The notes: generated from the sequence alone by a model not told the origin. A DNA stretch of 64,000 nucleotides from an uncultured Mycoplasmatota bacterium (GCA_946486465.1 CAMLTY010000001.1:6679-70678); one strand, 5' to 3'; positions 1 to 64,000 are shown, counted from the first letter of the stretch. Made by a program: numbers and translations.

Positions 1-148
1 TCAAGATATTCCTAATATTGCCAGTGAAGCGAAAGAAAAGCTAGACAAGATTAAACCAGTAACTTTGGGACAAGCAAGTAGAATTAGTGGTGTTAATCCA
101 TCAGATATCGCTATTATCTCTGTTTATTTAAAGAAAAGGGGAATCTAA
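1..148 (+). CDS. mnmG: tRNA uridine 5-carboxymethylaminomethyl modification enzyme MnmG (GidA), C-terminal fragment running off the window start
   Basis: Open frame ending TAA at 146-148; translation ...[42 protein letters not shown] matches the conserved MnmG C-terminus; sits upstream of rsmG as in most bacteria. Confidence 0.75.
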
Positions 149-796
149 ATGACTAAGGAAGATTTTATAAAAGAAGTAGAAAAGCTAGGTTTAAAGGTAA
201 CTGATGAAGAGTTAAAAAAGTTAGATATTATTTATAATACTTTAATAGAAACAAATAAAACTATGAACTTAACAAGAATAACTGAAGAAAGTGATGTCTA
301 TTTAAAACATTTCTATGATAGTCTAACTCTAGCCAAAGTATATGACCTATCAAAAGCTAAAACTCTATGTGATATTGGAACAGGAGCCGGCTTTCCTGGT
401 CTAGTCTTAAAAATATTTTATCCTAACTTAGAAATAACTTTAGTAGATTCTCTTTTAAAAAGAGTAAATTATCTTAATAACTTAATAGATAAATTACATC
501 TAACAGGTATAAAAGCCTATCATAATCGTGCTGAAGACTTAATAAAAGAAGGAAAAAAGTTTGATATAGTAACAGCAAGAGCTGTAGCAAACTTACCTAA
601 ACTACTATTATGGACAATGCCTTTAGTAAATAAAAATGGTAGTTTTCTTGCCATGAAAGGAAATGTTATTGAAGAATTAGAACTATCTAAAGATATTCTG
701 AAAAAACATAACTGGTATATTAATAATAAAGAGATATTTACTTTACCAAATAAGGAAGATGTAAGAACAATTTTAGAAATTAAAAATAAAGCCTAG
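149..796 (+). CDS. rsmG: 16S rRNA (guanine527-N7)-methyltransferase RsmG/GidB
   Basis: 215 aa; SAM-MTase motif DIGTGAGFPG; conserved mnmG-rsmG-noc-parAB order. Confidence 0.9.
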   Translation: MTKEDFIKEVEKLGLKVTDEELKKLDIIYNTLIETNKTMNLTRITEESDVYLKHFYDSLTLAKVYDLSKAKTLCDIGTGAGFPGLVLKIFYPNLEITLVDSLLKRVNYLNNLIDKLHLTGIKAYHNRAEDLIKEGKKFDIVTARAVANLPKLLLWTMPLVNKNGSFLAMKGNVIEELELSKDILKKHNWYINNKEIFTLPNKEDVRTILEIKNKA

Positions 797-822
797 CAAA
801 AATTAAAAATAAAGCCTAGCAA
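779..822 (+). repeat. Perfect 22-bp tandem duplication (AATTAAAAATAAAGCCTAGCAAA x2) spanning the rsmG stop codon
   Basis: Direct reading of 779-800 and 801-822. Confidence 0.6.
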
Positions 823-890
823 ACTAGTACAATTAATGATATAATGAGATTAGTAGAAAAATAAAAGAATAGAATAAAGAGGGTATGTAT

Positions 891-2336
891 ATGGATAATA
901 AAGAAAACGAAGTAGTATATTTACATTTAGATGATATAATTCCAAATAGATTTCAACCAAGACAAGTATTTGATGAAAAAGCTTTAAAAGAGTTAGCAGT
1001 ATCTATCAAAGAACATGGTGTAATTCAACCAATTATTGTTCGTAACATTGGCAATAAGTACGAAATAATAGCAGGAGAACGTCGTTATAAAGCCTCAGCT
1101 ATGGCAGGACTTACAACTATACCAGCTATTGTTCGTAATTTGGATGATAAAGAAAGTAGCAAAGTTGCTCTTCTCGAAAACTTACAACGTAAGAACTTAA
1201 ACCCAATCGAAGAAGCAAAAACATATCAAAAAATTCTTGAACTTGACCAAATGACTCAAGAAGAACTTGCTAAAACTATGGGTAAAAGTCAAAGTGCTGT
1301 TGCCAATAAACTACGTCTTTTATCTTTAACAGATGAAGTCCAAGATGCTCTTTTAAAAGACCAAATCTCAGAACGTCATGCTAGAGCCTTATTAAATGCC
1401 AAAGACCCTGAGACTCAAAAACAATTATTAAAAGAAGTTATAGATAAGAAAATGACTGTAAGAGAATTAGAGGAAAAAATAAATCCTAAAGAAGAAATAA
1501 CAAAAAGTGATATAGATGCCTTATTAAATCCATCACCTGTTAGTGCTACTATGCCTCAAACAAACTCTTTAAATGTTCCAACTAATACTAATAATACTAA
1601 TCCTAATAATGATTTTAATACAAGTGTAGGAATTGATTATTCAACTCCTCCAAAATTTATTGATTACGATGTACCAAATATAAATGATAACTTAGAGAGT
1701 ACTGCTAATAAATCTATTGATATAAATGCTATAAAAGATAATGCAAAAGATATAAATACATTAAATCCAACTAATGATACTAATGCTACTAATAATATTA
1801 GTGAGTTTTTAAAAGTTGCACCTAAAGAAGAGAAGAAAGAAGAAAAAGGTAATTTTAAATTTTTCTCACCTATGGAAGAAGAAACTAAAGAGGCACCCCA
1901 AAAACAAGAATCATCAGTATCCATGTTTGATGCCCCTGCTCCAACCAATGCTCCTTTCATCAATGATAATCCTTTTAACTTAGGAGGAGAGACTAAAGAT
2001 TTAAAAGATTCTACTAGTACATCTATGGATAACTTACTAGCAGGAGTTAATACCAATAACAATGCTTCTGTTAAAGATACACCATCAGTACCAAGTATAG
2101 ATACATTTAATAATCCATTCGCTCACAATCCAATCTTTAGCGACAATGTAAAAGCAAGTGAAGAACAACAAAAAGAAAATAAACCAAAATATACTCTAAA
2201 TGAATCTATAAATTTAGTAAGAGAAACTCTAAAGAAAATAGAAGAATCAGGCTTTAAAGTAGATAGTGAAGAAATGGACCTTGTTAATAACTATCAGATA
2301 ACTATTAAAATATCTAAAGAAAATAATAACAACTAA
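891..2336 (+). CDS. noc: ParB/Noc-family nucleoid-occlusion-like protein with a ~280-aa Asn/Thr/Pro-rich low-complexity C-terminal extension
   Basis: N-terminal ParB domain (IIAGERRYKA, GLTTIPAIVR) and HTH (ELAKTMGKSQSAVANKLRLL); located between rsmG and parA like Bacillus noc; start moved to ATG 891 for RBS spacing after agagggt. Confidence 0.7.
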   Translation: MDNKENEVVYLHLDDIIPNRFQPRQVFDEKALKELAVSIKEHGVIQPIIVRNIGNKYEIIAGERRYKASAMAGLTTIPAIVRNLDDKESSKVALLENLQRKNLNPIEEAKTYQKILELDQMTQEELAKTMGKSQSAVANKLRLLSLTDEVQDALLKDQISERHARALLNAKDPETQKQLLKEVIDKKMTVRELEEKINPKEEITKSDIDALLNPSPVSATMPQTNSLNVPTNTNNTNPNNDFNTSVGIDYSTPPKFIDYDVPNINDNLESTANKSIDINAIKDNAKDINTLNPTNDTNATNNISEFLKVAPKEEKKEEKGNFKFFSPMEEETKEAPQKQESSVSMFDAPAPTNAPFINDNPFNLGGETKDLKDSTSTSMDNLLAGVNTNNNASVKDTPSVPSIDTFNNPFAHNPIFSDNVKASEEQQKENKPKYTLNESINLVRETLKKIEESGFKVDSEEMDLVNNYQITIKISKENNNN

Positions 2337-2433
2337 AAAGTAGAGTTAAATCTACTTTTTTAGATAAAATTCTTTCCATAATAACATATTTTTGATACAA
2401 TAAAAAAGACAAATAGAAGAAGAGAGTGATAAA

Positions 2434-3222
2434 ATGGCAAAGGTAATTTCTTTAGTTAATCAAAAAGGTGGAGTAGGAAAGACAACAACAAGTATTAACC
2501 TTTCTGCCTCATTAGCATTCCTTGGTAAAAAAGTATTATTAATAGACTTAGACCCTCAAGGTAATACCACAACAGGAGTAGGAATAAATAAGGGAGATAT
2601 AGATGTAAGTGTATATGATGTTCTAACAAATAAATGCAGTACCAAAGATGCCATGATTAAAACTAAATATAAAAAACTATATGTACTACCTGCAACAATA
2701 AATTTAGCAGGTCTTGATATTGAACTACTTGAAAAAAGTCAGAGTGAACCTGGTTTTGCAAAAGGAGCCCAATTAAAATATCATCTAAAAGAGCTAGAAG
2801 ATGAAAATTTTGATTTTATAATAATAGATTGTCCTCCATCATTAGGATTAATCACAACAAATGCCCTAACAGCAAGTGACTCTGTTATTATTCCAGTTCA
2901 ATGTGAGTTCTTTGCTCTAGAAGGAATAATGCAATTACTAAATACAATAAGACTTGCTCAAAAACAATTAAATCCTAATCTAGATATAGAAGGAGTCTTA
3001 CTAACGATGTTAGATTCAAGAACTAACTTAGGTTTTGAAGTAGTAGATGATATTAGAAAGTTTTTCAAAGAAAAGGTATATAATACTATTATACCGAGAC
3101 TAATCAGATTAACAGAAGCTCCATCTCATGGAGAACCTATAATAGTATATGACCCTAAGAGTAAAGGCTCAGAAGCTTATCTAAACTTAGCAAAGGAAGT
3201 GATTGATAGAAATGGAAAATAA
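2434..3222 (+). CDS. soj: Chromosome partitioning ATPase ParA/Soj
   Basis: Deviant Walker A KGGVGKTTT; 262 aa; upstream of parB. Confidence 0.9.
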   Translation: MAKVISLVNQKGGVGKTTTSINLSASLAFLGKKVLLIDLDPQGNTTTGVGINKGDIDVSVYDVLTNKCSTKDAMIKTKYKKLYVLPATINLAGLDIELLEKSQSEPGFAKGAQLKYHLKELEDENFDFIIIDCPPSLGLITTNALTASDSVIIPVQCEFFALEGIMQLLNTIRLAQKQLNPNLDIEGVLLTMLDSRTNLGFEVVDDIRKFFKEKVYNTIIPRLIRLTEAPSHGEPIIVYDPKSKGSEAYLNLAKEVIDRNGK

Positions 3223-4099
3223 AAGGCGTGCTTTAGGAAAAGGTCTTGAAGAATTATTTAATAGTGAGCAATTAAATATTGCCGATGTAGAAGAAAAGAT
3301 AATAAATAACACTCCAAAAGACCAAATAGTAAATTTAAATTTAGATGAATTAAGAAGTAACCCTTATCAGCCTCGTAAAAACTTTGATGAAGAAAGTCTA
3401 AATGAATTAGCTTCATCTATCAAAGAGCATGGAGTATTTCAACCTATAATTGCTAAAAAAAGTATTAAAGGCTATGAAATAATTGCAGGAGAACGTCGTG
3501 TTAAAGCTTCAAGACTAGCAGGCTTAACTACTATACCAGCCATCATTAAAGACTTTACTGATGAAGAAATGATGGAAATAGCTTTACTTGAAAACTTACA
3601 AAGAGAAAACTTAAGTGCTATGGAAGAAGCAGAAGCCTATAATGCCTTAAAGACTAGACTTAATCTAACACAAGAAGAACTTGCTAAGAAAGTAGGTAAA
3701 TCAAGAAGTCATATTACTAATATGCTAGGACTTTTAACTTTGCCTAATGAAATAAAAGACGAAGTAGTAAAAGGTGAACTAAGTATGGGACATGCTAGAG
3801 TCCTAAGTAAGCTTGAAGATAAAGAGCAAGCTATAAGTCTAGCAGAAAAGACAATAAATGAAAATCTAAGTGTTAGAAGACTAGAAGAGTTAACCAATTC
3901 TAAAGAAGAATATCATCGTAAAAAAGAAATAACACCTCATAAATCAAAAGCTAAAGATAATGAATACTCTTACTTAGAAAGTGATTTATGTGAAAAACTA
4001 GGTACAAAAGTAAAGATAAGAAATAATAAACTAGAAATAAGTTTTACAAATGCTAATGACTTAACAAGAATACTAGAAATAATGCATTTAGATAAATAA
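3212..4099 (+). CDS. spo0J: Chromosome partitioning protein ParB/Spo0J
   Basis: ParB N-domain IIAGERRVKA, GLTTIPAII; HTH LAKKVGKSRSHITNMLGLL; start uncertain (TTG 3203 or ATG 3212). Confidence 0.85.
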   Translation: MENKRRALGKGLEELFNSEQLNIADVEEKIINNTPKDQIVNLNLDELRSNPYQPRKNFDEESLNELASSIKEHGVFQPIIAKKSIKGYEIIAGERRVKASRLAGLTTIPAIIKDFTDEEMMEIALLENLQRENLSAMEEAEAYNALKTRLNLTQEELAKKVGKSRSHITNMLGLLTLPNEIKDEVVKGELSMGHARVLSKLEDKEQAISLAEKTINENLSVRRLEELTNSKEEYHRKKEITPHKSKAKDNEYSYLESDLCEKLGTKVKIRNNKLEISFTNANDLTRILEIMHLDK

Positions 4100-4113
4100 A
4101 GGAGGTAATCCCC

Positions 4114-4920
4114 TTGCAAGAATTCTTAGACTCTGAAATATTTATATATCTAGTAAGACCTATAATCTATATTGCCCTTGCCTATATTTTCTACAAAGTA
4201 ATAACATTTTTTCTTACTAAAGCTTTACATACTAAATATTTAAAAAATAAGAATAAAAAACGGGTAAATACAACTTTAAGTCTTATAAATAACTGCTTAA
4301 AGTATATAATAATATTTTTAACAATATTAGTTATACTTAATAGTTTTGGTATTAATGTAAGTAGTATCTTAGCAGGTTTAGGAATAGTCGCCGCTGTTCT
4401 TACTCTAGCCTTCCAAGACTTAGCAAAAGACTTTATCGCTGGTATTTCTATTGTCATGGAAGACCAATTTGAAATAGGTGATAATGTCATGATTAATGGC
4501 TTTCGTGGTGATGTTATAGAAATGGGACTTAAGACAACTAGAATAAAAGATTATAAAGGTGCAGTCCAAATAATATCAAATCACATGATAACAGAAGTTA
4601 CTAACTATAGTTTAAATCCATCCCTAGCCGAAGTTACAATCTCTGTAGATTCTGATAATAACTTAGATAAAGTTGAGAAGATTATTAGAAAAACTATGGA
4701 TACAATTGATAAAACTTATGATTTTCTTAAAGGAAATACTGAACTATGGGGAGTTGAGATGCTAGAACAAAATGCAGTAACATATAAATTAGCAGTTAAA
4801 ACTAAGACTGGAAAAGACTTTGATGTTCAAAGAAAGATGAGAAAAGACTTACAAGATGCTTTAACTAAAGCAGGTATTAAGATGCCACAAACACATATGG
4901 AGGTTCGTAATGGAAAGTAA
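4114..4920 (+). CDS. MscS-family small-conductance mechanosensitive channel
   Basis: TTG start 9 nt after AGGAGG; N-terminal TM helices then MscS beta-domain-like region (ISIVMEDQFEIGDNVMINGFRGDVIEMGLKTTRIKDYKGA). Confidence 0.7.
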   Translation: MQEFLDSEIFIYLVRPIIYIALAYIFYKVITFFLTKALHTKYLKNKNKKRVNTTLSLINNCLKYIIIFLTILVILNSFGINVSSILAGLGIVAAVLTLAFQDLAKDFIAGISIVMEDQFEIGDNVMINGFRGDVIEMGLKTTRIKDYKGAVQIISNHMITEVTNYSLNPSLAEVTISVDSDNNLDKVEKIIRKTMDTIDKTYDFLKGNTELWGVEMLEQNAVTYKLAVKTKTGKDFDVQRKMRKDLQDALTKAGIKMPQTHMEVRNGK

Positions 4921-5116
4921 AACATATAAATTAGGAGATAGACTAGTCTTAAAAAAAGGCCATCCTTGTGGTGCTAATGACTGGGAAGTAGTTAAACTAG
5001 GAGCCGATATCAAACTAAAATGTAGAAATTGTGGTAGATTAGTATTTATACCAAGAATAGAGTTAAATAAAAAGATAAAGAAAATAATAGAAAAGGAGAA
5101 TGAAGATGCATCATAA
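4910..5116 (+). CDS. DUF951-family small protein (YyzM-like)
   Basis: 68 aa; C-x2-C...C-x2-C pattern (HPCGAN...CRNCGR); DUF951 genes lie near parB in Bacilli. Confidence 0.55.
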   Translation: MESKTYKLGDRLVLKKGHPCGANDWEVVKLGADIKLKCRNCGRLVFIPRIELNKKIKKIIEKENEDAS

Positions 5117-6713
5117 TAGAAGAAAATTAAAATTAAAAAAATTCTATCTCCATCCTATTACCATTTATCTACTATTAACATTTCTTGTTTTAGTACTAAG
5201 TGCTATTCTTTCAGCTTTTCAAATGCAAGCGACTTATAATACAATAAGTCCTACAACTAATGAATTAGAAAGTACCTTAGTTACCGTAGAAAATTTACTA
5301 AACTTTGATGGTATGAAATATATATTTAGTAATGCTATGACTAACTTCTTATCTTTTGCACCACTAGGTATGTTATTACTAACTCTATTTGGTCTTAGTA
5401 TTGCAAAATCAACTGGTTTTCTAGATACTCTATGTAAAAGATGTTTAATTAAGATAGATAAAAAAATATTAACATTTATTATTATTTTTATAGCAACTAT
5501 CTCATCTTTAATAAATGATGTAGGTTATGTTATCTTAATACCAATATCTGCTATGTTATTTTTACTTAACAATAGAAATCCATATCTAGGAATAATAGCA
5601 GCCTTTGCAGGTGTTAGTTTTGGTTATGGAGTATCTATCTTTGTAGGAAGTATGGAAGTTAATCTAATACCAGATACCACTACAGCCGCTCGTCTAATAG
5701 ATGCTTCAGCTCATGTTAGTCTAACATCAAATCTATTTATAATAATTGCTTTTTCCCTTATTTTGTCAATAGTTGGAACTATTATAATAGAAAAGATAAT
5801 CGCTCCTCGTCTTGGTAAATATAAAGAAAAAGAAGAATTATCTAAAACAGAAGAATTAGTTGTTGTAGATGAAATAGATGCTAAAGAATTAGAACAACAA
5901 AAAATAGAGAAAGAAAGACGTGAAAAAAGAGGACTTAAAGCCGCTATCATAACAGGAATAATAGTAATAATTTTATTTATCTATTCTATAATACCAAATT
6001 TGCCATATTCAGGAATGTTACTTGATATGGAAGAAGATACTTATCTTGGTCAATTATTTGGTACTAACTCTTATTTTCAAGATGGCTTTACTTATATGAT
6101 GGCTTTACTTCTAACTCTAGTTGGTATTGCCTATGGAATAGGTGCTAAAAGTATTAAGAACGATAAAGATATCATTAATGGTTGTAAAGAAACATTCGCC
6201 CCTATGGGAGAAATATTAATGTTAATCTTTGTTGTATCACAGTTTACTTCCGTATTTAGAGAAACAAATATCGGAACAGTTATTGCCTCTTGGTGTGCTA
6301 GTGCTGTAGGTAATATTGGCTTTACAGGCCTACCTTTAATAATATTCGCTATTATTATGATAGGACTTGCTAATCTTTTTGTCCCAACTGCAAGTGCTAA
6401 ATGGCAAATATTCGCCCCAGTTATGGTTCCTGCCTTTATGCAGTCAAACTTATCTGCCCCATTCGCACAGTTCATCTTAAGAGCAGGTACTTCAATAACA
6501 GCAGGAATAACTCCATTACTAGCATGCTTTGCCATTTATATAGGTTACTTAAATGTTTATAACTCAGATAAGACAAAACCAATAACAATTCATAAAAGTA
6601 TAAGTTATCTTTTACCATACTTTGGAATAATCGCCATAACTTGGATTTTACTAATAATAGGTTGGTACTTAATAGGACTACCACTAGGTCCAGGAGTATA
6701 TGCCACAATTTAA
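5106..6713 (+). CDS. AbgT-family (p-aminobenzoyl-glutamate-type) transporter
   Basis: ~535 aa polytopic membrane protein; N-terminal region NLLNFDGMKYIFSNAMTNFLSFAPLGMLLLTLFGLSIAKSTGFLD matches the AbgT signature; ATG 5106 is 6 nt after GGAGA. Confidence 0.65.
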   Translation: MHHNRRKLKLKKFYLHPITIYLLLTFLVLVLSAILSAFQMQATYNTISPTTNELESTLVTVENLLNFDGMKYIFSNAMTNFLSFAPLGMLLLTLFGLSIAKSTGFLDTLCKRCLIKIDKKILTFIIIFIATISSLINDVGYVILIPISAMLFLLNNRNPYLGIIAAFAGVSFGYGVSIFVGSMEVNLIPDTTTAARLIDASAHVSLTSNLFIIIAFSLILSIVGTIIIEKIIAPRLGKYKEKEELSKTEELVVVDEIDAKELEQQKIEKERREKRGLKAAIITGIIVIILFIYSIIPNLPYSGMLLDMEEDTYLGQLFGTNSYFQDGFTYMMALLLTLVGIAYGIGAKSIKNDKDIINGCKETFAPMGEILMLIFVVSQFTSVFRETNIGTVIASWCASAVGNIGFTGLPLIIFAIIMIGLANLFVPTASAKWQIFAPVMVPAFMQSNLSAPFAQFILRAGTSITAGITPLLACFAIYIGYLNVYNSDKTKPITIHKSISYLLPYFGIIAITWILLIIGWYLIGLPLGPGVYATI

Positions 6714-6787
6714 ATACCGCAAGGTATTTTTTTCTTTTAAAAGATATAAAACAATGCTATAATATGAAGAAGAAAAGAGGTAATATT

Positions 6788-7885
6788 ATGAGTTTAAAAG
6801 CAGGAATTATAGGACTACCAAATGTAGGTAAAAGTACATTGTTTAATGCCCTAACAAAAACCCACATCTTAGCAGAAAACTATCCCTTTGCAACAATTGA
6901 TCCAAATGTTGGAATAGTAAATGTTAAAGATGAAAGAATTGATAAATTATCAAGCATGTACAATCCTAAGAGAACAATATATACAAGTTATGAGTTTATT
7001 GATATAGCAGGACTTGTCAAAGGTGCAAGCAAAGGAGAAGGACTAGGTAATAAGTTCTTATCACATATAAGAGAAGTAGATGCCATCTGTGAAGTAGTAA
7101 GATGTTTTGATAATGGTAATATAATCCATGTCGATGGTAATGTAGACCCTATAAGAGATATTGAAACAATTAATCTAGAATTAGTCCTAGCAGACTTAGA
7201 AACAGTAACTAATAGAATAGGTAGAATTAGTAAAAAAGCTAGAATGAGTAAAGATAAAGATGAACTTTTAGAGTATGAAACCCTAGAAAAACTAAGAAAA
7301 GCTTTAGAAGAAAATACCCCAATAAGACTAATTGACTTAACAAAAGAAGAGAAATCTATCATCAAAAGTTTTAATCTTCTAACCGAAAAACCATTGATTT
7401 ATCTTGCAAATGTTAATGAAAGTGATTTAGGTACAGATAATGACTATGTTAAAAAAGTTAAAGAATATGCTAGTAAAGAAAATGCTAAAGTAATAGAAAT
7501 ATGTGCTAAAGTAGAAGAAGAGTTAAGTGAACTAGAAGATGAGGATGCTAAAGAAATGTTAGAAGCTTTAGGACTAGAAAAAAGTGGGCTAGACTCTCTC
7601 ATCGCTGCAACCTATGACTTATTAGGACTTGCCACATATTTTACAGTAGGACCTGATGAAGTAAGAGCATGGACTTTCAAAAAGGGAATGAACGCCAAAA
7701 GCTGTGCCGGTATTATCCACACTGACTTTGAAAAAGGTTTTATTAAAGCAGAAGTTATCTCATATGAAGATTTAATAGAGTGTGGAAGTGAATTAAAAGC
7801 AAGAGAAGCAGGTAAAGCAAGACTTGAAGGAAAAGATTATCTAATGCAAGATGGAGATATCTGTCACTTTAGATTTAATGTATAG
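6788..7885 (+). CDS. ychF: Ribosome-binding ATPase YchF (Obg family)
   Basis: [24 protein letters not shown]1 motif; C-terminal TGS domain; track ORF start 6641 is upstream of the real RBS/ATG at 6788. Confidence 0.9.
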
Positions 7886-7898
7886 GGGGGGAAAATTT

Positions 7899-8540
7899 AT
7901 GTATTATATTGAAGAAACAGATACTGAAGTAATTAAATACGAAGTAGAAATTGATAAAGATAATTTACTAAAGTTAAAAGAAAAAATAATAGATGAATGT
8001 AGTGCAATTGAACACAAAAAAACAAATCAAGCAGAAGGCTTATTAGAACCTAGTTTTTTTGAAGGAAGAGATATTAGAAATTATAAAGAAATAAGAATAG
8101 GTAGAAAAGAATATTTTGATGGACCAGACGAAGACATTTATGAAATAGAATATGATGAATATCATCATACAGACATTGTAAGATATATAGATTATTTATT
8201 AAATGGTGCTCCTTTAGGTATAAGCTTATTAAAAGATTATTCTTCCTCTTGTAAACCAATAACACTTCTAAAAAATAGTGAATTAGAGGAAAAAAATACT
8301 ATAAAAAAAGAATTAAAAAAGCCATTAAAAGAAATGAAAATATCATCTTTAAAACAAAGCATTAATAGTTTAGAATTATTAAAAGAAGAAATAGAACTAA
8401 ATAAAAATCAAGTAAGTGATAATAGATATTATGATGCTGTAATGAAATGCATAACCTTAACAGAAGTTGATAGAATAAATAAAGATGCTATTAAAAGAGT
8501 AAAAGAATTTCAAGGAACTAGCTATACTAAGAAAAAATAA
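7899..8540 (+). CDS. Hypothetical protein (acidic; no recognisable domain)
   Basis: ORF with G-rich RBS (gggggggaaaa) before ATG 7899; inserted between ychF and rpsF, where Bacillus has no gene. Confidence 0.45.
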   Translation: MYYIEETDTEVIKYEVEIDKDNLLKLKEKIIDECSAIEHKKTNQAEGLLEPSFFEGRDIRNYKEIRIGRKEYFDGPDEDIYEIEYDEYHHTDIVRYIDYLLNGAPLGISLLKDYSSSCKPITLLKNSELEEKNTIKKELKKPLKEMKISSLKQSINSLELLKEEIELNKNQVSDNRYYDAVMKCITLTEVDRINKDAIKRVKEFQGTSYTKKK

Positions 8541-8711
8541 GTGATATAAATTTAGAAATACTAAAGAATTAACAATAAGTTCTCATAATTAATCATAAAA
8601 AACAAAGAAAAAGATAGACTTTTCTTTTTTCTTTTGCTATAATACTAGCGAGTATTTAAAATGCTCCTTACCTAGAAATAGGTCTTATGTCCAGAAGGAG
8701 GTGTACGTTTA

Positions 8712-8999
8712 ATGACAAATTATGAAATCATGTTTATCGTTAAACCAGATTTAGATGAGGCTGCAATTAAAAAAGAAGCAGAAAATCTAAAGAAAGTTTT
8801 AACTGATAGAAAATGTAAGATTAATGAAGAAAAAGCAATGGGACAAAAAGAGTTAGCTTATGAAATGAACAAATATAAAAATGGTTATTATTTCTTATAT
8901 GTTGTAGAAGCAACTCATGAAGCAATTTCTGAATTTGACCGTCTAGCTCGTCTAAATGAAAATATTTTACGTCATTTAGTTATTAGAGTAGACGATTAA
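8712..8999 (+). CDS. rpsF: 30S ribosomal protein S6
   Basis: [16 protein letters not shown]... canonical S6; rpsF-ssb-rpsR operon order. Confidence 0.95.
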
Positions 9000-9013
9000 G
9001 AAAAGAGGTATTT

Positions 9014-9529
9014 ATGAATAAAGTATTTTTAATAGGTCGCTTAACTCGTGACCCTGAACTTCGTTATACTGGTAATAATACAGCAGTAGCAAGTTTTACT
9101 ATCGCTGTTAATAGAACTTATACTAACCAAGCAGGAGAGCGTGAAGCAGATTTTATACCAGTTGTAGTATGGCGTAGACAAGCTGAAAGTGTTAAAAACT
9201 ACTTATCACAAGGTAGTCAAGTAGCAGTAGAAGGGCGTATTCAAGTGCGTAATTATGATGACCAAAATGGACAACGTCGTTACGTTACTGAAGTAATCGC
9301 TGATAGTGTTGAATTTATTGGTTCAAAAAGAGATAATAATGGCTCTCAAGGAACTAATACTAACAACTATAACAGTGGAGTAACATCCGCTCCATCTACT
9401 CCATCAGAACCTACTCCATATGACTTTACTGATACATCATCATCAAATAATGGAACAGATATTTCAAATGACCCATATAAAGACTTTGGAGCAAGCATTG
9501 AAATAGATGATAGTGAATTACCATTTTAA
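9014..9529 (+). CDS. ssb: Single-stranded DNA-binding protein
   Basis: [21 protein letters not shown]-fold; acidic C-terminal tail ending DDSELPF. Confidence 0.95.
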
Positions 9530-9548
9530 AAGAAGGGAGGAATAGTCT

Positions 9549-9785
9549 ATGGCTAAAGACTTTAAAGAACATAAAGAATTTGGACGTCGTAAAAAGAAAG
9601 TATGTATAATGTGTGCTGGAAAAGACGTTAACTATAAAGATGTTGATACATTAAGAAGATTTATTAACGATAGAGGTAAAATTGTTCCTCGTCGTGTAAC
9701 AGGAACTTGTGCTCGTCATCAAAGACATATAGCAAGAGAAATTAAAAGAGCAAGAGCTATTGGTCTATTACCATTTACTAAGTAA
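9549..9785 (+). CDS. rpsR: 30S ribosomal protein S18
   Basis: 78 aa; ...[29 protein letters not shown]. Confidence 0.95.
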
Positions 9786-9810
9786 ATAGAAACATCTATT
9801 TACTTTTTTC
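9784..9810 (+). terminator. Rho-independent terminator after rpsR
   Basis: AAATAGA-aacat-CTATTTA stem followed by CTTTTTTC. Confidence 0.6.
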
Positions 9811-9875
9811 ATTACAAGTTTTACTTCTACCTTAAAATAGTATATAATATTAACAAGGGATAAAAGGAGGATCTA

Positions 9876-10868
9876 ATGAAATTAATAGAAAGAAAAAAAG
9901 AACTAAAGCAAAAATTAAAATCTGCAAAAACAGTTTTTATTATGGCTCATAAAGATTTAGATTTAGATGCCTTAGGAAGTTCTATAGGTCTTTACATTAT
10001 CTTAGAAAAACTAAATAAAAATTGTTTTCTAATTATTAATGATACAAAGCATGAATCTGGTGTCTCTAAAGTATTTAAAGAACTAGAAGGATGCCTAAAT
10101 ATAATTAAAGATAGTGAAATAGAAGATAATCTTTATATAAGAAGTAAGAAAAATCTATTAGTAATATTAGATACAAATAAAGAAGAATTGGTCCAAGCAA
10201 GAGATGCTATTAACTATTTTGATAAAGAAAATATAGTAATATTAGACCATCACGAACTAGGAGAAACATCAATTGATGCTGGACTTATGATAATAGATAA
10301 TGATATCTCTAGTACTTGTGAAATGATTACTAATCTAATAGAAGCCTATAAAATGGAACTTGACCCTTATTATGCAACTCTTTTATTATCAGGAATTGTC
10401 TTAGATACTAATAACTTTACATTAAAAACAAATTCTGAGACTTACTATGCGGCCTATTACTTATCAAGTATGGGTGCCAGTACTAAGAAAGTTCAGTATC
10501 TATTAAAACAAGATTTAAAAGAGTACATTGAAAGACAAAAAGTAATTACTAATGTCGATATTATAAATAATAGAATCGCTATCGCTAAAGGTAGTCCTTA
10601 CATGGTATATCGAAAAGAAGATATCGCTAAAATAGCCGATACCCTTCTATTCTTTAACGATATAGAAGCATCATTCGTTATTGCCAAAACTACTTCTAAA
10701 ACCATCTCTATTAGTGGCAGAAGTCTAGGTAACTATGACATTTCTAAAATACTTACCCCATTAGGTGGAGGCGGAAACAAGACCGTAGGGGCAACACGAA
10801 TAAGTGATAGTACTATTAGTAAAGTAGAAACTAAACTAAAACAAATCTTAAAAAAAGAGGAGGAATAG
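9876..10868 (+). CDS. DHH/DHHA1-family phosphoesterase (short GdpP/NrnA-like; candidate c-di-AMP or nanoRNA phosphodiesterase)
   Basis: DHH motif ILDHHE and DHHA1 glycine motif [13 protein letters not shown]; occupies the conserved rpsR-[gdpP]-rplI slot but lacks the TM/PAS/GGDEF region of Bacillus GdpP. Confidence 0.75.
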
Positions 10869-10869
10869 C

Positions 10870-11310
10870 ATGGAAGTAATCTTTATAAAAGATTTAAAAG
10901 GACAAGGTAAAAAGGGAGAAATAAAAGAAGTAAAAGATGGATATGCTGAAAACTTCTTAATAAAAAAAGGCTATGCGATTAAGTCTACTAAAACCTCTTT
11001 AGAGAAACTAGCTGATGAAAACAAAGCTAAAAAAGAAGAAGAGGAAAAAGCTAAGAAAGAAGCAATAAGCTTAAAGGAAAAATTAGAGAAAGTAACTTTA
11101 ACTTTTAAAGTTAAAACAGGAGATAATGATAAAGTCTTTGGAAGTATTAGTGTTAAACAAATAAAGGAAGCTCTAAAAGAAAAAGGTTATGACTTTGATA
11201 AAAGTATGATTAAATTAACAAGTTCTCCTTCATCTTTAGGTTTTCATAATATCGAAGTAGAACTATATAAAAATATAACTGCCAAAGTAAAAATACATTT
11301 AGTTAAGTAG
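10870..11310 (+). CDS. rplI: 50S ribosomal protein L9
   Basis: [36 protein letters not shown] canonical L9 N-domain. Confidence 0.95.
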
Positions 11311-11318
11311 GTGATAAT

Positions 11319-12665
11319 ATGGCTGTAAGACCAAGCCCTCACAATTTAGAAGCAGAAAAAAGTGTCTTAGGTTCTTGTTTTCTTTCAAATAATGCTTTAT
11401 TAATGACTATAGAAGCCTTAGATGAGACTGACTTTTATGATGCTAGACATGCTAAAATATTTACAGCACTAAAAAAATTAGTTGAAGAAAAAACACCTGT
11501 TGACTTAACTACTTTAACAACAGAATTAACTAAACTAAACTATTTAAATGATGTAGGAGGAGTTGCATATTTAACAGAAATAACAACCTTTGTTCCAACC
11601 GCTACTAATGTAGAATACTATATAAAAGAAGTAGATAATGCTTCTCTTCTTAGAAGATTAATTGAAACAGCAGAGTCTATCGCTACCATGGGATATAATA
11701 GTGAAGAAAGTATAGGTGATATCTTAGATAGTGCCGAACGTAAAATCTTAACTATCGCTAAGAATAGAAAAGCTAGTGAGTTTAAATCTATAGGTGAAGT
11801 CCTAAAAAAGACTGAAGAGGACTTACAAAAGCTTGCCGAAGCGAAAGGAGAAATAACAGGTATCCCTACAGGATGGTATGATATTGATAAAGTAACAGCA
11901 GGACTTCATGAAAATGAACTTATAATCCTTGCCGCTCGTCCTGGTATGGGTAAAACTGCCTTTGCCCTTAACCTTGCAACTTATGTAACAACGCACACAG
12001 ATAAAACAGTCGCTGTATTCAACCTAGAAATGGGAGCAGAACAACTTGCCAATCGTATTATCTCATCTCTTGGACAAATAGAAGGATATAAACTTAGAAC
12101 TGGTAAAATGTTAAATAATGACTGGAAGAGATTTGACCAGGCAGTTAGTAGATTAGATAATTCTAAACTATATATAGATGATACTCCAGGTATAACAATT
12201 GGAGAAATACGTGCGAAATGTCGTCGTTTAGCATCATCTCCAGATGGCCTTGACCTTGTAATAATCGACTACCTTCAATTAATATCAGGTGGTAAAAACT
12301 ATGGGGCTAATCGTCAACAAGAAGTAGCAGATATCTCAAGAAGTCTAAAAACTCTTGCGATGGAATTACATATTCCCGTAATTGCCCTAGCCCAACTTTC
12401 TCGTAGTGTTGAAGGAAGAGAAGATAAAAGACCAATGCTATCAGATTTAAGGGAATCAGGTTCAATCGAGCAGGATGCCGACCTTGTAGGTTTCCTTTAT
12501 CGTGATGATTATTACAATAAAGAAGCTAAAAACGATGCTACAAGTATCAGTGAATTTATAATCGCTAAGCACCGTGCCGGACCTCAAGCTACCATTCAGT
12601 TACTATTTAAAAAAGATACATCTACATTCTTAAATATGAGCAAAAACGAAATAGAGGAGGAATAA
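11319..12665 (+). CDS. dnaB: Replicative DNA helicase (DnaB family; DnaC in Bacillus naming)
   Basis: Walker A GMGKTAFALNL and RecA-like core; 448 aa; conserved after rplI. Confidence 0.95.
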   Translation: MAVRPSPHNLEAEKSVLGSCFLSNNALLMTIEALDETDFYDARHAKIFTALKKLVEEKTPVDLTTLTTELTKLNYLNDVGGVAYLTEITTFVPTATNVEYYIKEVDNASLLRRLIETAESIATMGYNSEESIGDILDSAERKILTIAKNRKASEFKSIGEVLKKTEEDLQKLAEAKGEITGIPTGWYDIDKVTAGLHENELIILAARPGMGKTAFALNLATYVTTHTDKTVAVFNLEMGAEQLANRIISSLGQIEGYKLRTGKMLNNDWKRFDQAVSRLDNSKLYIDDTPGITIGEIRAKCRRLASSPDGLDLVIIDYLQLISGGKNYGANRQQEVADISRSLKTLAMELHIPVIALAQLSRSVEGREDKRPMLSDLRESGSIEQDADLVGFLYRDDYYNKEAKNDATSISEFIIAKHRAGPQATIQLLFKKDTSTFLNMSKNEIEEE

Positions 12666-12666
12666 G

Positions 12667-14184
12667 ATGAATATAAAAACTATAATTACAATCATAGTTG
12701 CCTTAATGGTAAGTCTCATTATAATATTTATAACTCCCAAAGAAGAAACATTAACCCCTAAAAACGTTTATCGTGTTTATCTAGCTGGTAAATCAGTAGG
12801 ATTAATAGATGATAAAGACTCACTAGACGAGTATATAGATAAAGAACAACAGACTTTAAAAGATAAATACAAAGCTGACAAAGTCTATGCCCCAGAAGAC
12901 TTAGAAGTAGTAAAAGATGTAACCTATAATGAAAACATATCTACAACAGAAGAAATATACAATAAAATTAAGGACATCGAGCCATTTACTATTAAAGGAT
13001 ATGCTATAACAATAGAAGGTCTTGATAGTACTAATGAACAAGGAGAAACTATAAAAGGAAAAGACCAAACTATCTATGCTTTAGATAAAAAAGTCTTTGA
13101 GGAAGCGATGGATAATACGATAAGGTCATTTGTAGATAGTGATAGTTATGATAAATATCTAAATAATGACCAAAAAGAAATTGAAAGTGGCAAAACAGGA
13201 ACAGTTATAGAAAATATTTATATAGAAAACAAAGTAACTATAAAAGAAACAAATATTCCATCAGATGAAACTATTTATGAAAATGTTGATGATTTAAGTA
13301 AATACTTACTGTTTGGAACTCTAGATGAACAACAAAAATATATCGTTCAAGCAGGAGATACAATCAGTGATGTTGCCTTCAATAACAAACTATCTAATGA
13401 AGAGTTCTTAATCGCTAATCCAGAGTTTACTGATGCTAATAACCTTCTATATGAAGGACAAAATGTTACGATAAGTATTATTAAACCACAATTTAGGTTA
13501 GTAGAAATAGACCACCAAGTATCCACTCAAGATATACCTTATGAAACAGAGACAAGATATGATAATACCAAGTATAATACTTACGAAGAAACAATTCAAG
13601 AAGGACAAGTTGGTTCACAACTAGTAACATCTAAAGTAGAGAAAGTTAATGGTCAAGTAGAAAGTGCTGTTATTGATAATAATGCTACTCAAGTTTTAAA
13701 AGAACCTGTTAAAAGAATAATCGTTAAAGGTACTAAACAAAGAGGTGGCAGTGGTGGAGTTAATAGTGGATTAAGCAGTAATACTAAAATTGAAGGATAC
13801 TGGTTATGGCCAACTAGAACACCTTATTACATCAGTAGTCCATATGCTTATCGTTGGGGAACACTTCATGATGGTATGGATATAGCAGGTGCCGGTTTTG
13901 GTTCTCCAATCTATGCATCTAATAATGGTATTGTAGTAGCTTCTTCTTATAAATGGGATAATGGTGAATATATTGTTATTAATCATAATAATGGCTACTA
14001 TACAATCTATGCTCATCTTGCCGAACGTTATGTTAGTGTAGGACAAGAAGTTTCTCAAGGAGACACTATTGGAGCGATGGGACAAACTGGATTTGCCACA
14101 GGAGTTCACTTACACTTCGGTTTGTGGCGAGGCTTTCCATATAGCCGTGGTTCATCTTCTATGAATCCGATGAGTCTATTCTAA
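12667..14184 (+). CDS. Membrane-anchored LysM-domain M23 (LytM-type) peptidoglycan endopeptidase
   Basis: N-terminal TM; LysM-like YIVQAGDTISDVAFNN; M23 motifs HDGMDIAG and HLHFG. Confidence 0.75.
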   Translation: MNIKTIITIIVALMVSLIIIFITPKEETLTPKNVYRVYLAGKSVGLIDDKDSLDEYIDKEQQTLKDKYKADKVYAPEDLEVVKDVTYNENISTTEEIYNKIKDIEPFTIKGYAITIEGLDSTNEQGETIKGKDQTIYALDKKVFEEAMDNTIRSFVDSDSYDKYLNNDQKEIESGKTGTVIENIYIENKVTIKETNIPSDETIYENVDDLSKYLLFGTLDEQQKYIVQAGDTISDVAFNNKLSNEEFLIANPEFTDANNLLYEGQNVTISIIKPQFRLVEIDHQVSTQDIPYETETRYDNTKYNTYEETIQEGQVGSQLVTSKVEKVNGQVESAVIDNNATQVLKEPVKRIIVKGTKQRGGSGGVNSGLSSNTKIEGYWLWPTRTPYYISSPYAYRWGTLHDGMDIAGAGFGSPIYASNNGIVVASSYKWDNGEYIVINHNNGYYTIYAHLAERYVSVGQEVSQGDTIGAMGQTGFATGVHLHFGLWRGFPYSRGSSSMNPMSLF

Positions 14185-14969
14185 TGAAAATAAAAGTACT
14201 AGCGAGTGGATCTAAAGGAAACTGTTCCTTAATAGAAACAGCATCTGCTCGCTTTCTTATTGATATAGGAATTACCTATCAAAGATTAAAAAAAGAATTA
14301 GAGAAGATGAACTTAAACTTAGATGATATAGATGCCCTCTTTTTAACCCATGCTCATAATGACCATACAAGTGGTCTTAAAGTCCTTTTAAAACATACCA
14401 ACTTTAAGATTTATGCAAATAAAGATATTATAAAAGAACTAACAGTAGATATAGATAAAGAAAGAATAGAACTTTATAATAGTATTATGCACTTAAATAG
14501 TACAGAACTAACCATCTTTAAGACAAGTCATGATGCTAAAGGCTCAGTTGGTTTCTTAATAATAGATGATGGAAGTTCCTTAGTATATATAACAGATACA
14601 GGATACTTAAATCGTAAATATTTTAAATTACTAACAAACAGAAATATTTATTATATAGAGAGTAATCATGATGAGAAAATGCTTATGGATGGACCTTATC
14701 CTTATTACTTAAAACAAAGAATACTTAGTGATGAGGGGCATCTGTCTAATGAGACAACTTCAAAATATCTAAAGAAATTAGTAGGAGATAGTACTAAGTA
14801 CATAATACTCGCTCATTTAAGTGAACATAACAATAAAGAAGAGCTTGCTTATACAACAACTAGAGTTGCTTTACAAGATAGAAGCGATATTAAAATATTA
14901 GTAGCCAAACAGAATGAGGCATTAGAAGAAATAGAGGTAATGTATGATAAAGTTAATATGTGTAGGTAA
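14184..14969 (+). CDS. MBL-fold metallo-hydrolase (YycJ/WalJ-like)
   Basis: HAHNDH metallo-beta-lactamase motif; 261 aa. Confidence 0.75.
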   Translation: MKIKVLASGSKGNCSLIETASARFLIDIGITYQRLKKELEKMNLNLDDIDALFLTHAHNDHTSGLKVLLKHTNFKIYANKDIIKELTVDIDKERIELYNSIMHLNSTELTIFKTSHDAKGSVGFLIIDDGSSLVYITDTGYLNRKYFKLLTNRNIYYIESNHDEKMLMDGPYPYYLKQRILSDEGHLSNETTSKYLKKLVGDSTKYIILAHLSEHNNKEELAYTTTRVALQDRSDIKILVAKQNEALEEIEVMYDKVNMCR

Positions 14970-15399
14970 AATAAAAGAAAAATACTTAAATGAGACGATA
15001 GATGAATATAAAAAGAGACTATCCAAATATACAAAATTAGACATAATAGAACTACCTGATAGTAGTTACAATGAAATAGATAAAGTAAAAAAAGAGGAAG
15101 GTAAACTCATTTTAAAGCACATAAAAGAAACTGATAATGTTATTATCCTTGACATAAATGGACACGAGTTATCATCAGTAGAATTAACTACTAAATTATG
15201 TTCCTTAGAAGCGATGAATAGTAATATAACCTTTATAATAGGAGGAAGTTATGGCCTAAGTGAAGAAGTAAAGAAAAGAGCGAATTATAGTATATCTTTT
15301 TCTAAACTAACTTTTCCTCATCAACTATTTAGAGTTATATTACTAGAACAACTTTATAGAACATATAAAATAAGAAATAATGAAAACTATCATAAGTAG
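14944..15399 (+). CDS. rlmH: 23S rRNA (pseudouridine1915-N3)-methyltransferase RlmH
   Basis: 151 aa SPOUT-fold; MIKLICVGKIKEKYL... Confidence 0.85.
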   Translation: MIKLICVGKIKEKYLNETIDEYKKRLSKYTKLDIIELPDSSYNEIDKVKKEEGKLILKHIKETDNVIILDINGHELSSVELTTKLCSLEAMNSNITFIIGGSYGLSEEVKKRANYSISFSKLTFPHQLFRVILLEQLYRTYKIRNNENYHK

Positions 15400-15410
15400 G
15401 AGTGAAAAGT

Positions 15411-16073
15411 ATGATTGGAAACGATTGGGATATTTATTTAAAAGATGAATATAATAAAGACTATTTTAAAAAATTAATAGATTTTGTTAATAAGGAATAT
15501 AAAGAAAAGACTATTTATCCACCTAAAAATGAGATATTTAATGCCTTAAGACATACTCCATATAAAGATGTTAAAGTCGTAATACTAGGACAAGACCCAT
15601 ATCATGGAGAACATCAAGCAGAAGGGCTATCTTTCTCTGTTAAAAATGGTATTAGAAAGCCACCATCATTACAAAATATCTTTAAGGAGTTAAATGATGA
15701 CTTAGGCATACCTTTTCCTAAAACTAGTAGCCTTATCCCTTGGGCAGACCAAGGAGTATTACTTCTAAATGCCGTTTTAACAGTACAAGCGAATATGGCC
15801 GCATCTCATAAAGATAAAGGTTGGGAAATATTTACTGATAAAATAATAGAATTATTAGATAAAAAAGAAGAGCCAGTAGTATTTATTCTTTGGGGTTCTT
15901 TTGCAAGAAATAAAAAGAAACTAATAACTAATAAAAATCACTATATAGTAGAGTCAGCTCATCCTTCACCTCTTTCTGCCTACAATGGCTTCTTTGGTAG
16001 TAAACCATTCTCTAAGACTAATAATTTTCTAATTTCTAAAGGTTTAAAACCAATAGATTGGAAGATAGATTAA
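15411..16073 (+). CDS. ung: Uracil-DNA glycosylase
   Basis: GQDPYHG and HPSPLSA motifs; ATG 15411 aligns with the Bacillus Ung N-terminus. Confidence 0.9.
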   Translation: MIGNDWDIYLKDEYNKDYFKKLIDFVNKEYKEKTIYPPKNEIFNALRHTPYKDVKVVILGQDPYHGEHQAEGLSFSVKNGIRKPPSLQNIFKELNDDLGIPFPKTSSLIPWADQGVLLLNAVLTVQANMAASHKDKGWEIFTDKIIELLDKKEEPVVFILWGSFARNKKKLITNKNHYIVESAHPSPLSAYNGFFGSKPFSKTNNFLISKGLKPIDWKID

Positions 16074-16097
16074 CTAGTATTAACCATACTAGTTTTT
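16074..16097 (+). terminator. Rho-independent terminator after ung
   Basis: CTAGTAT-taacc-ATACTAG followed by TTTTT. Confidence 0.65.
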
Positions 16098-16212
16098 CAT
16101 TTCCTAACAACTGGAATTAAATGGAAAAATATCGTTATTTATGACATAATTAAATCAAAAATCTTGCTATAATCCTTAAAAACAACTTAAATAAATTTAA
16201 AGGATAAGAAAA

Positions 16213-16719
16213 ATGGAAGAAGTAGAAAAACAAAAGGATTAACAGAAATAATAGAAAGCTTATTTAAAGTTTTTCAAAATAGATATAACAGTAGATACAT
16301 ATCTAAAAGAATTTGTTACAGATGGAATAAGATTAAACAGTTGTGATTCTAGGTTTAAGAGTGTAGATAAAGTATCTCAATTAGAAGAACAATTTACTAG
16401 CGATGTAATTGCCTTTCAATACTATGATACTAAAGAAGTAGAAATAGATGGAGAAAGATATAACACTAAAAAGCATTGTATATCCAAAAAGATATATTTA
16501 GGACAAAGAATAAGTCATGAAGAACTAATAGAAAAAAGTAAAAGTGATGCTAGATTAATACCTTATGTTAATTACTTAAATCTAGAAGTTTCTGAAACAA
16601 TTATTTACTGTGATAATGGTACAATCGTAACTAATATAGGAGACGATGCTATAACATTAGAAGAGTTAAGAAAAGACTATGAAACTAGTAAAACATTTAA
16701 AAAAAACATTGGCAATTAG
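16213..16719 (+). pseudogene. Nonsense-disrupted ORF of unknown function: a 9-codon ORF with promoter and RBS, then three in-frame stops, then a 155-codon open frame with no start codon
   Basis: TGcTATAAT extended -10 at ~16166-16174 and aaaggataag RBS before ATG 16213; reads MEEVEKQKD*QK**KAYLKFF... in a single frame to TAG 16717-16719; the long frame contains no Met or alternative start codon. Confidence 0.4.
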
Positions 16720-16720
16720 G

Positions 16721-17260
16721 TCAATGTTTTAATATCTCAAAAGCTTCTCTTTTCTCTAATTTATAAGTCTCTATATCTTGATAATGAGAAAAGGTTTTAA
16801 TTAAATTAGTTGGGAACTTATGAGAAAGATAAATAATCTCTTCGCCATTATCATTATAATATTTTAAAGCTGCTCTTAAATCATTTTCATTTTCATTTAA
16901 TTTATCTACTAAAGCATCTAGTTTCTTAAAATCAAGTTTATCCTCATAATCATCTATTATCTTTAGAATCTCGGTAGTCATATCCATCAATTCTTGATAT
17001 AACTCATGATGATTAAGTCTTTTAGATTTTAATTTAATAACTTCAGGAATATCTTTTATTTTAGCCTCTTCTAAAATAGGAATAATCTTTAAAAGTATCT
17101 CTTCTTTTTTTTGTAATAAAATATCTAAATTATTATCAGCTTCCTTCACCTTAATATATAAAAAGTTATATTTATTTTTATAAACTAAAACCATTATTAC
17201 ACAAATTAAAATAATTAATAAAATAACCCCAACAATAATAGCATAAATCATTAGTATCAC
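16721..17260 (-). CDS. lemA: LemA-family membrane protein
   Basis: 179 aa; N-terminal TM then LemA-like helical domain. Confidence 0.6.
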   Translation of the reverse strand: MILMIYAIIVGVILLIILICVIMVLVYKNKYNFLYIKVKEADNNLDILLQKKEEILLKIIPILEEAKIKDIPEVIKLKSKRLNHHELYQELMDMTTEILKIIDDYEDKLDFKKLDALVDKLNENENDLRAALKYYNDNGEEIIYLSHKFPTNLIKTFSHYQDIETYKLEKREAFEILKH

Positions 17261-17301
17261 ATCCTTAATAGTATTATAGCAAAGAAAAAGAGAAGAGTAA
17301 A

Positions 17302-17652
17302 TTATCTTAAAGTAATATCTTCTCTAAACTCTACATAATTAAGGTAAACAGTCCAAAGTAGAAAGTTATGGTTATTACTATCTCTAACAACTGCATAGTC
17401 CCTACCTGCACCAATAATAGTTCCTGTAAATACTCTATCACGCCATTCTAGTGAATCAGAATATGACATATAGAAACTTGCTTCTTTCCCTACATTTAAC
17501 TCTAAAATATTTTCAGCGTAGGCCGTATCTCCACTAATTGGAACAGTATTATTAGGAACATTATTCATATTAGGAGTATAATCATAATCAAAGTTTTGAT
17601 AAGGGGGGTCAGTACTTTGATTAGGATAAGTTTCAAAATTATTATTCATCAA
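17302..17652 (-). CDS. gerQ: Spore coat protein GerQ-like
   Basis: C-terminal region AYAENILELNVGKEASFYMSYSDSLEWRDRVFTGTIIGAGRDYAVVRD...WTVYLNYVEF aligns closely with B. subtilis GerQ (ESYIENILRLNKGKRASIYMTF...AAGRDHIIISD...YLDYITF). Confidence 0.7.
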   Translation of the reverse strand: MMNNNFETYPNQSTDPPYQNFDYDYTPNMNNVPNNTVPISGDTAYAENILELNVGKEASFYMSYSDSLEWRDRVFTGTIIGAGRDYAVVRDSNNHNFLLWTVYLNYVEFREDITLR

Positions 17653-17696
17653 ATCATCCTCTCAAAGTAATTGTATGTGTCTATTTTTAAAATATA

Positions 17697-19658
17697 CTAG
17701 TTACTACTAGTATTTCCACTTATCTCATCAAAGACAGGGTCATCTTCACTTGGTTCAGTTCCTTTAACATAATACTCAATAATTTTCTTCTCATCACTAT
17801 CAGTTGCAGGTTTTCCCGTAATAGGATTAACTAAGACCCCAACAACATTATCAGGCTGTTTATACCATTCATCATCTTTATCTTTCATATAGCCTTCCAT
17901 TGTATTAAGCCAAATATTTTGGGCATATTTATATTCACTAGATTTTAAGTCCCTAGCATCATCATAACCACACCATACTGCCGTAACAATATCTTTATTA
18001 TAGCCAATATACCAGTTATCGGTATTAGTAGTACCGCTTTTTAAAGCATATTTATGAGTCATTCTACTAGCAAGATTAACAGCGGTAGGATAGTTATAAT
18101 CAATAAAATTAGCATCATAGGTAGCGGTTAACAAATTACTTAAAATAAAAGTTAAACTAGAATTAAGAATAAGCTCTTTCTCTTCCTCCGCTTCATATAA
18201 AACATTACCTTCTTTATCAACAACTTTAGTAATAAAATGAGGCTTAACTTTATATCCTTCATTGGCAAAAGCAGAGTAGGCACCAGCCATTTCTAACATA
18301 CCAATCTCACTAGTACCAAGAGCAAGAGAAGGCACTTCATCAAGTTTAGAAGTAATACCAAGTCTTTTAGCCATATCAATAAGTGTATCTTCACCTAAAA
18401 ACATATGTGTCTTAACAGCGTAAATATTTTCAGAGTAAGCGATTGCCGTAGCCATAGAAATAGGCTTATTACCATAAGTACCATTATAATTCTGGGGTGA
18501 ATATGATTGATTATTATTAAAAGTAAAAGTAGTCTCTTCACTAGTAAAAGTAGTAGAAGCCGTAAAACCATTTTCTAAGGCAGCATAATATAGAAAAGCT
18601 TTCATCGTAGAACCTACCTGCCTTTTCGCATCTGTCGCTCTATTAAATTCTGACTTACTATAGTCTTTTCCGCCCACCAAAGCGATAACTCTTCCATTAT
18701 TAGGATTAACCATTACACTAGCAGTCTCTAAGTCACTATCAGGCATTGTATTTTTAACAGTCTCTTCTAACTGTTTTTGTGCCTCCATATCAAGACTAGT
18801 ATAGACTTTAAGACCTCCCGTCTCAAGAAAAGACTCCGGTATTTCCTTTAAACTTTTTAACTCCTCTATAACAGCATCTTGATAATACATAACACTCTCT
18901 AGTTCATCCTCTTCTTCTTCACCTACAAACTTCAATTCTTCATCAAGGGCCTTATTATATTCCGCTTCACTAATAACTCCATCATCATACATATTCTTTA
19001 AAATCATCTGTTGTCTTTGTGTTGCCTTTTCTAAATTAACAAAAGGAGAATAATTACTAGGAGACTTAGGAATACCCGTAAGCATAGCAGCCTCTGCTAG
19101 CGTCAAGTCTTTAGCACTCTTCCCAAAGTAATATTTACTAGCAGTTTCAATTCCATATTTACCATGACCATAGTTTATTGTATTTAAATATCCCTCAAGT
19201 ATTTCATCTTTACTATAATGAGACTCTATTTCTATCGTATACCACATCTCATCCCATTTTCTTTTCCACGTCTTATCAAAATCTAAAAATAAGTTTTTAG
19301 CATACTGTTGGGTAATCGTACTAGCCCCTTGACTAGTAGTACCAGAGGTAATATTAACTGCCAAAGCCTTTAATATTCTTAAGTAATCAAAGCCGATATG
19401 TTTATAAAAGTTTTTATCTTCAGTATTTATAGTCGCTTCTATCAAATATGGAGAAATATCATCAAGACTAATCCATTCCCTAGAACCACTTCCTTGAAAG
19501 AAAACCTCATTATCACTATCAAACAACATAAAACTATTAGCATTCTTTATCTCAATCTTAGGACTTAACTTAGCATAAGTATAAACACCAATATTCCCAA
19601 GAATAAAAAGTCCTATAAGAATTATAAATATTTTTAAACACTTCTTTAAAACTTTCAT
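17697..19658 (-). CDS. Class A bifunctional penicillin-binding protein (GT51 transglycosylase + transpeptidase)
   Basis: Signal/TM anchor; GT51 motifs TINTEDKNFYKHIGFD, TITQQYAKNLFL; transpeptidase STMK, SxN and KSGT-type motifs. Confidence 0.85.
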   Translation of the reverse strand: MKVLKKCLKIFIILIGLFILGNIGVYTYAKLSPKIEIKNANSFMLFDSDNEVFFQGSGSREWISLDDISPYLIEATINTEDKNFYKHIGFDYLRILKALAVNITSGTTSQGASTITQQYAKNLFLDFDKTWKRKWDEMWYTIEIESHYSKDEILEGYLNTINYGHGKYGIETASKYYFGKSAKDLTLAEAAMLTGIPKSPSNYSPFVNLEKATQRQQMILKNMYDDGVISEAEYNKALDEELKFVGEEEEDELESVMYYQDAVIEELKSLKEIPESFLETGGLKVYTSLDMEAQKQLEETVKNTMPDSDLETASVMVNPNNGRVIALVGGKDYSKSEFNRATDAKRQVGSTMKAFLYYAALENGFTASTTFTSEETTFTFNNNQSYSPQNYNGTYGNKPISMATAIAYSENIYAVKTHMFLGEDTLIDMAKRLGITSKLDEVPSLALGTSEIGMLEMAGAYSAFANEGYKVKPHFITKVVDKEGNVLYEAEEEKELILNSSLTFILSNLLTATYDANFIDYNYPTAVNLASRMTHKYALKSGTTNTDNWYIGYNKDIVTAVWCGYDDARDLKSSEYKYAQNIWLNTMEGYMKDKDDEWYKQPDNVVGVLVNPITGKPATDSDEKKIIEYYVKGTEPSEDDPVFDEISGNTSSN

Positions 19659-19771
19659 AACATATCAAATCCTTTCTTTATATATCATGTCCAAAAAACT
19701 ATCATTCACACCAAAAAGTTGTAACTTTAACACTTTTTTGTTATAATCTTGAAAGAAAAAGGAGATTATCT

Positions 19772-20134
19772 ATGAAAGATGTATATATAAAAGCAAAAAT
19801 AAAAAACAAAGATGAAGAATTACCTTTTGAAGGTAAAGGAACAATTGATGAAAAGAAAAACTTAATACAGTATCAAGATAACAAAGCTGTTTTAACTATT
19901 CTTTTAGATGATAATATTATGCTACGAGAAACAGAAGATACTATATTAAGTTATAAATTTGTGGAAAATGAAAAAACTAATTTTGAAGTGTTTTTAAAAG
20001 ATTTAAAACAAACAGGTTTTGTTCCAATGCAAACCTTTAATATAAATAAAGATAATACTACTTATGAAGTTATATATCAAATAGATGGAAATGACTTTAA
20101 ACATGAGTTTAAAGTAGAATGGAGAGTATTATGA
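19772..20134 (+). CDS. DUF1934 (YwiB-like) protein
   Basis: 120 aa; lies in the same operon upstream of argS, as ywiB does in Bacillus. Confidence 0.6.
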   Translation: MKDVYIKAKIKNKDEELPFEGKGTIDEKKNLIQYQDNKAVLTILLDDNIMLRETEDTILSYKFVENEKTNFEVFLKDLKQTGFVPMQTFNINKDNTTYEVIYQIDGNDFKHEFKVEWRVL

Positions 20135-20631
20135 GAGCGAGAGTATTTAGTGTTTTTGCGGGATTAGGAAAGACATATGTTGGAAAGAAATATTCAAATG
20201 TTCTAGATTTACAAAGTAATCCTTATCGCTATGATTATACTAATATAAAAAAAGAAGATTATGAGAAACTAAAAGAAACACCTAATAGAAAAGTTAATCC
20301 TAACTGGCCTAATAATTTTATAAATACAATAAAAGAAACTTCTAATAAGTATGATATTATTTTAGTATCATCATCACTTGATATAAGAGAACTTTTAGAA
20401 GAAAATAATATTCCTTACACTTTTATTTTACCTAGTAAAGACTCTAAAGAAATACTATTAGAAAGATATAGAAAACGAGGAAATAGTAAAGAATTAATAG
20501 ATAATGTTATGTTAAATTTAGATACTTGGAGTTATAAAGAAGAAGATTATAACTGTCCTTTAGTTATTTTAGATAAAGATAAATATTTAGAAGATTATCT
20601 TAAGGAAGAAGGATTAATAAATGATAAATAG
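20132..20631 (+). CDS. Small P-loop NTPase (AAA_33/polynucleotide-kinase-like)
   Basis: Walker A FAGLGKTYVGKKY near N-terminus; ~166 aa; translationally coupled to neighbours on both sides. Confidence 0.45.
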
Positions 20632-21604
20632 AAAGTTAAAGTATAATCTTAATACAAAAAAAGAACTAAAGTTTGATCAACATAAGAAGTTTAAAATTTT
20701 AGTTTTATCAGATATTCAAGAAAGTTTAAATTATAATATAAAGACACTAGATGATATTAACAAACTAATATATAAAATAAAACCAGATTTTATTATGTTA
20801 AATGGAGATATATTTGATGGAAGTATTATAAAAGATAAAGAAGAGTTAAAGAAGTATTTAGATATTTTCACAGAACCAATGGAAAAAAGAAAAATTCCTT
20901 GGGCTCATGTTTTTGGTAATCATGAACACGATTTAAAAATAGATGATGATATAAAACAGGAAATATATGAGAGTTATGATTATTGTCTTTCTAAACATAC
21001 TGATAGTACAGTTAAAGGAACTACCAACTTTGTTTTACCTATAAAAGATTCTAAAGGTAAAAAGATTATCTTTAATCTATTCGCTTTAGACTGCAATAAT
21101 AGAATAGATGATTCATTTCCAAATATGAGAGAAAAAACAAATCTTCCTAATGTTAGTAGTCTATCAGCAGAATGGGATTTCATTCATTTTAGTCAAATTA
21201 AATGGTATTATGAGACAAGTGAAAATTTAGAAAAATATAATAATAAAAAAGTACCTGCTATTCTTTTTACACATATTTCTTTATGGGAAACAGACAATAT
21301 CAAAAAAAATCCCAAAGAAACAAATTTAATAGGAGAAAGTGGTGAAAGACTACGTATAGGTGCTTTAAACTCAGGACTATTCACAAGTATTTTAGAACGC
21401 GGAGATGTAAAAGCAATTATATCATCACATAGCCATGAAGATACATTCTCTGGTACATTCTGTAATATTAAATTTCAAATGACAGGTAGTGCAGGATATA
21501 GTGCTTATGGTAAAGAAGAATTAAAAGGTGGAGTCTTAATAGAACTTGCGGAAAATAATTTAAGTGACATAAAGACAAAAATGATTTATTATAAAGATTT
21601 ATAG
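20621..21604 (+). CDS. Calcineurin-like metallophosphoesterase
   Basis: Motifs LSDIQ, NGDIFDG, GNHEHD; 327 aa; overlaps the upstream P-loop gene by 11 nt. Confidence 0.7.
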   Translation: MINRKLKYNLNTKKELKFDQHKKFKILVLSDIQESLNYNIKTLDDINKLIYKIKPDFIMLNGDIFDGSIIKDKEELKKYLDIFTEPMEKRKIPWAHVFGNHEHDLKIDDDIKQEIYESYDYCLSKHTDSTVKGTTNFVLPIKDSKGKKIIFNLFALDCNNRIDDSFPNMREKTNLPNVSSLSAEWDFIHFSQIKWYYETSENLEKYNNKKVPAILFTHISLWETDNIKKNPKETNLIGESGERLRIGALNSGLFTSILERGDVKAIISSHSHEDTFSGTFCNIKFQMTGSAGYSAYGKEELKGGVLIELAENNLSDIKTKMIYYKDL

Positions 21605-21616
21605 AAGGAGGACATT

Positions 21617-23359
21617 ATGAATTTTTTAAATACTGTTGAAAAAGATATATTAAATAAATTTAAGGAAAAGGGTATTCCCCTTGATGAAGTACAATTAATA
21701 ACAAGTAGTAAAAAAGAGTTAGGTGACTATCAAATTAATGATGCTATGAAACTTGCTAAAGTAATGCATAAATCACCAAGAGATATTGCCGAAGACTTAG
21801 TTAAATGTCTAGAAGAAACAGGCTATTTTAAAAATATAAATATTGCAGGTGCAGGATTCATTAACTTAAGTTTTAAAGACGAGTTATTAACAGAATATGT
21901 GGAAAAAGTTATTAAGAGTTCCCCAAAAGATGTGGAAAAACTTAATGAAGAAAGAATTATCATCGACTATGGTGGTGCGAATATCGCTAAAACTCTTCAC
22001 GTAGGACATTTAAGAAGTGCAAATATTGGTGAAGCTTTAAAAAGACTTGCAAAACGTCTAGGTAAAGAAGTAATCTCTGATGTCCACTTTGGAGACATTG
22101 GTCGTCAATCTGGAATGGTAATCTATGAACTAAAAGAAAGATATCCTAATCTTAACTATTTTAGTGGAAAAGAAGAAATTACTTGGGATGAATTACCTAT
22201 AACAGGAAAAGACTTAGAAGAAATCTATCCTACTGCAAGTATAAAAGCAAAAGAAAATGAAGAGATAATGGAAAAGGTTAGAGAAATAACTGCCGAGTTA
22301 GAATCAGGTAAAAATAAAGGCTATGTCGCTCTTTGGGATAAGATAAAAGAGATATCTACAAAAGATATAAAAAGTATATATAAAGAATTAAATACAGACT
22401 TTGATTTATGGGAAGGAGAAAGTGATGCCTATCCTTATATCAAAGAGACTATTGATATCATGGAGAAATCTGGATATTTAGTAGAAAGTGAAGGAGCTAA
22501 AATAGTTGAAGTAATAGAAGATACAGATAAAGCTCCTATGCCTCCCCTTATTGTTCTTCAAAGTAATGGAGCAACTTTATATGCTACAAGAGAACTTGCA
22601 ACTATCACTTCTCGTATGAAAAGATTTAATCCTAAAGAAATATGGTATGTAGTAGATATGCGTCAAAGCTTATATTTTGAGCAAGTATTTAGAGCAGCCT
22701 ATAAAACAGGACTTGTCTCTAAAGATACAGTTTTAGAGTATTATGGCTTTGGAACGATGAATGGAACTGATGGTAAACCATTTAAAACAAGAGATGGTAA
22801 TGCTGCAACTCTAAAAAGCCTAATTCAAAGTGTCAAAGAAGAAATACTTACTCATATGAATAAAGATATGGATAATAAAGAAGAAATCGCTGAAAAAATA
22901 ACTATCGCAGCGATTAAATATGCTGACTTTTTACCTAATAGAACAACAGATTATATCTTTGAGCCTAGTAAATTTATTGATGTAGAAGGAAAAACAGGAC
23001 CATATATTTTATATAATACTATTAGAATGAAATCTATTTTAAAGAAAGCAGAAGAACGAGGTATAGACTATAGTAACTACTATAATAAACCAACAGATAC
23101 TGAAAAAGAAATAATACTTTTATTAATGGAGAAGAATAATATTTTACATAAAGCTTATAATAATAAAGATTTAAGTTCTATAGCAGATTATCTTTATAAC
23201 TTGACAAGCTTATACAGTAGATTTTATGAGGCAAATCACATCTTAACTGAAAGTGATGAAAAGATAAAAGAAAGCTGGCTTACATTAACAAAATTAGTAA
23301 AAGAAACCAACGAAGAACTACTAGATATACTTGCCATTGAAGCGCCAGAAAAAATGTAA
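21617..23359 (+). CDS. argS: Arginine--tRNA ligase
   Basis: 580 aa; HVGH-type class I motif (KTLHVGHLRSANIG); DALR anticodon-binding C-terminus. Confidence 0.95.
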   Translation: MNFLNTVEKDILNKFKEKGIPLDEVQLITSSKKELGDYQINDAMKLAKVMHKSPRDIAEDLVKCLEETGYFKNINIAGAGFINLSFKDELLTEYVEKVIKSSPKDVEKLNEERIIIDYGGANIAKTLHVGHLRSANIGEALKRLAKRLGKEVISDVHFGDIGRQSGMVIYELKERYPNLNYFSGKEEITWDELPITGKDLEEIYPTASIKAKENEEIMEKVREITAELESGKNKGYVALWDKIKEISTKDIKSIYKELNTDFDLWEGESDAYPYIKETIDIMEKSGYLVESEGAKIVEVIEDTDKAPMPPLIVLQSNGATLYATRELATITSRMKRFNPKEIWYVVDMRQSLYFEQVFRAAYKTGLVSKDTVLEYYGFGTMNGTDGKPFKTRDGNAATLKSLIQSVKEEILTHMNKDMDNKEEIAEKITIAAIKYADFLPNRTTDYIFEPSKFIDVEGKTGPYILYNTIRMKSILKKAEERGIDYSNYYNKPTDTEKEIILLLMEKNNILHKAYNNKDLSSIADYLYNLTSLYSRFYEANHILTESDEKIKESWLTLTKLVKETNEELLDILAIEAPEKM

Positions 23360-23480
23360 AAAAATATAAATATATAAAAAAGTATTGCCTTTTATATGAA
23401 ATCATGCTATAACTTTATCTGATTTAATACACAAATAAAAAATTATTACATATAATGTCTTAGCTATAGGAGGAATTTTT

Positions 23481-23930
23481 ATGAAGTTAGCTAAAATGAA
23501 AAAAGAAGATTTAGAATTATTATCGCATAAGGATATAACATATTATATATTAGAAGAAGAAGGAAAAATGAATACTGCTGACCTTTTTAAAAGAGTAGTA
23601 ACATTACTAGAACTTCCTAATAAAACTTTTGAGGAGAAAATAGGTGACTATTATACACTTCTTACAACTGATAAAAGATTCATTCTTTTAGAAGATGGTA
23701 ACTGGGACTTAAGAAGTCGTCATACATCTGATAAAATAGTTAAAGTAACAGATGATGAGGACGAAGAAGAAGAGGATGAAGAAATTAAAGAAGATACAAT
23801 CTTACCAGATGAATCTGAAGAAGATAACTATGACTCTGGTGATACAGATGACGATGATGACTATGCTGATGCTAATGAAGATTTAAAAGATTTAGTTGTA
23901 GTTGATGAAGATGAATTAGAAGAGAGCTAA
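23481..23930 (+). CDS. rpoE: DNA-directed RNA polymerase delta subunit
   Basis: N-terminal HARE-HTH-like region (IGDYYTLLTTDKRFILLEDGNWDLRS) plus a long Asp/Glu-rich C-terminal tail, as in Bacillus RpoE. Confidence 0.8.
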   Translation: MKLAKMKKEDLELLSHKDITYYILEEEGKMNTADLFKRVVTLLELPNKTFEEKIGDYYTLLTTDKRFILLEDGNWDLRSRHTSDKIVKVTDDEDEEEEDEEIKEDTILPDESEEDNYDSGDTDDDDDYADANEDLKDLVVVDEDELEES

Positions 23931-24002
23931 AATAAAAAAAGTTTAGTTCTTTTTCTTTTTTCTGTTATAATAGATACAGTAGAGTATAGGAGTGTTGCAG
24001 TT

Positions 24003-25700
24003 ATGAAGTACTTAAAAGAAGTATATAATGATTTTAAAGTAGTACCCTTTAAGAAGTTTATGACCTTTCTTTTCTTTTTATCATGTATCTTAGGATATGT
24101 AGTAATGGCATTATTCCCATATTTTGCAAGTCAAATAATAAAATATGCAACAGTTGGGAACACACTAGCATATACTTACACCTTTTATCTTGCCATCGCC
24201 TACATTGTTTATGAAATCATTTGGTATTTTAACTACTACATATATAGTTTTCTTTAAACTTATTATTGTGATACTATAAATAAAAAGTTATTTAATAAAA
24301 TATGTACTTCCTAAAGAAAAATCTCTAAAACTTTAGATAAAGGAAAAATGTTAAGTCTAGAAGGTGAAGATTTATTTAATTATTGTGACTTATTGGATTC
24401 TATAACTGTTTATATATCTACAATATTTATGATTATATTAACAGTAATTTTAATATTTAAAGCCCACCTTATCTTTGCCCTTATCACAGTTATTTCCTTA
24501 GTAATCTATATTATTTTCATGTTAAAGAACATGGATAAGTTTTCTAAGTATTTAAAAGAACAAAAGAAACATAATGATACTATAAATTCTACTTATGTAG
24601 AAGAGTTAAATGCCCTAAAAGAAATAAAAACACTTCCTATAAAAGATAAACTTTATAAAAAGTTACAAACTAAACTAAATAGATATACTAAAGCTTATTT
24701 TAAAAAACGTAAATACTTTGCTAGAAATGAAAATACTAGTACTCTAATACCTCAATATACAAAGTTTATTTTATATCTTGTTTTATTAATCTTTATGGTT
24801 AAATTTAATGCAACTATTGATTTAGTAATTTTAATTATTGGTTATTACGACCAATTAATAGAAAACTTAACAGAACTGGTTTCATCATATCGGGAAATAA
24901 AAGAATATCATGTTTCTGTAAAAAGAGTAAATGAAACCTTAACTTATGAAGATGATTTATCTAATCTCTTTGGTAAATACGAAAATGATGAAATATATGG
25001 TTCTATTGTATTAAAAAATGTAAGTTATAAATATAATTCTAAATATATTTTAGATAATGTTAATCTAGAAATAAAACCAAATACTTTAAATGTCATTATC
25101 GGACCATCAGGAAGTGGTAAAACAACTCTATTTGACTTACTTCTAAGATTTTATAGAATAAACAGTGGAGAAATATATCTAGATGGTGTTAATATCTATG
25201 AATATAGTGATAGTATCTATGCTTCTAATATAACTCTAGTTAAACAAAATCCTTTTATCTATAACATGAGTATTAGAGATAATCTTCGTCTTGTTAACAG
25301 TAATAAAAAAAGACAGGAAGAAGTAATCAAAGAAGTTGGATTACACGAATTTATTATGAGTCTACCTAAAGGCTATAGTACAGTCTTAACAGGTAATGCT
25401 ACTAACTTATCAGGAGGGCAAAAACAACTTTTATCAATCGCTAGAAGTCTTTTAACAGACGCGGAAATCCTTCTAATGGATGATATAACTGCATCACTTG
25501 ATCCTAAAACAACTAATGAAATTATAAATCTATTAGTAAGACTTAAAGAAGATCATACTATTTTAGTCATAACTAATAGAGAAGACCTAATTAATAAAGC
25601 TGATAAAATAATTTATTTAAATAAAGGTAAAGCGAAAAGTTATAAGTCCTTAACAGACCTAAAAGAAAAATTAGGCCCTGAAAGTGAGGTGATAATATGA
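24003..25700 (+). pseudogene. ABC exporter subunit 1 (TMD+NBD) broken by in-frame stop codons near the 5' end
   Basis: The 84-aa ORF (24003-24257) and 450-aa ORF (24348-25700) are in the same frame and align consecutively to the paralogous downstream exporter; at least two stops lie in the 90-bp gap; NBD intact (GPSGSGKTT, LSGGQKQ, ILLMDD). Confidence 0.5.
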
Positions 25701-27436
25701 GATTAATGATAGATACCTATAAAAAATATTGGTCTTGTATTAAACCTCATAAAGGTTATTACACCATGATTTTTGTCTCTAAAGTTTTAGCAGTCATTGC
25801 AAGTATCCTCTTACCATTTACCGCTTCAGGTATTGTTAAGTATCTAACACTAGGAGACTATCAAAAAGCCTTAAAATGGATATTTTACTTCTTTGCCGCA
25901 GCCACTGCTAAAGTAATATTTTACTATTGGAATTATAAAGGTGGAGCTTTAGATTCAAATTACTGTTATACAGGACTTAAGAAGAAAGTCTTTAATAAAC
26001 TTACAACCTACGATTTAGAGTTTTCCAAACATAAAGATATAGATGAAGTACTACAAGGCTCATCTAGTGATATCTGGAAAGTTGTAGGTATTAATGATAA
26101 CTTAAGTGATATCATTATAGGTTTTATCAGAATAATAGTAATTGTAATATTAACAGCATTAACCTCACCATTAGTAGGTTTAGTAGTATTCTTATTCTCT
26201 AGTCTTTATGTCATATTTATGATGATATTCAATGAGAAAATAGTAAAATATTTAAATAAACAAAGAAAATATCAAGATAAAATCGCTGGTGTATTTCTAG
26301 AAGAATTATCATCACTTGAAGAGATTAAAGTATATGACATGCAAGATAAATATTATAATTATTTTAATACTATCAACAAAAAGTTCTGCCATAATTATAG
26401 AATGAAAAGAAGATATCATGATATTCAATTTAATTTTTTACAACTAATATTAGATTTAGGAGAAGTAAGTATTTATGCAGTTACCTTATTCTTATTATTT
26501 CAGAATGCTTATACTGTTGATAAGATAGTTTTAGTAATAGGATACTTTACTATGATGAACCAAGAATTAAAATATGTCTTACAAACCTGTGTAAAAAATG
26601 TTATAGACTGTAGAGTGTCTGTGGAAAGAATTTATTCACTTTTAAATTATCGTCCTAAAAATAGTAAAGTAACAAATACAGTTAATGAAGATGATATTAA
26701 AGGAATATTAGAATTTAGTCATGTTTATTCTTCATATCAAGATAAACAAGTCTTAAAAGATGTAACCTTTAAAGTAAAACCTAATGAATTAACCGCTATA
26801 GTAGGACGTAGTGGTAGTGGAAAAAGTACTATTTTAAATATTATCCTTAGATTAATAAAACCTGATAGTGGTAATGTCTTAATAGATAAAGAAGATATAT
26901 ATAATTATACTAATGACGTTTATAAGACTAATGTCAGTGTTGTAACACAAAAAAGTATTCTTTTTAATATGAGTATAAGAGATAATATATCTTTAGTGGA
27001 TTCTAACTTTAAAAGAATACAAGAAGTGTGCATGAGACTAGGAATACATAATGAAATACTAAGTCTACCTAAAGGTTATAATACAGTAATAGAAGAAAAC
27101 AGTTCTAATATTTCTACAAGATTAAAACAACTTCTATCTATTGCAAGAAGCATATTAACCAATGCAGAGATACTTTTATTTGATGAAGTAACATCATCAT
27201 TAGATGCCTCTAACACTAAAAAAGTTGTTAAAGTCTTTAAAGAGTTATCAAAAGACCATACTGTTATCATTATTACCCATAAAAAAGAAGTAATGAATAA
27301 AGCAGACCATTTAATTATCGTTGATAAAGGAAAGAAAGTTGCTGATGGGACACCTAAGTCTTTAGAAAATAATAAGTACTATTTAAATTTAAGAGACAGC
27401 AGTAGTGTAAGTAATAATAATTTATCAGGAGTATAA
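25697..27436 (+). CDS. ABC exporter subunit 2 (TMD+NBD) with a degenerate signature motif
   Basis: 579 aa; Walker A GRSGSGKST, Walker B ILLFDE, H-loop THK; the signature reads ISTRLKQ instead of LSGGQ, as in asymmetric heterodimeric exporters. Confidence 0.8.
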   Translation: MRLMIDTYKKYWSCIKPHKGYYTMIFVSKVLAVIASILLPFTASGIVKYLTLGDYQKALKWIFYFFAAATAKVIFYYWNYKGGALDSNYCYTGLKKKVFNKLTTYDLEFSKHKDIDEVLQGSSSDIWKVVGINDNLSDIIIGFIRIIVIVILTALTSPLVGLVVFLFSSLYVIFMMIFNEKIVKYLNKQRKYQDKIAGVFLEELSSLEEIKVYDMQDKYYNYFNTINKKFCHNYRMKRRYHDIQFNFLQLILDLGEVSIYAVTLFLLFQNAYTVDKIVLVIGYFTMMNQELKYVLQTCVKNVIDCRVSVERIYSLLNYRPKNSKVTNTVNEDDIKGILEFSHVYSSYQDKQVLKDVTFKVKPNELTAIVGRSGSGKSTILNIILRLIKPDSGNVLIDKEDIYNYTNDVYKTNVSVVTQKSILFNMSIRDNISLVDSNFKRIQEVCMRLGIHNEILSLPKGYNTVIEENSSNISTRLKQLLSIARSILTNAEILLFDEVTSSLDASNTKKVVKVFKELSKDHTVIIITHKKEVMNKADHLIIVDKGKKVADGTPKSLENNKYYLNLRDSSSVSNNNLSGV

Positions 27437-27437
27437 T

Positions 27438-28628
27438 ATGAAAGATTTACTTAAGAATAAAAACTTGAAATATATATTTATAATGATTATTTTCTTTAGT
27501 ATTTCCTTCGGATTATGGAATAACTTTAGACTTCTTTGGTTAGAAGAAAATAATCTAGATCCAAGTGAGATAAGTAGAGTGATGAGCCTTGCTACTTTCT
27601 TTGGAGCGATATCAATAATATTTATATCTCTAAAAATAAGTATGACTAATATAAAGAAATTAGTAAGCACAACTCTCATAATAAGGATAATATCTTATCT
27701 AATTCTTTTTATAGGCTATCAACATTTGCCTACTAGAGTGATAGCAATTCTCTTTATCTTTGATATCGCTAGTTATACCGTAGGATACTTAGCCATATAT
27801 CCCTTAATTACAAGAGTTATAAAGAATGATAAAATTTACAGTTATCGTAAATTAACGACTTATATTTGCCAAGATCCTGGAGTTTTATTAGGTGGTATAC
27901 TTTTAGGATTTACAATTGGTAATTATATTTTTGATTATAACAGTTTTCTTTTAATCGCTTTAATTTGCTTAATTATTGCCTTTTTATCTTTAAGTAAGGT
28001 TAAACTTAATGAAAAAATCCATTATAAAAGTATAAGTGTAAAAGATTATTTAAAAATATTGAAAAAAGATAAAATTGATAGTTTATATTTATTTTATATT
28101 TTTATAGGAAATATCTCTTACAACTGTGCTTTAGGTGTGCAAATGTTAATACTAACTAATATTTTAGATATATCATCAAAAAATGCTACATTTTACTTTC
28201 TATTTATGGGAATAATAGCGGATATCTTTGGTATTCTAGCTTTGAAGAAATTAACACCTAAAAATGACTATCTAACCATCTTATTTAAATTTGGTCCAAG
28301 AATGTTAGGATATTCTTTAGTTTTTATCTTCCCAACAAAAGAGATGACTTTAATCGCTATAACAATTTCTCTATTCTTAACGACTGCTTATGAAGATAAA
28401 ACAGATGCCATTTATCTAAATAGAATAGATACAAAATATCATTTATTATTTTCAAATATTAGAGAGCTTGTAGGTAGTCTGGGGAATGCTATAGGATTAT
28501 ATTTAACAGGTATATTATTTATCTTTGGATCTAAATATATTTTTGGAGTTGCAGCCTTAATAGGTTTTATTCAAATAGTACTTGCTATATACCTTGTATA
28601 TCTTAGAAAAAATAATGATTTACAATAG
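27438..28628 (+). CDS. MFS-type transporter
   Basis: 396 aa, ~12 predicted TM helices; start overlaps the ABC stop. Confidence 0.65.
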   Translation: MKDLLKNKNLKYIFIMIIFFSISFGLWNNFRLLWLEENNLDPSEISRVMSLATFFGAISIIFISLKISMTNIKKLVSTTLIIRIISYLILFIGYQHLPTRVIAILFIFDIASYTVGYLAIYPLITRVIKNDKIYSYRKLTTYICQDPGVLLGGILLGFTIGNYIFDYNSFLLIALICLIIAFLSLSKVKLNEKIHYKSISVKDYLKILKKDKIDSLYLFYIFIGNISYNCALGVQMLILTNILDISSKNATFYFLFMGIIADIFGILALKKLTPKNDYLTILFKFGPRMLGYSLVFIFPTKEMTLIAITISLFLTTAYEDKTDAIYLNRIDTKYHLLFSNIRELVGSLGNAIGLYLTGILFIFGSKYIFGVAALIGFIQIVLAIYLVYLRKNNDLQ

Positions 28629-28672
28629 TTCTATTTACTATTTATAATATATTTGTAGAGGAGGATGAAGTA

Positions 28673-29488
28673 ATGAATATGAATAAGAAATTAAAATTTG
28701 AAGATTTGGAAGAAATAATAAACAAATATACAACAAAGGAAAGTAAAATATCAATTGAAATTAAAGACTTTAATGGGAATATAATTATAGAGCATAATCC
28801 AAATATAAAAGTAAATTCTGCTAGTTGTATAAAAGTAGCTATCATGATAGCTGTATTAAAAAAAGTCCAAATTAATGAATTAGAATTAGATAGATTAATA
28901 GATTTTAGAAATTTAGATTTAGATGATGAAGATGGAATCTATAATGAAATTGAAAGAAAAGCGACAGTATTAGAATTATTAACTTTTATGATTATTAATA
29001 GTGACAATTTAGCAACAGATGTACTAATTGAATTGTTTGGTTTTCAATATTATAATGATTTTTTTAAAAAAAATGGATTATTAAATACAGAACTTAATAG
29101 ATTTATGGGAATATATGACTCAGGAAAAGAAAATTATACAAGTAATGAAGATATGTATCATTTATATAAACAATTATACCAAGAAAAGATTCTAAATAAA
29201 GAATTGTGTGATATTGCAAAAAATATATTACACAAACAAAGATTAAAAGATGCAAGTCAAAGATATATTTATGAAGACATAGAAGTGTATCATAAAACTG
29301 GAGGTTTAGATAGTTTAAATTTAAGAAATGACTGTGGATATTTTGTATTGAATTATAAAGCATATTATTTTGGATTTTTCATGGAACAAATGACTTCTAA
29401 AGAAGATGCCTCTATATTAATAGGAAATTTGTTTAAATTTATTTATGAGAATATGATGCATTTATCAAAGCAAACAATTCTTGCATGA
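28673..29488 (+). CDS. Class A beta-lactamase-fold serine hydrolase, no signal peptide (cytoplasmic)
   Basis: SxxK (SASCIK), SDN (INSDNLATD) and KTG (YHKTGG) motifs in canonical order and spacing; N-terminus is hydrophilic. Confidence 0.65.
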   Translation: MNMNKKLKFEDLEEIINKYTTKESKISIEIKDFNGNIIIEHNPNIKVNSASCIKVAIMIAVLKKVQINELELDRLIDFRNLDLDDEDGIYNEIERKATVLELLTFMIINSDNLATDVLIELFGFQYYNDFFKKNGLLNTELNRFMGIYDSGKENYTSNEDMYHLYKQLYQEKILNKELCDIAKNILHKQRLKDASQRYIYEDIEVYHKTGGLDSLNLRNDCGYFVLNYKAYYFGFFMEQMTSKEDASILIGNLFKFIYENMMHLSKQTILA

Positions 29489-29736
29489 ATTAGTAGTAAT
29501 AGGAAATGATAACAATAAAAAGTATATGTAGGCAATTATATTACTAATTACAGTATAAAAAAAGATTTATATGAACTACCACTTGGAACTGTAATAGAAG
29601 AAAAACCTAAAAGAATAGTAAAAAGTAAATGGGGAACGATAGACTACAACTATAGATATTGATTTAATAGAAAACAAGATTGTATTTAGGGATAAGCTAT
29701 GCTATAATTACAAAGAAAAAGAAAGGACTGGTTATA

Positions 29737-30798
29737 ATGATAGAACGTCTTGAAGCTACAGAAAAGAAATATATGGACTTACAAAAAGAACTAATGAGTG
29801 AAGAAGTCCTAAAAGATATTAATAAAACAAGAGAATTATCAAAAGAAATGTCTGAACTAGAAGAAGTAGTAACAGTTTATCGTGAATATAAAAAGGTTAT
29901 TGAAGCTATTCCTGAGACTAAAGAAATGTTAAAAGATGATGAATTAAAAGATATCGCTAAAGAAGAGTTAAAGGACTTAGAAGTAAAGAAAGAAAAGTTG
30001 GAACGAGACTTAGAAATACTTTTAATACCAAAAGATCCTAACGATAATAAAAACGTTATTGTCGAAATAAGAGGAGCAGCTGGAGGAGATGAAGCTAATA
30101 TCTTTGCAGGAGACCTTTATAGAATGTATTCTAAATATGCTGACAAAGTAGGCTTCAAAACAGAGTTAATCAATGCTGAAGAAGGAACAGCAGGAGGCTT
30201 TAGTCAAGTAGAATTCATGGTTAAAGGTAATGGTGCCTACTCAAAGCTTAAGTATGAAAGTGGTTCTCATAGAGTTCAAAGAATCCCTGTTACAGAAAGT
30301 AATGGGAGAATTCAAACTTCAACTGCCACAGTACTTGTAATGCCAGAAGCAGAAGATGTTAATATTGAGATAAATCCCCAAGACCTTAGAATAGATATTT
30401 ATAGATCATCTGGCTGTGGAGGACAAGGAGTAAATACTACAGATAGCGCTGTTCGTATTACTCACTTACCAACTAATACAGTTGTTACTTGTCAAAATGA
30501 AAGAAGTCAAATTCAAAATAAAGAGCAAGCAATGAAAGTATTAAAAGCAAGACTTTATGAACAAGAATTAAGACGCCAAGAAGAAGAATTAGGTGAATCT
30601 CGTCGTAATAAAATAGGTACAGGAGATAGAGCCGAAAAAATAAGAACATATAACTATCCACAAAATAGAGTAACAGACCATAGAATTGGCTTTACTACTA
30701 ATAACTTAGATAGAGTTATGAATGGAGATTTAGATGAGATAATAGAAGCTTTAACTATGGAAGACCAAAGAAGAAAACTAGCAGGAGAAGAAGAATGA
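29737..30798 (+). CDS. prfA: Peptide chain release factor 1
   Basis: GGQ motif ([19 protein letters not shown]) and PxT-region; start moved to ATG 29737 after aaaggactgg. Confidence 0.9.
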
Positions 30799-31622
30799 CA
30801 GTTGAAGAGTTAATTGTCTATGGTAAGAAATATACAAGTAGTACTCATGCTAAAATGTTACTAGCAACTTTCCTAGAGGTTAACCCCCTAGAACTATTAA
30901 CTATTTTAGATAAAGTAGTAGATGATAGTATTATTAATCTTTATAAAGAATCTTTAAAAGCTTTAAGTGAAAATAGACCTATTCAATACGTAATAGGTCA
31001 TGTTAATTTCTATGGCTTAAAGTTTAAAGTTAATGAAAATGTGTTAATACCACGTTTTGAGACAGAAGAGTTAGTTGAAAATATTAAAAACTATCTTGAA
31101 AAGAAAAATATAACTAATCCGAAAATCTTAGATTTAGGATGTGGTAGTGGAGTCATCGGACTAACTTTAAAACATTTCTTTCCTAATTCTTTAGTAACTT
31201 TAGTTGATATTAGTGAAGAAGCTTTAAAAGTAGCAGAGTCTAATGCTAAAAGTCTAGGACTAGATGTTAACTTTATAAAAAGTGACTGGTTTAGTAATGC
31301 TTCTCTAGATAAATATGATGTTATAGTATCAAATCCCCCATATATTATGACTGATGAAGAAATAGAAGAGATAGTTAAGAATAATGAGCCAGCCATTGCC
31401 TTATATGGAGGAAGCGATGGACTAGACTGTTATAGAAGTATTTTAAAAGATATTAATAAATACCTAAAAGATGATTATTTAATTGCCTTTGAAATAGGAT
31501 ATCTTGAAGGAGAAAAATTAAAAGAATTAATCCAAAATACTATTCCTAATAGCAAAGTAACTATTAAAAAAGATTTAAGTGCTAAAGATAGAATGCTTTT
31601 TGTCGAAAAAAATATTGATTAA
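30795..31622 (+). CDS. prmC: Release factor glutamine N5-methyltransferase PrmC/HemK
   Basis: NPPY motif (VSNPPYI), SAM motif LDLGCGSG; coupled to prfA. Confidence 0.9.
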
Positions 31623-31673
31623 AAATATAAAATATCACTCATTAATTAAGTGTAGAAAGGGTGATATTTTTAT

Positions 31674-32201
31674 ATGAAAAAATATTTAATCTTAGCAAGT
31701 TTAATCTTAGTATTTATACCTAATTTAAATAAAGAAAGTGATGAGATAGTAATACCTAATGAAGCGATAAGATTTAGAGTAATAGCAGAATCAAATACTA
31801 AAGAAGACCAAGAAACGAAAACTATTGTTAAAGATGCTTTAGAAGATGATTTAGATAAGCTTTTAAAAAACAGTACTTCAATTGATGAAACAAGAACGAT
31901 TTTAAAAGAAAATCAAAGTCATTTTGAATCTTTAGTAGAAAGAACACTTCTAACTAATAAGATAAAGACGAGCTATAAAGTAAACTATGGTATCAATTAT
32001 TTTCCAGAGAAAAACTATAAAGGAGTTATATATGAAGAAGGTTATTATGAGTCACTAGTCGTAACTCTAGGAAGTGGTAATGGTGAAAATTGGTGGTGTG
32101 TTTTATTTCCTCCTTTATGTTTAATGGAAGGTGAGGATAATAATACTGATGAAGTAGAGTATAAATCTTTTGTTAAAGAAATGATAGATAAATACTTATA
32201 A
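31674..32201 (+). CDS. spoIIR: Stage II sporulation protein R
   Basis: Signal peptide; IPNEAIRFRVIAESNTKEDQ and GENWWCVLFPPLC match SpoIIR hallmarks; prfA-prmC-spoIIR synteny as in B. subtilis. Confidence 0.85.
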   Translation: MKKYLILASLILVFIPNLNKESDEIVIPNEAIRFRVIAESNTKEDQETKTIVKDALEDDLDKLLKNSTSIDETRTILKENQSHFESLVERTLLTNKIKTSYKVNYGINYFPEKNYKGVIYEEGYYESLVVTLGSGNGENWWCVLFPPLCLMEGEDNNTDEVEYKSFVKEMIDKYL

Positions 32202-32243
32202 TAAATATCTACCTATCTGAATAAAATTTGATAGGTGATTACT

Positions 32244-32780
32244 TTGAATATTTTAGAGTTTATAATACTAGCGATAGGTCTAAGTATGGATGCCTTTTCA
32301 TTATCTATTGTCTATGGTACTTTAAATCTATCTAATAAAATTAAAAACTTTTTAAGTATAACAGTAGGAATATTTCACTTTTTTATGCCCCTTTTAGGAA
32401 GTGTATTAGGACTATTTATCGTTCATCATATAATAAGTAATCCCGATATCTTAGTAGGAATAATCTTTACTGTTTTAAGCATTGAAATGTTACTTAATAT
32501 TAAAGAGTTAGATGAAGAAAAAAAAGATTTTAAAAATTTATTAAATGCTTTTCTCTTTGGTTTTAGTGTAAGTATCGATAGTTTCTCTGTGGGAATTGCC
32601 CTAGGAACTCATAATGAAAATATCTATTTAGCAGGAGCAATCTTTGCAATAACAAGTTTTATTTTTACCTTTTTAGGACTTAATATCGGTAAGTTTTTAA
32701 CTTTAAAATTTGGTAAAGTCGCCAATATAATTGGAAGTATTTTACTATTTATACTAGCACTTACTTATTTCTTTGAATAA
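32244..32780 (+). CDS. mntP: Manganese efflux pump MntP
   Basis: Duplicated DAFS motifs (GLSMDAFSLSI, SIDSFSVGIALG); TTG start 5 nt after AGGTGA. Confidence 0.8.
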   Translation: MNILEFIILAIGLSMDAFSLSIVYGTLNLSNKIKNFLSITVGIFHFFMPLLGSVLGLFIVHHIISNPDILVGIIFTVLSIEMLLNIKELDEEKKDFKNLLNAFLFGFSVSIDSFSVGIALGTHNENIYLAGAIFAITSFIFTFLGLNIGKFLTLKFGKVANIIGSILLFILALTYFFE

Positions 32781-32820
32781 AAAGAAAAATATTGTAAAAA
32801 ATAAGACTGGGTGAAGTATT

Positions 32821-32928
32821 ATGAGAAAAAGAATAATTACAGATGAAGAGATGGAAGAGATTATGAAAAAAGAAATACTTCCATTAAGATTTCATATTGT
32901 AAACCCACTTGTAAAAGAAGTCAAATAA
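32821..32928 (+). CDS. Possible 35-aa small protein (MRKRIITDEEMEEIMKKEILPLRFHIVNPLVKEVK)
   Basis: ATG after gggtga; followed directly by a hairpin plus T-run terminator (AAGAAGT...ACTTCTT TTCTT). Confidence 0.25.
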   Translation: MRKRIITDEEMEEIMKKEILPLRFHIVNPLVKEVK

Positions 32929-33073
32929 CACTTCTTTTCTTATGATTTTAAACAAAAGTGTGATGAACAAAGCAAAAATACCTGCAAAAATGTGATAAAA
33001 ATCCTAAAAAACGTTGCAAAAGTGTGATTAAATGCTATAATATAGTATATACTACATATAGGAGGTGTTACAT

Positions 33074-34384
33074 ATGCAACGTTTTATTATGGAAAAATTA
33101 GTTAAATGGAAAAATGATAAGAATAGAAAACCTTTAATATTAAAGGGAGCAAGACAAGTAGGAAAAACCTATATACTAAAAGAATTCGCAAAGAATGAAT
33201 ATCTTGACCTTGCCTATTTTAACTTTGACCATGATGAGTCTTTATCAAGCTTATTTAAAAAAAGTAAAGATCCTAAAAGAATTATAGAACAGTTAATATT
33301 AGTACATGGTAAAAAAATAGTACCAGGAAAAACTCTAATATTTTTCGATGAAATACAGGAATGTAGTGATGCTCTTAATTCCCTTAAATATTTTTATGAA
33401 GAAGCTAATGAATATCATATCGTCTGTGCAGGAAGCCTTCTTGGAATTAGATTATCACATACTTCTTTTCCAGTAGGTAAAGTAGATTTTCTAAATATGT
33501 ATCCTATGACTTTTAGTGAATTTCTTATCGCTGATGGTAAAGCAAATTTAGTAGAATTTATGAAAAGTATTACAAAAGTAGAAAAGATACCTGATGTATT
33601 TAGAATAGAATTAGAAGAAAAACTAAAAACCTATTTTATTATTGGAGGAATGCCAGAAGTAGTAAAATCTTGGACTGAAGAGAAAGATATAGAAAGAGTT
33701 AATTATCTAGAACAAAATATTTTAAACTCTTATGAAACAGACTTTTCTAAACACACAACAAATAATGAAGCCAATAAAATATCTATAATATGGAATAATA
33801 TTCCTAAAGGGCTTGCTAAAGAAAATAAAAAGTTTATATATAAAGCTTTAAAAGAAGGAGCAAGGGCTCGAGAATATGAAGGGGCTCTTAACTGGCTAAA
33901 TGATGCTAATTTAATTACTAAAGTATATAATATTACTAAACCTGATGTACCATTAAAAGCTTATGTAGATTTAGACTCTTTTAAAATATATATGAATGAT
34001 GTAGGACTTTTAAGAAGAATGTCTAATCTAGATAGTAGTATTATTTTAGAAGAAAATAAATTATTCGAAGAATTTAAGGGCTCTTTTTCAGAGAACTATT
34101 GTTTAAATATGTTAACTTGCATAAATGATGAAACACCTTATTACTTTACATTTTTAAGAAATGAAATAGACTTTGTAATTCAATATAAAAACAAAACTAT
34201 TCCTATCGAAGTAAAGTCAAATAGAAACAGAAACCATATAAGTTTAACTAAGTATAACGAAAAATATCATCCTGATATTATGATAAGATTATCACTAGAT
34301 AATCTAGATAAAAGTGGCAATATAATAAATATACCATTATACCTCATCGAATATATAAATAATATAATAGAAAACAATAGTTAG
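33074..34384 (+). CDS. AAA-family ATPase with DUF4143 domain
   Basis: Walker A GARQVGKTY, Walker B LIFFDEIQ; C-terminal DUF4143-like region; ATG 33074 is 6 nt after GGAGGTG. Confidence 0.7.
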   Translation: MQRFIMEKLVKWKNDKNRKPLILKGARQVGKTYILKEFAKNEYLDLAYFNFDHDESLSSLFKKSKDPKRIIEQLILVHGKKIVPGKTLIFFDEIQECSDALNSLKYFYEEANEYHIVCAGSLLGIRLSHTSFPVGKVDFLNMYPMTFSEFLIADGKANLVEFMKSITKVEKIPDVFRIELEEKLKTYFIIGGMPEVVKSWTEEKDIERVNYLEQNILNSYETDFSKHTTNNEANKISIIWNNIPKGLAKENKKFIYKALKEGARAREYEGALNWLNDANLITKVYNITKPDVPLKAYVDLDSFKIYMNDVGLLRRMSNLDSSIILEENKLFEEFKGSFSENYCLNMLTCINDETPYYFTFLRNEIDFVIQYKNKTIPIEVKSNRNRNHISLTKYNEKYHPDIMIRLSLDNLDKSGNIINIPLYLIEYINNIIENNS

Positions 34385-34458
34385 GAAAGCAATCTTTCCT
34401 CTTTTTCTTTTGACAAACACTAGATACATGCATTATTATATATATGAAGGTGATAATA

Positions 34459-35316
34459 GTGTTAGTAAATTTTAATGAAATGTTAAAAGATGCCAAAGAA
34501 AAGAAATATGCTGTGCCACATTTTAATATAAATAATTTAGAGTGGACAAAATATATTTTAGAGAAAATGCAAGAAGAAAATCTTCCCGTAATATTAGGTG
34601 TTAGTGAAGGTGCTAAAAAGTATATGGGAGGTTTTTATGCTGTAAGATGTATGGTAGAAGGATTAATTAAAGATTTAAATATAACTATTCCTGTCTGCCT
34701 ACATCTAGACCATGGAAGTAGTTTTGAAAGTTGTAAAGAAGCAATTGATGCTGGATTTTCTAGTGTTATGATAGATGCTAGTAAATATGACTTAGAAACT
34801 AATAAAAAAATAACTAAAGAAGTAGTAGATTATGCTCATCCTAAAGGAGTATCAGTAGAAGCAGAAGTAGGCCATGTTGGTGGTACTGAAGATAATATTT
34901 ATGGAGATGTCTTTAGAGCAACTCTAGAAGACTGCATCGAACTTGCTAAAACAGGAATAGACTCTATCGCTCCTGCTTTAGGTTCTGTTCATGGACTTTA
35001 TAAAGGAGAACCTAATCTTGACTTTGATAGAATGAAAGAGATAAATGAGGCTTTATCTATTCCATTAGTATTACATGGTGGAACAGGAATTCCTTATGAT
35101 ATGATAAAAAAGGCAATAAGCTGTGGAATTAGTAAAATAAATATAAATACAGAATTACAAGTAACTTGGCATAAAGCTGTAGTAGACTTTATAAAAGAAA
35201 ATCCTAGTGTTTATGACCCAAGAAAAGTTATAGGTAGTGGAGAGATGTCTATGAAAGATAAAATTAATGAGCTTGTAGATGTTTTTAACCCAAATCATAT
35301 TAGTTCCAAAAATTAA
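34459..35316 (+). CDS. fba: Class II fructose-bisphosphate aldolase
   Basis: HLDHG motif; N-terminus [19 protein letters not shown] aligns with Bacillus FbaA; GTG 34459 is 6 nt after GAAGGTGA. Confidence 0.9.
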
Positions 35317-35354
35317 ATTAATAATATAATATAGTAGAAAGTGTGTGATTAACT

Positions 35355-36608
35355 ATGAAAATGCTTGAAATAAAAGGAGGCAATCCTCTTTCTGGAACAA
35401 TAAGAATAAGTGGGGCTAAAAATAGTGTAGTAGCATTAATACCAGCAGCAATTTTATCAAGTGAAGAAGTAACTATCTGCAATGTCCCTGATATTACAGA
35501 TACCGCTGCTTTATGTGAGATATTAGAGTTTTTAAATGTTGATGTAAAAAGAGCGACAGAAAGTCTTGTTATTAATCCAAGGGATATGGTAAACAAAGAA
35601 ATACCTAGTATGTATACTAAAAAATTAAGAGCATCATACTACTTTATGGGAGCCATGCTTGGTAAATTTAAAAAAGTAACTATGGCCTTACCTGGAGGCT
35701 GTTCAATAGGAGCAAGACCAATTAATCTTCATCTTAAGGGCTTTGAAGCCTTAGGTGCTAAAGTTACTAATAAAGAAAATATTTATACTGTTGAAGCAAA
35801 AGAGTTAAAGGGTGCTAATATCTATCTAGACTTTGCAAGTGTTGGTGCCACAATTAATATCATGCTAGCAGCTGTCCTAGCTAAAGGAACAACTATTATT
35901 GATAATGCTGCAAAAGAACCAGAAATTGTTAATGTCGCAACGCTTCTTAACAACATGGGTGCTAAAATAAGAGGAGCAGGAACAAGTAGTATTGAGATTA
36001 TTGGTGTTGAAAAGTTAGGAAAATGCTTCCACGAAGTAATTCCTGATAGAATAGAAGCAGGAACATATGTAATCCTTGGCGCTGCCATTGGCAATAATTT
36101 AAAAATATCTAATATCATTCCTGAACATATCGAAGCTTTAACTAGTAAATTAGAAGAAATGGGAGTTTTCTTAGATATTGGAGCCGATTATATAATAGTA
36201 AGTAGTGGTAAAGACTATAAACCAGTAAATGTCAAAACACAAACATATCCAGGCTTTGCCACAGACCTACAACAACCTCTAACACCACTTCTTACTATGT
36301 GTAATGGTAGAAGTAAAATAGAAGAAACAATTTATGAAAATAGATTTATGCATATTCCATATTTAAATCAAATGGGTGCCGATATAAGAGTAAAAAATCA
36401 AACTTCAACTATCATTGGTCCAACCAAATTAACAGGAACAGATGTAGTTGCAACTGACCTTAGAGCAGGAGCATCTTTAGTAATCGCTGGCTTAATGGCA
36501 AGTGGTACTACAAAGATAACTAATGTTGAACACATTTTAAGAGGTTATGAAAATATTGTTGAAAAACTCCTAGGAGTAGGAGCTAATCTTGAATTAAAAG
36601 ACATATAG
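35355..36608 (+). CDS. murA: UDP-N-acetylglucosamine 1-carboxyvinyltransferase
   Basis: 417 aa; catalytic Cys in LPGGCSIGARPI; fba-murA neighbourhood. Confidence 0.95.
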   Translation: MKMLEIKGGNPLSGTIRISGAKNSVVALIPAAILSSEEVTICNVPDITDTAALCEILEFLNVDVKRATESLVINPRDMVNKEIPSMYTKKLRASYYFMGAMLGKFKKVTMALPGGCSIGARPINLHLKGFEALGAKVTNKENIYTVEAKELKGANIYLDFASVGATINIMLAAVLAKGTTIIDNAAKEPEIVNVATLLNNMGAKIRGAGTSSIEIIGVEKLGKCFHEVIPDRIEAGTYVILGAAIGNNLKISNIIPEHIEALTSKLEEMGVFLDIGADYIIVSSGKDYKPVNVKTQTYPGFATDLQQPLTPLLTMCNGRSKIEETIYENRFMHIPYLNQMGADIRVKNQTSTIIGPTKLTGTDVVATDLRAGASLVIAGLMASGTTKITNVEHILRGYENIVEKLLGVGANLELKDI

Positions 36609-36621
36609 AAGCATTAAAAAG

Positions 36622-36666
36622 AGACTAGAGAAATATAATTATAATATATGACTCTAGTCTTTTTTT
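36622..36666 (+). terminator. Terminator after murA
   Basis: AGACTAGAG ... CTCTAGTCT (9-bp stem, long loop) followed by TTTTTT. Confidence 0.55.
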
Positions 36667-36676
36667 GGAGGTAAAA

Positions 36677-37399
36677 ATGAAAAAAATACTTTGTCTTTTA
36701 ATCATCTCTATTTTAGTATATACAATTTATTACTTTAATCATACAGATAAAATAACTTATGTATCAATAGGAGATTCTTTAAGTGTTGGAATAGACTCCA
36801 ATGGTAACACTAACTATGGTTATAGTAACTATCTATCTAATTATCTTAAAGATAAAGACTTACTAAAAAGCTATAATAACTATTTTTCTACAAGTGGCAC
36901 AAGAATAGTAGATTTAGAAAATAAATTAGAAACAAATTGGACTATAAAAAAAGATGGTAAATCTTTATCTTTAAAAAAATGTCTCCGTGAAGCTGATTTA
37001 GTAACCTTATCAGTAGGAATGGATGATATTCTAACAGAATTAACTTTATCCACAGTATCTGTGGAAAATTTATCTAACAAAGAAATAACTACTATAGTAG
37101 ATAAAACTGTTGAAGAGTTAGACGCACTTTTTAAAGAGTTAAGAAAATATGCTAAAGAAGATATAATCTTTATAGGCTATTATAATCCCTTAGAAGAGGA
37201 AAGTTTAACAACAGAAAGACTCTATACTTATTTAATAACCAAAACTAAAGCTCTTTGTAAAACTTATGATATAGAGTACTTAGATATTTATAATCTATTT
37301 AAAAGAAATAAAAACTACATAGATAATCCTACTAACATCTATCCAACAACAGAAGCTTATCAAATGATTGCAACAAAAATAATAGAGAATTATCTATAG
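36677..37399 (+). CDS. SGNH/GDSL-family hydrolase, secreted or lipoprotein
   Basis: Signal peptide MKKILCLLIISILVY; GDS block VSIGDSLSVG; 240 aa. Confidence 0.7.
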   Translation: MKKILCLLIISILVYTIYYFNHTDKITYVSIGDSLSVGIDSNGNTNYGYSNYLSNYLKDKDLLKSYNNYFSTSGTRIVDLENKLETNWTIKKDGKSLSLKKCLREADLVTLSVGMDDILTELTLSTVSVENLSNKEITTIVDKTVEELDALFKELRKYAKEDIIFIGYYNPLEEESLTTERLYTYLITKTKALCKTYDIEYLDIYNLFKRNKNYIDNPTNIYPTTEAYQMIATKIIENYL

Positions 37400-37540
37400 A
37401 TTAAATTCTAGTGAAAACACTCTTGCTAAAAAGATACTTATGCGATAAGATGTATATGTAAAAAGAAATTTACATAAAATAAAAAATGAGGAACATTCGA
37501 TTTTGCAAGTGAATGTAACATCATAATTAATGAATAGTTG

Positions 37541-37575
37541 ACACTCTTATGCAGAGTGTCTAATCTATTTTTAAG
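37541..37575 (+). terminator. Hairpin plus T-tract (plus-strand intrinsic terminator) that overlaps the 3' end of the minus-strand small ORF
   Basis: GACACTCT-tatgc-AGAGTGTC followed by TAATCTATTTTT. Confidence 0.5.
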
Positions 37576-37655
37576 ACTAGTACCAAGAAGGCAAGGCTAA
37601 TCAAAATAGAAGGAATGAGCCTCAGTACTTTTAATATAAAAGTCTTTGTCTTCAT
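37560..37655 (-). CDS. Candidate type I toxin-like small hydrophobic peptide (31 aa: MKTKTFILKVLRLIPSILISLAFLVLVLKID)
   Basis: Near-ideal RBS (aaAGGAGGaaaaggtATG); single predicted TM helix; the 5' UTR contains CCUCCAUUCC that can pair with the SD GGAAAGGAGG; sits in an otherwise empty 530-bp gap. Confidence 0.35.
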   Translation of the reverse strand: MKTKTFILKVLRLIPSILISLAFLVLVLKID

Positions 37656-37848
37656 ACCTTTTCCTCCTTTCCTTAATGGAATGGAGGCGACACTCACATC
37701 AAATGTTCCTAAGTTAATAGTATCATATTGACTTCTAGATAGTAAGATAAAAATGTAATAAATTAGCTGCGAATTTTCGTAAATACTACTTTAGATTTGA
37801 TTTTTAGGTATGAAAATCTGTTAAAAACCTTGTCAAATCTTAAATAAT

Positions 37849-37877
37849 TTGATATATTAAGTAGCGAATTAGTTCCT
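37849..37877 (+). promoter_or_regulatory. Sigma-A-type promoter for rpmE
   Basis: TTGTCA-17 bp-TATATT about 55 nt upstream of the rpmE ATG. Confidence 0.5.
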
Positions 37878-37932
37878 TAAAGGGATAATTTCTATGATAA
37901 ATAAATTATCATGGCGAAAGGAGAGAAGAAAA

Positions 37933-38142
37933 ATGGCAAAAAATAATCCAGCAAACTATAGACCATGTAAAGTAACATGTGCTTGTGGTGCAACATTTGA
38001 AGTAATGTCTAATAAAGATGAAATAAATGTTGAAGTATGTTCAAATTGTCATCCATTCTATACAGGAAAACAAGGAAGAGCATCTAAAGCAGGACAAGTA
38101 GAGAAGTTTAATAAGAAATATGGTTTTAATAAAAAAGATTAG
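37933..38142 (+). CDS. rpmE: 50S ribosomal protein L31 (Zn-ribbon form)
   Basis: CxxC...CxxC (CACG...CSNCHPFYTGKQ); ATG 37933 after aaaggagagaag. Confidence 0.9.
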   Translation: MAKNNPANYRPCKVTCACGATFEVMSNKDEINVEVCSNCHPFYTGKQGRASKAGQVEKFNKKYGFNKKD

Positions 38143-38147
38143 AGAAT

Positions 38148-38170
38148 AAGCAGTGCCTACTGCTTTTTTC
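38148..38170 (+). terminator. Terminator after rpmE
   Basis: AAGCAG-tgccta-CTGCTT followed by TTTTC. Confidence 0.6.
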
Positions 38171-38206
38171 TTTTATTTTATGTTATACTAAAGTAGGGGA
38201 ATAAAG

Positions 38207-38743
38207 ATGTATGATTTTACTTTAAAAGAAATATTATCTCTTAACAATAAAAAAATATATGAGACCTATCATAATGAATTAGAGAATTTAAAAACTAATA
38301 GAATAGCAAGACAAATAACTGAAAAAATGTATGGCGAAAGTATAAATAAAATATACGAAGCCATATTAAAAGAAGAGAGCATAAATACTAGTACAGATAC
38401 TGATTTCTTTATAGGAGATATAGTTTTGCTTCATAAAAGTATTAAAGAATATCATACTAAAGCAGGTATAACTTGTGATTTTTCTGGTAATATGATTAAA
38501 AGAGGAGGACTTTATTTAAATTATCGTCCTATGCTGGAAAATTTAACAACAAAAAAAGTATATGTGCTAAAAAGAAGTGTTAGAGTAGAACCAGCATATT
38601 ATGATTTATTACCAACAAACATTACAGAATTAGAAGAACTAAATTACAAAATGAAATTGCAACTAGAAGATAATTATATAGATTATTCCCATCTTAACCA
38701 AGTAATGGAAGGAACACTAGTATTAAGGAGGTTAAACAAATGA
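38207..38743 (+). CDS. Hypothetical protein
   Basis: 178-aa ORF, translationally coupled to rpiB; no recognised motif. Confidence 0.45.
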   Translation: MYDFTLKEILSLNNKKIYETYHNELENLKTNRIARQITEKMYGESINKIYEAILKEESINTSTDTDFFIGDIVLLHKSIKEYHTKAGITCDFSGNMIKRGGLYLNYRPMLENLTTKKVYVLKRSVRVEPAYYDLLPTNITELEELNYKMKLQLEDNYIDYSHLNQVMEGTLVLRRLNK

Positions 38744-39186
38744 GATTAGGAATAACTAATGACCATAGAGGTTACAAATTAAAAGTAGAACTTTTAGAAA
38801 AATTAAAAAAAGATTACGAAGTAATAGATTATGGTGCTAAAGGAACAGAAAATGTTGATTATCCAGACTATGCTTTTAAATTAGGAGAAGCTCTTGCTAA
38901 TAAAGAAATAGATTTTGGTATTGCTATCTGTGGTAGTGGTATCGGCATATCCATTGCCTGCAACAAAGTAAAAGGAGTACGTGCCGCTAGAGTTGTATCA
39001 CTAGAAGATGTAATAGAAACAAGAGGAGATAATGATGCAAATATCATCTGCTTAAATGAAAATATGTCAGTAGATACAGCATATAACCTAATTATTACCT
39101 TTATAACAACTCCATTTTCAAATCAAGAAAGACATATTAGAAGAATAAATGAAATAAAAGAATACGAGGTAGGAAATGAGCGTTAA
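38740..39186 (+). CDS. rpiB: Ribose-5-phosphate isomerase B (RpiB/LacAB family)
   Basis: 148 aa; CGSGIGISIA active-site region. Confidence 0.85.
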   Translation: MRLGITNDHRGYKLKVELLEKLKKDYEVIDYGAKGTENVDYPDYAFKLGEALANKEIDFGIAICGSGIGISIACNKVKGVRAARVVSLEDVIETRGDNDANIICLNENMSVDTAYNLIITFITTPFSNQERHIRRINEIKEYEVGNER

Positions 39187-39373
39187 ATACTTTTTATATT
39201 TTATCGTAACAATTATTGTTATTTGGAGTTTAGATTCAATTAATATCAATGCTATTTTTAAAAAAAATAAAATTTGGCAAGCAAGAGTATTTTATTTCTT
39301 TTTAGCAATTTCCTTAATCTACCTAGTAACAAACTGTATCTATGACTTATACAAATCTGCTATAATTATTTAA
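39176..39373 (+). CDS. DUF1146 (YwzB-like) small membrane protein
   Basis: 65 aa, two TM segments; pattern similar to Bacillus YwzB. Confidence 0.5.
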   Translation: MSVKYFLYFIVTIIVIWSLDSININAIFKKNKIWQARVFYFFLAISLIYLVTNCIYDLYKSAIII

Positions 39374-39435
39374 AAATTAAAATTTAAAGTATAATTTTTT
39401 CATTTTCGTTAAAACTCTTAATGAGGTGATATTAA

Positions 39436-40148
39436 TGAAAAAATTAAGATTAAAAAAAGGAGCTATTATCGGAGCATACCTAATTGCTTTCTCACTAACA
39501 GGAATGAGTGCTTTCTATGTAAGTCAAAATATGCAAGCGAATAATCCTACTGAAGAAGACCTAGAATATGTTAATTCATCTATAATTGATGATGATGAAA
39601 AGGATAGAGAAGTAATTAAAGAGGACGTTAAAATGGTAAAGCCATATACAGATGAAAATGTCCAAGTTCTTAAATACTTCTATGATTATCAAGCTAATGC
39701 CGACAGCCAAGAAAAATCAATTCTTTATCACGAAAACACTTACATTCAAAACTCTGGTATGGACTTTGGACTAGAAAATACCTTTGATGTAGTATCAGTT
39801 TTAGATGGAACAGTAGTAGATGTCAGAGAAGATGAACTTCTTGGAACAGTTGTAGAAATAAAGCATGATAATGACTTCATTAGTAGTTATCAAAGTCTAA
39901 GTGAAGTATCAGTTAAAAAGAACGATACAGTAAAACAAGGACAAGTAATAGGTAAAAGTGGAACAAATACAATTGATCAAGATTTAGGAAACCATTTACA
40001 TTTTGAACTTTACAAATCAGGTGAAGTAGTAGACCCTAGCAAATACTTTGATCAAGTAATTAGTGATACTACTGAAAAAAGTACTTCTGATAATACCACT
40101 ACTGAAGATACAAGCGATAATAGTAACACTAATGAAGAAACGGAGTAA
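39436..40148 (+). CDS. spoIIQ: Stage II sporulation protein Q (degenerate LytM/M23 domain)
   Basis: N-terminal TM; C-terminal region YQSLSEVSVKKNDTVKQGQVIGKSG...GNHLHFELYKSG aligns with B. subtilis SpoIIQ (YQSLSEVSVEQGDKVKQNQVIGKSG...GNHVHFEIRKDG); the first metal-binding His is replaced (NSGMD), as in B. subtilis. Confidence 0.8.
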
Positions 40149-40162
40149 ATGCCGTTTTTTTC
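40139..40162 (+). terminator. Terminator overlapping the spoIIQ stop codon
   Basis: AACGG-agtaaatg-CCGTT followed by TTTTTTT; then TTTACA-17-TAAAAT promoter for mbl. Confidence 0.6.
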
Positions 40163-40228
40163 TTAGAAAAGTAATTTACAATAGTTTATATTTCTGCTAA
40201 AATATTAACAGTAAAAGGACGTGATAGA

Positions 40229-41224
40229 ATGTTATCAAAAGATATTGGTATAGATTTAGGAACTGCAAATGTATTAATTTATATTAAAGGGCAAGGAATA
40301 GTTTTAAATGAACCTAGTGTAGTCGCTATTGATACTGATAATAAAAAAGTAGTAGCTGTAGGTAAAGAAGCAAGTGAAATGCTAGGTAGAACTCCTGAGA
40401 AAGTAAAAGCTATTAAGCCTATGAAAGATGGTGTAATCGCTGATTTTGAGATTACCGAAATAATGTTAGACTATTTTATTAGAAAAATCCATGCTAGGAA
40501 CTTTTTATCAAGACCTAGAATATTGATATGTTGTCCTACTAATGTAACTCCTGTTGAAAAAAATGCTATTAAAGAAGCAGCTGAGAGAACTGGTGCTAGA
40601 AAAGTATTTTTAGAAGAAGAGCCTAAAGTAGCAGCTATAGGAGCAGGTATGGATATATCTAAGCCTAGTGCTAACATGGTAATAGATATTGGAGGAGGTA
40701 CTACTGATATTGCCATACTTTCATTAAATGATATCGTAAATAGTGCCTCAGTTCGCATAGCAGGTAACGTTTTTGACCAAGATATTGTTAAATACATTAA
40801 AGAAAAATATAAATTATTAATAGGAGAAAAAACAGCAGAAGATATAAAAATAGAATTTGCAAACCTATATGAACCTGATAAAAAGAACAAAATTGAAGTA
40901 AGAGGAAGAGACCTAGTAACAGGTCTACCTAATACCATTGAAATAAATGAACAAGAAACAGAAGAAGCTTTACATGAATCTATTTATAAAATTGTTAAAG
41001 CAGCGACTAATGTCTTAGAGCAAACACCACCAGAGTTATCCGCAGATATTGTGGATAAAGGTATAATATTAACTGGAGGAGGTTCTATGCTTAAAGGACT
41101 TAATGAAGTCTTAAAGAAAGAATTAAAAGTTCCAGTTCTAATTGCAGATAGTCCTCTAACTTGTGTAGTAGAAGGAACAGGAGTGCTTTTAGATAACATT
41201 AGATTATTAGAAGATAACAACTAA
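40229..41224 (+). CDS. mbl: Rod-shape-determining protein MreB/Mbl
   Basis: Actin-fold ATPase motifs DLGTANVLIY, VIDIGGGTTD; follows spoIIQ as mbl does in Bacilli/Clostridia. Confidence 0.9.
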   Translation: MLSKDIGIDLGTANVLIYIKGQGIVLNEPSVVAIDTDNKKVVAVGKEASEMLGRTPEKVKAIKPMKDGVIADFEITEIMLDYFIRKIHARNFLSRPRILICCPTNVTPVEKNAIKEAAERTGARKVFLEEEPKVAAIGAGMDISKPSANMVIDIGGGTTDIAILSLNDIVNSASVRIAGNVFDQDIVKYIKEKYKLLIGEKTAEDIKIEFANLYEPDKKNKIEVRGRDLVTGLPNTIEINEQETEEALHESIYKIVKAATNVLEQTPPELSADIVDKGIILTGGGSMLKGLNEVLKKELKVPVLIADSPLTCVVEGTGVLLDNIRLLEDNN

Positions 41225-41300
41225 AAATATTAAGTTGTTTTTCTTTTATTGTAAAAATCAATTCCACTTGTTATAATTATTTTAGAAAAGAGGAAAAACT

Positions 41301-42425
41301 ATGAATCAACAAATAATAGAGACTCTAAAAATAGTTATAACAACGTTTTTATGCTCTGCTTTAATAATGCCCTTTATGAAAAGAATAGCCAAACATATAG
41401 GAGCAATGGACATACCAAGAAGTGATGAAGGGCATAGACATATTCATACTAAAGCTACCCCTAAATTAGGAGGAGTTGGCATATTTTTAGCCTTCCTAAT
41501 AGGTTATATGTTATTTGGAACAGAAAGCGTTCAGATGAATTCTATCTTAATAGGAAGCTTTATCATAATATTAACTGGTATTGCCGATGATATAAAATCT
41601 ATTCGTGCAAGGACAAAATTAATTGGCCAGATAATAGCAGCCTCTATCCTAGTATTTTATGGAGGATTCCTATTAAATAACATAACGGCCTTTGGTTATA
41701 CTATTAACTTTGGATGGTTCTCCTATCCTTTAACAATTCTCTTTGTAGTAGCATGTGTAAACATAATAAATTTAATTGATGGTTTAGATGGTTTAAGTGG
41801 AGGAATTAGTAGTATCTTCTTCTTAACAATAGGTATTATAGGATTTTTCCAAGGACGTAGTGGTAGTTTAGTTATGATATTAACATTTATAATGCTAGGA
41901 GCAACATTAGGATTTTTACTTCATAACTTCTATCCTGCTAAAATATTCTGTGGTGACTGTGCCATGTACTTAGGCTTTATGATAGCAGTAATTACTCTTT
42001 TAGAGTTTAAAGGACCAGCTTTAACTAGTTTATTTGTTCCCTTAATGATTTTAGGAATACCTATACTAGATACACTATTCGCCATTATTAGAAGACTATT
42101 AAAACATCAAGCACCGTTCTCTCCTGATAAAGAACATATCCATCATCAATTATTAGGAATGAACTTTTCACAAAGAACTACAGTCTTAATTATCTATGGT
42201 TTTAATATCTTATTCGCCTTTGCTTCAATTTTCTATTCCCTAAAAGACCCTTTCATGGGTAAAATATTATATATAATAATATTTATCATCGTTGTATGGT
42301 TCGTTTTAAGAACAACAGTTATCTCTAAAAAGAACAAAGAAGTAACAGATAATATAATCGAAAAAGTAGGCGAAGTTATTAAAAAAGAACCTAAATCTAA
42401 AAAAAATAAAAATAGGGCTAAATAG
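41301..42425 (+). CDS. tagO: Undecaprenyl-phosphate N-acetylglucosaminyl-1-phosphate transferase (TagO/WecA, MraY-like)
   Basis: Polytopic; NLIDGLDGL motif; 374 aa. Confidence 0.8.
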   Translation: MNQQIIETLKIVITTFLCSALIMPFMKRIAKHIGAMDIPRSDEGHRHIHTKATPKLGGVGIFLAFLIGYMLFGTESVQMNSILIGSFIIILTGIADDIKSIRARTKLIGQIIAASILVFYGGFLLNNITAFGYTINFGWFSYPLTILFVVACVNIINLIDGLDGLSGGISSIFFLTIGIIGFFQGRSGSLVMILTFIMLGATLGFLLHNFYPAKIFCGDCAMYLGFMIAVITLLEFKGPALTSLFVPLMILGIPILDTLFAIIRRLLKHQAPFSPDKEHIHHQLLGMNFSQRTTVLIIYGFNILFAFASIFYSLKDPFMGKILYIIIFIIVVWFVLRTTVISKKNKEVTDNIIEKVGEVIKKEPKSKKNKNRAK

Positions 42426-42437
42426 CTACTATTTTTT

Positions 42438-42476
42438 TTTGACAAAATTCCTATAAACTGGAAATATATGGTAAAA
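42438..42476 (+). promoter_or_regulatory. Candidate promoter for the agrA-agrC-like operon
   Basis: TTGACA-17 bp-AAATAT, then TGgTAAAAT; AGGAGGAGG RBS before GTG 42512. Confidence 0.4.
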
Positions 42477-42511
42477 TTTAAAGGTGTGCAGTATAAAAGG
42501 AGGAGGTAGTA

Positions 42512-43243
42512 GTGTTAAATTTTATTATATGTGATGATGAAAAGGAATTTAGAGATTTAATCAAAGGTGAGATTGATAAGTTTATGATGAACTATGATAT
42601 CGATTATAAGAAATATGAATGTGAGAGTTATGAAGAAGATTTTGAAAATCTTGCTAGAAAAGAGATGGGCTTTAAAGTCTATTTCTTTGATATTAAGACG
42701 AAGAATGGTTCTGGTCTAGATGCTGCTAGATTTATAAGGGAAGAACTAGATGATTGGAATTCTATTATCATAATCGTAACTGCATTTGCCGAATATAGAT
42801 ATGAAGCATTATCTAATAGGTTATATCTATTAGACTTTATAAGTAAATTTGATAATTGTAAAACAAAGTTAAATGAAACTCTAAAGATAATTTACAAACA
42901 ATTTAACAGTAGAGAAAAGTGTCTTAGTTATGAGTATAACTATACTTTGTATAATATAGCATTAAAGAATATTATCTATATTGAAAAAGAACAAGATAGT
43001 AAAAGATGTATAATTCATACAGATTATGGAACATTTAAAGCTCCGTATACATTAAGTGCAATATCAAAAGAATTAGATAAGAGATTCTTAAAAGTACATA
43101 AGAGTCTAATTTTAAATACGGATAAAATAAGAAGTTATGATATTAAAGAAAATGAAGTGCTATTTGATAATGGTATGAGCACTAACTTAATATCTAGATC
43201 AGGTAAAAAGGAGTTGATTAATTATGTCACTAATAATCATTAA
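42512..43243 (+). CDS. agrA: AgrA-like response regulator (receiver + LytTR DNA-binding domain)
   Basis: Receiver acidic residues (ICDDE, FFDIKT); C-terminal LytTR region (FLKVHKSLILNTDKI) with AgrA/ComE-like architecture. Confidence 0.8.
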   Translation: MLNFIICDDEKEFRDLIKGEIDKFMMNYDIDYKKYECESYEEDFENLARKEMGFKVYFFDIKTKNGSGLDAARFIREELDDWNSIIIIVTAFAEYRYEALSNRLYLLDFISKFDNCKTKLNETLKIIYKQFNSREKCLSYEYNYTLYNIALKNIIYIEKEQDSKRCIIHTDYGTFKAPYTLSAISKELDKRFLKVHKSLILNTDKIRSYDIKENEVLFDNGMSTNLISRSGKKELINYVTNNH

Positions 43244-44513
43244 AGTAATAGGTTCATTAATAATGGCAATTACATCCTACTTTTCTATAAAAAATATTAT
43301 TGCACCAAATTTAAAGATAAAGAAAAGTTATGTATTATTGTCATTAATAATAATATCAATGCCAACTCTCTTAATGTATGACACTAAGTATAGTCTTCTA
43401 GTAACAGTAATTGTTTATGTATTAATGATAATAATTATTAAGTATTTATTTAATATAGAAGTAACAAATTCAATTTTAGTGTGCGGATATGTTATGCTCC
43501 TAACTGCTATAATTGATGTAACATTAACCATAGTAGAAATACCAATATTCTCATATTCTCAAGTTAGAAATATTTGGTATATAAACATAGTCAATAGTAT
43601 AATCATAGGAATTATCACAATACTCGTATCTCGCAATAAAAATACAATTAAAATATTCAAACAAATAAGTTCAAAAGTGGAGGATAGTCATAAGCTGAAA
43701 ACTGCAATTTTTACAATTTTAATTATTGGAGTTGTATGCTTATTGTATTATAATATTACCACAATATTTGAATTTAATTTACAATATACTATTACTTTTT
43801 TTAGTATAGTACTGTTCTTTATATTATACTATATCTATATGGAGGAGAGAAATAATTATCAAAAATTAAAAGATGAATACAATATAATTTTTAATTATGT
43901 TCAAACATTCGAAGATTGGATAGATAATGAACAAATGTATAGACATGAATTAAAAAACAATTTGTCTATTATTAGAAATTTGTCAAATAAAAAAGAAATA
44001 AACAAAAAAATAGATAAAATGTTACAAATGAATATGTTAATAGATGATAGTTATATAGAAATATTAAAAGATATTCCAAAAGGCGGCTTAAAAGGTCTCT
44101 TATATTATAAATTGGCACTTGCAAATAAATATAATATTGATATGTATATAGATGTTAGTCCTAAAATAAATAATAAGTTAACAAAAATAAATAAAACATT
44201 ATTAGAATCAATTTGTATAATTTTAGGTATCTATATAGACAATGCAATAGATGAATGTAAAAAGATGAAAAGGAAAAATATTACTATAGAGATATATGAG
44301 AAAGACGAAAATTTAAACATTGTTATTTCAAATACATGCAATAAAGTAATTTCAATAAAAAAGATGAACAAAAAAGGTTATACCAGTAAAGGAAAAGGGC
44401 ATGGCAATGGCCTATATTTTGCAAATAAAATCATAAAAAGAGAAAAAAGACTGAACACAGAACAACAGTTTCTAAATAATTATTTCATTCAAAAAATAAT
44501 AGTTCAAAAATAA
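43224..44513 (+). CDS. agrC: AgrC-like HPK10 sensor histidine kinase
   Basis: ~6 N-terminal TM helices; H-box YRHELKNNLSIIRNL; G-box SKGKGHGNGLYF; C-terminal blocks align with S. aureus AgrC; overlaps the regulator gene by 20 nt. Confidence 0.8.
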   Translation: MSLIIIKVIGSLIMAITSYFSIKNIIAPNLKIKKSYVLLSLIIISMPTLLMYDTKYSLLVTVIVYVLMIIIIKYLFNIEVTNSILVCGYVMLLTAIIDVTLTIVEIPIFSYSQVRNIWYINIVNSIIIGIITILVSRNKNTIKIFKQISSKVEDSHKLKTAIFTILIIGVVCLLYYNITTIFEFNLQYTITFFSIVLFFILYYIYMEERNNYQKLKDEYNIIFNYVQTFEDWIDNEQMYRHELKNNLSIIRNLSNKKEINKKIDKMLQMNMLIDDSYIEILKDIPKGGLKGLLYYKLALANKYNIDMYIDVSPKINNKLTKINKTLLESICIILGIYIDNAIDECKKMKRKNITIEIYEKDENLNIVISNTCNKVISIKKMNKKGYTSKGKGHGNGLYFANKIIKREKRLNTEQQFLNNYFIQKIIVQK

Positions 44514-44532
44514 AAAGAGTGAATATTCACTC
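44512..44532 (-). terminator. Terminator for agrBD (minus strand)
   Basis: Perfect palindrome GAGTGAATATTCACTC followed on the minus strand by TTTTTA; lies between the convergent agrC and agrD stops. Confidence 0.55.
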
Positions 44533-44545
44533 CAGCATGATAAAA

Positions 44546-44665
44546 CTAATCCATATTTTTTAGTGCATCAGGCTCATTAAGACACCACCAAACGCATCCA
44601 ATACTAGCACTTGCAGTAGCTAACATAGCAACAGCTGCTAGAACTTTAGCCATTCTTTTTTTCAT
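44546..44665 (-). CDS. agrD: AgrD-like autoinducing-peptide precursor (39 aa: MKKRMAKVLAAVAMLATASASIGCVWWCLNEPDALKNMD); absent from the ORF track
   Basis: Hand translation of the minus strand; amphipathic N-terminal leader, Cys-containing core CVWWC, then a charged tail LNEPDALKNMD with conserved Pro; sits 48 bp downstream of agrB on the same strand. Confidence 0.75.
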   Translation of the reverse strand: MKKRMAKVLAAVAMLATASASIGCVWWCLNEPDALKNMD

Positions 44666-44713
44666 TTCCTTCTCATTCCTTTCTTTACTACTATTTATTT
44701 AAACATAAAATGT

Positions 44714-45307
44714 TTAAACCCTCTTATAATTTCTATATGGTTCTTTAAATATTAAATACATAATAGGAGATATTAATATTGTTTCAATAAGTAAAGCTGC
44801 CATTAATAAATTACTAATTTCCATACCATTAAACACTATAATAAGTACACTATATAAAACTGCCAAACTACAAGCCACTACTTTTCTAAGTACTCTTTTC
44901 TTCTTATTAGTTAAAGGTCTTTTCCAAGTGTCAGCAGGTGCACAAATTATAAATGTTATAACTGAAACTATACATAGAATTATCTTAATATTAAGACCAA
45001 CTTCGATACTAGTAAATAAATATGGTAGTCCTAATATCAAAAGTGTACTCGTAATTAAACAAACTATAGACTTACTTGCATGAAATCCAAAACCAGGGAA
45101 TCTAATTATATTAAAAAGTATTAACGTAATAATAAACTCTTTAATAAATCCTAGAAGAAAAGCTACTAGAAAGATTACTACAAGCTTAGTTATAGTCATA
45201 TATAACCCTTCTAAACCATATTGTAATTTTTCTTTTTCTTCTTCGTTTAAGTTTTCTTGATTACTAGCAATAAAGTTCATAGTATGATTTAAAAATGCTT
45301 CTTTCAT
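44714..45307 (-). CDS. agrB: AgrB-like membrane peptidase (AIP-processing)
   Basis: 197 aa polytopic; catalytic His/Cys block RFPGFGFHASKSIVCLI (compare S. aureus RRHAHGAHAPSSFWCYV); basic loop PADTWKRPLTNKKKR (compare PAATKKKPIPVRLIKRKK). Confidence 0.85.
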   Translation of the reverse strand: MKEAFLNHTMNFIASNQENLNEEEKEKLQYGLEGLYMTITKLVVIFLVAFLLGFIKEFIITLILFNIIRFPGFGFHASKSIVCLITSTLLILGLPYLFTSIEVGLNIKIILCIVSVITFIICAPADTWKRPLTNKKKRVLRKVVACSLAVLYSVLIIVFNGMEISNLLMAALLIETILISPIMYLIFKEPYRNYKRV

Positions 45308-45560
45308 ACCATTCCTCCTATGCTATAAACATTATATCTCTATAATATTTTAAAATATAATTTTTCCATAAAATACATAATATGAGCTTTTTAAAGATAT
45401 TTCGACATGCTTTTTCATTAAAAATACATTTTAAGGCCTCATAATAACATTTGACGGCAATTTTCTAAATATTCTTATAACAGTTGCTATAATGGACTCA
45501 CATCGTTTGAAAAGTAGTTCTAGCAAAAAAAAGGAATAAAAAGATGTGGAGGTGAGCCTA

Positions 45561-45779
45561 GTGATTGGAAGAGTAAAATGGTTCAATAATGAAAAAGGGT
45601 ATGGCTTTATTGAATACAAAGAAAACGAAGATATTTTCGTTCATTATTCAACTATTAATTGTGACGGTTATAAAACTTTGTCTGAAGGTCAATATGTAGA
45701 ATTTACATTACTTGAAACTAGCAAGGGATATCAAGCAGTCGATGTTACACCAATAAAAGAACCAGCTTTAGCAAAATAG
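45561..45779 (+). CDS. cspA: Cold-shock protein (CspA family)
   Basis: MIGRVKWFNNEKGYGFIE... RNP1/RNP2 motifs; GTG 45561 is 5 nt after GGAGGTGA. Confidence 0.85.
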   Translation: MIGRVKWFNNEKGYGFIEYKENEDIFVHYSTINCDGYKTLSEGQYVEFTLLETSKGYQAVDVTPIKEPALAK

Positions 45780-45831
45780 TTGGTTTTTTGCTCCTTTTTA
45801 TGGTATATTAATATTAAGGAAGGTGATAATA

Positions 45832-46358
45832 TGGAAATAATTATTCGTGGTGACAAAATTGAAGTAACTGCTGCTATGAAAGACTACATTAATGAGAAAT
45901 TAAAAAGACTAGAGAAATATCTAGAAAATAGTAGCGATGTACGTGCTAACGTAGTAGTAAAAGTTAAAGGACATATGCAAACTGTCGAAATTACAATTCC
46001 ACTTCACAATTTTATTATTAGGTCTGAAGAGACTCAGGATGATTTCTATGCATCAGTAGATAAAGCTATAGATGTTATAGAACGTCAAATAAGAAAGAAC
46101 AAAACTAAGATTAAAGCAAAAGAAGCTAAAACTAGAATTGACTTTAGTATTGTAGATATTGAAGAAGAGGAGCATGAAGAAAACAATACTATTAAACACA
46201 AGAAAATAGAAGTAAAACCAATGGATGAGGAAGAAGCTATTCTTCAATTAGAATTACTAGGTCATGAATTTTATTTATTTAAAAACGTTGACACTGATAA
46301 AGAAGCAGTGGTATATAAAAGAAAAAATGGTGGCTACGGTATAATAGAAGCCGAGTAA
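45832..46358 (+). CDS. hpf: Ribosome hibernation-promoting factor (long HPF/YvyD)
   Basis: N-terminal YfiA domain MEIIIRGDKIEVTAAMKDYI; C-terminal dimerisation domain; immediately upstream of secA as in Bacillus. Confidence 0.9.
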
Positions 46359-46474
46359 AGATAAAAAATGAGGATGATATGAAAAATATCATTCTTTTTT
46401 TGACAAAATACCCCTAAAACCTTTTTATTATCTTAATTTTCTGATAAAATACATTATGCAAGGAGATGTTTATA

Positions 46475-48973
46475 ATGGGATTATTTAGAAAACTATTTGA
46501 TCATGAATATAAAGAATTAAAAAAGTTTACAGTACAAGCAGATAAAATTGTCGCTCTTGATGAAGAGATGACTAAACTTTCTGATGACGAATTAAAACAT
46601 AAAACAGAAGAATTTAAAGAAAGACTATCTAATGGAGAAACTTTAGAAGACATTTTAGTTGAAGCTTTCGCTGTTGCAAGAGAAGCAGCATATCGTGTAA
46701 TACGAGAAAAACCTTTCTATGTTCAAGTATTAGGCGCTTTAGCAATTCATTATGGTAATATTGCTGAGATGAAAACAGGTGAAGGTAAAACCCTAACTTG
46801 TGTATTACCTGCTTATCTTAATGCCTTAGAAGGCAAAGGAGTTCATATAATTACAGTCAATGAATATCTTGCCACTCGTGATGCCGATTGGATGGGAGGC
46901 ATACATCGTTTTCTTGGCCTAACTGTAGGTGTTAATACAAGAGATATGTCTCCAAAAGAAAAACAAGAGGCTTATAACTGTGATATTCTATATTCCACTA
47001 ATAATGAAATAGGTTTTGATTACTTAAGAGATAATATGGTAATTAGAAAAGAAAATAGGGTACAACGGCCTTTAAACTTTGCTATTGTTGATGAGGTTGA
47101 CTCTATTCTAATCGATGAAGCAAGAACCCCATTAATTATATCAGGCGGAGCCCAGCATAGTGCCAACCTATATATAGATGCCGATAAATTTGCAAAGTCT
47201 TTAAAAGAAGAAGAGGATTATATCTGTGATGAAACTGGTAAGAGTACAATAAGTGTTTCCTTAACAGATGCCGGTAGCGAAAAAGCAGAGAAAATGTTTA
47301 AGATAAAAAATCTATATGAAATAGAAAATGCTACTTTGCTACATTATATTAATCAAGCTCTACGTGCTAACTATGCTATGAAAAAAGATGTAGATTACGT
47401 TGTTCAAGATGATGAAATCGTAATAGTAGACCAATTTACTGGACGTTTAATGAAAGGAAGAGCTTATAGTGATGGACTACATCAAGCAATAGAAGCTAAA
47501 GAGGGAGTTCATATAAACCAAGAAACTAAAACGCTTGCAACTATAACATTCCAAAACTTATTTAGAATGTATAAAAAACTATCAGGAATGACTGGTACTG
47601 CTAAAACGGAAGAAGAAGAGTTTAGAGATATTTATAATATGTATGTTATAGAAATACCTACTAATAAGCCAGTTATAAGAGTAGATGCTCCAGATTTAGT
47701 TTTTGCAACAAGAAGTGCTAAATATAAAGCAATTATTAATGAGGTAAAATCTCGTTATGATAAAGGTCAACCTGTCTTAATTGGTACTATCGCTATTGAA
47801 ACAAGTGAGCTTATCAGTGATTTATTAAAGAAAGCTCATATACCTCATGAAATATTAAATGCTAAGAATCATGCTCGTGAAGCTGAAATTATCTCTAAGA
47901 TTGGAGGACATCGTTCTGTTACCATCGCAACAAACATGGCTGGGCGTGGTACTGATATTAAACTATCAGATGAAATAAGAGAACTTGGTGGTTTATGTGT
48001 AATAGGTACAGAACGTCATGAATCACGTCGTATCGATAATCAGTTAAGAGGTCGTTCTGGTCGTCAAGGAGACCCAGGTTATACACAGTTCTTTGTCTCT
48101 ATGGAAGATGACTTAATGATTAGATTTGGTAGTGAACATATTAGAGAAATGATGAAGAGCTTTGGCTTTGGAGATCAAGCTATTCAAAGTAAGACCTTTA
48201 CAAAAGCCATAAGTACAGCTCAAAAACGTGTAGAAGGAAATAACTTTGATGCTAGAAAACATTTACTACAATATGATGATGTTATGAATACTCAAAGAGA
48301 AATCATGTATGGTAAACGTAATGAAATCTTAGATAGTGAATCTATTCATGAAACCGTATTAAACTCTATTCATAATCATATTACAGATTTAGTTAAATCT
48401 AGAAATGCTGATAGTCATATAACAGATGAAGAATTACAAAGTATCACTGACTTTGCTAATGAGAACTTACTTAAAAATGATATCAGTAAAGTAGAACTTG
48501 AATCTAGAGATGCAGATGATATTATAGAGTATCTTTATGAAAAAGCTAAAGGTGAATATGAAGCTAAGATTAAAGAAGTACCAGTAGAAATTAGTAATGA
48601 GTTTGAAAAAGCTTTATCACTACAAGTTATAGATAACTACTGGATGGAACAAATAAATGTAATTAGTCACTTAAGAGAAGGAATTTATCTTCGTCAGTAT
48701 GGACAAGATGACCCTCTAAGAGCTTATACTACAGAAGGTTATGGACTATTTGATGATATGCTTCAAAAAATAGATAGAGATATAACAGTATTCTTACTTA
48801 AAGCAGAAATAAGACAAAACATTGAAAGAAAACAAGTCGCAAAGAATCAACAAACTAATGATGTTAAAGATACAAAGAAAACACCTAAGAAAGTTAAAAA
48901 AGTAGGTAGAAATGACCCTTGTCCATGTGGAAGTGGTAAGAAATATAAACAATGCTGTGGAAAAAACAAATAA
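46475..48973 (+). CDS. secA: Preprotein translocase ATPase SecA
   Basis: Walker A MKTGEGKT, DEVD; C-terminal zinc finger CPCGSGKKYKQCCG; ATG 46475 matches the Bacillus SecA N-terminus. Confidence 0.95.
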   Translation: MGLFRKLFDHEYKELKKFTVQADKIVALDEEMTKLSDDELKHKTEEFKERLSNGETLEDILVEAFAVAREAAYRVIREKPFYVQVLGALAIHYGNIAEMKTGEGKTLTCVLPAYLNALEGKGVHIITVNEYLATRDADWMGGIHRFLGLTVGVNTRDMSPKEKQEAYNCDILYSTNNEIGFDYLRDNMVIRKENRVQRPLNFAIVDEVDSILIDEARTPLIISGGAQHSANLYIDADKFAKSLKEEEDYICDETGKSTISVSLTDAGSEKAEKMFKIKNLYEIENATLLHYINQALRANYAMKKDVDYVVQDDEIVIVDQFTGRLMKGRAYSDGLHQAIEAKEGVHINQETKTLATITFQNLFRMYKKLSGMTGTAKTEEEEFRDIYNMYVIEIPTNKPVIRVDAPDLVFATRSAKYKAIINEVKSRYDKGQPVLIGTIAIETSELISDLLKKAHIPHEILNAKNHAREAEIISKIGGHRSVTIATNMAGRGTDIKLSDEIRELGGLCVIGTERHESRRIDNQLRGRSGRQGDPGYTQFFVSMEDDLMIRFGSEHIREMMKSFGFGDQAIQSKTFTKAISTAQKRVEGNNFDARKHLLQYDDVMNTQREIMYGKRNEILDSESIHETVLNSIHNHITDLVKSRNADSHITDEELQSITDFANENLLKNDISKVELESRDADDIIEYLYEKAKGEYEAKIKEVPVEISNEFEKALSLQVIDNYWMEQINVISHLREGIYLRQYGQDDPLRAYTTEGYGLFDDMLQKIDRDITVFLLKAEIRQNIERKQVAKNQQTNDVKDTKKTPKKVKKVGRNDPCPCGSGKKYKQCCGKNK

Positions 48974-49023
48974 AGCTTTATTCTATAAGTATTTTGTAAA
49001 ATTGCATTAAAGGAGGAGAAAAA

Positions 49024-49716
49024 ATGGAAAGACCTATAACTACGCTATTTATGCTAGAATCATTAGATGGAAAAATAAATAGTGGGAATAGTGATAATTT
49101 AGATGCTGATAAAGATTGGTGTCAAATTAAAGGTGTAAAAGAAGGATTACATCAATATTATGAAATAGAAGCAACAACAGATTATTACTCTTTAAATACT
49201 GGTAGAGTAATGGCTAAAATCGGCATTAATGATAGAAAAGAATATCATGAGAAAGTAGATGTCAGTTTTATAATTATTGACAATAAACCTCATTTAAATG
49301 AACATGGAATTGATTATCTATGTAATTGGGTAGAAAAGTTAATATTAGTAACTACCAATAAAAATCATATAGCTTTTTCCTTAAAAGAAAAGTATGAAAA
49401 CTTGGATATTCTCTATTATGAAGTTTTAGATTTAAAAACTTTATTAACTGATATGAAACAAAAATATAACTCTGAAAAAATAACAATCCAATCTGGTGGA
49501 AATTTAAATGGAAAATTCTTACGAGAAGATTTAATTGACTATGTCAATGTTGTAATTGCTCCATTATTAGTAGGAGGTAGAGATACTTCTACATTAATAG
49601 ATGGAGATGCTATTAGCACAGTAAACGAATTAAATAAGTTGAAAGCTTTACAATTAATTGAATGTAACAAATTAGAAGACTCTTATATTCAATTAAAATA
49701 TAAAATAATTAGATAA
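49024..49716 (+). CDS. Dihydrofolate-reductase-fold (RibD C-terminal-like) family protein
   Basis: 230 aa; LFMLESLDGKI and ...LVGGRD... patterns typical of RibD_C/DHFR-like proteins. Confidence 0.55.
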   Translation: MERPITTLFMLESLDGKINSGNSDNLDADKDWCQIKGVKEGLHQYYEIEATTDYYSLNTGRVMAKIGINDRKEYHEKVDVSFIIIDNKPHLNEHGIDYLCNWVEKLILVTTNKNHIAFSLKEKYENLDILYYEVLDLKTLLTDMKQKYNSEKITIQSGGNLNGKFLREDLIDYVNVVIAPLLVGGRDTSTLIDGDAISTVNELNKLKALQLIECNKLEDSYIQLKYKIIR

Positions 49717-49732
49717 TAAAAAACATATTAAG

Positions 49733-49770
49733 AACACTTGTGACCTCATTAAGTCATAAGTGTTTTTTCT
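49733..49770 (+). terminator. Terminator after the DHFR-like gene
   Basis: AACACTTGTGAC-ctcattaa-GTCATAAGTGTT followed by TTTTCT. Confidence 0.6.
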
Positions 49771-49929
49771 GTAAAAATAATACTATACATTTGCAAAGCT
49801 GTATGTTAATACATACCCATAACTATTAGAACGAGTACACTATTTTACAAAATATTCGTGATTTAATATTATAGAAAATATATAAATATAGTATTCATTC
49901 CCTTAAGAAAAATAACATTATAATATATC

Positions 49930-50575
49930 AATTAGAGGACGGTAAGACAAAGATAGATGTAAAATTAGAAGATAAAACAAACAACAAATGGTTGATTTAT
50001 ATGATACAAGTAAACATAATATTAGTTCGCATATAAAAAATATTTTTAATGAAGGGGAGGTAAGTGAGAATTTCAACTGTCAAGAAATTCTTGACAGTTC
50101 AAAAAGAAGAAAATAGGAATGTTAACATTGTTCACAAAATACCATTTTATTTGATAGCATATGTAAGAAAAATCTAAATAATATTGTTATAAAAGAAATA
50201 CTTAGTCAAACTTTAAAAATTAGTTTAAATAAGTATAGATAATCATTTCAATGATATTAGAAATATTGATAAGATATTAACTAAATATTGGAGAGTAAGA
50301 TAACTAATAACAGCTTTAGGATATTCTAGATGGAGAAATTTTAAAAAGATTATTAATAAATCAAAATATCATGTAATGTTAGTAACATTAATGTAAGTGA
50401 CCGTTTTGCCAACGTCGGCAAAATGGTGCCAATGCCAATACAGCAAAAAAATCATATAAAAAGTCTATTGTTAAAAAAGTTGATAAGAACTCAACATGTC
50501 GGAAACTCCGACATGTTAGATAATAAAAAAGCTATAAGTAATAAAATAGATGATAAAGAAAAACATGAATAGTGT
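49930..50575 (+). pseudogene. Decayed RhuM/DinD-like (virulence RhuM family) gene remnant with multiple frameshifts
   Basis: Frame-hopping translations give EDGKTKIDVKLEDKT..., NISSHIKNIFNEGEVSENF.., TVKKFLTVQKEENRNV..., ...ALGYSRWRNFKKIINKSKY..., which line up with conserved RhuM-family blocks; no continuous ORF. Confidence 0.5.
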
Positions 50576-50686
50576 TATATACTAACTAAAAACTGTAAAG
50601 TTATGCTAAAAAGTATAACTTTTTTTGTTAATTACACATTTTATAAAAATTAAAATGCTATAATGAATATAGAAAGGATGGTAGAA

Positions 50687-51748
50687 ATGAAAGGATTAAG
50701 AATATTCCAATATGGTTGTGGAAAAATGAGTGTTTATACTATGAAATATGTCATAGATAATGGAGGTACTATAGTTGGTGCAGTCGATATTAATCTAAGT
50801 GTTATAGGAAAAGATATCGGAGAAATTATGGGAGGAGATAAAGTAGGAGTAGTTGTTGAAAATGCTAATAAGGCAGAAGAACTTCTAACTGAATTAAAAC
50901 CTGATTGTGTTATCGTTACAACTATGAGTTTACTTGCAGATGTAGAAGATGCCTTAATGGTATGTGCTAAATGTGGAGTTAATGCTATTACTACTTGTGA
51001 AGAAGCATTTTATCCAATGAACTCTAACCCTACTTTAACAGAGAAAATTGATAAACTTGCCAAAGAAAATAATTGTACAATTACAGGTAGTGGTTATCAA
51101 GATGCTTTCTGGGGTAATCTAATTACTACTTTAATCGGATCAAGTCACAATATTACTAAGATAAAAGGTAGTTCTTCTTACAATGTAGAAGACTATGGTA
51201 TCGCTCTTGCTAAAGCTCATGGAGCAGGACTTACTAAAGAGGAATTTGCTAGTCAAGTAGCAAGTGCCGATGAAATAAGTGATGAAGAAAGAATGAAAGT
51301 AATAGAAAGTGGTGCTTACTCTCCATCATATATGTGGAATGTTAATGGCTGGCTTTGCGATAAATTAGGTTTAACAGTAGTAAGCCAACGTCAAAAATGT
51401 GTACCACAATTCAATGATTATGATATTGAATCTAGTACTTTAGGAATGACAGTTAAATCCGGCATGGCTACAGGTATGAGTGCTGTTGTTACATCAGAAA
51501 CAAAAGAAGGTATTACTCTAGAAACAGAATGTATTGGTAAAGTTTACAATAAAGATGAGTTTGATAGAAATGAGTGGACAATCTATGGTGAACCTGATAC
51601 AACTCTAGTAATTGAAAAACCAGATACAGTAAGATTAACTTGTGCAGCCATTGTTAATAGAATTCCTGATGTAATTGCAAGTGAATCTGGTTTCATCCCA
51701 ACATCACGTATGGGAGAGTTAAAATACATAAAAGAATCTAATAATTAA
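50687..51748 (+). CDS. DapB-like NAD(P)-dependent amine dehydrogenase family protein (2,4-diaminopentanoate-dehydrogenase-like)
   Basis: Rossmann N-terminus MKGLRIFQYGCGKMSV; ~350 aa; ATG 50687 after aaaggatgg. Confidence 0.5.
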   Translation: MKGLRIFQYGCGKMSVYTMKYVIDNGGTIVGAVDINLSVIGKDIGEIMGGDKVGVVVENANKAEELLTELKPDCVIVTTMSLLADVEDALMVCAKCGVNAITTCEEAFYPMNSNPTLTEKIDKLAKENNCTITGSGYQDAFWGNLITTLIGSSHNITKIKGSSSYNVEDYGIALAKAHGAGLTKEEFASQVASADEISDEERMKVIESGAYSPSYMWNVNGWLCDKLGLTVVSQRQKCVPQFNDYDIESSTLGMTVKSGMATGMSAVVTSETKEGITLETECIGKVYNKDEFDRNEWTIYGEPDTTLVIEKPDTVRLTCAAIVNRIPDVIASESGFIPTSRMGELKYIKESNN

Positions 51749-51869
51749 AATATCCACAATATCTGTGGAAAAAGATAGAGATGTTAGTTTATGCTAGCAT
51801 CTTTTAAAGTTTAATTTGACGAACAAGAAAAATACACATATAATATCATTAAAGAAAAGAGGAATTATT

Positions 51870-53144
51870 ATGAGACTTAGTAGATTAAATATTAAAAAGA
51901 TTAACTTAAATGATATTGATAAGAACTATTCAGGACAAGATATTTTAATGAAACTAGGAGAACTTTATCAATATGAAAGTGGTATTTATGGATATGGAAA
52001 TCTTTGGACTAAATTAGAGCGAATTGTTGAAAACATTATTATTGAAGAATTAGATAAAGTAGGTTGTATTCAAGTAGAGTTTCCTAAACTACAACCTAAG
52101 AAAATATGGGAACAATCTAATAGATGGGATATGTACACTAAAGAAGGAGATATTATGTTTACTCTAGATAATAATCTAGGAGAATATGGACTTGCCCCAA
52201 CTGCAGAAGAATGTGCAACCCTATTTGGTGCTGCTAGACTTCCTTCATATAAAAACCTACCTGCTATATATTATCAAATAGGAGAAAAGTTTAGAAAAGA
52301 AATAAGAACTAGAGGTTATCTTTTTAGACCAAGAACATTTGTCATGATGGATGCCTATTCTTTTGATAAAACAGAAGAAGATATGAGAAAAACATATGAC
52401 CTAATGCATGAAGCTTACTTAAATATCTTTAAAAGACTAGGTATAAAAATAATGCCTACAGTAAGTGATAATGGTGTAATAGGTGGAAATGTTGCCGAAG
52501 AGTTCCAGGCAGCAACTAAACTTGGAGAAGATACTGTCCTTTATGATGAAGAACAAAATCTAGGTATTAACAAAGAAGTATTAGAATTTGATAATAAAGA
52601 CGACTATTTAAAACAATTAAATATAACTGATACTAGTAAATTGAAAGAGTATCAAGCAGTAGAGTTAGGTAATAATTTCCAATTAGGAACAAAATATTCA
52701 GAAAGCATGAAATTGTTCTATATAGATGAAAATGGTAATAATAAGCCATATTATATGGGATGCTATGGTATAGGATTAGGTAGAATAATCGCTTGTCTAA
52801 TAGAAAATAATGTTATTAGAAAAGATGATAAAATTAAAGGTTTCGCTCTACCTTATGAAATCGCTCCTTATAAAGTACAAATTATCTACAATGAGAATAA
52901 TAAAGAAAAAGCGGAAGAATTATATAAAGAATTAACAGACAATAATATTAATGCTATTATTGATGATAGAGAGAATTTAACTATTGGTAATAGAATTAAT
53001 GATGTATATGTACTAGGCACTCCTAAAATGATTATATTAGGTAATAAATTTGATGGAGAAAATTATTGTATAGAAAATACAAAAGATAATACTACTGATA
53101 CAGTTAATGTATCTGAAATTGTAAAATATTTTAAGAACATATAA
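51870..53144 (+). CDS. proS: Proline--tRNA ligase, minimal bacterial-type lacking the INS editing domain
   Basis: Class II motifs: motif-1 region FPKLQPKKIWEQSNRWDMY, motif 2 FRKEIRTRGYLFRPRTFVMMDAYSF, motif 3 GCYGIGLGRIIA; C-terminal HGTP anticodon-binding domain; only ~424 aa. Confidence 0.75.
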   Translation: MRLSRLNIKKINLNDIDKNYSGQDILMKLGELYQYESGIYGYGNLWTKLERIVENIIIEELDKVGCIQVEFPKLQPKKIWEQSNRWDMYTKEGDIMFTLDNNLGEYGLAPTAEECATLFGAARLPSYKNLPAIYYQIGEKFRKEIRTRGYLFRPRTFVMMDAYSFDKTEEDMRKTYDLMHEAYLNIFKRLGIKIMPTVSDNGVIGGNVAEEFQAATKLGEDTVLYDEEQNLGINKEVLEFDNKDDYLKQLNITDTSKLKEYQAVELGNNFQLGTKYSESMKLFYIDENGNNKPYYMGCYGIGLGRIIACLIENNVIRKDDKIKGFALPYEIAPYKVQIIYNENNKEKAEELYKELTDNNINAIIDDRENLTIGNRINDVYVLGTPKMIILGNKFDGENYCIENTKDNTTDTVNVSEIVKYFKNI

Positions 53145-53349
53145 AAGACTCAAATAGTGAGTTTTTTTTGACTCTAAAAAAAGAACTGCTAGAAATATCT
53201 AACAGTTCAATCTATAATATAGAGGATCTTCACACTTAACAGTGAACCTTCCTCATTAATACTATATGCAAGTTTCTATAAAATATACAAAAATATTTTG
53301 TTATAAAAATAAATATCTTGTATAATACTAATAAAGAGAGTTGATAAGA

Positions 53350-54475
53350 ATGAATAAAAATGAGTTATTAAGAGCATTAACAAGTGAAAAAGAAGAAATA
53401 CTAAGTTTATGGAGGTCACTTTGACACAGATAATAAACTTAAAGAACAAGAAGAACTAGAAAAAGAAACTACTAAAGAAGATTTTTGGAGTGATCCTAGT
53501 AAAGCAGAGACTACTATTAGTGAGTTAAAGAGGTTAAAGGAAAGAACATCTAAGTTAATAGACTTAAAGAAAAAAATATTTGACTCTATAGAATTACTAG
53601 AGATGTTAGATGAAGAAAGTGATAAAGATTTATTAGAAACTCTAGAAGTTGATAATAAGACAATAAAAGAAGATTTAAAGAGTTTAAGTATCTATCTACT
53701 ATTTAATAAACCATATGATAAAAATAACTGTATCGTTGAAATACATCCTGGTGCAGGAGGAACTGAATCTTGTGACTGGGCTAATATGCTTTATAGAATG
53801 TATACAAGATACTGTGAGAAAAAGAACTTTAAAATAGAACTACTTGACTATCAAGCAGGTGAAGAAGCAGGACTTAAGAGCGTCTCTTTTAAAGTAAAAG
53901 GTGAATATGCTTATGGCTATTTAAAAAATGAAAAAGGAGTCCATCGTCTAGTTAGACTATCTCCCTTTGACTCATCTAATCGTCGTCATACTTCTTTTGC
54001 AAGCATCGATGTAACTCCAGAAATATCTAAAGATATTAAGATAGATATAAATGAAAAAGACTTAAAAATAGATGTCTATCGTTCAACAGGTGCCGGAGGT
54101 CAAGGAGTAAACACTACTGATAGTGCAGTACGTATTACTCACTTACCTACTAAAATAGTTGTAACTTGTCAAAATGAAAGAAGTCAAATTCAAAATAAAG
54201 AAACGGCTTTACAAGTATTAAAGAGTAAGTTATATGTATTAGAAGAACAAAAAAAGGAACAAGAACTTGCTAAAGAAAAAGGTATTCAATCTAATATAGA
54301 TTTTGGTAGTCAAATAAGAAGTTATATTTTACACCCATATTCTCTAGTTAAAGACCATAGAACTAATTATGAAACTAGTAATACTAAAGGAGTATTAGAT
54401 GGAGAGATAGATAGTTTTATTGAAAGTAGTCTAAAAGGAGGACTAAATGAAGAAAATGATAAAGCAAAAGATTAG
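53350..54475 (+). CDS. prfB: Peptide chain release factor 2, made by a programmed +1 frameshift (join 53350..53421, 53423..54475)
   Basis: Frame 0 reads MNKNELLRALTSEKEEILSLWRSL then TGA; SD-like GGAGG followed by tca CTT TGA C is the canonical RF2 shift site; the +1 frame continues into the 290-aa ORF carrying SPF and GGQ motifs. Confidence 0.9.
53411..53425 (+). promoter_or_regulatory. RF2 autoregulatory +1 frameshift site
   Basis: GGAGGtcaCTTTGAC: internal SD, slippery CUU codon, in-frame UGA and the following C. Confidence 0.85.
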
Positions 54476-55295
54476 AATTAAAGAATTAATAGAATTTATC
54501 ATAGGTTGCTTTCTAGTTGCACTAGCCTTTAATCTTTTCATGTCACCTAATAACTTAGTAGCAGGAGGAGTAAGTGGTTTTTCTTTAATATTAAAACATT
54601 TCTTTGGATTAAATCCTTCAACCATTATCTCTGTCGCTAACGTTTTCCTAATTATATTATCATTCCTAGTCTTAGGAAAAGAAAAAACTAAAGCGACAAT
54701 ACTTGGTTCTATTCTTTTTCCAATATTTGTAAGTCTAACAGAACATTTATCTACTTATATAAGTTTTAAAGAAAGTGAAATGATACTAATCGCTGTCTTT
54801 GGTGGAGTTCTACAAGGTCTAGGAGCAGGTCTTATATTTAGAGCAGGTTATTCAACAGGTGGAACAGATATCTTAAATATGATAGTTTCTAAAATATTTA
54901 AAATTAGTCTTGGTAACAGTATGTTCTTTACTGATGGAACTATCATTGTAATAGGAGCTTTTGTCTTTGGCTTTAATCACTTAATGTATTCACTTATAAT
55001 CCTTTACTTAATTTCTACCCTAACAGATAAAGTAGTCTTAGGAATATCTGATTCTAAAGCTTTTTATATAATTACTAGCAAAGAAAAAGAAGTTAAAGAC
55101 TTCGTTATAAATGAATTAAAACATGGTGTTACAGAGTTCAATGCTAAAGGTGGATATAACAGTGAAAATCAAACTGTTCTTATGAGTGTTGTTCCAACAA
55201 GAGAATACTATAAATTAAAAGAAGGAATCCATAATATAGATAAAAATGCTTTCTTTGTTGCCATGGATTCCTATGAAGTAAAAGGTGGTGCTTAG
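54447..55295 (+). CDS. YitT-family (DUF161/DUF2179) membrane protein, copy 1
   Basis: 282 aa, 5-6 TM helices plus a C-terminal DUF2179-like domain. Confidence 0.7.
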   Translation: MKKMIKQKIRIKELIEFIIGCFLVALAFNLFMSPNNLVAGGVSGFSLILKHFFGLNPSTIISVANVFLIILSFLVLGKEKTKATILGSILFPIFVSLTEHLSTYISFKESEMILIAVFGGVLQGLGAGLIFRAGYSTGGTDILNMIVSKIFKISLGNSMFFTDGTIIVIGAFVFGFNHLMYSLIILYLISTLTDKVVLGISDSKAFYIITSKEKEVKDFVINELKHGVTEFNAKGGYNSENQTVLMSVVPTREYYKLKEGIHNIDKNAFFVAMDSYEVKGGA

Positions 55296-55297
55296 TA

Positions 55298-56143
55298 GTG
55301 GTAAAAATAGATAAGACTAAACTATGGTATAGATATGGAGTTTTAATATTTAGTCTTTTTATCTCATCATTAGTATTTAATCTTTTACTATACCCAACAG
55401 ACTTAGTAACAGGAGGAATGAATGGAGTTGCCATCATACTAAATCACATCTTTGATATATCTCCCTCATTAGTTATTTTAGTAGGTTCACTTATTTTATT
55501 AGGACTAAGCTATTTATTTCTAGGATTAGATCAAACAGCCGGTTCTCTAGTTGCAACCCTAGTTTATCCCTTATTTGTATCTCTAACAGAACCCTTAGCA
55601 AGATATATTGTAATAGATACTAGTGACTTAATCTTAATGAGTATCTTAATAGGAATACTACTAGGAATAACTAATGGTCTCATGTATAAAGTAGGTTTTA
55701 GTAACGGCGGCCTAAATATAATTAGCCAAATAGTCTATAAATACTTTCATATATCTCTTGCTAAAACAACCATGGTAATTAACTTTATCGTTGTTCTAAT
55801 CGGTGGAGTTTACTTTGGCTTTAATATGATGTTATATGCTTTTATAATTATATATATTAGTGGATTTGTAATAGATAAAGTAATACTAGGAATATCTAAA
55901 AATAAAGCATTCTATATAACAACAAGTAAAGAAGAACAAGTAAAAGAATATCTAATAAATAAATTACATCATACAGTCACAATATTTGATGTTAAAGGTG
56001 GTTTCTTACAAAAGAAAAGAAGAGTATTATTAGCAGTTGTACCTACAAGGGATTACTTTAGATTAAAAGAAGGTATCAAAGAAATAGATCCAAAAGCCTT
56101 CTTTGTCGTAACAGATGCTTATGAAGTAGGTGGAGGAAAATAA
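55298..56143 (+). CDS. YitT-family membrane protein, copy 2 (tandem paralog)
   Basis: 281 aa, collinear similarity to copy 1 (for example GGxNGxAIILNH, ...FYITTSKEE...); GTG start after aaaggtggtg. Confidence 0.7.
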   Translation: MVKIDKTKLWYRYGVLIFSLFISSLVFNLLLYPTDLVTGGMNGVAIILNHIFDISPSLVILVGSLILLGLSYLFLGLDQTAGSLVATLVYPLFVSLTEPLARYIVIDTSDLILMSILIGILLGITNGLMYKVGFSNGGLNIISQIVYKYFHISLAKTTMVINFIVVLIGGVYFGFNMMLYAFIIIYISGFVIDKVILGISKNKAFYITTSKEEQVKEYLINKLHHTVTIFDVKGGFLQKKRRVLLAVVPTRDYFRLKEGIKEIDPKAFFVVTDAYEVGGGK

Positions 56144-56244
56144 ATCCTCTTTTTTTTGACTCAAATTTGTCAAACTACCAATAATTTACTATATACATAT
56201 ATTGTCGAAATATGTTATACTGTTCTATGAATAGGATGATGTTA

Positions 56245-56934
56245 ATGGATTTAATTAGAGTTAAAAATGTAAATAAACAATATAAAAATGGTGTAACTGC
56301 TATCTATGACTTAAGCCTTAATATAAAGAAAGGTTCTTTTGTCTTCGTAATAGGTGGCTCAGGCTCTGGTAAAAGTACTTTTATCAAGATGTTATACCGT
56401 GAAGAAAAACCAACTAGTGGTGAAATAATAGTTGGTGGTATTAATGTTGCAAAACTTAGAAACAACAAAGTTTATAAACTAAGAAGAAAACTAGGTATAG
56501 TATTCCAGGATTACCGGTTACTACCTAAACTAACAGTATATGAAAATGTTGCCTTTACAATGGAGTCAATCGGTGCCACCAAACAGGAAACAAGAAAAAA
56601 AGTGTTAAAAGCTTTAGAACTAGTAGGACTTAAAGCTAAAATACATAATTATCCAGACCAATTATCAGGTGGAGAACAACAACGTGTTGCCATAGCAAGA
56701 GCGATTGTTAATGAACCAAGAATATTACTTTGTGATGAACCAACAGGAAACCTTGATCCAGAACGTAGTATGGAAATAGTCAAAGTTCTAGAAGAAATCA
56801 ATAAAACATGTGGCACAACAATAATTATGGCAACTCATGACAAAGAAATAGTTAACAAAATGCAAAAAGAAGTAGTTTTACTAAAGGATGGAAGATTAAT
56901 CAAACATCTTGAGAAAGGGGGCTATGAAGAATGA
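56245..56934 (+). CDS. ftsE: Cell-division ABC ATPase FtsE
   Basis: Walker [10 protein letters not shown], signature LSGGEQQRV, Walker B LLCDEPT; N-terminus aligns with Bacillus FtsE from ATG 56245. Confidence 0.9.
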
Positions 56935-57830
56935 AATTCTTTAGAACGTTAAGAAGAAGTATAAGAGATGCTTTTAAAAGTGTTTTTAGAAATTTCAGCC
57001 TTTCCCTTGCCTCAATTTCTTGTATTACAATTACTTTAATTATAGTAGCAATTTCTATAATAGTTACTTTCAATGTTCAAAGTTTTACTAAAGAAATGGA
57101 AAAAGATTTAACTATAGTTGTTTTTCTAGATACTGATACAACAGAAGAACAAACTAGTGATATAAGAGAAAGATTAGAGAAAATTACTAATGTTGAATCA
57201 TTAACTTTCCAAAGTAAAGCTGCTATTAAAGAAGAAATGAGTAAAGAAAGTGATGTCTTTAATGAAGTAATGAGTACTTGGAATGAAGAAGATAATCCTC
57301 TAAAAGATACATTCCAAGTAAAAGTAAAAGATGTTGAAAAAATATCAGATACTGCTAAAAAAATAGAAAAAATTGATAAAGTAAGTACTGTTCGTTATGG
57401 AGAAGGAATGGTCGATAATTTAATTTCTGCATTTGAAGCTGCTCAAAATGTATCATATGGTGTCGTAATCGCTTTAATATTAGTAACAGTATTCTTAATT
57501 ATAAATACAATTAAACTAACAATCTTCTCAAGAAAAAGAGAAATATCTATAATGAGACTAGTAGGAGCCTCTAATTTTACTATAAAAACTCCATTTATAG
57601 TAGAAGGAATGGTCCTAGGATTATTTGGTTCAATCGTACCAATATTAATTGTATGTTTTGGTTATGTTGCCTTATATAATCATTTTGATGGTTACTTATA
57701 TAGTAGAATGATTACTTTAATTGAACCAGAACCATTTATTTATATGGTATCAGGAATAGTTGTAGTAATAGGTATAATTGTTGGTATGATAGGTTCAGCT
57801 TCTGCCGTTAGAAAATATTTAAAAGTATAA
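56931..57830 (+). CDS. ftsX: Cell-division permease-like protein FtsX
   Basis: 299 aa; 4 TM helices with a large extracellular loop; coupled to ftsE. Confidence 0.9.
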   Translation: MKFFRTLRRSIRDAFKSVFRNFSLSLASISCITITLIIVAISIIVTFNVQSFTKEMEKDLTIVVFLDTDTTEEQTSDIRERLEKITNVESLTFQSKAAIKEEMSKESDVFNEVMSTWNEEDNPLKDTFQVKVKDVEKISDTAKKIEKIDKVSTVRYGEGMVDNLISAFEAAQNVSYGVVIALILVTVFLIINTIKLTIFSRKREISIMRLVGASNFTIKTPFIVEGMVLGLFGSIVPILIVCFGYVALYNHFDGYLYSRMITLIEPEPFIYMVSGIVVVIGIIVGMIGSASAVRKYLKV

Positions 57831-57846
57831 AAAGGAGGTGTTGTTT

Positions 57847-59040
57847 TTGAAGAAAATAAGTTCAGTTCTATTAGTAATATTATTAGCAGTTTTTCTAGTT
57901 CCTGTTAATACTAATGCTAAAACTTTAGGTGATTTAAGAGATGAGGTAGAAGAATTTACTGCTGATTTAGATAATAAAAATAACCAAATCGCTGCCAATG
58001 ATGCAGAAGTAAAAGAAATACAAAAAAGAATTGCTGATATCGAAAGTCAAATAAGTAAAATTGAAAGCGAAACAGCAGTTTTAGAGCAAGAAATAGAAGA
58101 ATCAAACAATGAAATCGCTGAAAAAAGTGAACAAAGTAAATCTTTATTTCAATATCTTCAAGTTAGTGAAGGAGAAAATGCTTATTTAGAGTATATCTTT
58201 GGAGCGACAGATGTTACTGATATGGTTTATCGTATGGCGATAGTTGAACAGCTAACTGAATATAATGACCAAATCATGGATGAGCTTACACAATTAGTAA
58301 AAGAAAATGAACAAAGAAAAGAAGAACTTGCTACTAAAAATGCCGAACTTGAAAAATTAACAACTGAATTAGAAGCTGAACAAGCTAAAATCAATGAGGA
58401 AACAGCAGCTATTAAAGATGCAATGCCAAGTGTACAACAACAATTAAAAGAAGCTAAAGCAAATATAGAGTATTATGAAAATATAGGCTGTGGTGAAAAT
58501 GAGGATCTTTCCGCTTGCCAAATTAGATATGATAGAAATAATTCTAGTAGTGGTAGTGGAGGAGCAGGAAATATTATGCCTCCATCAGCATCAGGCTTTT
58601 ATAGACCAATGGTAAGTGGTTATGTTACCCAAAATTGGATGAATGCAGGACACTTGGGAATAGACTTATCAAATACAAATAAGACAATAGAAATTTACCC
58701 TATCGCAACAGGAGTAGTTTTTGCAAAATACTACGATAGTGCTGGAGCTTTAGTATTAAAGATAAGACATTATGTAAATGGTAGATATTTGTACTCAACT
58801 TATGCTCATCTTTCTGCCTGGTACGTTAATGTTGGAGATATTGTAACTCCAGATACTGTAATTGGTAGAATGGGTAATACAGGATATTCTTTTGGAGCCC
58901 ATCTACACCTTGAACTTTCAACCTGTGATTGGCATGCAGGAGGTGGTTGTACATGGGGAACATATCAAAGAAGTACAATCAATCCAAGACAATATATAGG
59001 ATTCCCATCAGGACTAAGAGTTTGGTGGAATGGAAGATAA
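57847..59040 (+). CDS. Coiled-coil M23 peptidoglycan endopeptidase (EnvC/PcsB-like FtsEX partner)
   Basis: Signal peptide MKKISSVLLVILLAVFLVPVNTNA; long coiled coil; C-terminal M23 motifs HLGIDL and HLHLE. Confidence 0.8.
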   Translation: MKKISSVLLVILLAVFLVPVNTNAKTLGDLRDEVEEFTADLDNKNNQIAANDAEVKEIQKRIADIESQISKIESETAVLEQEIEESNNEIAEKSEQSKSLFQYLQVSEGENAYLEYIFGATDVTDMVYRMAIVEQLTEYNDQIMDELTQLVKENEQRKEELATKNAELEKLTTELEAEQAKINEETAAIKDAMPSVQQQLKEAKANIEYYENIGCGENEDLSACQIRYDRNNSSSGSGGAGNIMPPSASGFYRPMVSGYVTQNWMNAGHLGIDLSNTNKTIEIYPIATGVVFAKYYDSAGALVLKIRHYVNGRYLYSTYAHLSAWYVNVGDIVTPDTVIGRMGNTGYSFGAHLHLELSTCDWHAGGGCTWGTYQRSTINPRQYIGFPSGLRVWWNGR

Positions 59041-59041
59041 T

Positions 59042-59049
59042 TATAGCAT
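59042..59049. repeat. 8-bp target-site duplication (TATAGCAT), left copy
   Basis: Identical 8-mer flanks the other end of the element at 60514-60521. Confidence 0.7.
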
Positions 59050-60513
59050 GGTTCTTTGTCAAATAGTGTTGGTAGACAATAATTTGATACAAGGAATTGA
59101 TAATATGAAGGATGGTTTTTATCATCCTTTTATAATGCCAGAAATTAAGAATATTCTAGCGATGAAATGATCATATTTTCTATAACCAAAAGCAATCCTT
59201 TTTAAACATTTAATTAAATTATTTTTACCTTCAATAATTCCATTATTTATATCATATTTAAATGAGTTATGTATATATTTAATATTCTTTTTATATAATT
59301 TTAAAGTTTTTTTCATTTTATTAGAAACATTATTATTTTGATGAAAAACAATATTTTTAAATTTATTAAAGTCTTTATTTCTTAATGAATTAATAAGCCC
59401 TTGATAACATTCATAAGTAGCCTTTAAAGTCTTATCTGTATTAACTAGAAAAGATACAATTTCTTTTTGAGAAATTTCTTTCTTAAAGTGTTTATCATAT
59501 TTTTTCTCATTAGATAAATCATTCTCGTTTTTAAGTATTAATTTCCAAAATTTTTTAAGCTTTTTATAATTAGGATTAGACTTATAACAAAGACCAATTC
59601 TAGTAGAATTAAGAGCATTATAAGCTTGAACAACAATATGAAATCTATCAATAACAATATCAGCATTTTTAAAAAGCTTTTCTGCTAAAGAAATATACCC
59701 AGAATAGAAATCCATAGAAATAAGTTTTACCTTTTGTCTTTCGGCCCTAGAATATCTTTTAAAATAAATTTCTAAATCCCTAGACTTTCTGGAGTCTTGA
59801 ATATCAAAGATAGAGCCTTTATCATTGTCAGTAATAATAAAAGCCATTTTACCTTTAGTATCATTAGTAGCCTTAAACTCATCCCAGTTCATACATGATG
59901 GTAAATGTTCATGCCTTAAAACAGTGTGAGAAGATATTTCATTTAACTTTCTATCAATTTTAGATACAGAAACATCTAATCTTTTGGCGATATCTTTTTC
60001 ACTTTGTTTAGACATTAATTCCATAGAAATTTGCAGTTCTGTATTATTGGATATGTTCTTATTTTTATCAACAAGAGAAGTTTCGGCAAGAAAAGTATTA
60101 TGACAATGTTTACAAAAGAATCTTTGTTTATGAAGGATTAATAAGGAAAGACAATTGGAAATTTTAGGAATTTTAATTTTACAATTTTTTCTAAAACCCC
60201 ATTTAATAATATCGTTGGTAGATTCATTAACAATACCACAACAAGGACAATGATCAGGAGTATAAGTTAAAATACCCTCAATTACCTTATAATTCTTATT
60301 TTTAATAGTTTTATTTTGAATATTATTAAGAATAAAGATATTATGGTCTTCAATATTTAACAAATTTAAGATATAATCATTATGAGACATGTAATCACAA
60401 CCTTTCAATGTTTGTTTTTTTGTCAATTACATTGTATCAGATTACATGTCTTTTTTTGCTAAATAAAATAGTGCCAGTGATTTTCTTCACCAACACTATT
60501 TATAATACAACCT
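59050..60513 (-). mobile_element. Intact ISL3-family insertion sequence (1464 bp)
   Basis: ~28-bp imperfect terminal inverted repeats (GGTTCTTTGTCAAATAGTGTTGGTAGAC versus GGTTGTATTATAAATAGTGTTGGTGAAG, 20 of 28 identical); single transposase ORF; 8-bp direct repeats TATAGCAT at both ends. Confidence 0.8.
59122..60390 (-). CDS. ISL3-family DDE transposase
   Basis: N-terminal zinc finger (CPCCG...C) and ISL3-type DDE catalytic region; start taken at MSHNDYILNLLNIED (the track start MTKKQ at 60426 is also possible). Confidence 0.8.
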   Translation of the reverse strand: MSHNDYILNLLNIEDHNIFILNNIQNKTIKNKNYKVIEGILTYTPDHCPCCGIVNESTNDIIKWGFRKNCKIKIPKISNCLSLLILHKQRFFCKHCHNTFLAETSLVDKNKNISNNTELQISMELMSKQSEKDIAKRLDVSVSKIDRKLNEISSHTVLRHEHLPSCMNWDEFKATNDTKGKMAFIITDNDKGSIFDIQDSRKSRDLEIYFKRYSRAERQKVKLISMDFYSGYISLAEKLFKNADIVIDRFHIVVQAYNALNSTRIGLCYKSNPNYKKLKKFWKLILKNENDLSNEKKYDKHFKKEISQKEIVSFLVNTDKTLKATYECYQGLINSLRNKDFNKFKNIVFHQNNNVSNKMKKTLKLYKKNIKYIHNSFKYDINNGIIEGKNNLIKCLKRIAFGYRKYDHFIARIFLISGIIKG

Positions 60514-60521
60514 ATAGCATA
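60514..60521. repeat. 8-bp target-site duplication (TATAGCAT), right copy
   Basis: See left copy. Confidence 0.7.
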
Positions 60522-60540
60522 GGCAAGTCCTATGCTTTTA
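60518..60540 (+). terminator. Terminator of the M23 peptidase gene, now separated from it by the IS
   Basis: GCATAGG-caagt-CCTATGC followed by TTTT; the target-site duplication overlaps its 5' arm. Confidence 0.55.
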
Positions 60541-60555
60541 ATATAAAGGAGAAAT

Positions 60556-60882
60556 ATGATAACATTAGAAGATTTTAATAAAATAGATTTAAGAGTTGGT
60601 ACGATAATAGACGCAAGTATAAATAAAGGAGCAAGAAAGAAAGCTTATAAATTAAAAATAGACTTTGGTCCATTAGGTATAAAAAAGTCATCCACTCAGA
60701 TTACAGATTTATATAAAGAAGAAGATTTAATAGGAAAACAAATAATCGCAGTAGTTAACTTTAAACCAATTCATATCTCAGAGGTAACAAGTGAAGTCCT
60801 AGTATTAGGAGTTGTAACTAATAGTGGAGTAGTTTTACTAAATCTAGATAGTAAAGTAGAAGATGGCTTAAAGATATCTTAA
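60556..60882 (+). CDS. csaA: tRNA-binding domain protein (CsaA/EMAP-like)
   Basis: 108 aa; LRVGTIIDA...KLKIDFG... OB-fold tRNA-binding signature. Confidence 0.75.
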   Translation: MITLEDFNKIDLRVGTIIDASINKGARKKAYKLKIDFGPLGIKKSSTQITDLYKEEDLIGKQIIAVVNFKPIHISEVTSEVLVLGVVTNSGVVLLNLDSKVEDGLKIS

Positions 60883-60999
60883 AATTATAGACTTTGTCAC
60901 TATATATACTATTGCATTATAAATAAAAAAGTTTTTAAAAAGTAAATTTCTTTGTCAGTGTATAATCTTAATGATATAATACTTGCAAGGAGTGATGCC

Positions 61000-62953
61000 T
61001 ATGTTCAAATTAGTATCAAAATTTAAGCCAAGTGGAGACCAACCAGAAGCGATAAAAGAGCTAGTAGAAGGAATTAAAGAAGGTAAAAAAGAACAAGTCT
61101 TATTAGGAGCGACAGGAACAGGTAAAACTTTTACTATGGCTAATGTTATTAAAGAAGTTAATAAACCAACCCTAATCCTAGCCCATAACAAGACTCTAGC
61201 AGGACAACTCTATTCAGAGATGAAAGAATTATTCCCAGAAAATAATGTTGAGTACTTTGTTTCTTATTATGACTATTATCAGCCTGAAGCATATGTTCCA
61301 AGCACTGATACATATATTGAAAAAGACTCATCTATAAACGATGAAATAGATGAACTTCGTCATGCTGCAACATCTGCATTACTCTCATCAAAAGATACAA
61401 TCGTTGTCGCAAGTGTTTCTTGTATCTATGGTATTGGAGAAGTAGAAGAATATAAAAATAAAATGTTAACCCTAAGAGTAGGAGAAGAAATAGAGAGAAA
61501 TGAAGTCTTAGTAAAACTTGTAGAAATGCAATATGCAAGAAATGATTTAGACTTTCATCGTGGTACTTTTAGAGTAAGAGGAGATGTCTTAGAAATAATT
61601 CCTACTAATCAAAATCAAACCGGTTATAGAATAGAATTCTTTGGTAGTGAAATAGATAGAATTAGTGAAATAGATGTTTTAACTGGAACAGTAATTTCTA
61701 ATAAGAAAAATGTTAGTATCTTCCCAGCTAGCCACTTTGTAATTAGTGATGATAAATTAAAAGAAGCGATTAAACGGATAAAAAAAGAACTAACAGAACG
61801 TTTAGAGGAACTTAAGAGCCAAAATAAGTTACTAGCAGCAGAACGACTTGAACAACGAACTAACTATGATTTAGAGATGTTAGAAGAAACAGGATTCTGT
61901 CACGGTATTGAAAACTATTCTGCTCCTATGGCAGGACGCAAACCTGGAGAGACTCCTACAACCCTAATGGATTTCTTTGGTGATGATTATCTTCTAATAG
62001 TAGATGAATCCCATGTAACCTTACCTCAAGTAAGAGGAATGTATAATGGAGATAGAGCAAGAAAACAAAACTTAGTTGATTATGGGTTCCGCTTACCTAG
62101 TGCCCTTGATAACCGTCCCCTAAAGTTTGATGAATTTGAAAAGAAAATAAAACAGGCAATATATGTATCTGCAACACCAGGTGATTATGAACTTGAAAAA
62201 ACACATGGTAAGTTTGTAGAACAAATCATTAGACCTACAGGACTACTTGATCCAACTATTGAAGTTAGAAAGACAGAAGGCCAAATAGATGACTTAGTAG
62301 GAGAGATAAATGAACGTATTAAGAAAAATGAAAGAGTCTTAATTACAACCTTAACTATTAGAATGAGTGAAGAGTTAACTAACTACTTAAAAGACTTAGA
62401 TATCAAAGTAGCATATCTTCATACCGAAATAAAAACATTAGAGCGTCTACAAATTATTCATGATTTAAGATGTGGTATTTATGATGTTGTTGTGGGAATA
62501 AACCTTTTACGTGAAGGTATAGATATCCCAGAAGTATCTCTAATCGCTATATTAGATGCCGATAAAGAAGGATTCTTAAGAAGTGAACGAAGCCTTATTC
62601 AAACAATTGGACGTTGTGCAAGAAATGCTAACGGACATGTTATTATGTATGGAGATAATATAACAGATTCTATGGATAAAGCGATTAAAGAGACAAAACG
62701 TCGTCGTGAAATCCAAGAAGCATATAATAAAGAACATGGTATAGTTCCTAAAACAATAGAAAAAGAAATAAGAGAAGTTATTAGTAATGTCGATACTAAA
62801 GACTCTACTAAACCTAAGAAGAAATTAACTAAGAAAGAAAAGATGCTAGAAATAGAACGAATTGAACAAGAAATGAAAGAAGCCGCTAAAAATCTTGACT
62901 TTGAACGTGCTATGGAGTTAAGGAATGCTTTGTTTGAAATGAAGAGTGAATAA
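61000..62953 (+). CDS. uvrB: Excinuclease ABC subunit B
   Basis: Walker [11 protein letters not shown], helicase motifs, C-terminal UVR domain ([14 protein letters not shown]); ATG 61000 after aaggagtga. Confidence 0.95.
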
Positions 62954-63142
62954 AACAGAAAAAAGCAGAAATCCACAACTCTTGTGGAAAAATATAGTAT
63001 AATAAAATAAATTTTAACAACATGTGTATAACCCACCTGCTATTTTATGACAACTTATAAAAAATAATAATATATTAAAAATCTATGCTAAAGTTTCAAT
63101 TATAGTATATATCTTGAACATAGTAGAAGGAATGAAAATAAA

Positions 63143-64000
63143 ATGGAAACAGAAAAAATTAAAAAAAAGATACAAAAGATAATTTATGCCAAACATACAC
63201 AACCACACGAATGTAGAAAAGCTATTTATTTGTTAAATAAATTAAAAGAAGAGGGAATAGATAATAAATATTATGATTTAACAATGGCAAAAATATTATT
63301 AAAATTTAATATTATAGCTGAAGCAAAATATTTCTTAACGAATATGATTGACAATGGATATGAACAAGCTAGTACATATTATCACCTTTATAAAATTGAT
63401 GTGTTAGAAGGTAATTTTGAAGATGCTTATTTGGATTTATTCCAATATAAAGAAAAGTATCAAAGTAAAAAAGTAGAAATAAGTCTACCACTAACAATGT
63501 TAGAAATTATTCTGGATTTAGAAAGAGAACCTTTGTTATATTTTAAAACAGATTACCAAATAGCTTTAACAAATCAATTATATGAGTACAAATTTCTAGA
63601 TAAAACCGCTTTAGAAACATATCATAAGGCAATAATAACTTTAAATAATCGTGATTATACCGAGTTAATAGTAGAATTACAAAAATTGAATGACATAGTT
63701 GATGACAAAAATATGTCAGTTGATATAGAGAAAATATTACTATTAGCAGTAAAATTAAAAGAAGAAGTTAAGGATGTCTATATACAAATTACTAATGGAA
63801 GAAATGATATTATAAATAAATTAATAGATAGTCCAAATAATGCTGAAGAAACATATTTAATGATTAAAAGGTTAGATATAAAACAACAACTAATAATTAT
63901 AGATAAAATGATTAAACAAGATCTTGAAACTGCTACCAAATTATTAGAAGAACTATCTCATAAATCAGTAAATTATCAACCTCAAATACGATATTTAAAA
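63143..64000 (+). CDS. Hypothetical alpha-helical (possibly TPR-like) protein, 5' partial, runs off the window end
   Basis: ATG 63143 after gaaggaatgaaaataaa; the frame stays open for 286 codons to the window end; occupies the slot where uvrA would normally follow uvrB. Confidence 0.45.
   Translation, partial: METEKIKKKIQKIIYAKHTQPHECRKAIYLLNKLKEEGIDNKYYDLTMAKILLKFNIIAEAKYFLTNMIDNGYEQASTYYHLYKIDVLEGNFEDAYLDLFQYKEKYQSKKVEISLPLTMLEIILDLEREPLLYFKTDYQIALTNQLYEYKFLDKTALETYHKAIITLNNRDYTELIVELQKLNDIVDDKNMSVDIEKILLLAVKLKEEVKDVYIQITNGRNDIINKLIDSPNNAEETYLMIKRLDIKQQLIIIDKMIKQDLETATKLLEELSHKSVNYQPQIRYLK

Follow-up and report, generated by a model that had tools for sequence, protein, structure and literature searches.

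A complete agr-type signalling locus with convergent transcription units and an exchangeable pherotype cassette in an uncultured gut Bacilli lineage

The DNA analyzed here (the window, a stretch of 64,000 nucleotides) harbors a complete, real cyclic-peptide (agr-type) cell-to-cell signalling locus, ordinary in kind, from a spore-forming lineage of gut Bacilli that is uncultured and close to 'Candidatus Onthousia' (Table 1). Judging from its genes and their relatives, the locus very likely encodes a functional autoinducing-peptide (AIP) quorum sensing system, built as two convergent transcription units. All four components claimed by the original prediction were recovered as ORFs at the predicted coordinates and strands, with profile matches, that of agrD sub-threshold, and every catalytic residue present, and their division into agrA>agrC> and <agrD<agrB is borne out by the same matches, by the invariance of the catalytic residues and by comparative evidence. 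The four genes occur in the same layout in 42 of the 50 related loci fetched. New findings are the pherotype cassette of agrC and the agrD core, the proposed ring, the leader type and the predicted Spo0A box, while the concept of agr signalling itself is unchanged by them.

Table 1. Features of the agr locus (positions in the window).
Feature	Position	Strand	Details
agrAC promoter region	42439-42477	+	TTGACA at 42439-42444; extended -10 TGGTAAAAT at 42469-42477; predicted
agrA-like LytTR response regulator	42512-43243	+	243 aa, GTG start; PF04397 at 3e-15
Hypervariable pherotype cassette	43199-44601	.	All of agrC, convergent spacer, agrD tail and core
agrC-like HPK10 sensor kinase	43224-44513	+	429 aa; PF14501 at 4.9e-11
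agrBD intrinsic terminator	44506-44533	-	7-bp stem, 4-nt loop, then UUUUUAUUUUU; palindrome GAGTGAATATTCACTC at 44517-44532
agrD pro-peptide	44546-44665	-	39 aa, MKKRMAKVLAAVAMLATASASIG-C-VWWCL-NEPDALKNMD; conserved leader/tail, hypervariable core
agrB, membrane peptidase and cyclase	44714-45307	-	197 aa; PF04647 at 7.3e-32
agrBD promoter -10 (TATAAT), predicted	45331-45336	-	ATAAT at constant distance from the RBS in all close relatives
Weak LytTR-like direct repeats, candidates	45368-45397	-	TCTTTAAAA, 12 nt, GTATTTTAT; from anchored alignment of agrB upstream regions
Consensus Spo0A box TGTCGAA, predicted	45401-45407	-	100 nt upstream of the agrB ATG; exact 7/7 match

As originally predicted, the locus lies in a backbone setting with no toxin or bacteriocin genes adjacent. 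The neighbors are housekeeping genes, encoding an M23 peptidase, MreB, GT4, Csp, HPF and SecA, and the arrangement M23-MreB-GT4-agr-Csp-HPF-SecA is kept in all 49 lineage loci among the 50 fetched, across a range of flanking SecA identity from 99% down to 71%. Compared over this range, the agr genes clearly keep a constant place, flanked by the GT4 gene and csp, as a core locus that is passed on vertically. Among the hosts of the lineage are chicken, rabbit, mouse, ruminants and humans. The one fetched locus outside this pattern, L050, belongs to an Acidobacteriaceae contig, whose AgrB-like match is only partial. A bacteriocin- or competence-type LytTR system was ruled out, since no double-glycine peptide, C39-peptidase ABC exporter or immunity genes occur nearby and an AgrB is present. 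A divergent RNAIII-like RNA is also absent: an Rfam scan of the window returned an L31 leader only, no effector RNA was found, and the divergent neighbor of agrB is the cold-shock protein gene.

In profile (HMM) searches, the check proposed with the original prediction, AgrB (PF04647, 110.7 bits, cutoff 23), the kinase (HATPase_c_5 PF14501, 42.9 bits, cutoff 22) and the regulator (LytTR PF04397, 56.6 bits, cutoff 22.6) all scored above cutoff. AgrA is the best NCBIfam model for the regulator, the LytTR domain of S. aureus AgrA is its top PDB match, and its receiver-domain match is weak, as is typical of AgrA. The kinase matches the staphylococcal AgrC model over its whole length. Its sole PDB relatives are the S. 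aureus AgrC entries 4BXI and 6E52, to which its H-box aligns, and it displays about six hydrophobic, presumably transmembrane, segments in residues 1-205; its gene begins within the last 20 nt of agrA. Residues D9, D60, K112, N202 and R229 of the regulator, H241, N340, G394 and G396 of the kinase and R69, G74, H76 and C83 of AgrB are invariant in 41 homologues. The catalytic His/Cys block predicted for AgrB is therefore kept, its two residues lying seven positions apart, and we take H76 and C83 to correspond to S. aureus H77 and C84. Sequence searches found no solved structure related to AgrB.

The fourth component, a 39-aa AgrD-like ORF predicted 48 bp downstream of the agrB stop, was likewise confirmed. 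All related loci that extend far enough carry it undisrupted, and differences in its leader and tail are mostly third-position or synonymous (55-76%), against only 8% synonymous in the core. This codon-position signature and the intactness across relatives identify the ORF, at the level of comparative evidence, as a real coding gene. The expectation that automated annotation would overlook it did not hold, given that it is called in the NCBI, ENA and Logan assemblies; it has no Pfam match there and is left without a name, because its score (12.4 bits) falls under the TIGR04223 cutoff of 19. The same model is matched by 16 of 20 AgrD family members (best E 2.2e-6). With the family alignment as query, 610 AgrD-related clusters were retrieved from public data, and 88 distinct cores occur among 121 cluster representatives. 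Leader and tail are conserved, whereas the core, residues 25-30, directly after invariant C24, is hypervariable; E31 and P32 are also invariant. We infer a six-residue ring closed between C24 and residue 29, because position 29 varies as much as the ring positions while E31-P32 does not vary, and because the closest annotated AgrDs read C-x5-EEPK. Six-membered AIP rings are known in C. acetobutylicum and its relatives (PMC12312760, PMC10301443). The second cysteine, C28, was ruled out as the ring-former, as most family members lack it and it stands at a distance of one residue from the predicted cut.

The original prediction had the two units share one terminator palindrome. This stands for the agrBD direction and fails for agrAC, where the hairpin lacks a U-tract: the minus strand folds at -12.3 kcal/mol, whereas the plus strand forms a 6-bp stem, and the T-run of this sole terminator-like site in 42300-45700 lies on the minus strand only. 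The agrBD U-tract overlaps the agrC stop codon and the last agrC codons. Relatives carry equivalent hairpins at this place, often with flanking A- and T-runs. With no clear terminator for agrAC, its transcription could run on into agrD in antisense. At the other end of the unit, the predicted agrAC promoter directly follows the terminator of the upstream GT4 gene, with no space for upstream activator boxes; about 40 nt of it are near-invariant across 20 close species, and ATATGGTAAAAT is retained even in distant relatives.

The promoter of agrBD has a good predicted -10 with no good -35 upstream of it, suggesting that it depends on an activator. Many relatives carry ACAGTTAAT, 12 nt and TCTTTTAAT at the position of the candidate LytTR-type repeats. 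The version in the window is degenerate, with about 5 of 9 matches to what we take to be the AgrA consensus, and for this reason an autoinduction loop is only a candidate in this strain. Next to these repeats lies the predicted Spo0A (0A) box TGTCGAA. Of 38 non-redundant regions upstream of agrB, 22 contain it, in either orientation, where 0.5 would be expected, and five distant relatives carry two perfect boxes 3 bp apart; both the consensus and the 3-bp spacing are those described for Spo0A (PMC2731898). The spacing of the box to the agrB ATG stays within 94-105 nt, whereas that to csp is variable, which rules out csp as its owner. TGTCGAA was also discarded as a window-wide regulon marker (5 found, 2.2 expected, not significantly enriched). 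Within the 64-kb window the sporulation genes spoIIR and gerQ are present and spo0A was not seen. Clostridial agr mutants sporulate poorly (PMC8102284), and a link of the agr locus to sporulation is our best guess.

It is possible, though in our judgement rather unlikely, that TGTCGAA forms part of an AgrA (LytTR) operator instead of a Spo0A site, and that agrBD is purely auto-induced, as is S. aureus P2. LytTR regulators bind direct repeats upstream of the -35. In C. tagluense and C. estertheticum, 21-bp-period repeats ATGTC[AG]TTC upstream of agrB share ATGTC with the box, and in many relatives the ACAGTTAAT-12-TCTTTTAAT pair comes 3 nt after the box. However, the element is an exact match to all seven positions of the 0A consensus, its duplication shows the spacing of Spo0A dimers and not the 12-13 bp of LytTR sites, its orientation is not fixed, and the organism carries sporulation genes.

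The leader of AgrD resembles a signal peptide with a lipobox, comprising a basic n-region, a hydrophobic h-region and an invariant A-S-x-G-C. In 119 of the 121 family members it passes the PROSITE-type lipobox pattern, weak NCBIfam matches to lipoprotein signal models are obtained, and a 2026 paper describes a subset of AIP precursors with SPII signals, the lipoprotein fate being unclear there (PMC13056109). Were the leader to function as a genuine SPII signal peptide of the lipoprotein type, Lgt would attach diacylglycerol to Cys24 and Lsp would cleave the leader off. The product, lipidated and anchored in the membrane, perhaps with its ends joined head to tail by AgrB, would then signal by contact or over short distances and not as a diffusible thiolactone. 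We regard such an outcome as very unlikely. None of the 121 members passes G+LPPv2, because position -3 is always Ser. The window's ORFs of at least 100 aa include no match to this pattern either, which is uninformative as to Lgt and Lsp. In addition, 68 of the 121 precursors contain one Cys only, and the thiolactone requires it; where a second Cys is present it stands at ring position 5 or 6, too near the cleavage site for a ring. The invariant A20 and the small residue at -3 fit a type I signal peptidase site. In the S. aureus model AgrB acts before export; such an order of events would block the thiol, so that the precursor would be no substrate for Lgt and Lsp.

Comparison of close genomes delimits a pherotype cassette within the locus, with breakpoints at 43198/43199 and in 44602-44720. 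Relative to L007-L009 the cassette has 50-60% nucleotide identity between flanks that are 98-100% identical, whereas relative to L052-L054 it has 1 mismatch in 1403 bp between flanks of 85-93% identity; unrelated cassettes are thus found in near-identical genomes and a near-identical cassette in genomes about 10% diverged. Kinase clusters match agrD core classes, cutting across species, and among close species the identity of the sensor correlates with that of the core (0.29; Mantel test p<=0.0005) and not with that of the regulator (-0.09) or AgrB (-0.17). This pattern of identities demonstrates that agrC and the agrD core co-vary and move jointly, behaving as a recombining cassette exchanged both ways between lineages. 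The convergent layout would place the specificity determinants, agrD core and agrC sensor, at opposite ends of agrC. With the two so placed, pherotype exchange would carry the whole kinase gene, which would account for the hypervariability of the entire agrC, beyond its sensor half.

That the system is a decaying or silent relic with genes intact by chance, or that its kinase listens mainly to the peptides of other strains, is extremely improbable: the degenerate LytTR-like boxes of this strain and the failure to find a regulon or effector RNA (the Rfam scan gave an L31 leader only) would fit it, whereas the four ORFs are intact wherever the contig reaches across a lineage with SecA identity down to 71%, the catalytic residues are invariant, the agrD leader and tail are under purifying selection, the tight matching of kinase clusters and peptide cores implies ongoing selection for cognate recognition, and a recently transferred cassette has been kept intact.

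In the functional quorum sensing system that we favor, agrA and agrC would be transcribed from their own strongly conserved extended -10 promoter, keeping receptor and regulator present. The agrB-agrD promoter would require an activator, likely Spo0A~P at the 0A box and/or AgrA~P at the weak LytTR-like repeats. AgrB (H76/C83) would cut off the conserved tail [E/D/N]EPxALKNMD and close the thiolactone between C24 and residue 29, yielding cyclo(CVWWCL) in this strain. The signal-peptide-like leader would be removed outside the cell, most likely through a type I signal peptidase cut after A20 that leaves a Ser-Ile-Gly tail. The peptide would then be sensed by the polytopic domain of AgrC, which would phosphorylate AgrA at D60.

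A whole uncultured gut Bacilli lineage is thus seen to keep agr as a fixed core locus with very large pherotype diversity, in which signal-receptor cassettes are demonstrably exchanged as wholes between diverged genomes, offering a clean natural case of gene order influencing where in a locus hypervariability arises. The core peptides are candidates for synthesis, to manipulate or culture these organisms, and the family, with hundreds of single-Cys and two-Cys variants, is a test set for the lipidation of signal-peptide-bearing AIP precursors (PMC13056109). The locus also suggests that, in gut commensals, quorum sensing may be tied to sporulation under Spo0A control, which can be tested. A bolder proposal, which we consider doubtful, is that the AgrD family, given its invariant signal-peptide and lipobox-like leader, is matured via the secretion/lipoprotein machinery instead of the classical route and that AIP production is wired directly to Spo0A. 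If true, a tail-less six-residue AIP cut right before the Cys could rearrange to a homodetic cyclic peptide, or alternatively a lipid-anchored AIP would result, and in this gut lineage, with its reduced genome, quorum sensing would act as a checkpoint, specific to the pherotype, on sporulation and transmission.

Systems of the agr type are well known in staphylococci, clostridia, listeriae and lactobacilli. The layout of the present locus had been predicted to be unusual; its convergent arrangement holds, while its novelty does not, since the C. tagluense plasmid pCM022-183 and the C. estertheticum plasmid pCEST-001C share the order agrB>agrD> <GHKL kinase<LytTR regulator in their RefSeq annotation. 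No explicit description of a convergent agr layout was found in literature searches, and the question of novelty was settled from these annotated plasmid records: the layout is not unique to this locus and is known from Clostridium plasmids. As here, the regulator lies upstream of the kinase, the convergent stops are a few bp apart and the AgrD core is C-x5, in their case followed by EEPK. Their AgrB is 39% identical to that of the window over its full length, the regulator and kinase merely 26-29%. Unlike the window, both loci are plasmid-borne and adjoin radical-SAM/SPASM genes or an ABC transporter, their AgrD leader is classical amphipathic and not signal-peptide-like, and clear 21-bp-period LytTR repeats adjoin a TTGACA -35 without a 0A box.

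With S. aureus agrBDCA the locus shares the four protein families, the catalytic residues and a hypervariable specificity region, and S. aureus AgrC and AgrA are the only solved relatives of its kinase and regulator. The S. aureus system differs in forming one operon accompanied by a divergent RNAIII, and in having an amphipathic leader and a ring of five residues. Hypervariability there extends over part of AgrB, over AgrD and over no more of AgrC than its sensor half, whereas in the window lineage the whole of agrC is variable and AgrB is largely conserved. Co-varying signal and receptor genes reshuffled by recombination among close genomes are also known from comCD of S. pneumoniae and comQXP of B. 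subtilis; the likeness lies in the co-varying cassettes, the protein families and peptide chemistry being unrelated.

The predicted departure from canonical order, regulator before kinase, is real in this locus and not peculiar to it, as agrA also precedes agrC in C. difficile agr2 (agrA-agrC-agrD-agrB), which likewise has its four genes at one locus (PMC3754575). That system is described as one co-directional unit, in which an agrA2 insertion is expected to exert polar effects on each of the four genes (PMC4453554), and its AgrD2 has Ser in place of Cys. In C. acetobutylicum, agr consists of agrBD and agrCA, with the AIP R6T0 [CVLVTL] (PMC12312760, PMC10301443, PMC8102284). According to the same papers, the kinase gene there lies ahead of the regulator gene, with a LanM-like effector gene after them, whereas the window has the order regulator then kinase, convergent units and no adjoining effector gene. 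Both systems have two operons, a six-residue thiolactone ring (here deduced from the core) and no RNAIII-type effector, and the control of sporulation-related traits by C. acetobutylicum agr (PMC12312760, PMC10301443, PMC8102284) would be a further likeness, at present a guess for the window.

All of the testable hallmarks of an agr system are present in the locus, and the original prediction is both real and right in its essentials. In profile searches the regulator matched PF04397 (3e-15), with AgrA as its best NCBIfam model, the kinase was of the GHKL (HATPase_c_5) type, with the staphylococcal AgrC model aligned over its whole length, and AgrB matched PF04647 (7.3e-32), confirming the identity predicted for these three components. 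Among solved structures, the kinase is related only to S. aureus AgrC (4BXI, 6E52), in an alignment that covers the H-box, and the DNA-binding domain of the regulator only to S. aureus AgrA; a sequence search of solved structures recovered no relative of AgrB. Invariant in the 41 full loci are AgrB R69, G74, H76, C83 and the P124-x-D-T-x-K-R-P loop, kinase H241, N340, G394 and G396, and regulator D9, D60, K112, N202 and R229, so that the catalytic His/Cys of AgrB is indeed kept. In the alignment H76/C83 correspond to H77/C84 of S. aureus. Kinase residues 1-205 contain about six hydrophobic segments, and 32 bp separate the stop codons of the two convergent units in the ORF listing.

Features of the agr-type locus and of other parts of the window
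Feature	Coordinates	Strand	Remarks
agrA-like regulator	42512-43243	+	243 aa; GTG start, strong RBS in front
agrC-like kinase	43224-44513	+	429 aa; 20-nt overlap with regulator gene
Palindrome	44517-44532		hairpin with 7-bp stem
agrD-like small ORF	44546-44665	-	39 aa; starts 48 bp past agrB stop
agrB	44714-45307	-	197 aa
TATAAT of agrBD promoter	45331-45336		conserved
gidB, ParB/Noc-like protein, soj/parA, spo0J/parB	149-4099	+	ParB/Noc-like protein long (483 aa)
GerQ spore-coat protein	17302-17652	-	PF09671
ABC exporter pair	24348-27436		
Class A beta-lactamase-family protein	28673-29488	+	PF13354, 2e-41
RF1	29680-30798		complete
SpoIIR-like protein	31674-32201	+	PF09551, 131.7 bits
L31 ribosomal-protein leader	37892-37923	+	RF03156, 36 bits
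RF2-like ORF	53603-54475	+	begins at PCRF profile position 59

Taken alone, agrD of the window scores below threshold (TIGR04223, 12.4 bits; cutoff, 19). Its reading as an AgrD-like pro-peptide is borne out by its relatives: the ORF is uninterrupted in every locus whose contig reaches it, 16 of 20 family members match the AgrD model, and the family follows the pattern MKKRMAKVLAAVAMLATASAS-x-G-C-x5-[E/D]-E-P-K-A-L-K-N-M-D, with A20, G23, C24, E31 and P32 invariant. In 20 close species mean pairwise identity is 0.23-0.44 at residues 25-30, and most other positions are identical. In leader and tail, codons differ mainly at the third position (55-76% of differences synonymous); in the core only 8% of differences are synonymous. 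Together this marks a translated gene whose core is diversifying. A profile search of public data returned 610 clusters of agrD-type peptides; the 121 retrieved contain 88 different cores, all very hydrophobic and typically of the form C-[VAIM]-W-[WF]-x-x. The exact AgrD of the window is already present in public protein sets, gene-called on metagenomic contigs with no name or Pfam match, so the expectation that automated annotation would miss it did not hold.

Variability at position 29 matches that of positions 25-28, E or D prevails at position 30, and the closest annotated AgrDs, from plasmids of Clostridium tagluense and C. estertheticum, have the form C-x5-EEPK. With six-residue rings in use by C. 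acetobutylicum and relatives (PMC12312760, PMC10301443), these observations suggest that AgrB cuts before residue 30. The product would be a six-residue thiolactone, predicted as cyclo(CVWWCL) in the strain of the window. The leader, with a basic n-region, a hydrophobic core and an invariant A-S-x-G-C, is unlike the amphipathic helix of classical AgrD. Some AIP precursors carry SPII-type signals, their lipidation being left open by a 2026 paper (PMC13056109), and 119 of the 121 members pass the permissive PROSITE lipobox pattern; none passes the Gram-positive G+LPPv2 pattern, position -3 being always Ser. Most members have a single Cys, required for the ring, and a second one, where present, lies too near the cleavage site. 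This requirement, together with the invariant A20 and the small -3 residue, which are compatible with a type I signal peptidase site, favours a predicted non-lipidated peptide with a Ser-x-Gly tail. The cut may instead fall directly before the Cys, which would leave a peptide without a tail and perhaps able to rearrange.

At 90% clustering of public data the regulator lies in a cluster of 271 members and AgrB in one of 206, while the kinase stands alone. Mean pairwise identity among close species is about 0.9 for the regulator, about 0.8 for AgrB, 0.5-0.75 for the cytoplasmic half of the kinase and about 0.35 for its sensor half. Kinase clusters cross the species tree and coincide with peptide-core classes such as C-x-W-[FL]-C-x, C-[VI]-[LI]-[FW]-[IL]-[IV] and C-[GA]-W-W-[ML]-x, the window belonging to C-x-W-W-C-[LA]. 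In the close species sensor identity correlates with that of the core (0.29) and not with that of the regulator (-0.09) or AgrB (-0.17). Against three related loci (L007-L009) both DNA flanks are 98-100% identical and identity falls to 50-60% over ~43200-44600; against three others (L052-L054) the flanks reach only 85-93% and the 1403 bp of 43199-44601 contain one mismatch. Breakpoints in the latter lie at the agrA 3' end and between agrD codon 22 and the agrB 3' end; the cassette so bounded takes in all of agrC, together with the spacer and the agrD tail and core. These patterns show that the cassette has been exchanged between diverged genomes via recombination in conserved flanks.

Further recombination within the locus, outside the main cassette, is seen in agrB (44800-45100), which is closest to locus L001 (94-100% nucleotide identity, although the L001 flanks are only 85-93%) and 87-92% identical to L007-L009, against flanks of 98-100%. 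Two loci of one MAG (E07__bin114; L016, L021) share the Csp/HPF flank and carry different kinases and cores (CVWIIA vs CAWWMC), probably a strain mixture, and a sign that assemblies are broken by the cassette. Where genes follow the canonical agrBDCA order, the core of agrD adjoins the sensor-coding 5' end of agrC; the convergent order places them at opposite ends of agrC, so that the kinase domain must travel too, which may be why the entire agrC is hypervariable.

Gut metagenomes abound in AgrB homologues at 80-97% identity, the sole named one being from 'Candidatus Onthousia'. A scan of species-representative genomes yielded 50 loci, 49 from MAGs of uncultured Bacilli or 'Tenericutes' (chicken, rabbit, mouse, ruminant and human hosts) and one, L050, from an Acidobacteriaceae contig with only a partial AgrB-like match; a circular 1.52-Mb genome is among the 50. 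The arrangement agrB>agrD> <agrC<agrA with all four genes occurs in 42 of the 50, the contig stops short in six, and agrD was not detectable in L039. All 49 lineage loci have the neighbours M23 peptidase, MreB, GT4 glycosyltransferase, [agr], cold-shock protein, HPF and SecA, with SecA identity descending from 99% to 71%; the locus is therefore an old, vertically inherited core locus rather than an island. These housekeeping neighbours agree with the predicted backbone setting, and no toxin or bacteriocin genes were found among the neighbouring genes in the window. SpoIIR and GerQ suggest that the organism is, or recently was, an endospore former, and this uncultured gut lineage, with a genome of roughly 1.5 Mb, appears to be one.

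Elsewhere, the origin-proximal set at the start of the window, beyond which lie ssb and a DnaB-type helicase, places the window near the replication origin. The L31 leader is the sole Rfam match, and no tRNA genes were found in the window. The RF2-like ORF probably starts where it does because of the programmed +1 frameshift usual in prfB. The beta-lactamase-family gene adjoins an MFS transporter and the ABC exporters.

The palindrome, predicted to terminate both units, has UUUUUAUUUUU behind it when read on the minus strand, whereas the plus strand has no U-tract there; it is the agrBD terminator, its U-tract overlapping the end of agrC, and the shared role was not upheld. Equivalent hairpins in relatives are often partly within agrC, and often lie between A- and T-runs, making them potentially bidirectional. 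The agrAC unit has its own promoter region directly past the GT4 gene terminator, with ~40 nearly invariant nt including TTGACA and TGGTAAAAT, of which ATATGGTAAAAT persists in distant relatives. The agrBD promoter has no convincing -35, and TGTCGAA lies 100 nt upstream of the agrB ATG. Of 38 non-redundant regions upstream of agrB, 22 contain this heptamer (expected, 0.5). It is found in both orientations, at a constant distance from agrB and a variable one from csp, and five distant relatives have two copies 3 bp apart. Both sequence and spacing are those of the Spo0A 0A-box consensus and dimer (PMC2731898). Many relatives have a LytTR-like pair, ACAGTTAAT-12-TCTTTTAAT, downstream of TGTCGAA; the copies in the window are degenerate. 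From these promoter features and the predicted 0A box, the best-supported wiring is one in which agrAC would be constitutive and agrBD driven by Spo0A~P and/or AgrA~P, in agreement with the part that agr is known to play in the sporulation of clostridia (PMC8102284). The Spo0A link of agrBD is probable. No spo0A was seen within the 64-kb window, where TGTCGAA is not enriched (5 found vs 2.2 expected). The four further exact matches lie at 30060, 31601, 45983 and 56203 (+); one of them precedes spoIIR by 73 bp and another lies within the ftsE-ftsX promoter.

The convergent layout is real in the window and is not new: the same agrB>agrD> <GHKL kinase<LytTR regulator order, with a gap of 6 bp, is found in the RefSeq annotation of C. 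tagluense and C. estertheticum plasmids. In these plasmid loci (L059 and L060, 3800-3990 in each) clear direct repeats of 21-bp period, ATGTC[AG]TTC[GA]AT[AG]CAATT, lie directly upstream of a TTGACA preceding agrB and are a likely LytTR operator; neighbouring genes encode radical-SAM/SPASM proteins in L060 and an ABC transporter in L059. In contrast, a C. taeniosporum plasmid has a co-directional agrBDCA, an Enterococcus raffinosus plasmid locus is also co-directional, and C. difficile agr2 is agrA-agrC-agrD-agrB, handled as one unit (PMC3754575, PMC4453554). The Rfam scan of the window recovered no RNAIII-type effector for the locus, an absence shared with the clostridial systems. What the present locus adds to these systems is a demonstrated exchange of the cassette, the extent of pherotype diversity, a signal-peptide-like agrD leader and a probable connection to Spo0A.

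Follow-up and report, generated by a model that had tools for sequence, protein, structure and literature searches.

A predicted agrD gene within a complete agr-type locus of uncultured small-genome gut Bacilli, with hypervariable signal cores and a putative six-residue ring

Does a frame of just 39 codons, wedged between a membrane peptidase gene and a sensor kinase gene, encode the precursor of a cyclic signal peptide, and which peptide would be cut from it? The frame occupies positions 44546-44665 on the minus strand of the window, the whole stretch of 64,000 nucleotides that was analysed. An earlier note had read it as an unannotated AgrD pro-peptide with an amphipathic leader, a five-residue ring and an unusual core of two cysteines and two tryptophans, CVWWC. 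Re-translation confirmed the ORF. It reads MKKRMAKVLAAVAMLATASASIGCVWWCLNEPDALKNMD, followed by a stop codon, and comprises 39 aa from the assigned start. "Unannotated" was correct for the function and incorrect for the gene call, since the gene calls of the NCBI and ENA sets already include this very peptide as an unnamed product. Together with its neighbours (Table 1), the ORF is very probably the agrD of a complete agr-type quorum-sensing locus in an uncultured, small-genome lineage of gut Bacilli, acting through the pathway proposed below. The AgrD identity is well supported by genomic context, conservation and allelic covariation, all of them read from sequence. From the earlier description, the leader, the Cys-led hydrophobic core, the acidic Glu-Pro tail and the adjoining homologues of AgrB, AgrC and AgrA were retained; the amphipathic nature of the leader and the five-residue ring were not. 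The main interest of the locus lies in the very large pherotype diversity of an uncultured gut lineage and in the prediction of a six-residue ring.

Table 1. Coordinates of the agr genes, of the predicted parts of the AgrD precursor and of associated features in the window.
Feature	Position	Strand	Basis
agrA-like LytTR response regulator, 243 aa, 20-nt overlap with agrC	42512..43243	+	LytTR 3e-15; AgrA model 1.1e-11
agrC-like sensor histidine kinase (GHKL), 429 aa, convergent with agrD	43224..44513	+	HATPase_c_5 4.9e-11
Allelic hypervariable cassette, AgrD core through all of agrC	43224..44600		Nucleotide identity drop against closely related genomes
Intrinsic-terminator-like hairpin (44533..44516) and T-run 3' of agrD, between convergent agrD and agrC	44506..44533	-	Terminator search
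agrD, predicted 39-aa AIP precursor	44546..44665 including stop codon	-	Translation; downstream of agrB in 47/50 loci; TIGR04223 matches 64/65 family members
Putative follower/recognition tail, residues 30-39, NEPDALKNMD; E31, L35, M38 and D39 invariant, P32 near-invariant	44549..44578	-	Alignment columns; dN/dS 0.03
Predicted core, residues 24-29, CVWWCL: invariant Cys24 as putative nucleophile and five hypervariable hydrophobic residues	44579..44596	-	Variability; register against characterised AgrDs
Cys28 codon	44582-44584	-	
Putative leader, residues 1-23: KKR n-region, hydrophobic core VLAAVAMLATA, then A-S-A-S-x-G	44597..44665	-	Invariant or near-invariant columns, hydrophobicity, helical moment
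agrB, membrane cysteine peptidase/cyclase, 197 aa	44714..45307	-	Pfam PF04647 7.3e-32; H76 and C83 present in all 50 homologues
Two copies of CAA[A/C]TGTTAT, 33 bp apart, upstream of agrB, candidate regulator site	45444-45453, 45477-45486	-	Motif search

The gene neighbourhood identified a complete agr set by homology, with an AgrB that holds the His/Cys pair, an AgrD, a polytopic HPK10-type kinase and a LytTR regulator. The agrD ORF starts 48 nt past the agrB stop codon on the same strand. In AgrB, His76 and Cys83 are spaced as H-x6-C, like the catalytic pair H77/C84 of S. aureus. The agrC product aligned colinearly over its full length with the staphylococcal AgrC model, and the agrA product likewise matched the AgrA model over its full length, both far below the equivalog cutoffs. 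Unlike in agrBDCA, agrA-agrC is convergent with agrBD, and this synteny was fixed across the clade as hpf-csp-[agrB agrD >< agrC agrA]-GT4-mreB. ORFs of at least 120 aa in the window (positions 1-64000) lie nearly all on the plus strand, with agrB-agrD as one of the few minus-strand units. All related loci lie in MAGs of uncultured gut bacteria that carry the label Bacilli, 'Tenericutes' or Candidatus Onthousia; one of these MAGs is circular with 1.52 Mb. The hosts of these gut metagenomes were chicken, human, rabbit, mouse and the ruminants sheep and goat. Three agr loci (L029, L043 and L045) sit on short contigs in MAGs labelled Muribaculaceae (Bacteroidota); the contigs were probably mis-binned, since in synteny and sequence they agree with the Bacilli lineage. 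The literature search returned nothing on agr in this lineage, the 'Onthousia' literature included. The locus would extend agr-type peptide signalling to an uncultured lineage of small-genome gut Bacilli.

Relatives of the peptide were found by three routes. A word-indexed search detected 64 further protein clusters with 74-97% identity to the window peptide. The agrB-based scan of reference genomes recovered 50 loci, and a peptide of about 39-40 aa followed directly after agrB in 47 of them. A profile search, exhaustive over 1.84 billion representatives, returned only 36 clusters, nearly all of 39-40 aa and of the same layout. The pattern [C/S/T]-x5-[D/E/N/A/G]-E-P was matched by 111 peptides. 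A common framework was present in about 110 peptides, consisting of a signal-peptide-like leader, S-x-G, Cys, five hydrophobic residues and a [D/E]-E-P tail. In the close family of 65 sequences, L9, A11-M14, T17, A20, S21, C24, E31, L35, M38 and D39 were invariant. G23 was nearly so, and the tail positions E31, P32 and L35 were occupied in 65, 64 and 65 of the 65 sequences, respectively. The position of the ring nucleophile held Cys in all 65 close relatives and C 42, S 3 and T 2 in the 47 distant ones. Ser was found there in P0094, P0096 and P0097 and Thr in P0102 and P0110 (e.g. IGTAWWYFDEP, TGTVFWLLDEP). Both residues are alternative nucleophiles to Cys, and Ser-lactone AIPs are known; we know of no described Thr-lactone AIP. 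Positions 25-29 were hypervariable: the 65 sequences contained 35 different cores of five residues and 47 of six.

The codon analysis separated the same three parts, with strong purifying selection on leader and tail. The leader showed a dN/dS of 0.25, the core a pN of 0.46 and a dN/dS of 0.68, and the tail a pN of 0.028 and a dN/dS of 0.03, with similar synonymous divergence across leader, core and tail. The shortness of the frame and a peptide score under the curated model cutoffs are what a chance ORF in AT-rich intergenic DNA would also present. This origin was ruled out by the selection pattern and the comparative data, as it would account neither for some 110 conserved peptides nor for a tail dN/dS of 0.03 at a synonymous divergence of 0.55; its probability is negligible. 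Judged from these substitution patterns, agrD is a genuine gene under selection, and its sequence of conserved, variable and again conserved parts is the signature of AgrD. The hairpin after the agrD stop codon was present in its own version in each allele, according to sequence comparison of the alleles. Some alleles have in-frame upstream starts giving precursors of 42-47 aa (MRRM…, MKRKEVTKM…), and others were called from Met5 with 35 aa; alternative starts concerned L005:4632, L020:4643, L024:3103, L026:4615 and L027:4615 as well as P0035, P0037 and P0044.

Comparison with curated AgrD models, which the earlier note had proposed as a check, gave a divided result. TIGR04223 detected 64 of the 65 family members at E<=10, with a best E of 2.4e-6. 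The window allele itself reached 12.4 bits (E 0.13) against a curated cutoff of 19 bits and fell below it; it departs from the consensus at N30 (E30) and D33 (K33). Four of the ten close relatives tested exceeded the cutoff with 21.4-22.2 bits. The family straddles the cutoff, and automatic pipelines would therefore assign a name to only part of the alleles, with that of the window among those left unnamed. The curated AgrD models thus miss part of this family, with alleles of one gene on either side of the threshold. The Pfam AgrD model PF05931 gave no match at E<=1 for the window peptide and none at E<=10 for any of the 65 members, and the peptide is therefore not a staphylococcal-type AgrD. 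Features of the AgrD family that the window ORF does share are its small size, the same-strand adjacency to agrB, the Cys with a hydrophobic core and the Glu-Pro follower. Its tail is short, with 10 residues after the predicted cut, and lacks the second Pro that staphylococcal and clostridial tails carry. Full-text literature searches with peptide motifs such as CVWWC and EPKALKNMD returned nothing relevant.

The leader did not fit an amphipathic helix. It consists of the KKR n-region and an uninterrupted hydrophobic core, with a mean hydrophobicity of 0.72 and a helical moment of 0.18, and resembles a Sec signal. The conserved S21 and G23 flank residue 22, which is bulky and variable, and this pattern fits the -3/-1 rule of signal peptidase I. 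The S-x-G motif before Cys24 suggests that the leader is removed at Gly23|Cys24, directly before the cysteine, and that the product would carry no N-terminal extension. Extension-free thiolactone products rearrange to homodetic cyclopeptides by an S-to-N acyl shift (PMC8251862); the rearrangement to homodetic cyclopeptides is also described in PMC11297923. A small residue before an invariant cysteine is also reminiscent of a tiny lipoprotein or secreted peptide that is no substrate of AgrB, with Cys24 as the lipidated +1 residue. Gly at -1 is indeed nearly invariant, and a loose PROSITE-style lipobox rule matched 97 of the 113 family peptides. The classical lipobox [LVI]-[ASTVI]-[GAS]-C occurred in only 1 of the 113, because position -3 is Ser, and in five relatives the Cys is exchanged for Ser or Thr, which a lipobox cannot tolerate. 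On these two grounds the lipoprotein reading was rejected as highly improbable. It would also leave a mature part of only 16 residues, and it sits poorly with a gene directly downstream of agrB in 47 of 50 loci and with five residues past the Cys that are hypervariable and track AgrC.

The size of the predicted ring was approached through the register of the precursor on TIGR04223. Four characterised AgrDs with five-residue rings gave gap-free alignments that put the ring Cys on profile position 23 and E/Q-P on 29-30, which places their cut one residue before Glu/Gln. The four sequences were validated by strong TIGR04223 scores of 53, 29.9, 35.2 and 33.2 bits. The AgrDs with E/Q-P at profile positions 29-30 include those of S. 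aureus group II, Listeria and C. perfringens, the last being the best scorer with 53 bits. In the window family, E31-P32 occupies the same profile positions 29-30 and Cys24 falls on position 22, not 23; there is therefore one extra residue relative to the five-residue-ring AgrDs. The distance from C24 to E31 is +7, against +6 in the latter. The same +7 spacing occurs in C. acetobutylicum AgrD, GKCVLVTLYEP (…GKCVLVTLYEPKMPEEL…; PMC10301443 supplement). Its product is an MS-confirmed six-membered macrocycle without N-terminal extension (PMC8251862; table in PMC12312760). In the window family, the variable hydrophobic block spans exactly five residues, with a mean Kyte-Doolittle value of about +3 at positions 28 and 29 and an acidic -3.3 at position 30. 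On the basis of the register, the +7 spacing shared with C. acetobutylicum and the boundary between block and tail after position 29, a cut at Leu29|Asn30 and a six-residue ring CVWWCL are favoured over CVWWC with moderate confidence.

Some properties of the family run counter to a ring of six. Bulky hydrophobic residues or Cys occupy position 28 (L/I/M/F/V/C) in nearly every sequence, and they resemble the C-terminal residues of known AIPs. Position 29 is Ala in 19 of the 65 sequences and occasionally polar or charged (D, E, H, T, S) in distant relatives. Moreover, removal of one core residue barely shifted the TIGR04223 score of a consensus member, from 22.2 to 21.5 bits, and five residues are by far the commonest AIP ring size (PMC12312760). 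These points would suit the canonical five-residue thiolactone CVWWC of the earlier note, in which AgrB cuts at Cys28|Leu29 and the second Cys closes the ring. In such a precursor, the invariant Glu would be P3', and it is P2' in all four characterised five-residue-ring AgrDs tested. The spacing equals that of the MS-confirmed six-residue-ring precursor of C. acetobutylicum, the variable hydrophobic block ends one residue too late for this cut, after position 29, and a C-terminal Cys in an AIP is without precedent in the table of PMC12312760. With Cys at profile position 22 instead of 23 and a spacing of +7 instead of +6, the five-residue ring is the less likely reading and rather doubtful. 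The second Cys is likewise not favoured as the ring-closing residue; from the Cys-to-Glu-Pro spacing, Leu29 is predicted to close the ring. The calculated [M+H]+ values are 791.3367 for the CVWWCL ring and 678.2527 for the CVWWC ring, 1048.4743 and 935.3902 for these rings extended by S-I-G, respectively, and 789.3211 for a disulfide form. They provide synthetic targets and masses for testing the apparent rule that links spacing to the ring size of AIPs.

Variation of the locus was concentrated in a cassette that runs from the AgrD core through agrC. Against closely related genomes, nucleotide identity was 95-100% in the flanks, dropped to 48-77% across the span from AgrD core to agrC only and was back at 99% where agrC meets agrA. 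On the left side, the breakpoint falls near codon 22 of agrD. Among genomes sharing 98-100% identity with the window in their flanking proteins, AgrA was 92-97% and AgrB 91-97% identical. In the same near-identical genomes, AgrC showed 27-37% identity in the sensor half and 55-60% in the kinase half. In S. aureus, agrC varies in the sensor half only. Divergence of the kinase half as well probably arises because the convergent gene order places it between both specificity determinants.

The AgrC sensors of 28 loci fell into 9 clades when clustered at about 40% identity, and the AgrD cores were coherent within each clade. Among them are C[AGS]WW[ML]x, C[VI][LI][FW][IL][IV], CxWWC[LA], which holds the window allele, and CxW[FL]C[AV]. 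Identity of the AgrD core was 0.58 within AgrC clades and 0.27 between them, and a partial Mantel test controlling for background gave p=0.0002. Position 22, just outside the core, does not track the AgrC clades. The AgrC nearest to that of the window (L028; sensor 57%, kinase 77%) accompanies the nearest core, CIWWCLD, yet lies in a more distant genomic background. One AgrD allele was paired with one AgrC allele in three independent metagenomes. Part of the covariation of AgrD and AgrC is to be expected from physical linkage alone, which contributes to the correlation. The AgrC sensor clades match the AgrD core types, as agr specificity groups do. In the S. aureus agr groups, divergence is confined to the AgrD core and AgrC, and ligand and receptor diverge together (PMC12312760). 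The dozens of cores, and AgrC identities down to about 30% inside near-identical backgrounds, represent an extreme pherotype diversification, and the locus could be used to study the evolution of ligand-receptor specificity and strain interference in the gut. The MAG CALVRG01 (E07__bin114) contains two contigs with the same hpf-csp-agrB-agrD-agrC synteny and the cores CVWIIA (L019:2115) and CAWWMC (L024:3103); this pair probably represents two strains binned together, with two agr alleles in one sample.

Against this allelic background, the features that had appeared unusual in the window core proved ordinary in the family, as the residue counts indicate. The tryptophan pair, regarded as an oddity in the earlier note, is the family consensus, with W26 in 45/65 and W27 in 44/65 sequences. 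Position 28 held C 32, L 11, I 9, M 7, F 4 and V 2 among the 65 sequences and was never Cys in the 47 distant relatives. The two-Cys core is present as described. Its novelty was not upheld, since a two-Cys core is listed for the predicted AIP-1 of C. botulinum, ACYW[CVYQP] (PMC12312760). The loci L007 (CLWWCA) and L012 (CLWWFA) belong to one AgrC sensor clade, and Cys and Phe are therefore functionally exchangeable at position 28 in that clade. Cys28 as the true ring nucleophile was a candidate that was rejected: it is not conserved, and the conserved acidic tail then follows.

A dedicated chemistry of Cys28 was considered separately, e.g. a disulfide after the S-to-N rearrangement or an alternative thiolactone, which would give a bicyclic or redox-sensitive signal. 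The residue is frequent (32/65) and concentrated in the neighbouring AgrC clades 4, 5 and 6, and rearrangement of an extension-free product would free the thiol of Cys24, leaving two thiols in one small ring (PMC8251862). Dedicated chemistry is nonetheless improbable. Half of the close relatives have L, I, M, F or V instead, all 47 distant ones are without Cys28, and the clade of L007 and L012 exchanges Cys and Phe. The anaerobic gut habitat would disfavour disulfides, and no gene for a modifying enzyme was found in the conserved neighbourhood. The earlier suggestion that the second Cys could allow an additional linkage found no support as far as an obligatory linkage is concerned. By these comparisons, Cys28 behaves as one of the allelic variants at a hydrophobic specificity position rather than as a dedicated cross-linker. 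In a more specific form of the idea, the extension-free thiolactone would convert to homodetic cyclo(CVWWCL), and in the Cys28 alleles, about half of the total, two free thiols would form a disulfide and hence a bicyclic, redox-responsive signal; this is quite unlikely. If it were true, a disulfide-bearing Cys28 would define a receptor superclade in a gut lineage with dozens of mutually exclusive pherotypes. The two-Cys core alone currently demands no new chemistry.

The pathway proposed for the locus follows characterised agr systems by homology. The signal-peptide-like leader would bring the 39-aa precursor to the membrane. There, AgrB would cut off the conserved tail with His76/Cys83 and hold the new C-terminus as an acyl-enzyme, most likely after cleavage at Leu29|Asn30. 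The thiol of the invariant Cys24 would resolve the acyl-enzyme to a thiolactone macrocycle, the CVWWCL ring. After removal of the leader at Gly23|Cys24, the extension-free product could rearrange by an S-to-N acyl shift. The peptide would finally be sensed by the allele-matched AgrC, which would signal via the LytTR regulator.

Among known systems, C. acetobutylicum AgrD (CA_C0079; AIP [CVLVTL]) is alike in having Cys, five residues, one further residue and Glu-Pro (+7). Its agrBD and agrCA units are separate, as in the window, and its product is a six-residue extension-free ring, as predicted for the window product. Its leader is long, charged and not signal-peptide-like, with Lys before the Cys, whereas the window leader is signal-like. 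The C. acetobutylicum tail YEPKMPEEL has a second Pro; the window family is Trp-rich with a 10-residue tail. The C. acetobutylicum group is associated with a LanM-like gene (CA_C0082), and no homologue of it was found among the genes identified around the window agr (GT4, mreB, csp, hpf and secA). The likeness to this group is one of spacing alone, and no homology to it is claimed.

C. perfringens AgrD (AIP [CLWFT]) shares with the window peptide an MKK-type n-region, a hydrophobic signal-like leader, small residues before the Cys, an aromatic hydrophobic core and a Q/E-P tail. The C. perfringens sequence is validated by its 53 bits, the best score against TIGR04223. It differs in the five-residue-ring spacing (Cys to Gln +6) and in the longer tail HQPEEPKSLRDE, and the C. 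perfringens agrCA is not beside agrBD (PMC12312760). C. botulinum AgrD1 resembles the window peptide in its aromatic core and in two Cys three or four positions apart. The structure of its AIP-1 is a prediction only, spacing and tail differ, and the evidence for homology does not go beyond the AgrD family. With S. aureus agr groups I-IV, the window locus has in common a hypervariable cassette that spans the AgrD core and the AgrC sensor between conserved agr flanks. It differs in the convergent operons, in the divergence of the AgrC kinase half (55-60% identity) and in the leader, which is amphipathic in S. aureus and Sec-signal-like in the window. The diversity of the window family is also far larger than that of S. 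aureus, with 47 cores and at least 9 sensor clades among 28 loci, although these span several species-level genomes.

Searches for regulatory elements gave few candidates. The sigma-70 promoter scan performed no better than shuffled sequences (27 found, 28 expected), and no promoter is claimed for this reason. The Rfam search detected no RNAIII-like or other RNA near agr, and no equivalent of the S. aureus RNAIII was seen at this locus. The motif CAA[A/C]TGTTAT had only two matches within the 64-kb window and was partly conserved in 27 related loci. Both copies lie in the divergent intergenic region of agrB and csp and could belong to csp. The canonical spacing of LytTR direct repeats is about 21 bp. 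Since the two copies depart from it with 33 bp and csp diverges from the same region, the motif is regarded as a candidate site only. Elsewhere in the window, Rfam identified an L31-Firmicutes ribosomal protein leader (36 bits) at 37892-37923 on the plus strand. It sits at the start of the rpmE ORF, so the L31 gene is probably too long when started from the listed ATG at 37894.
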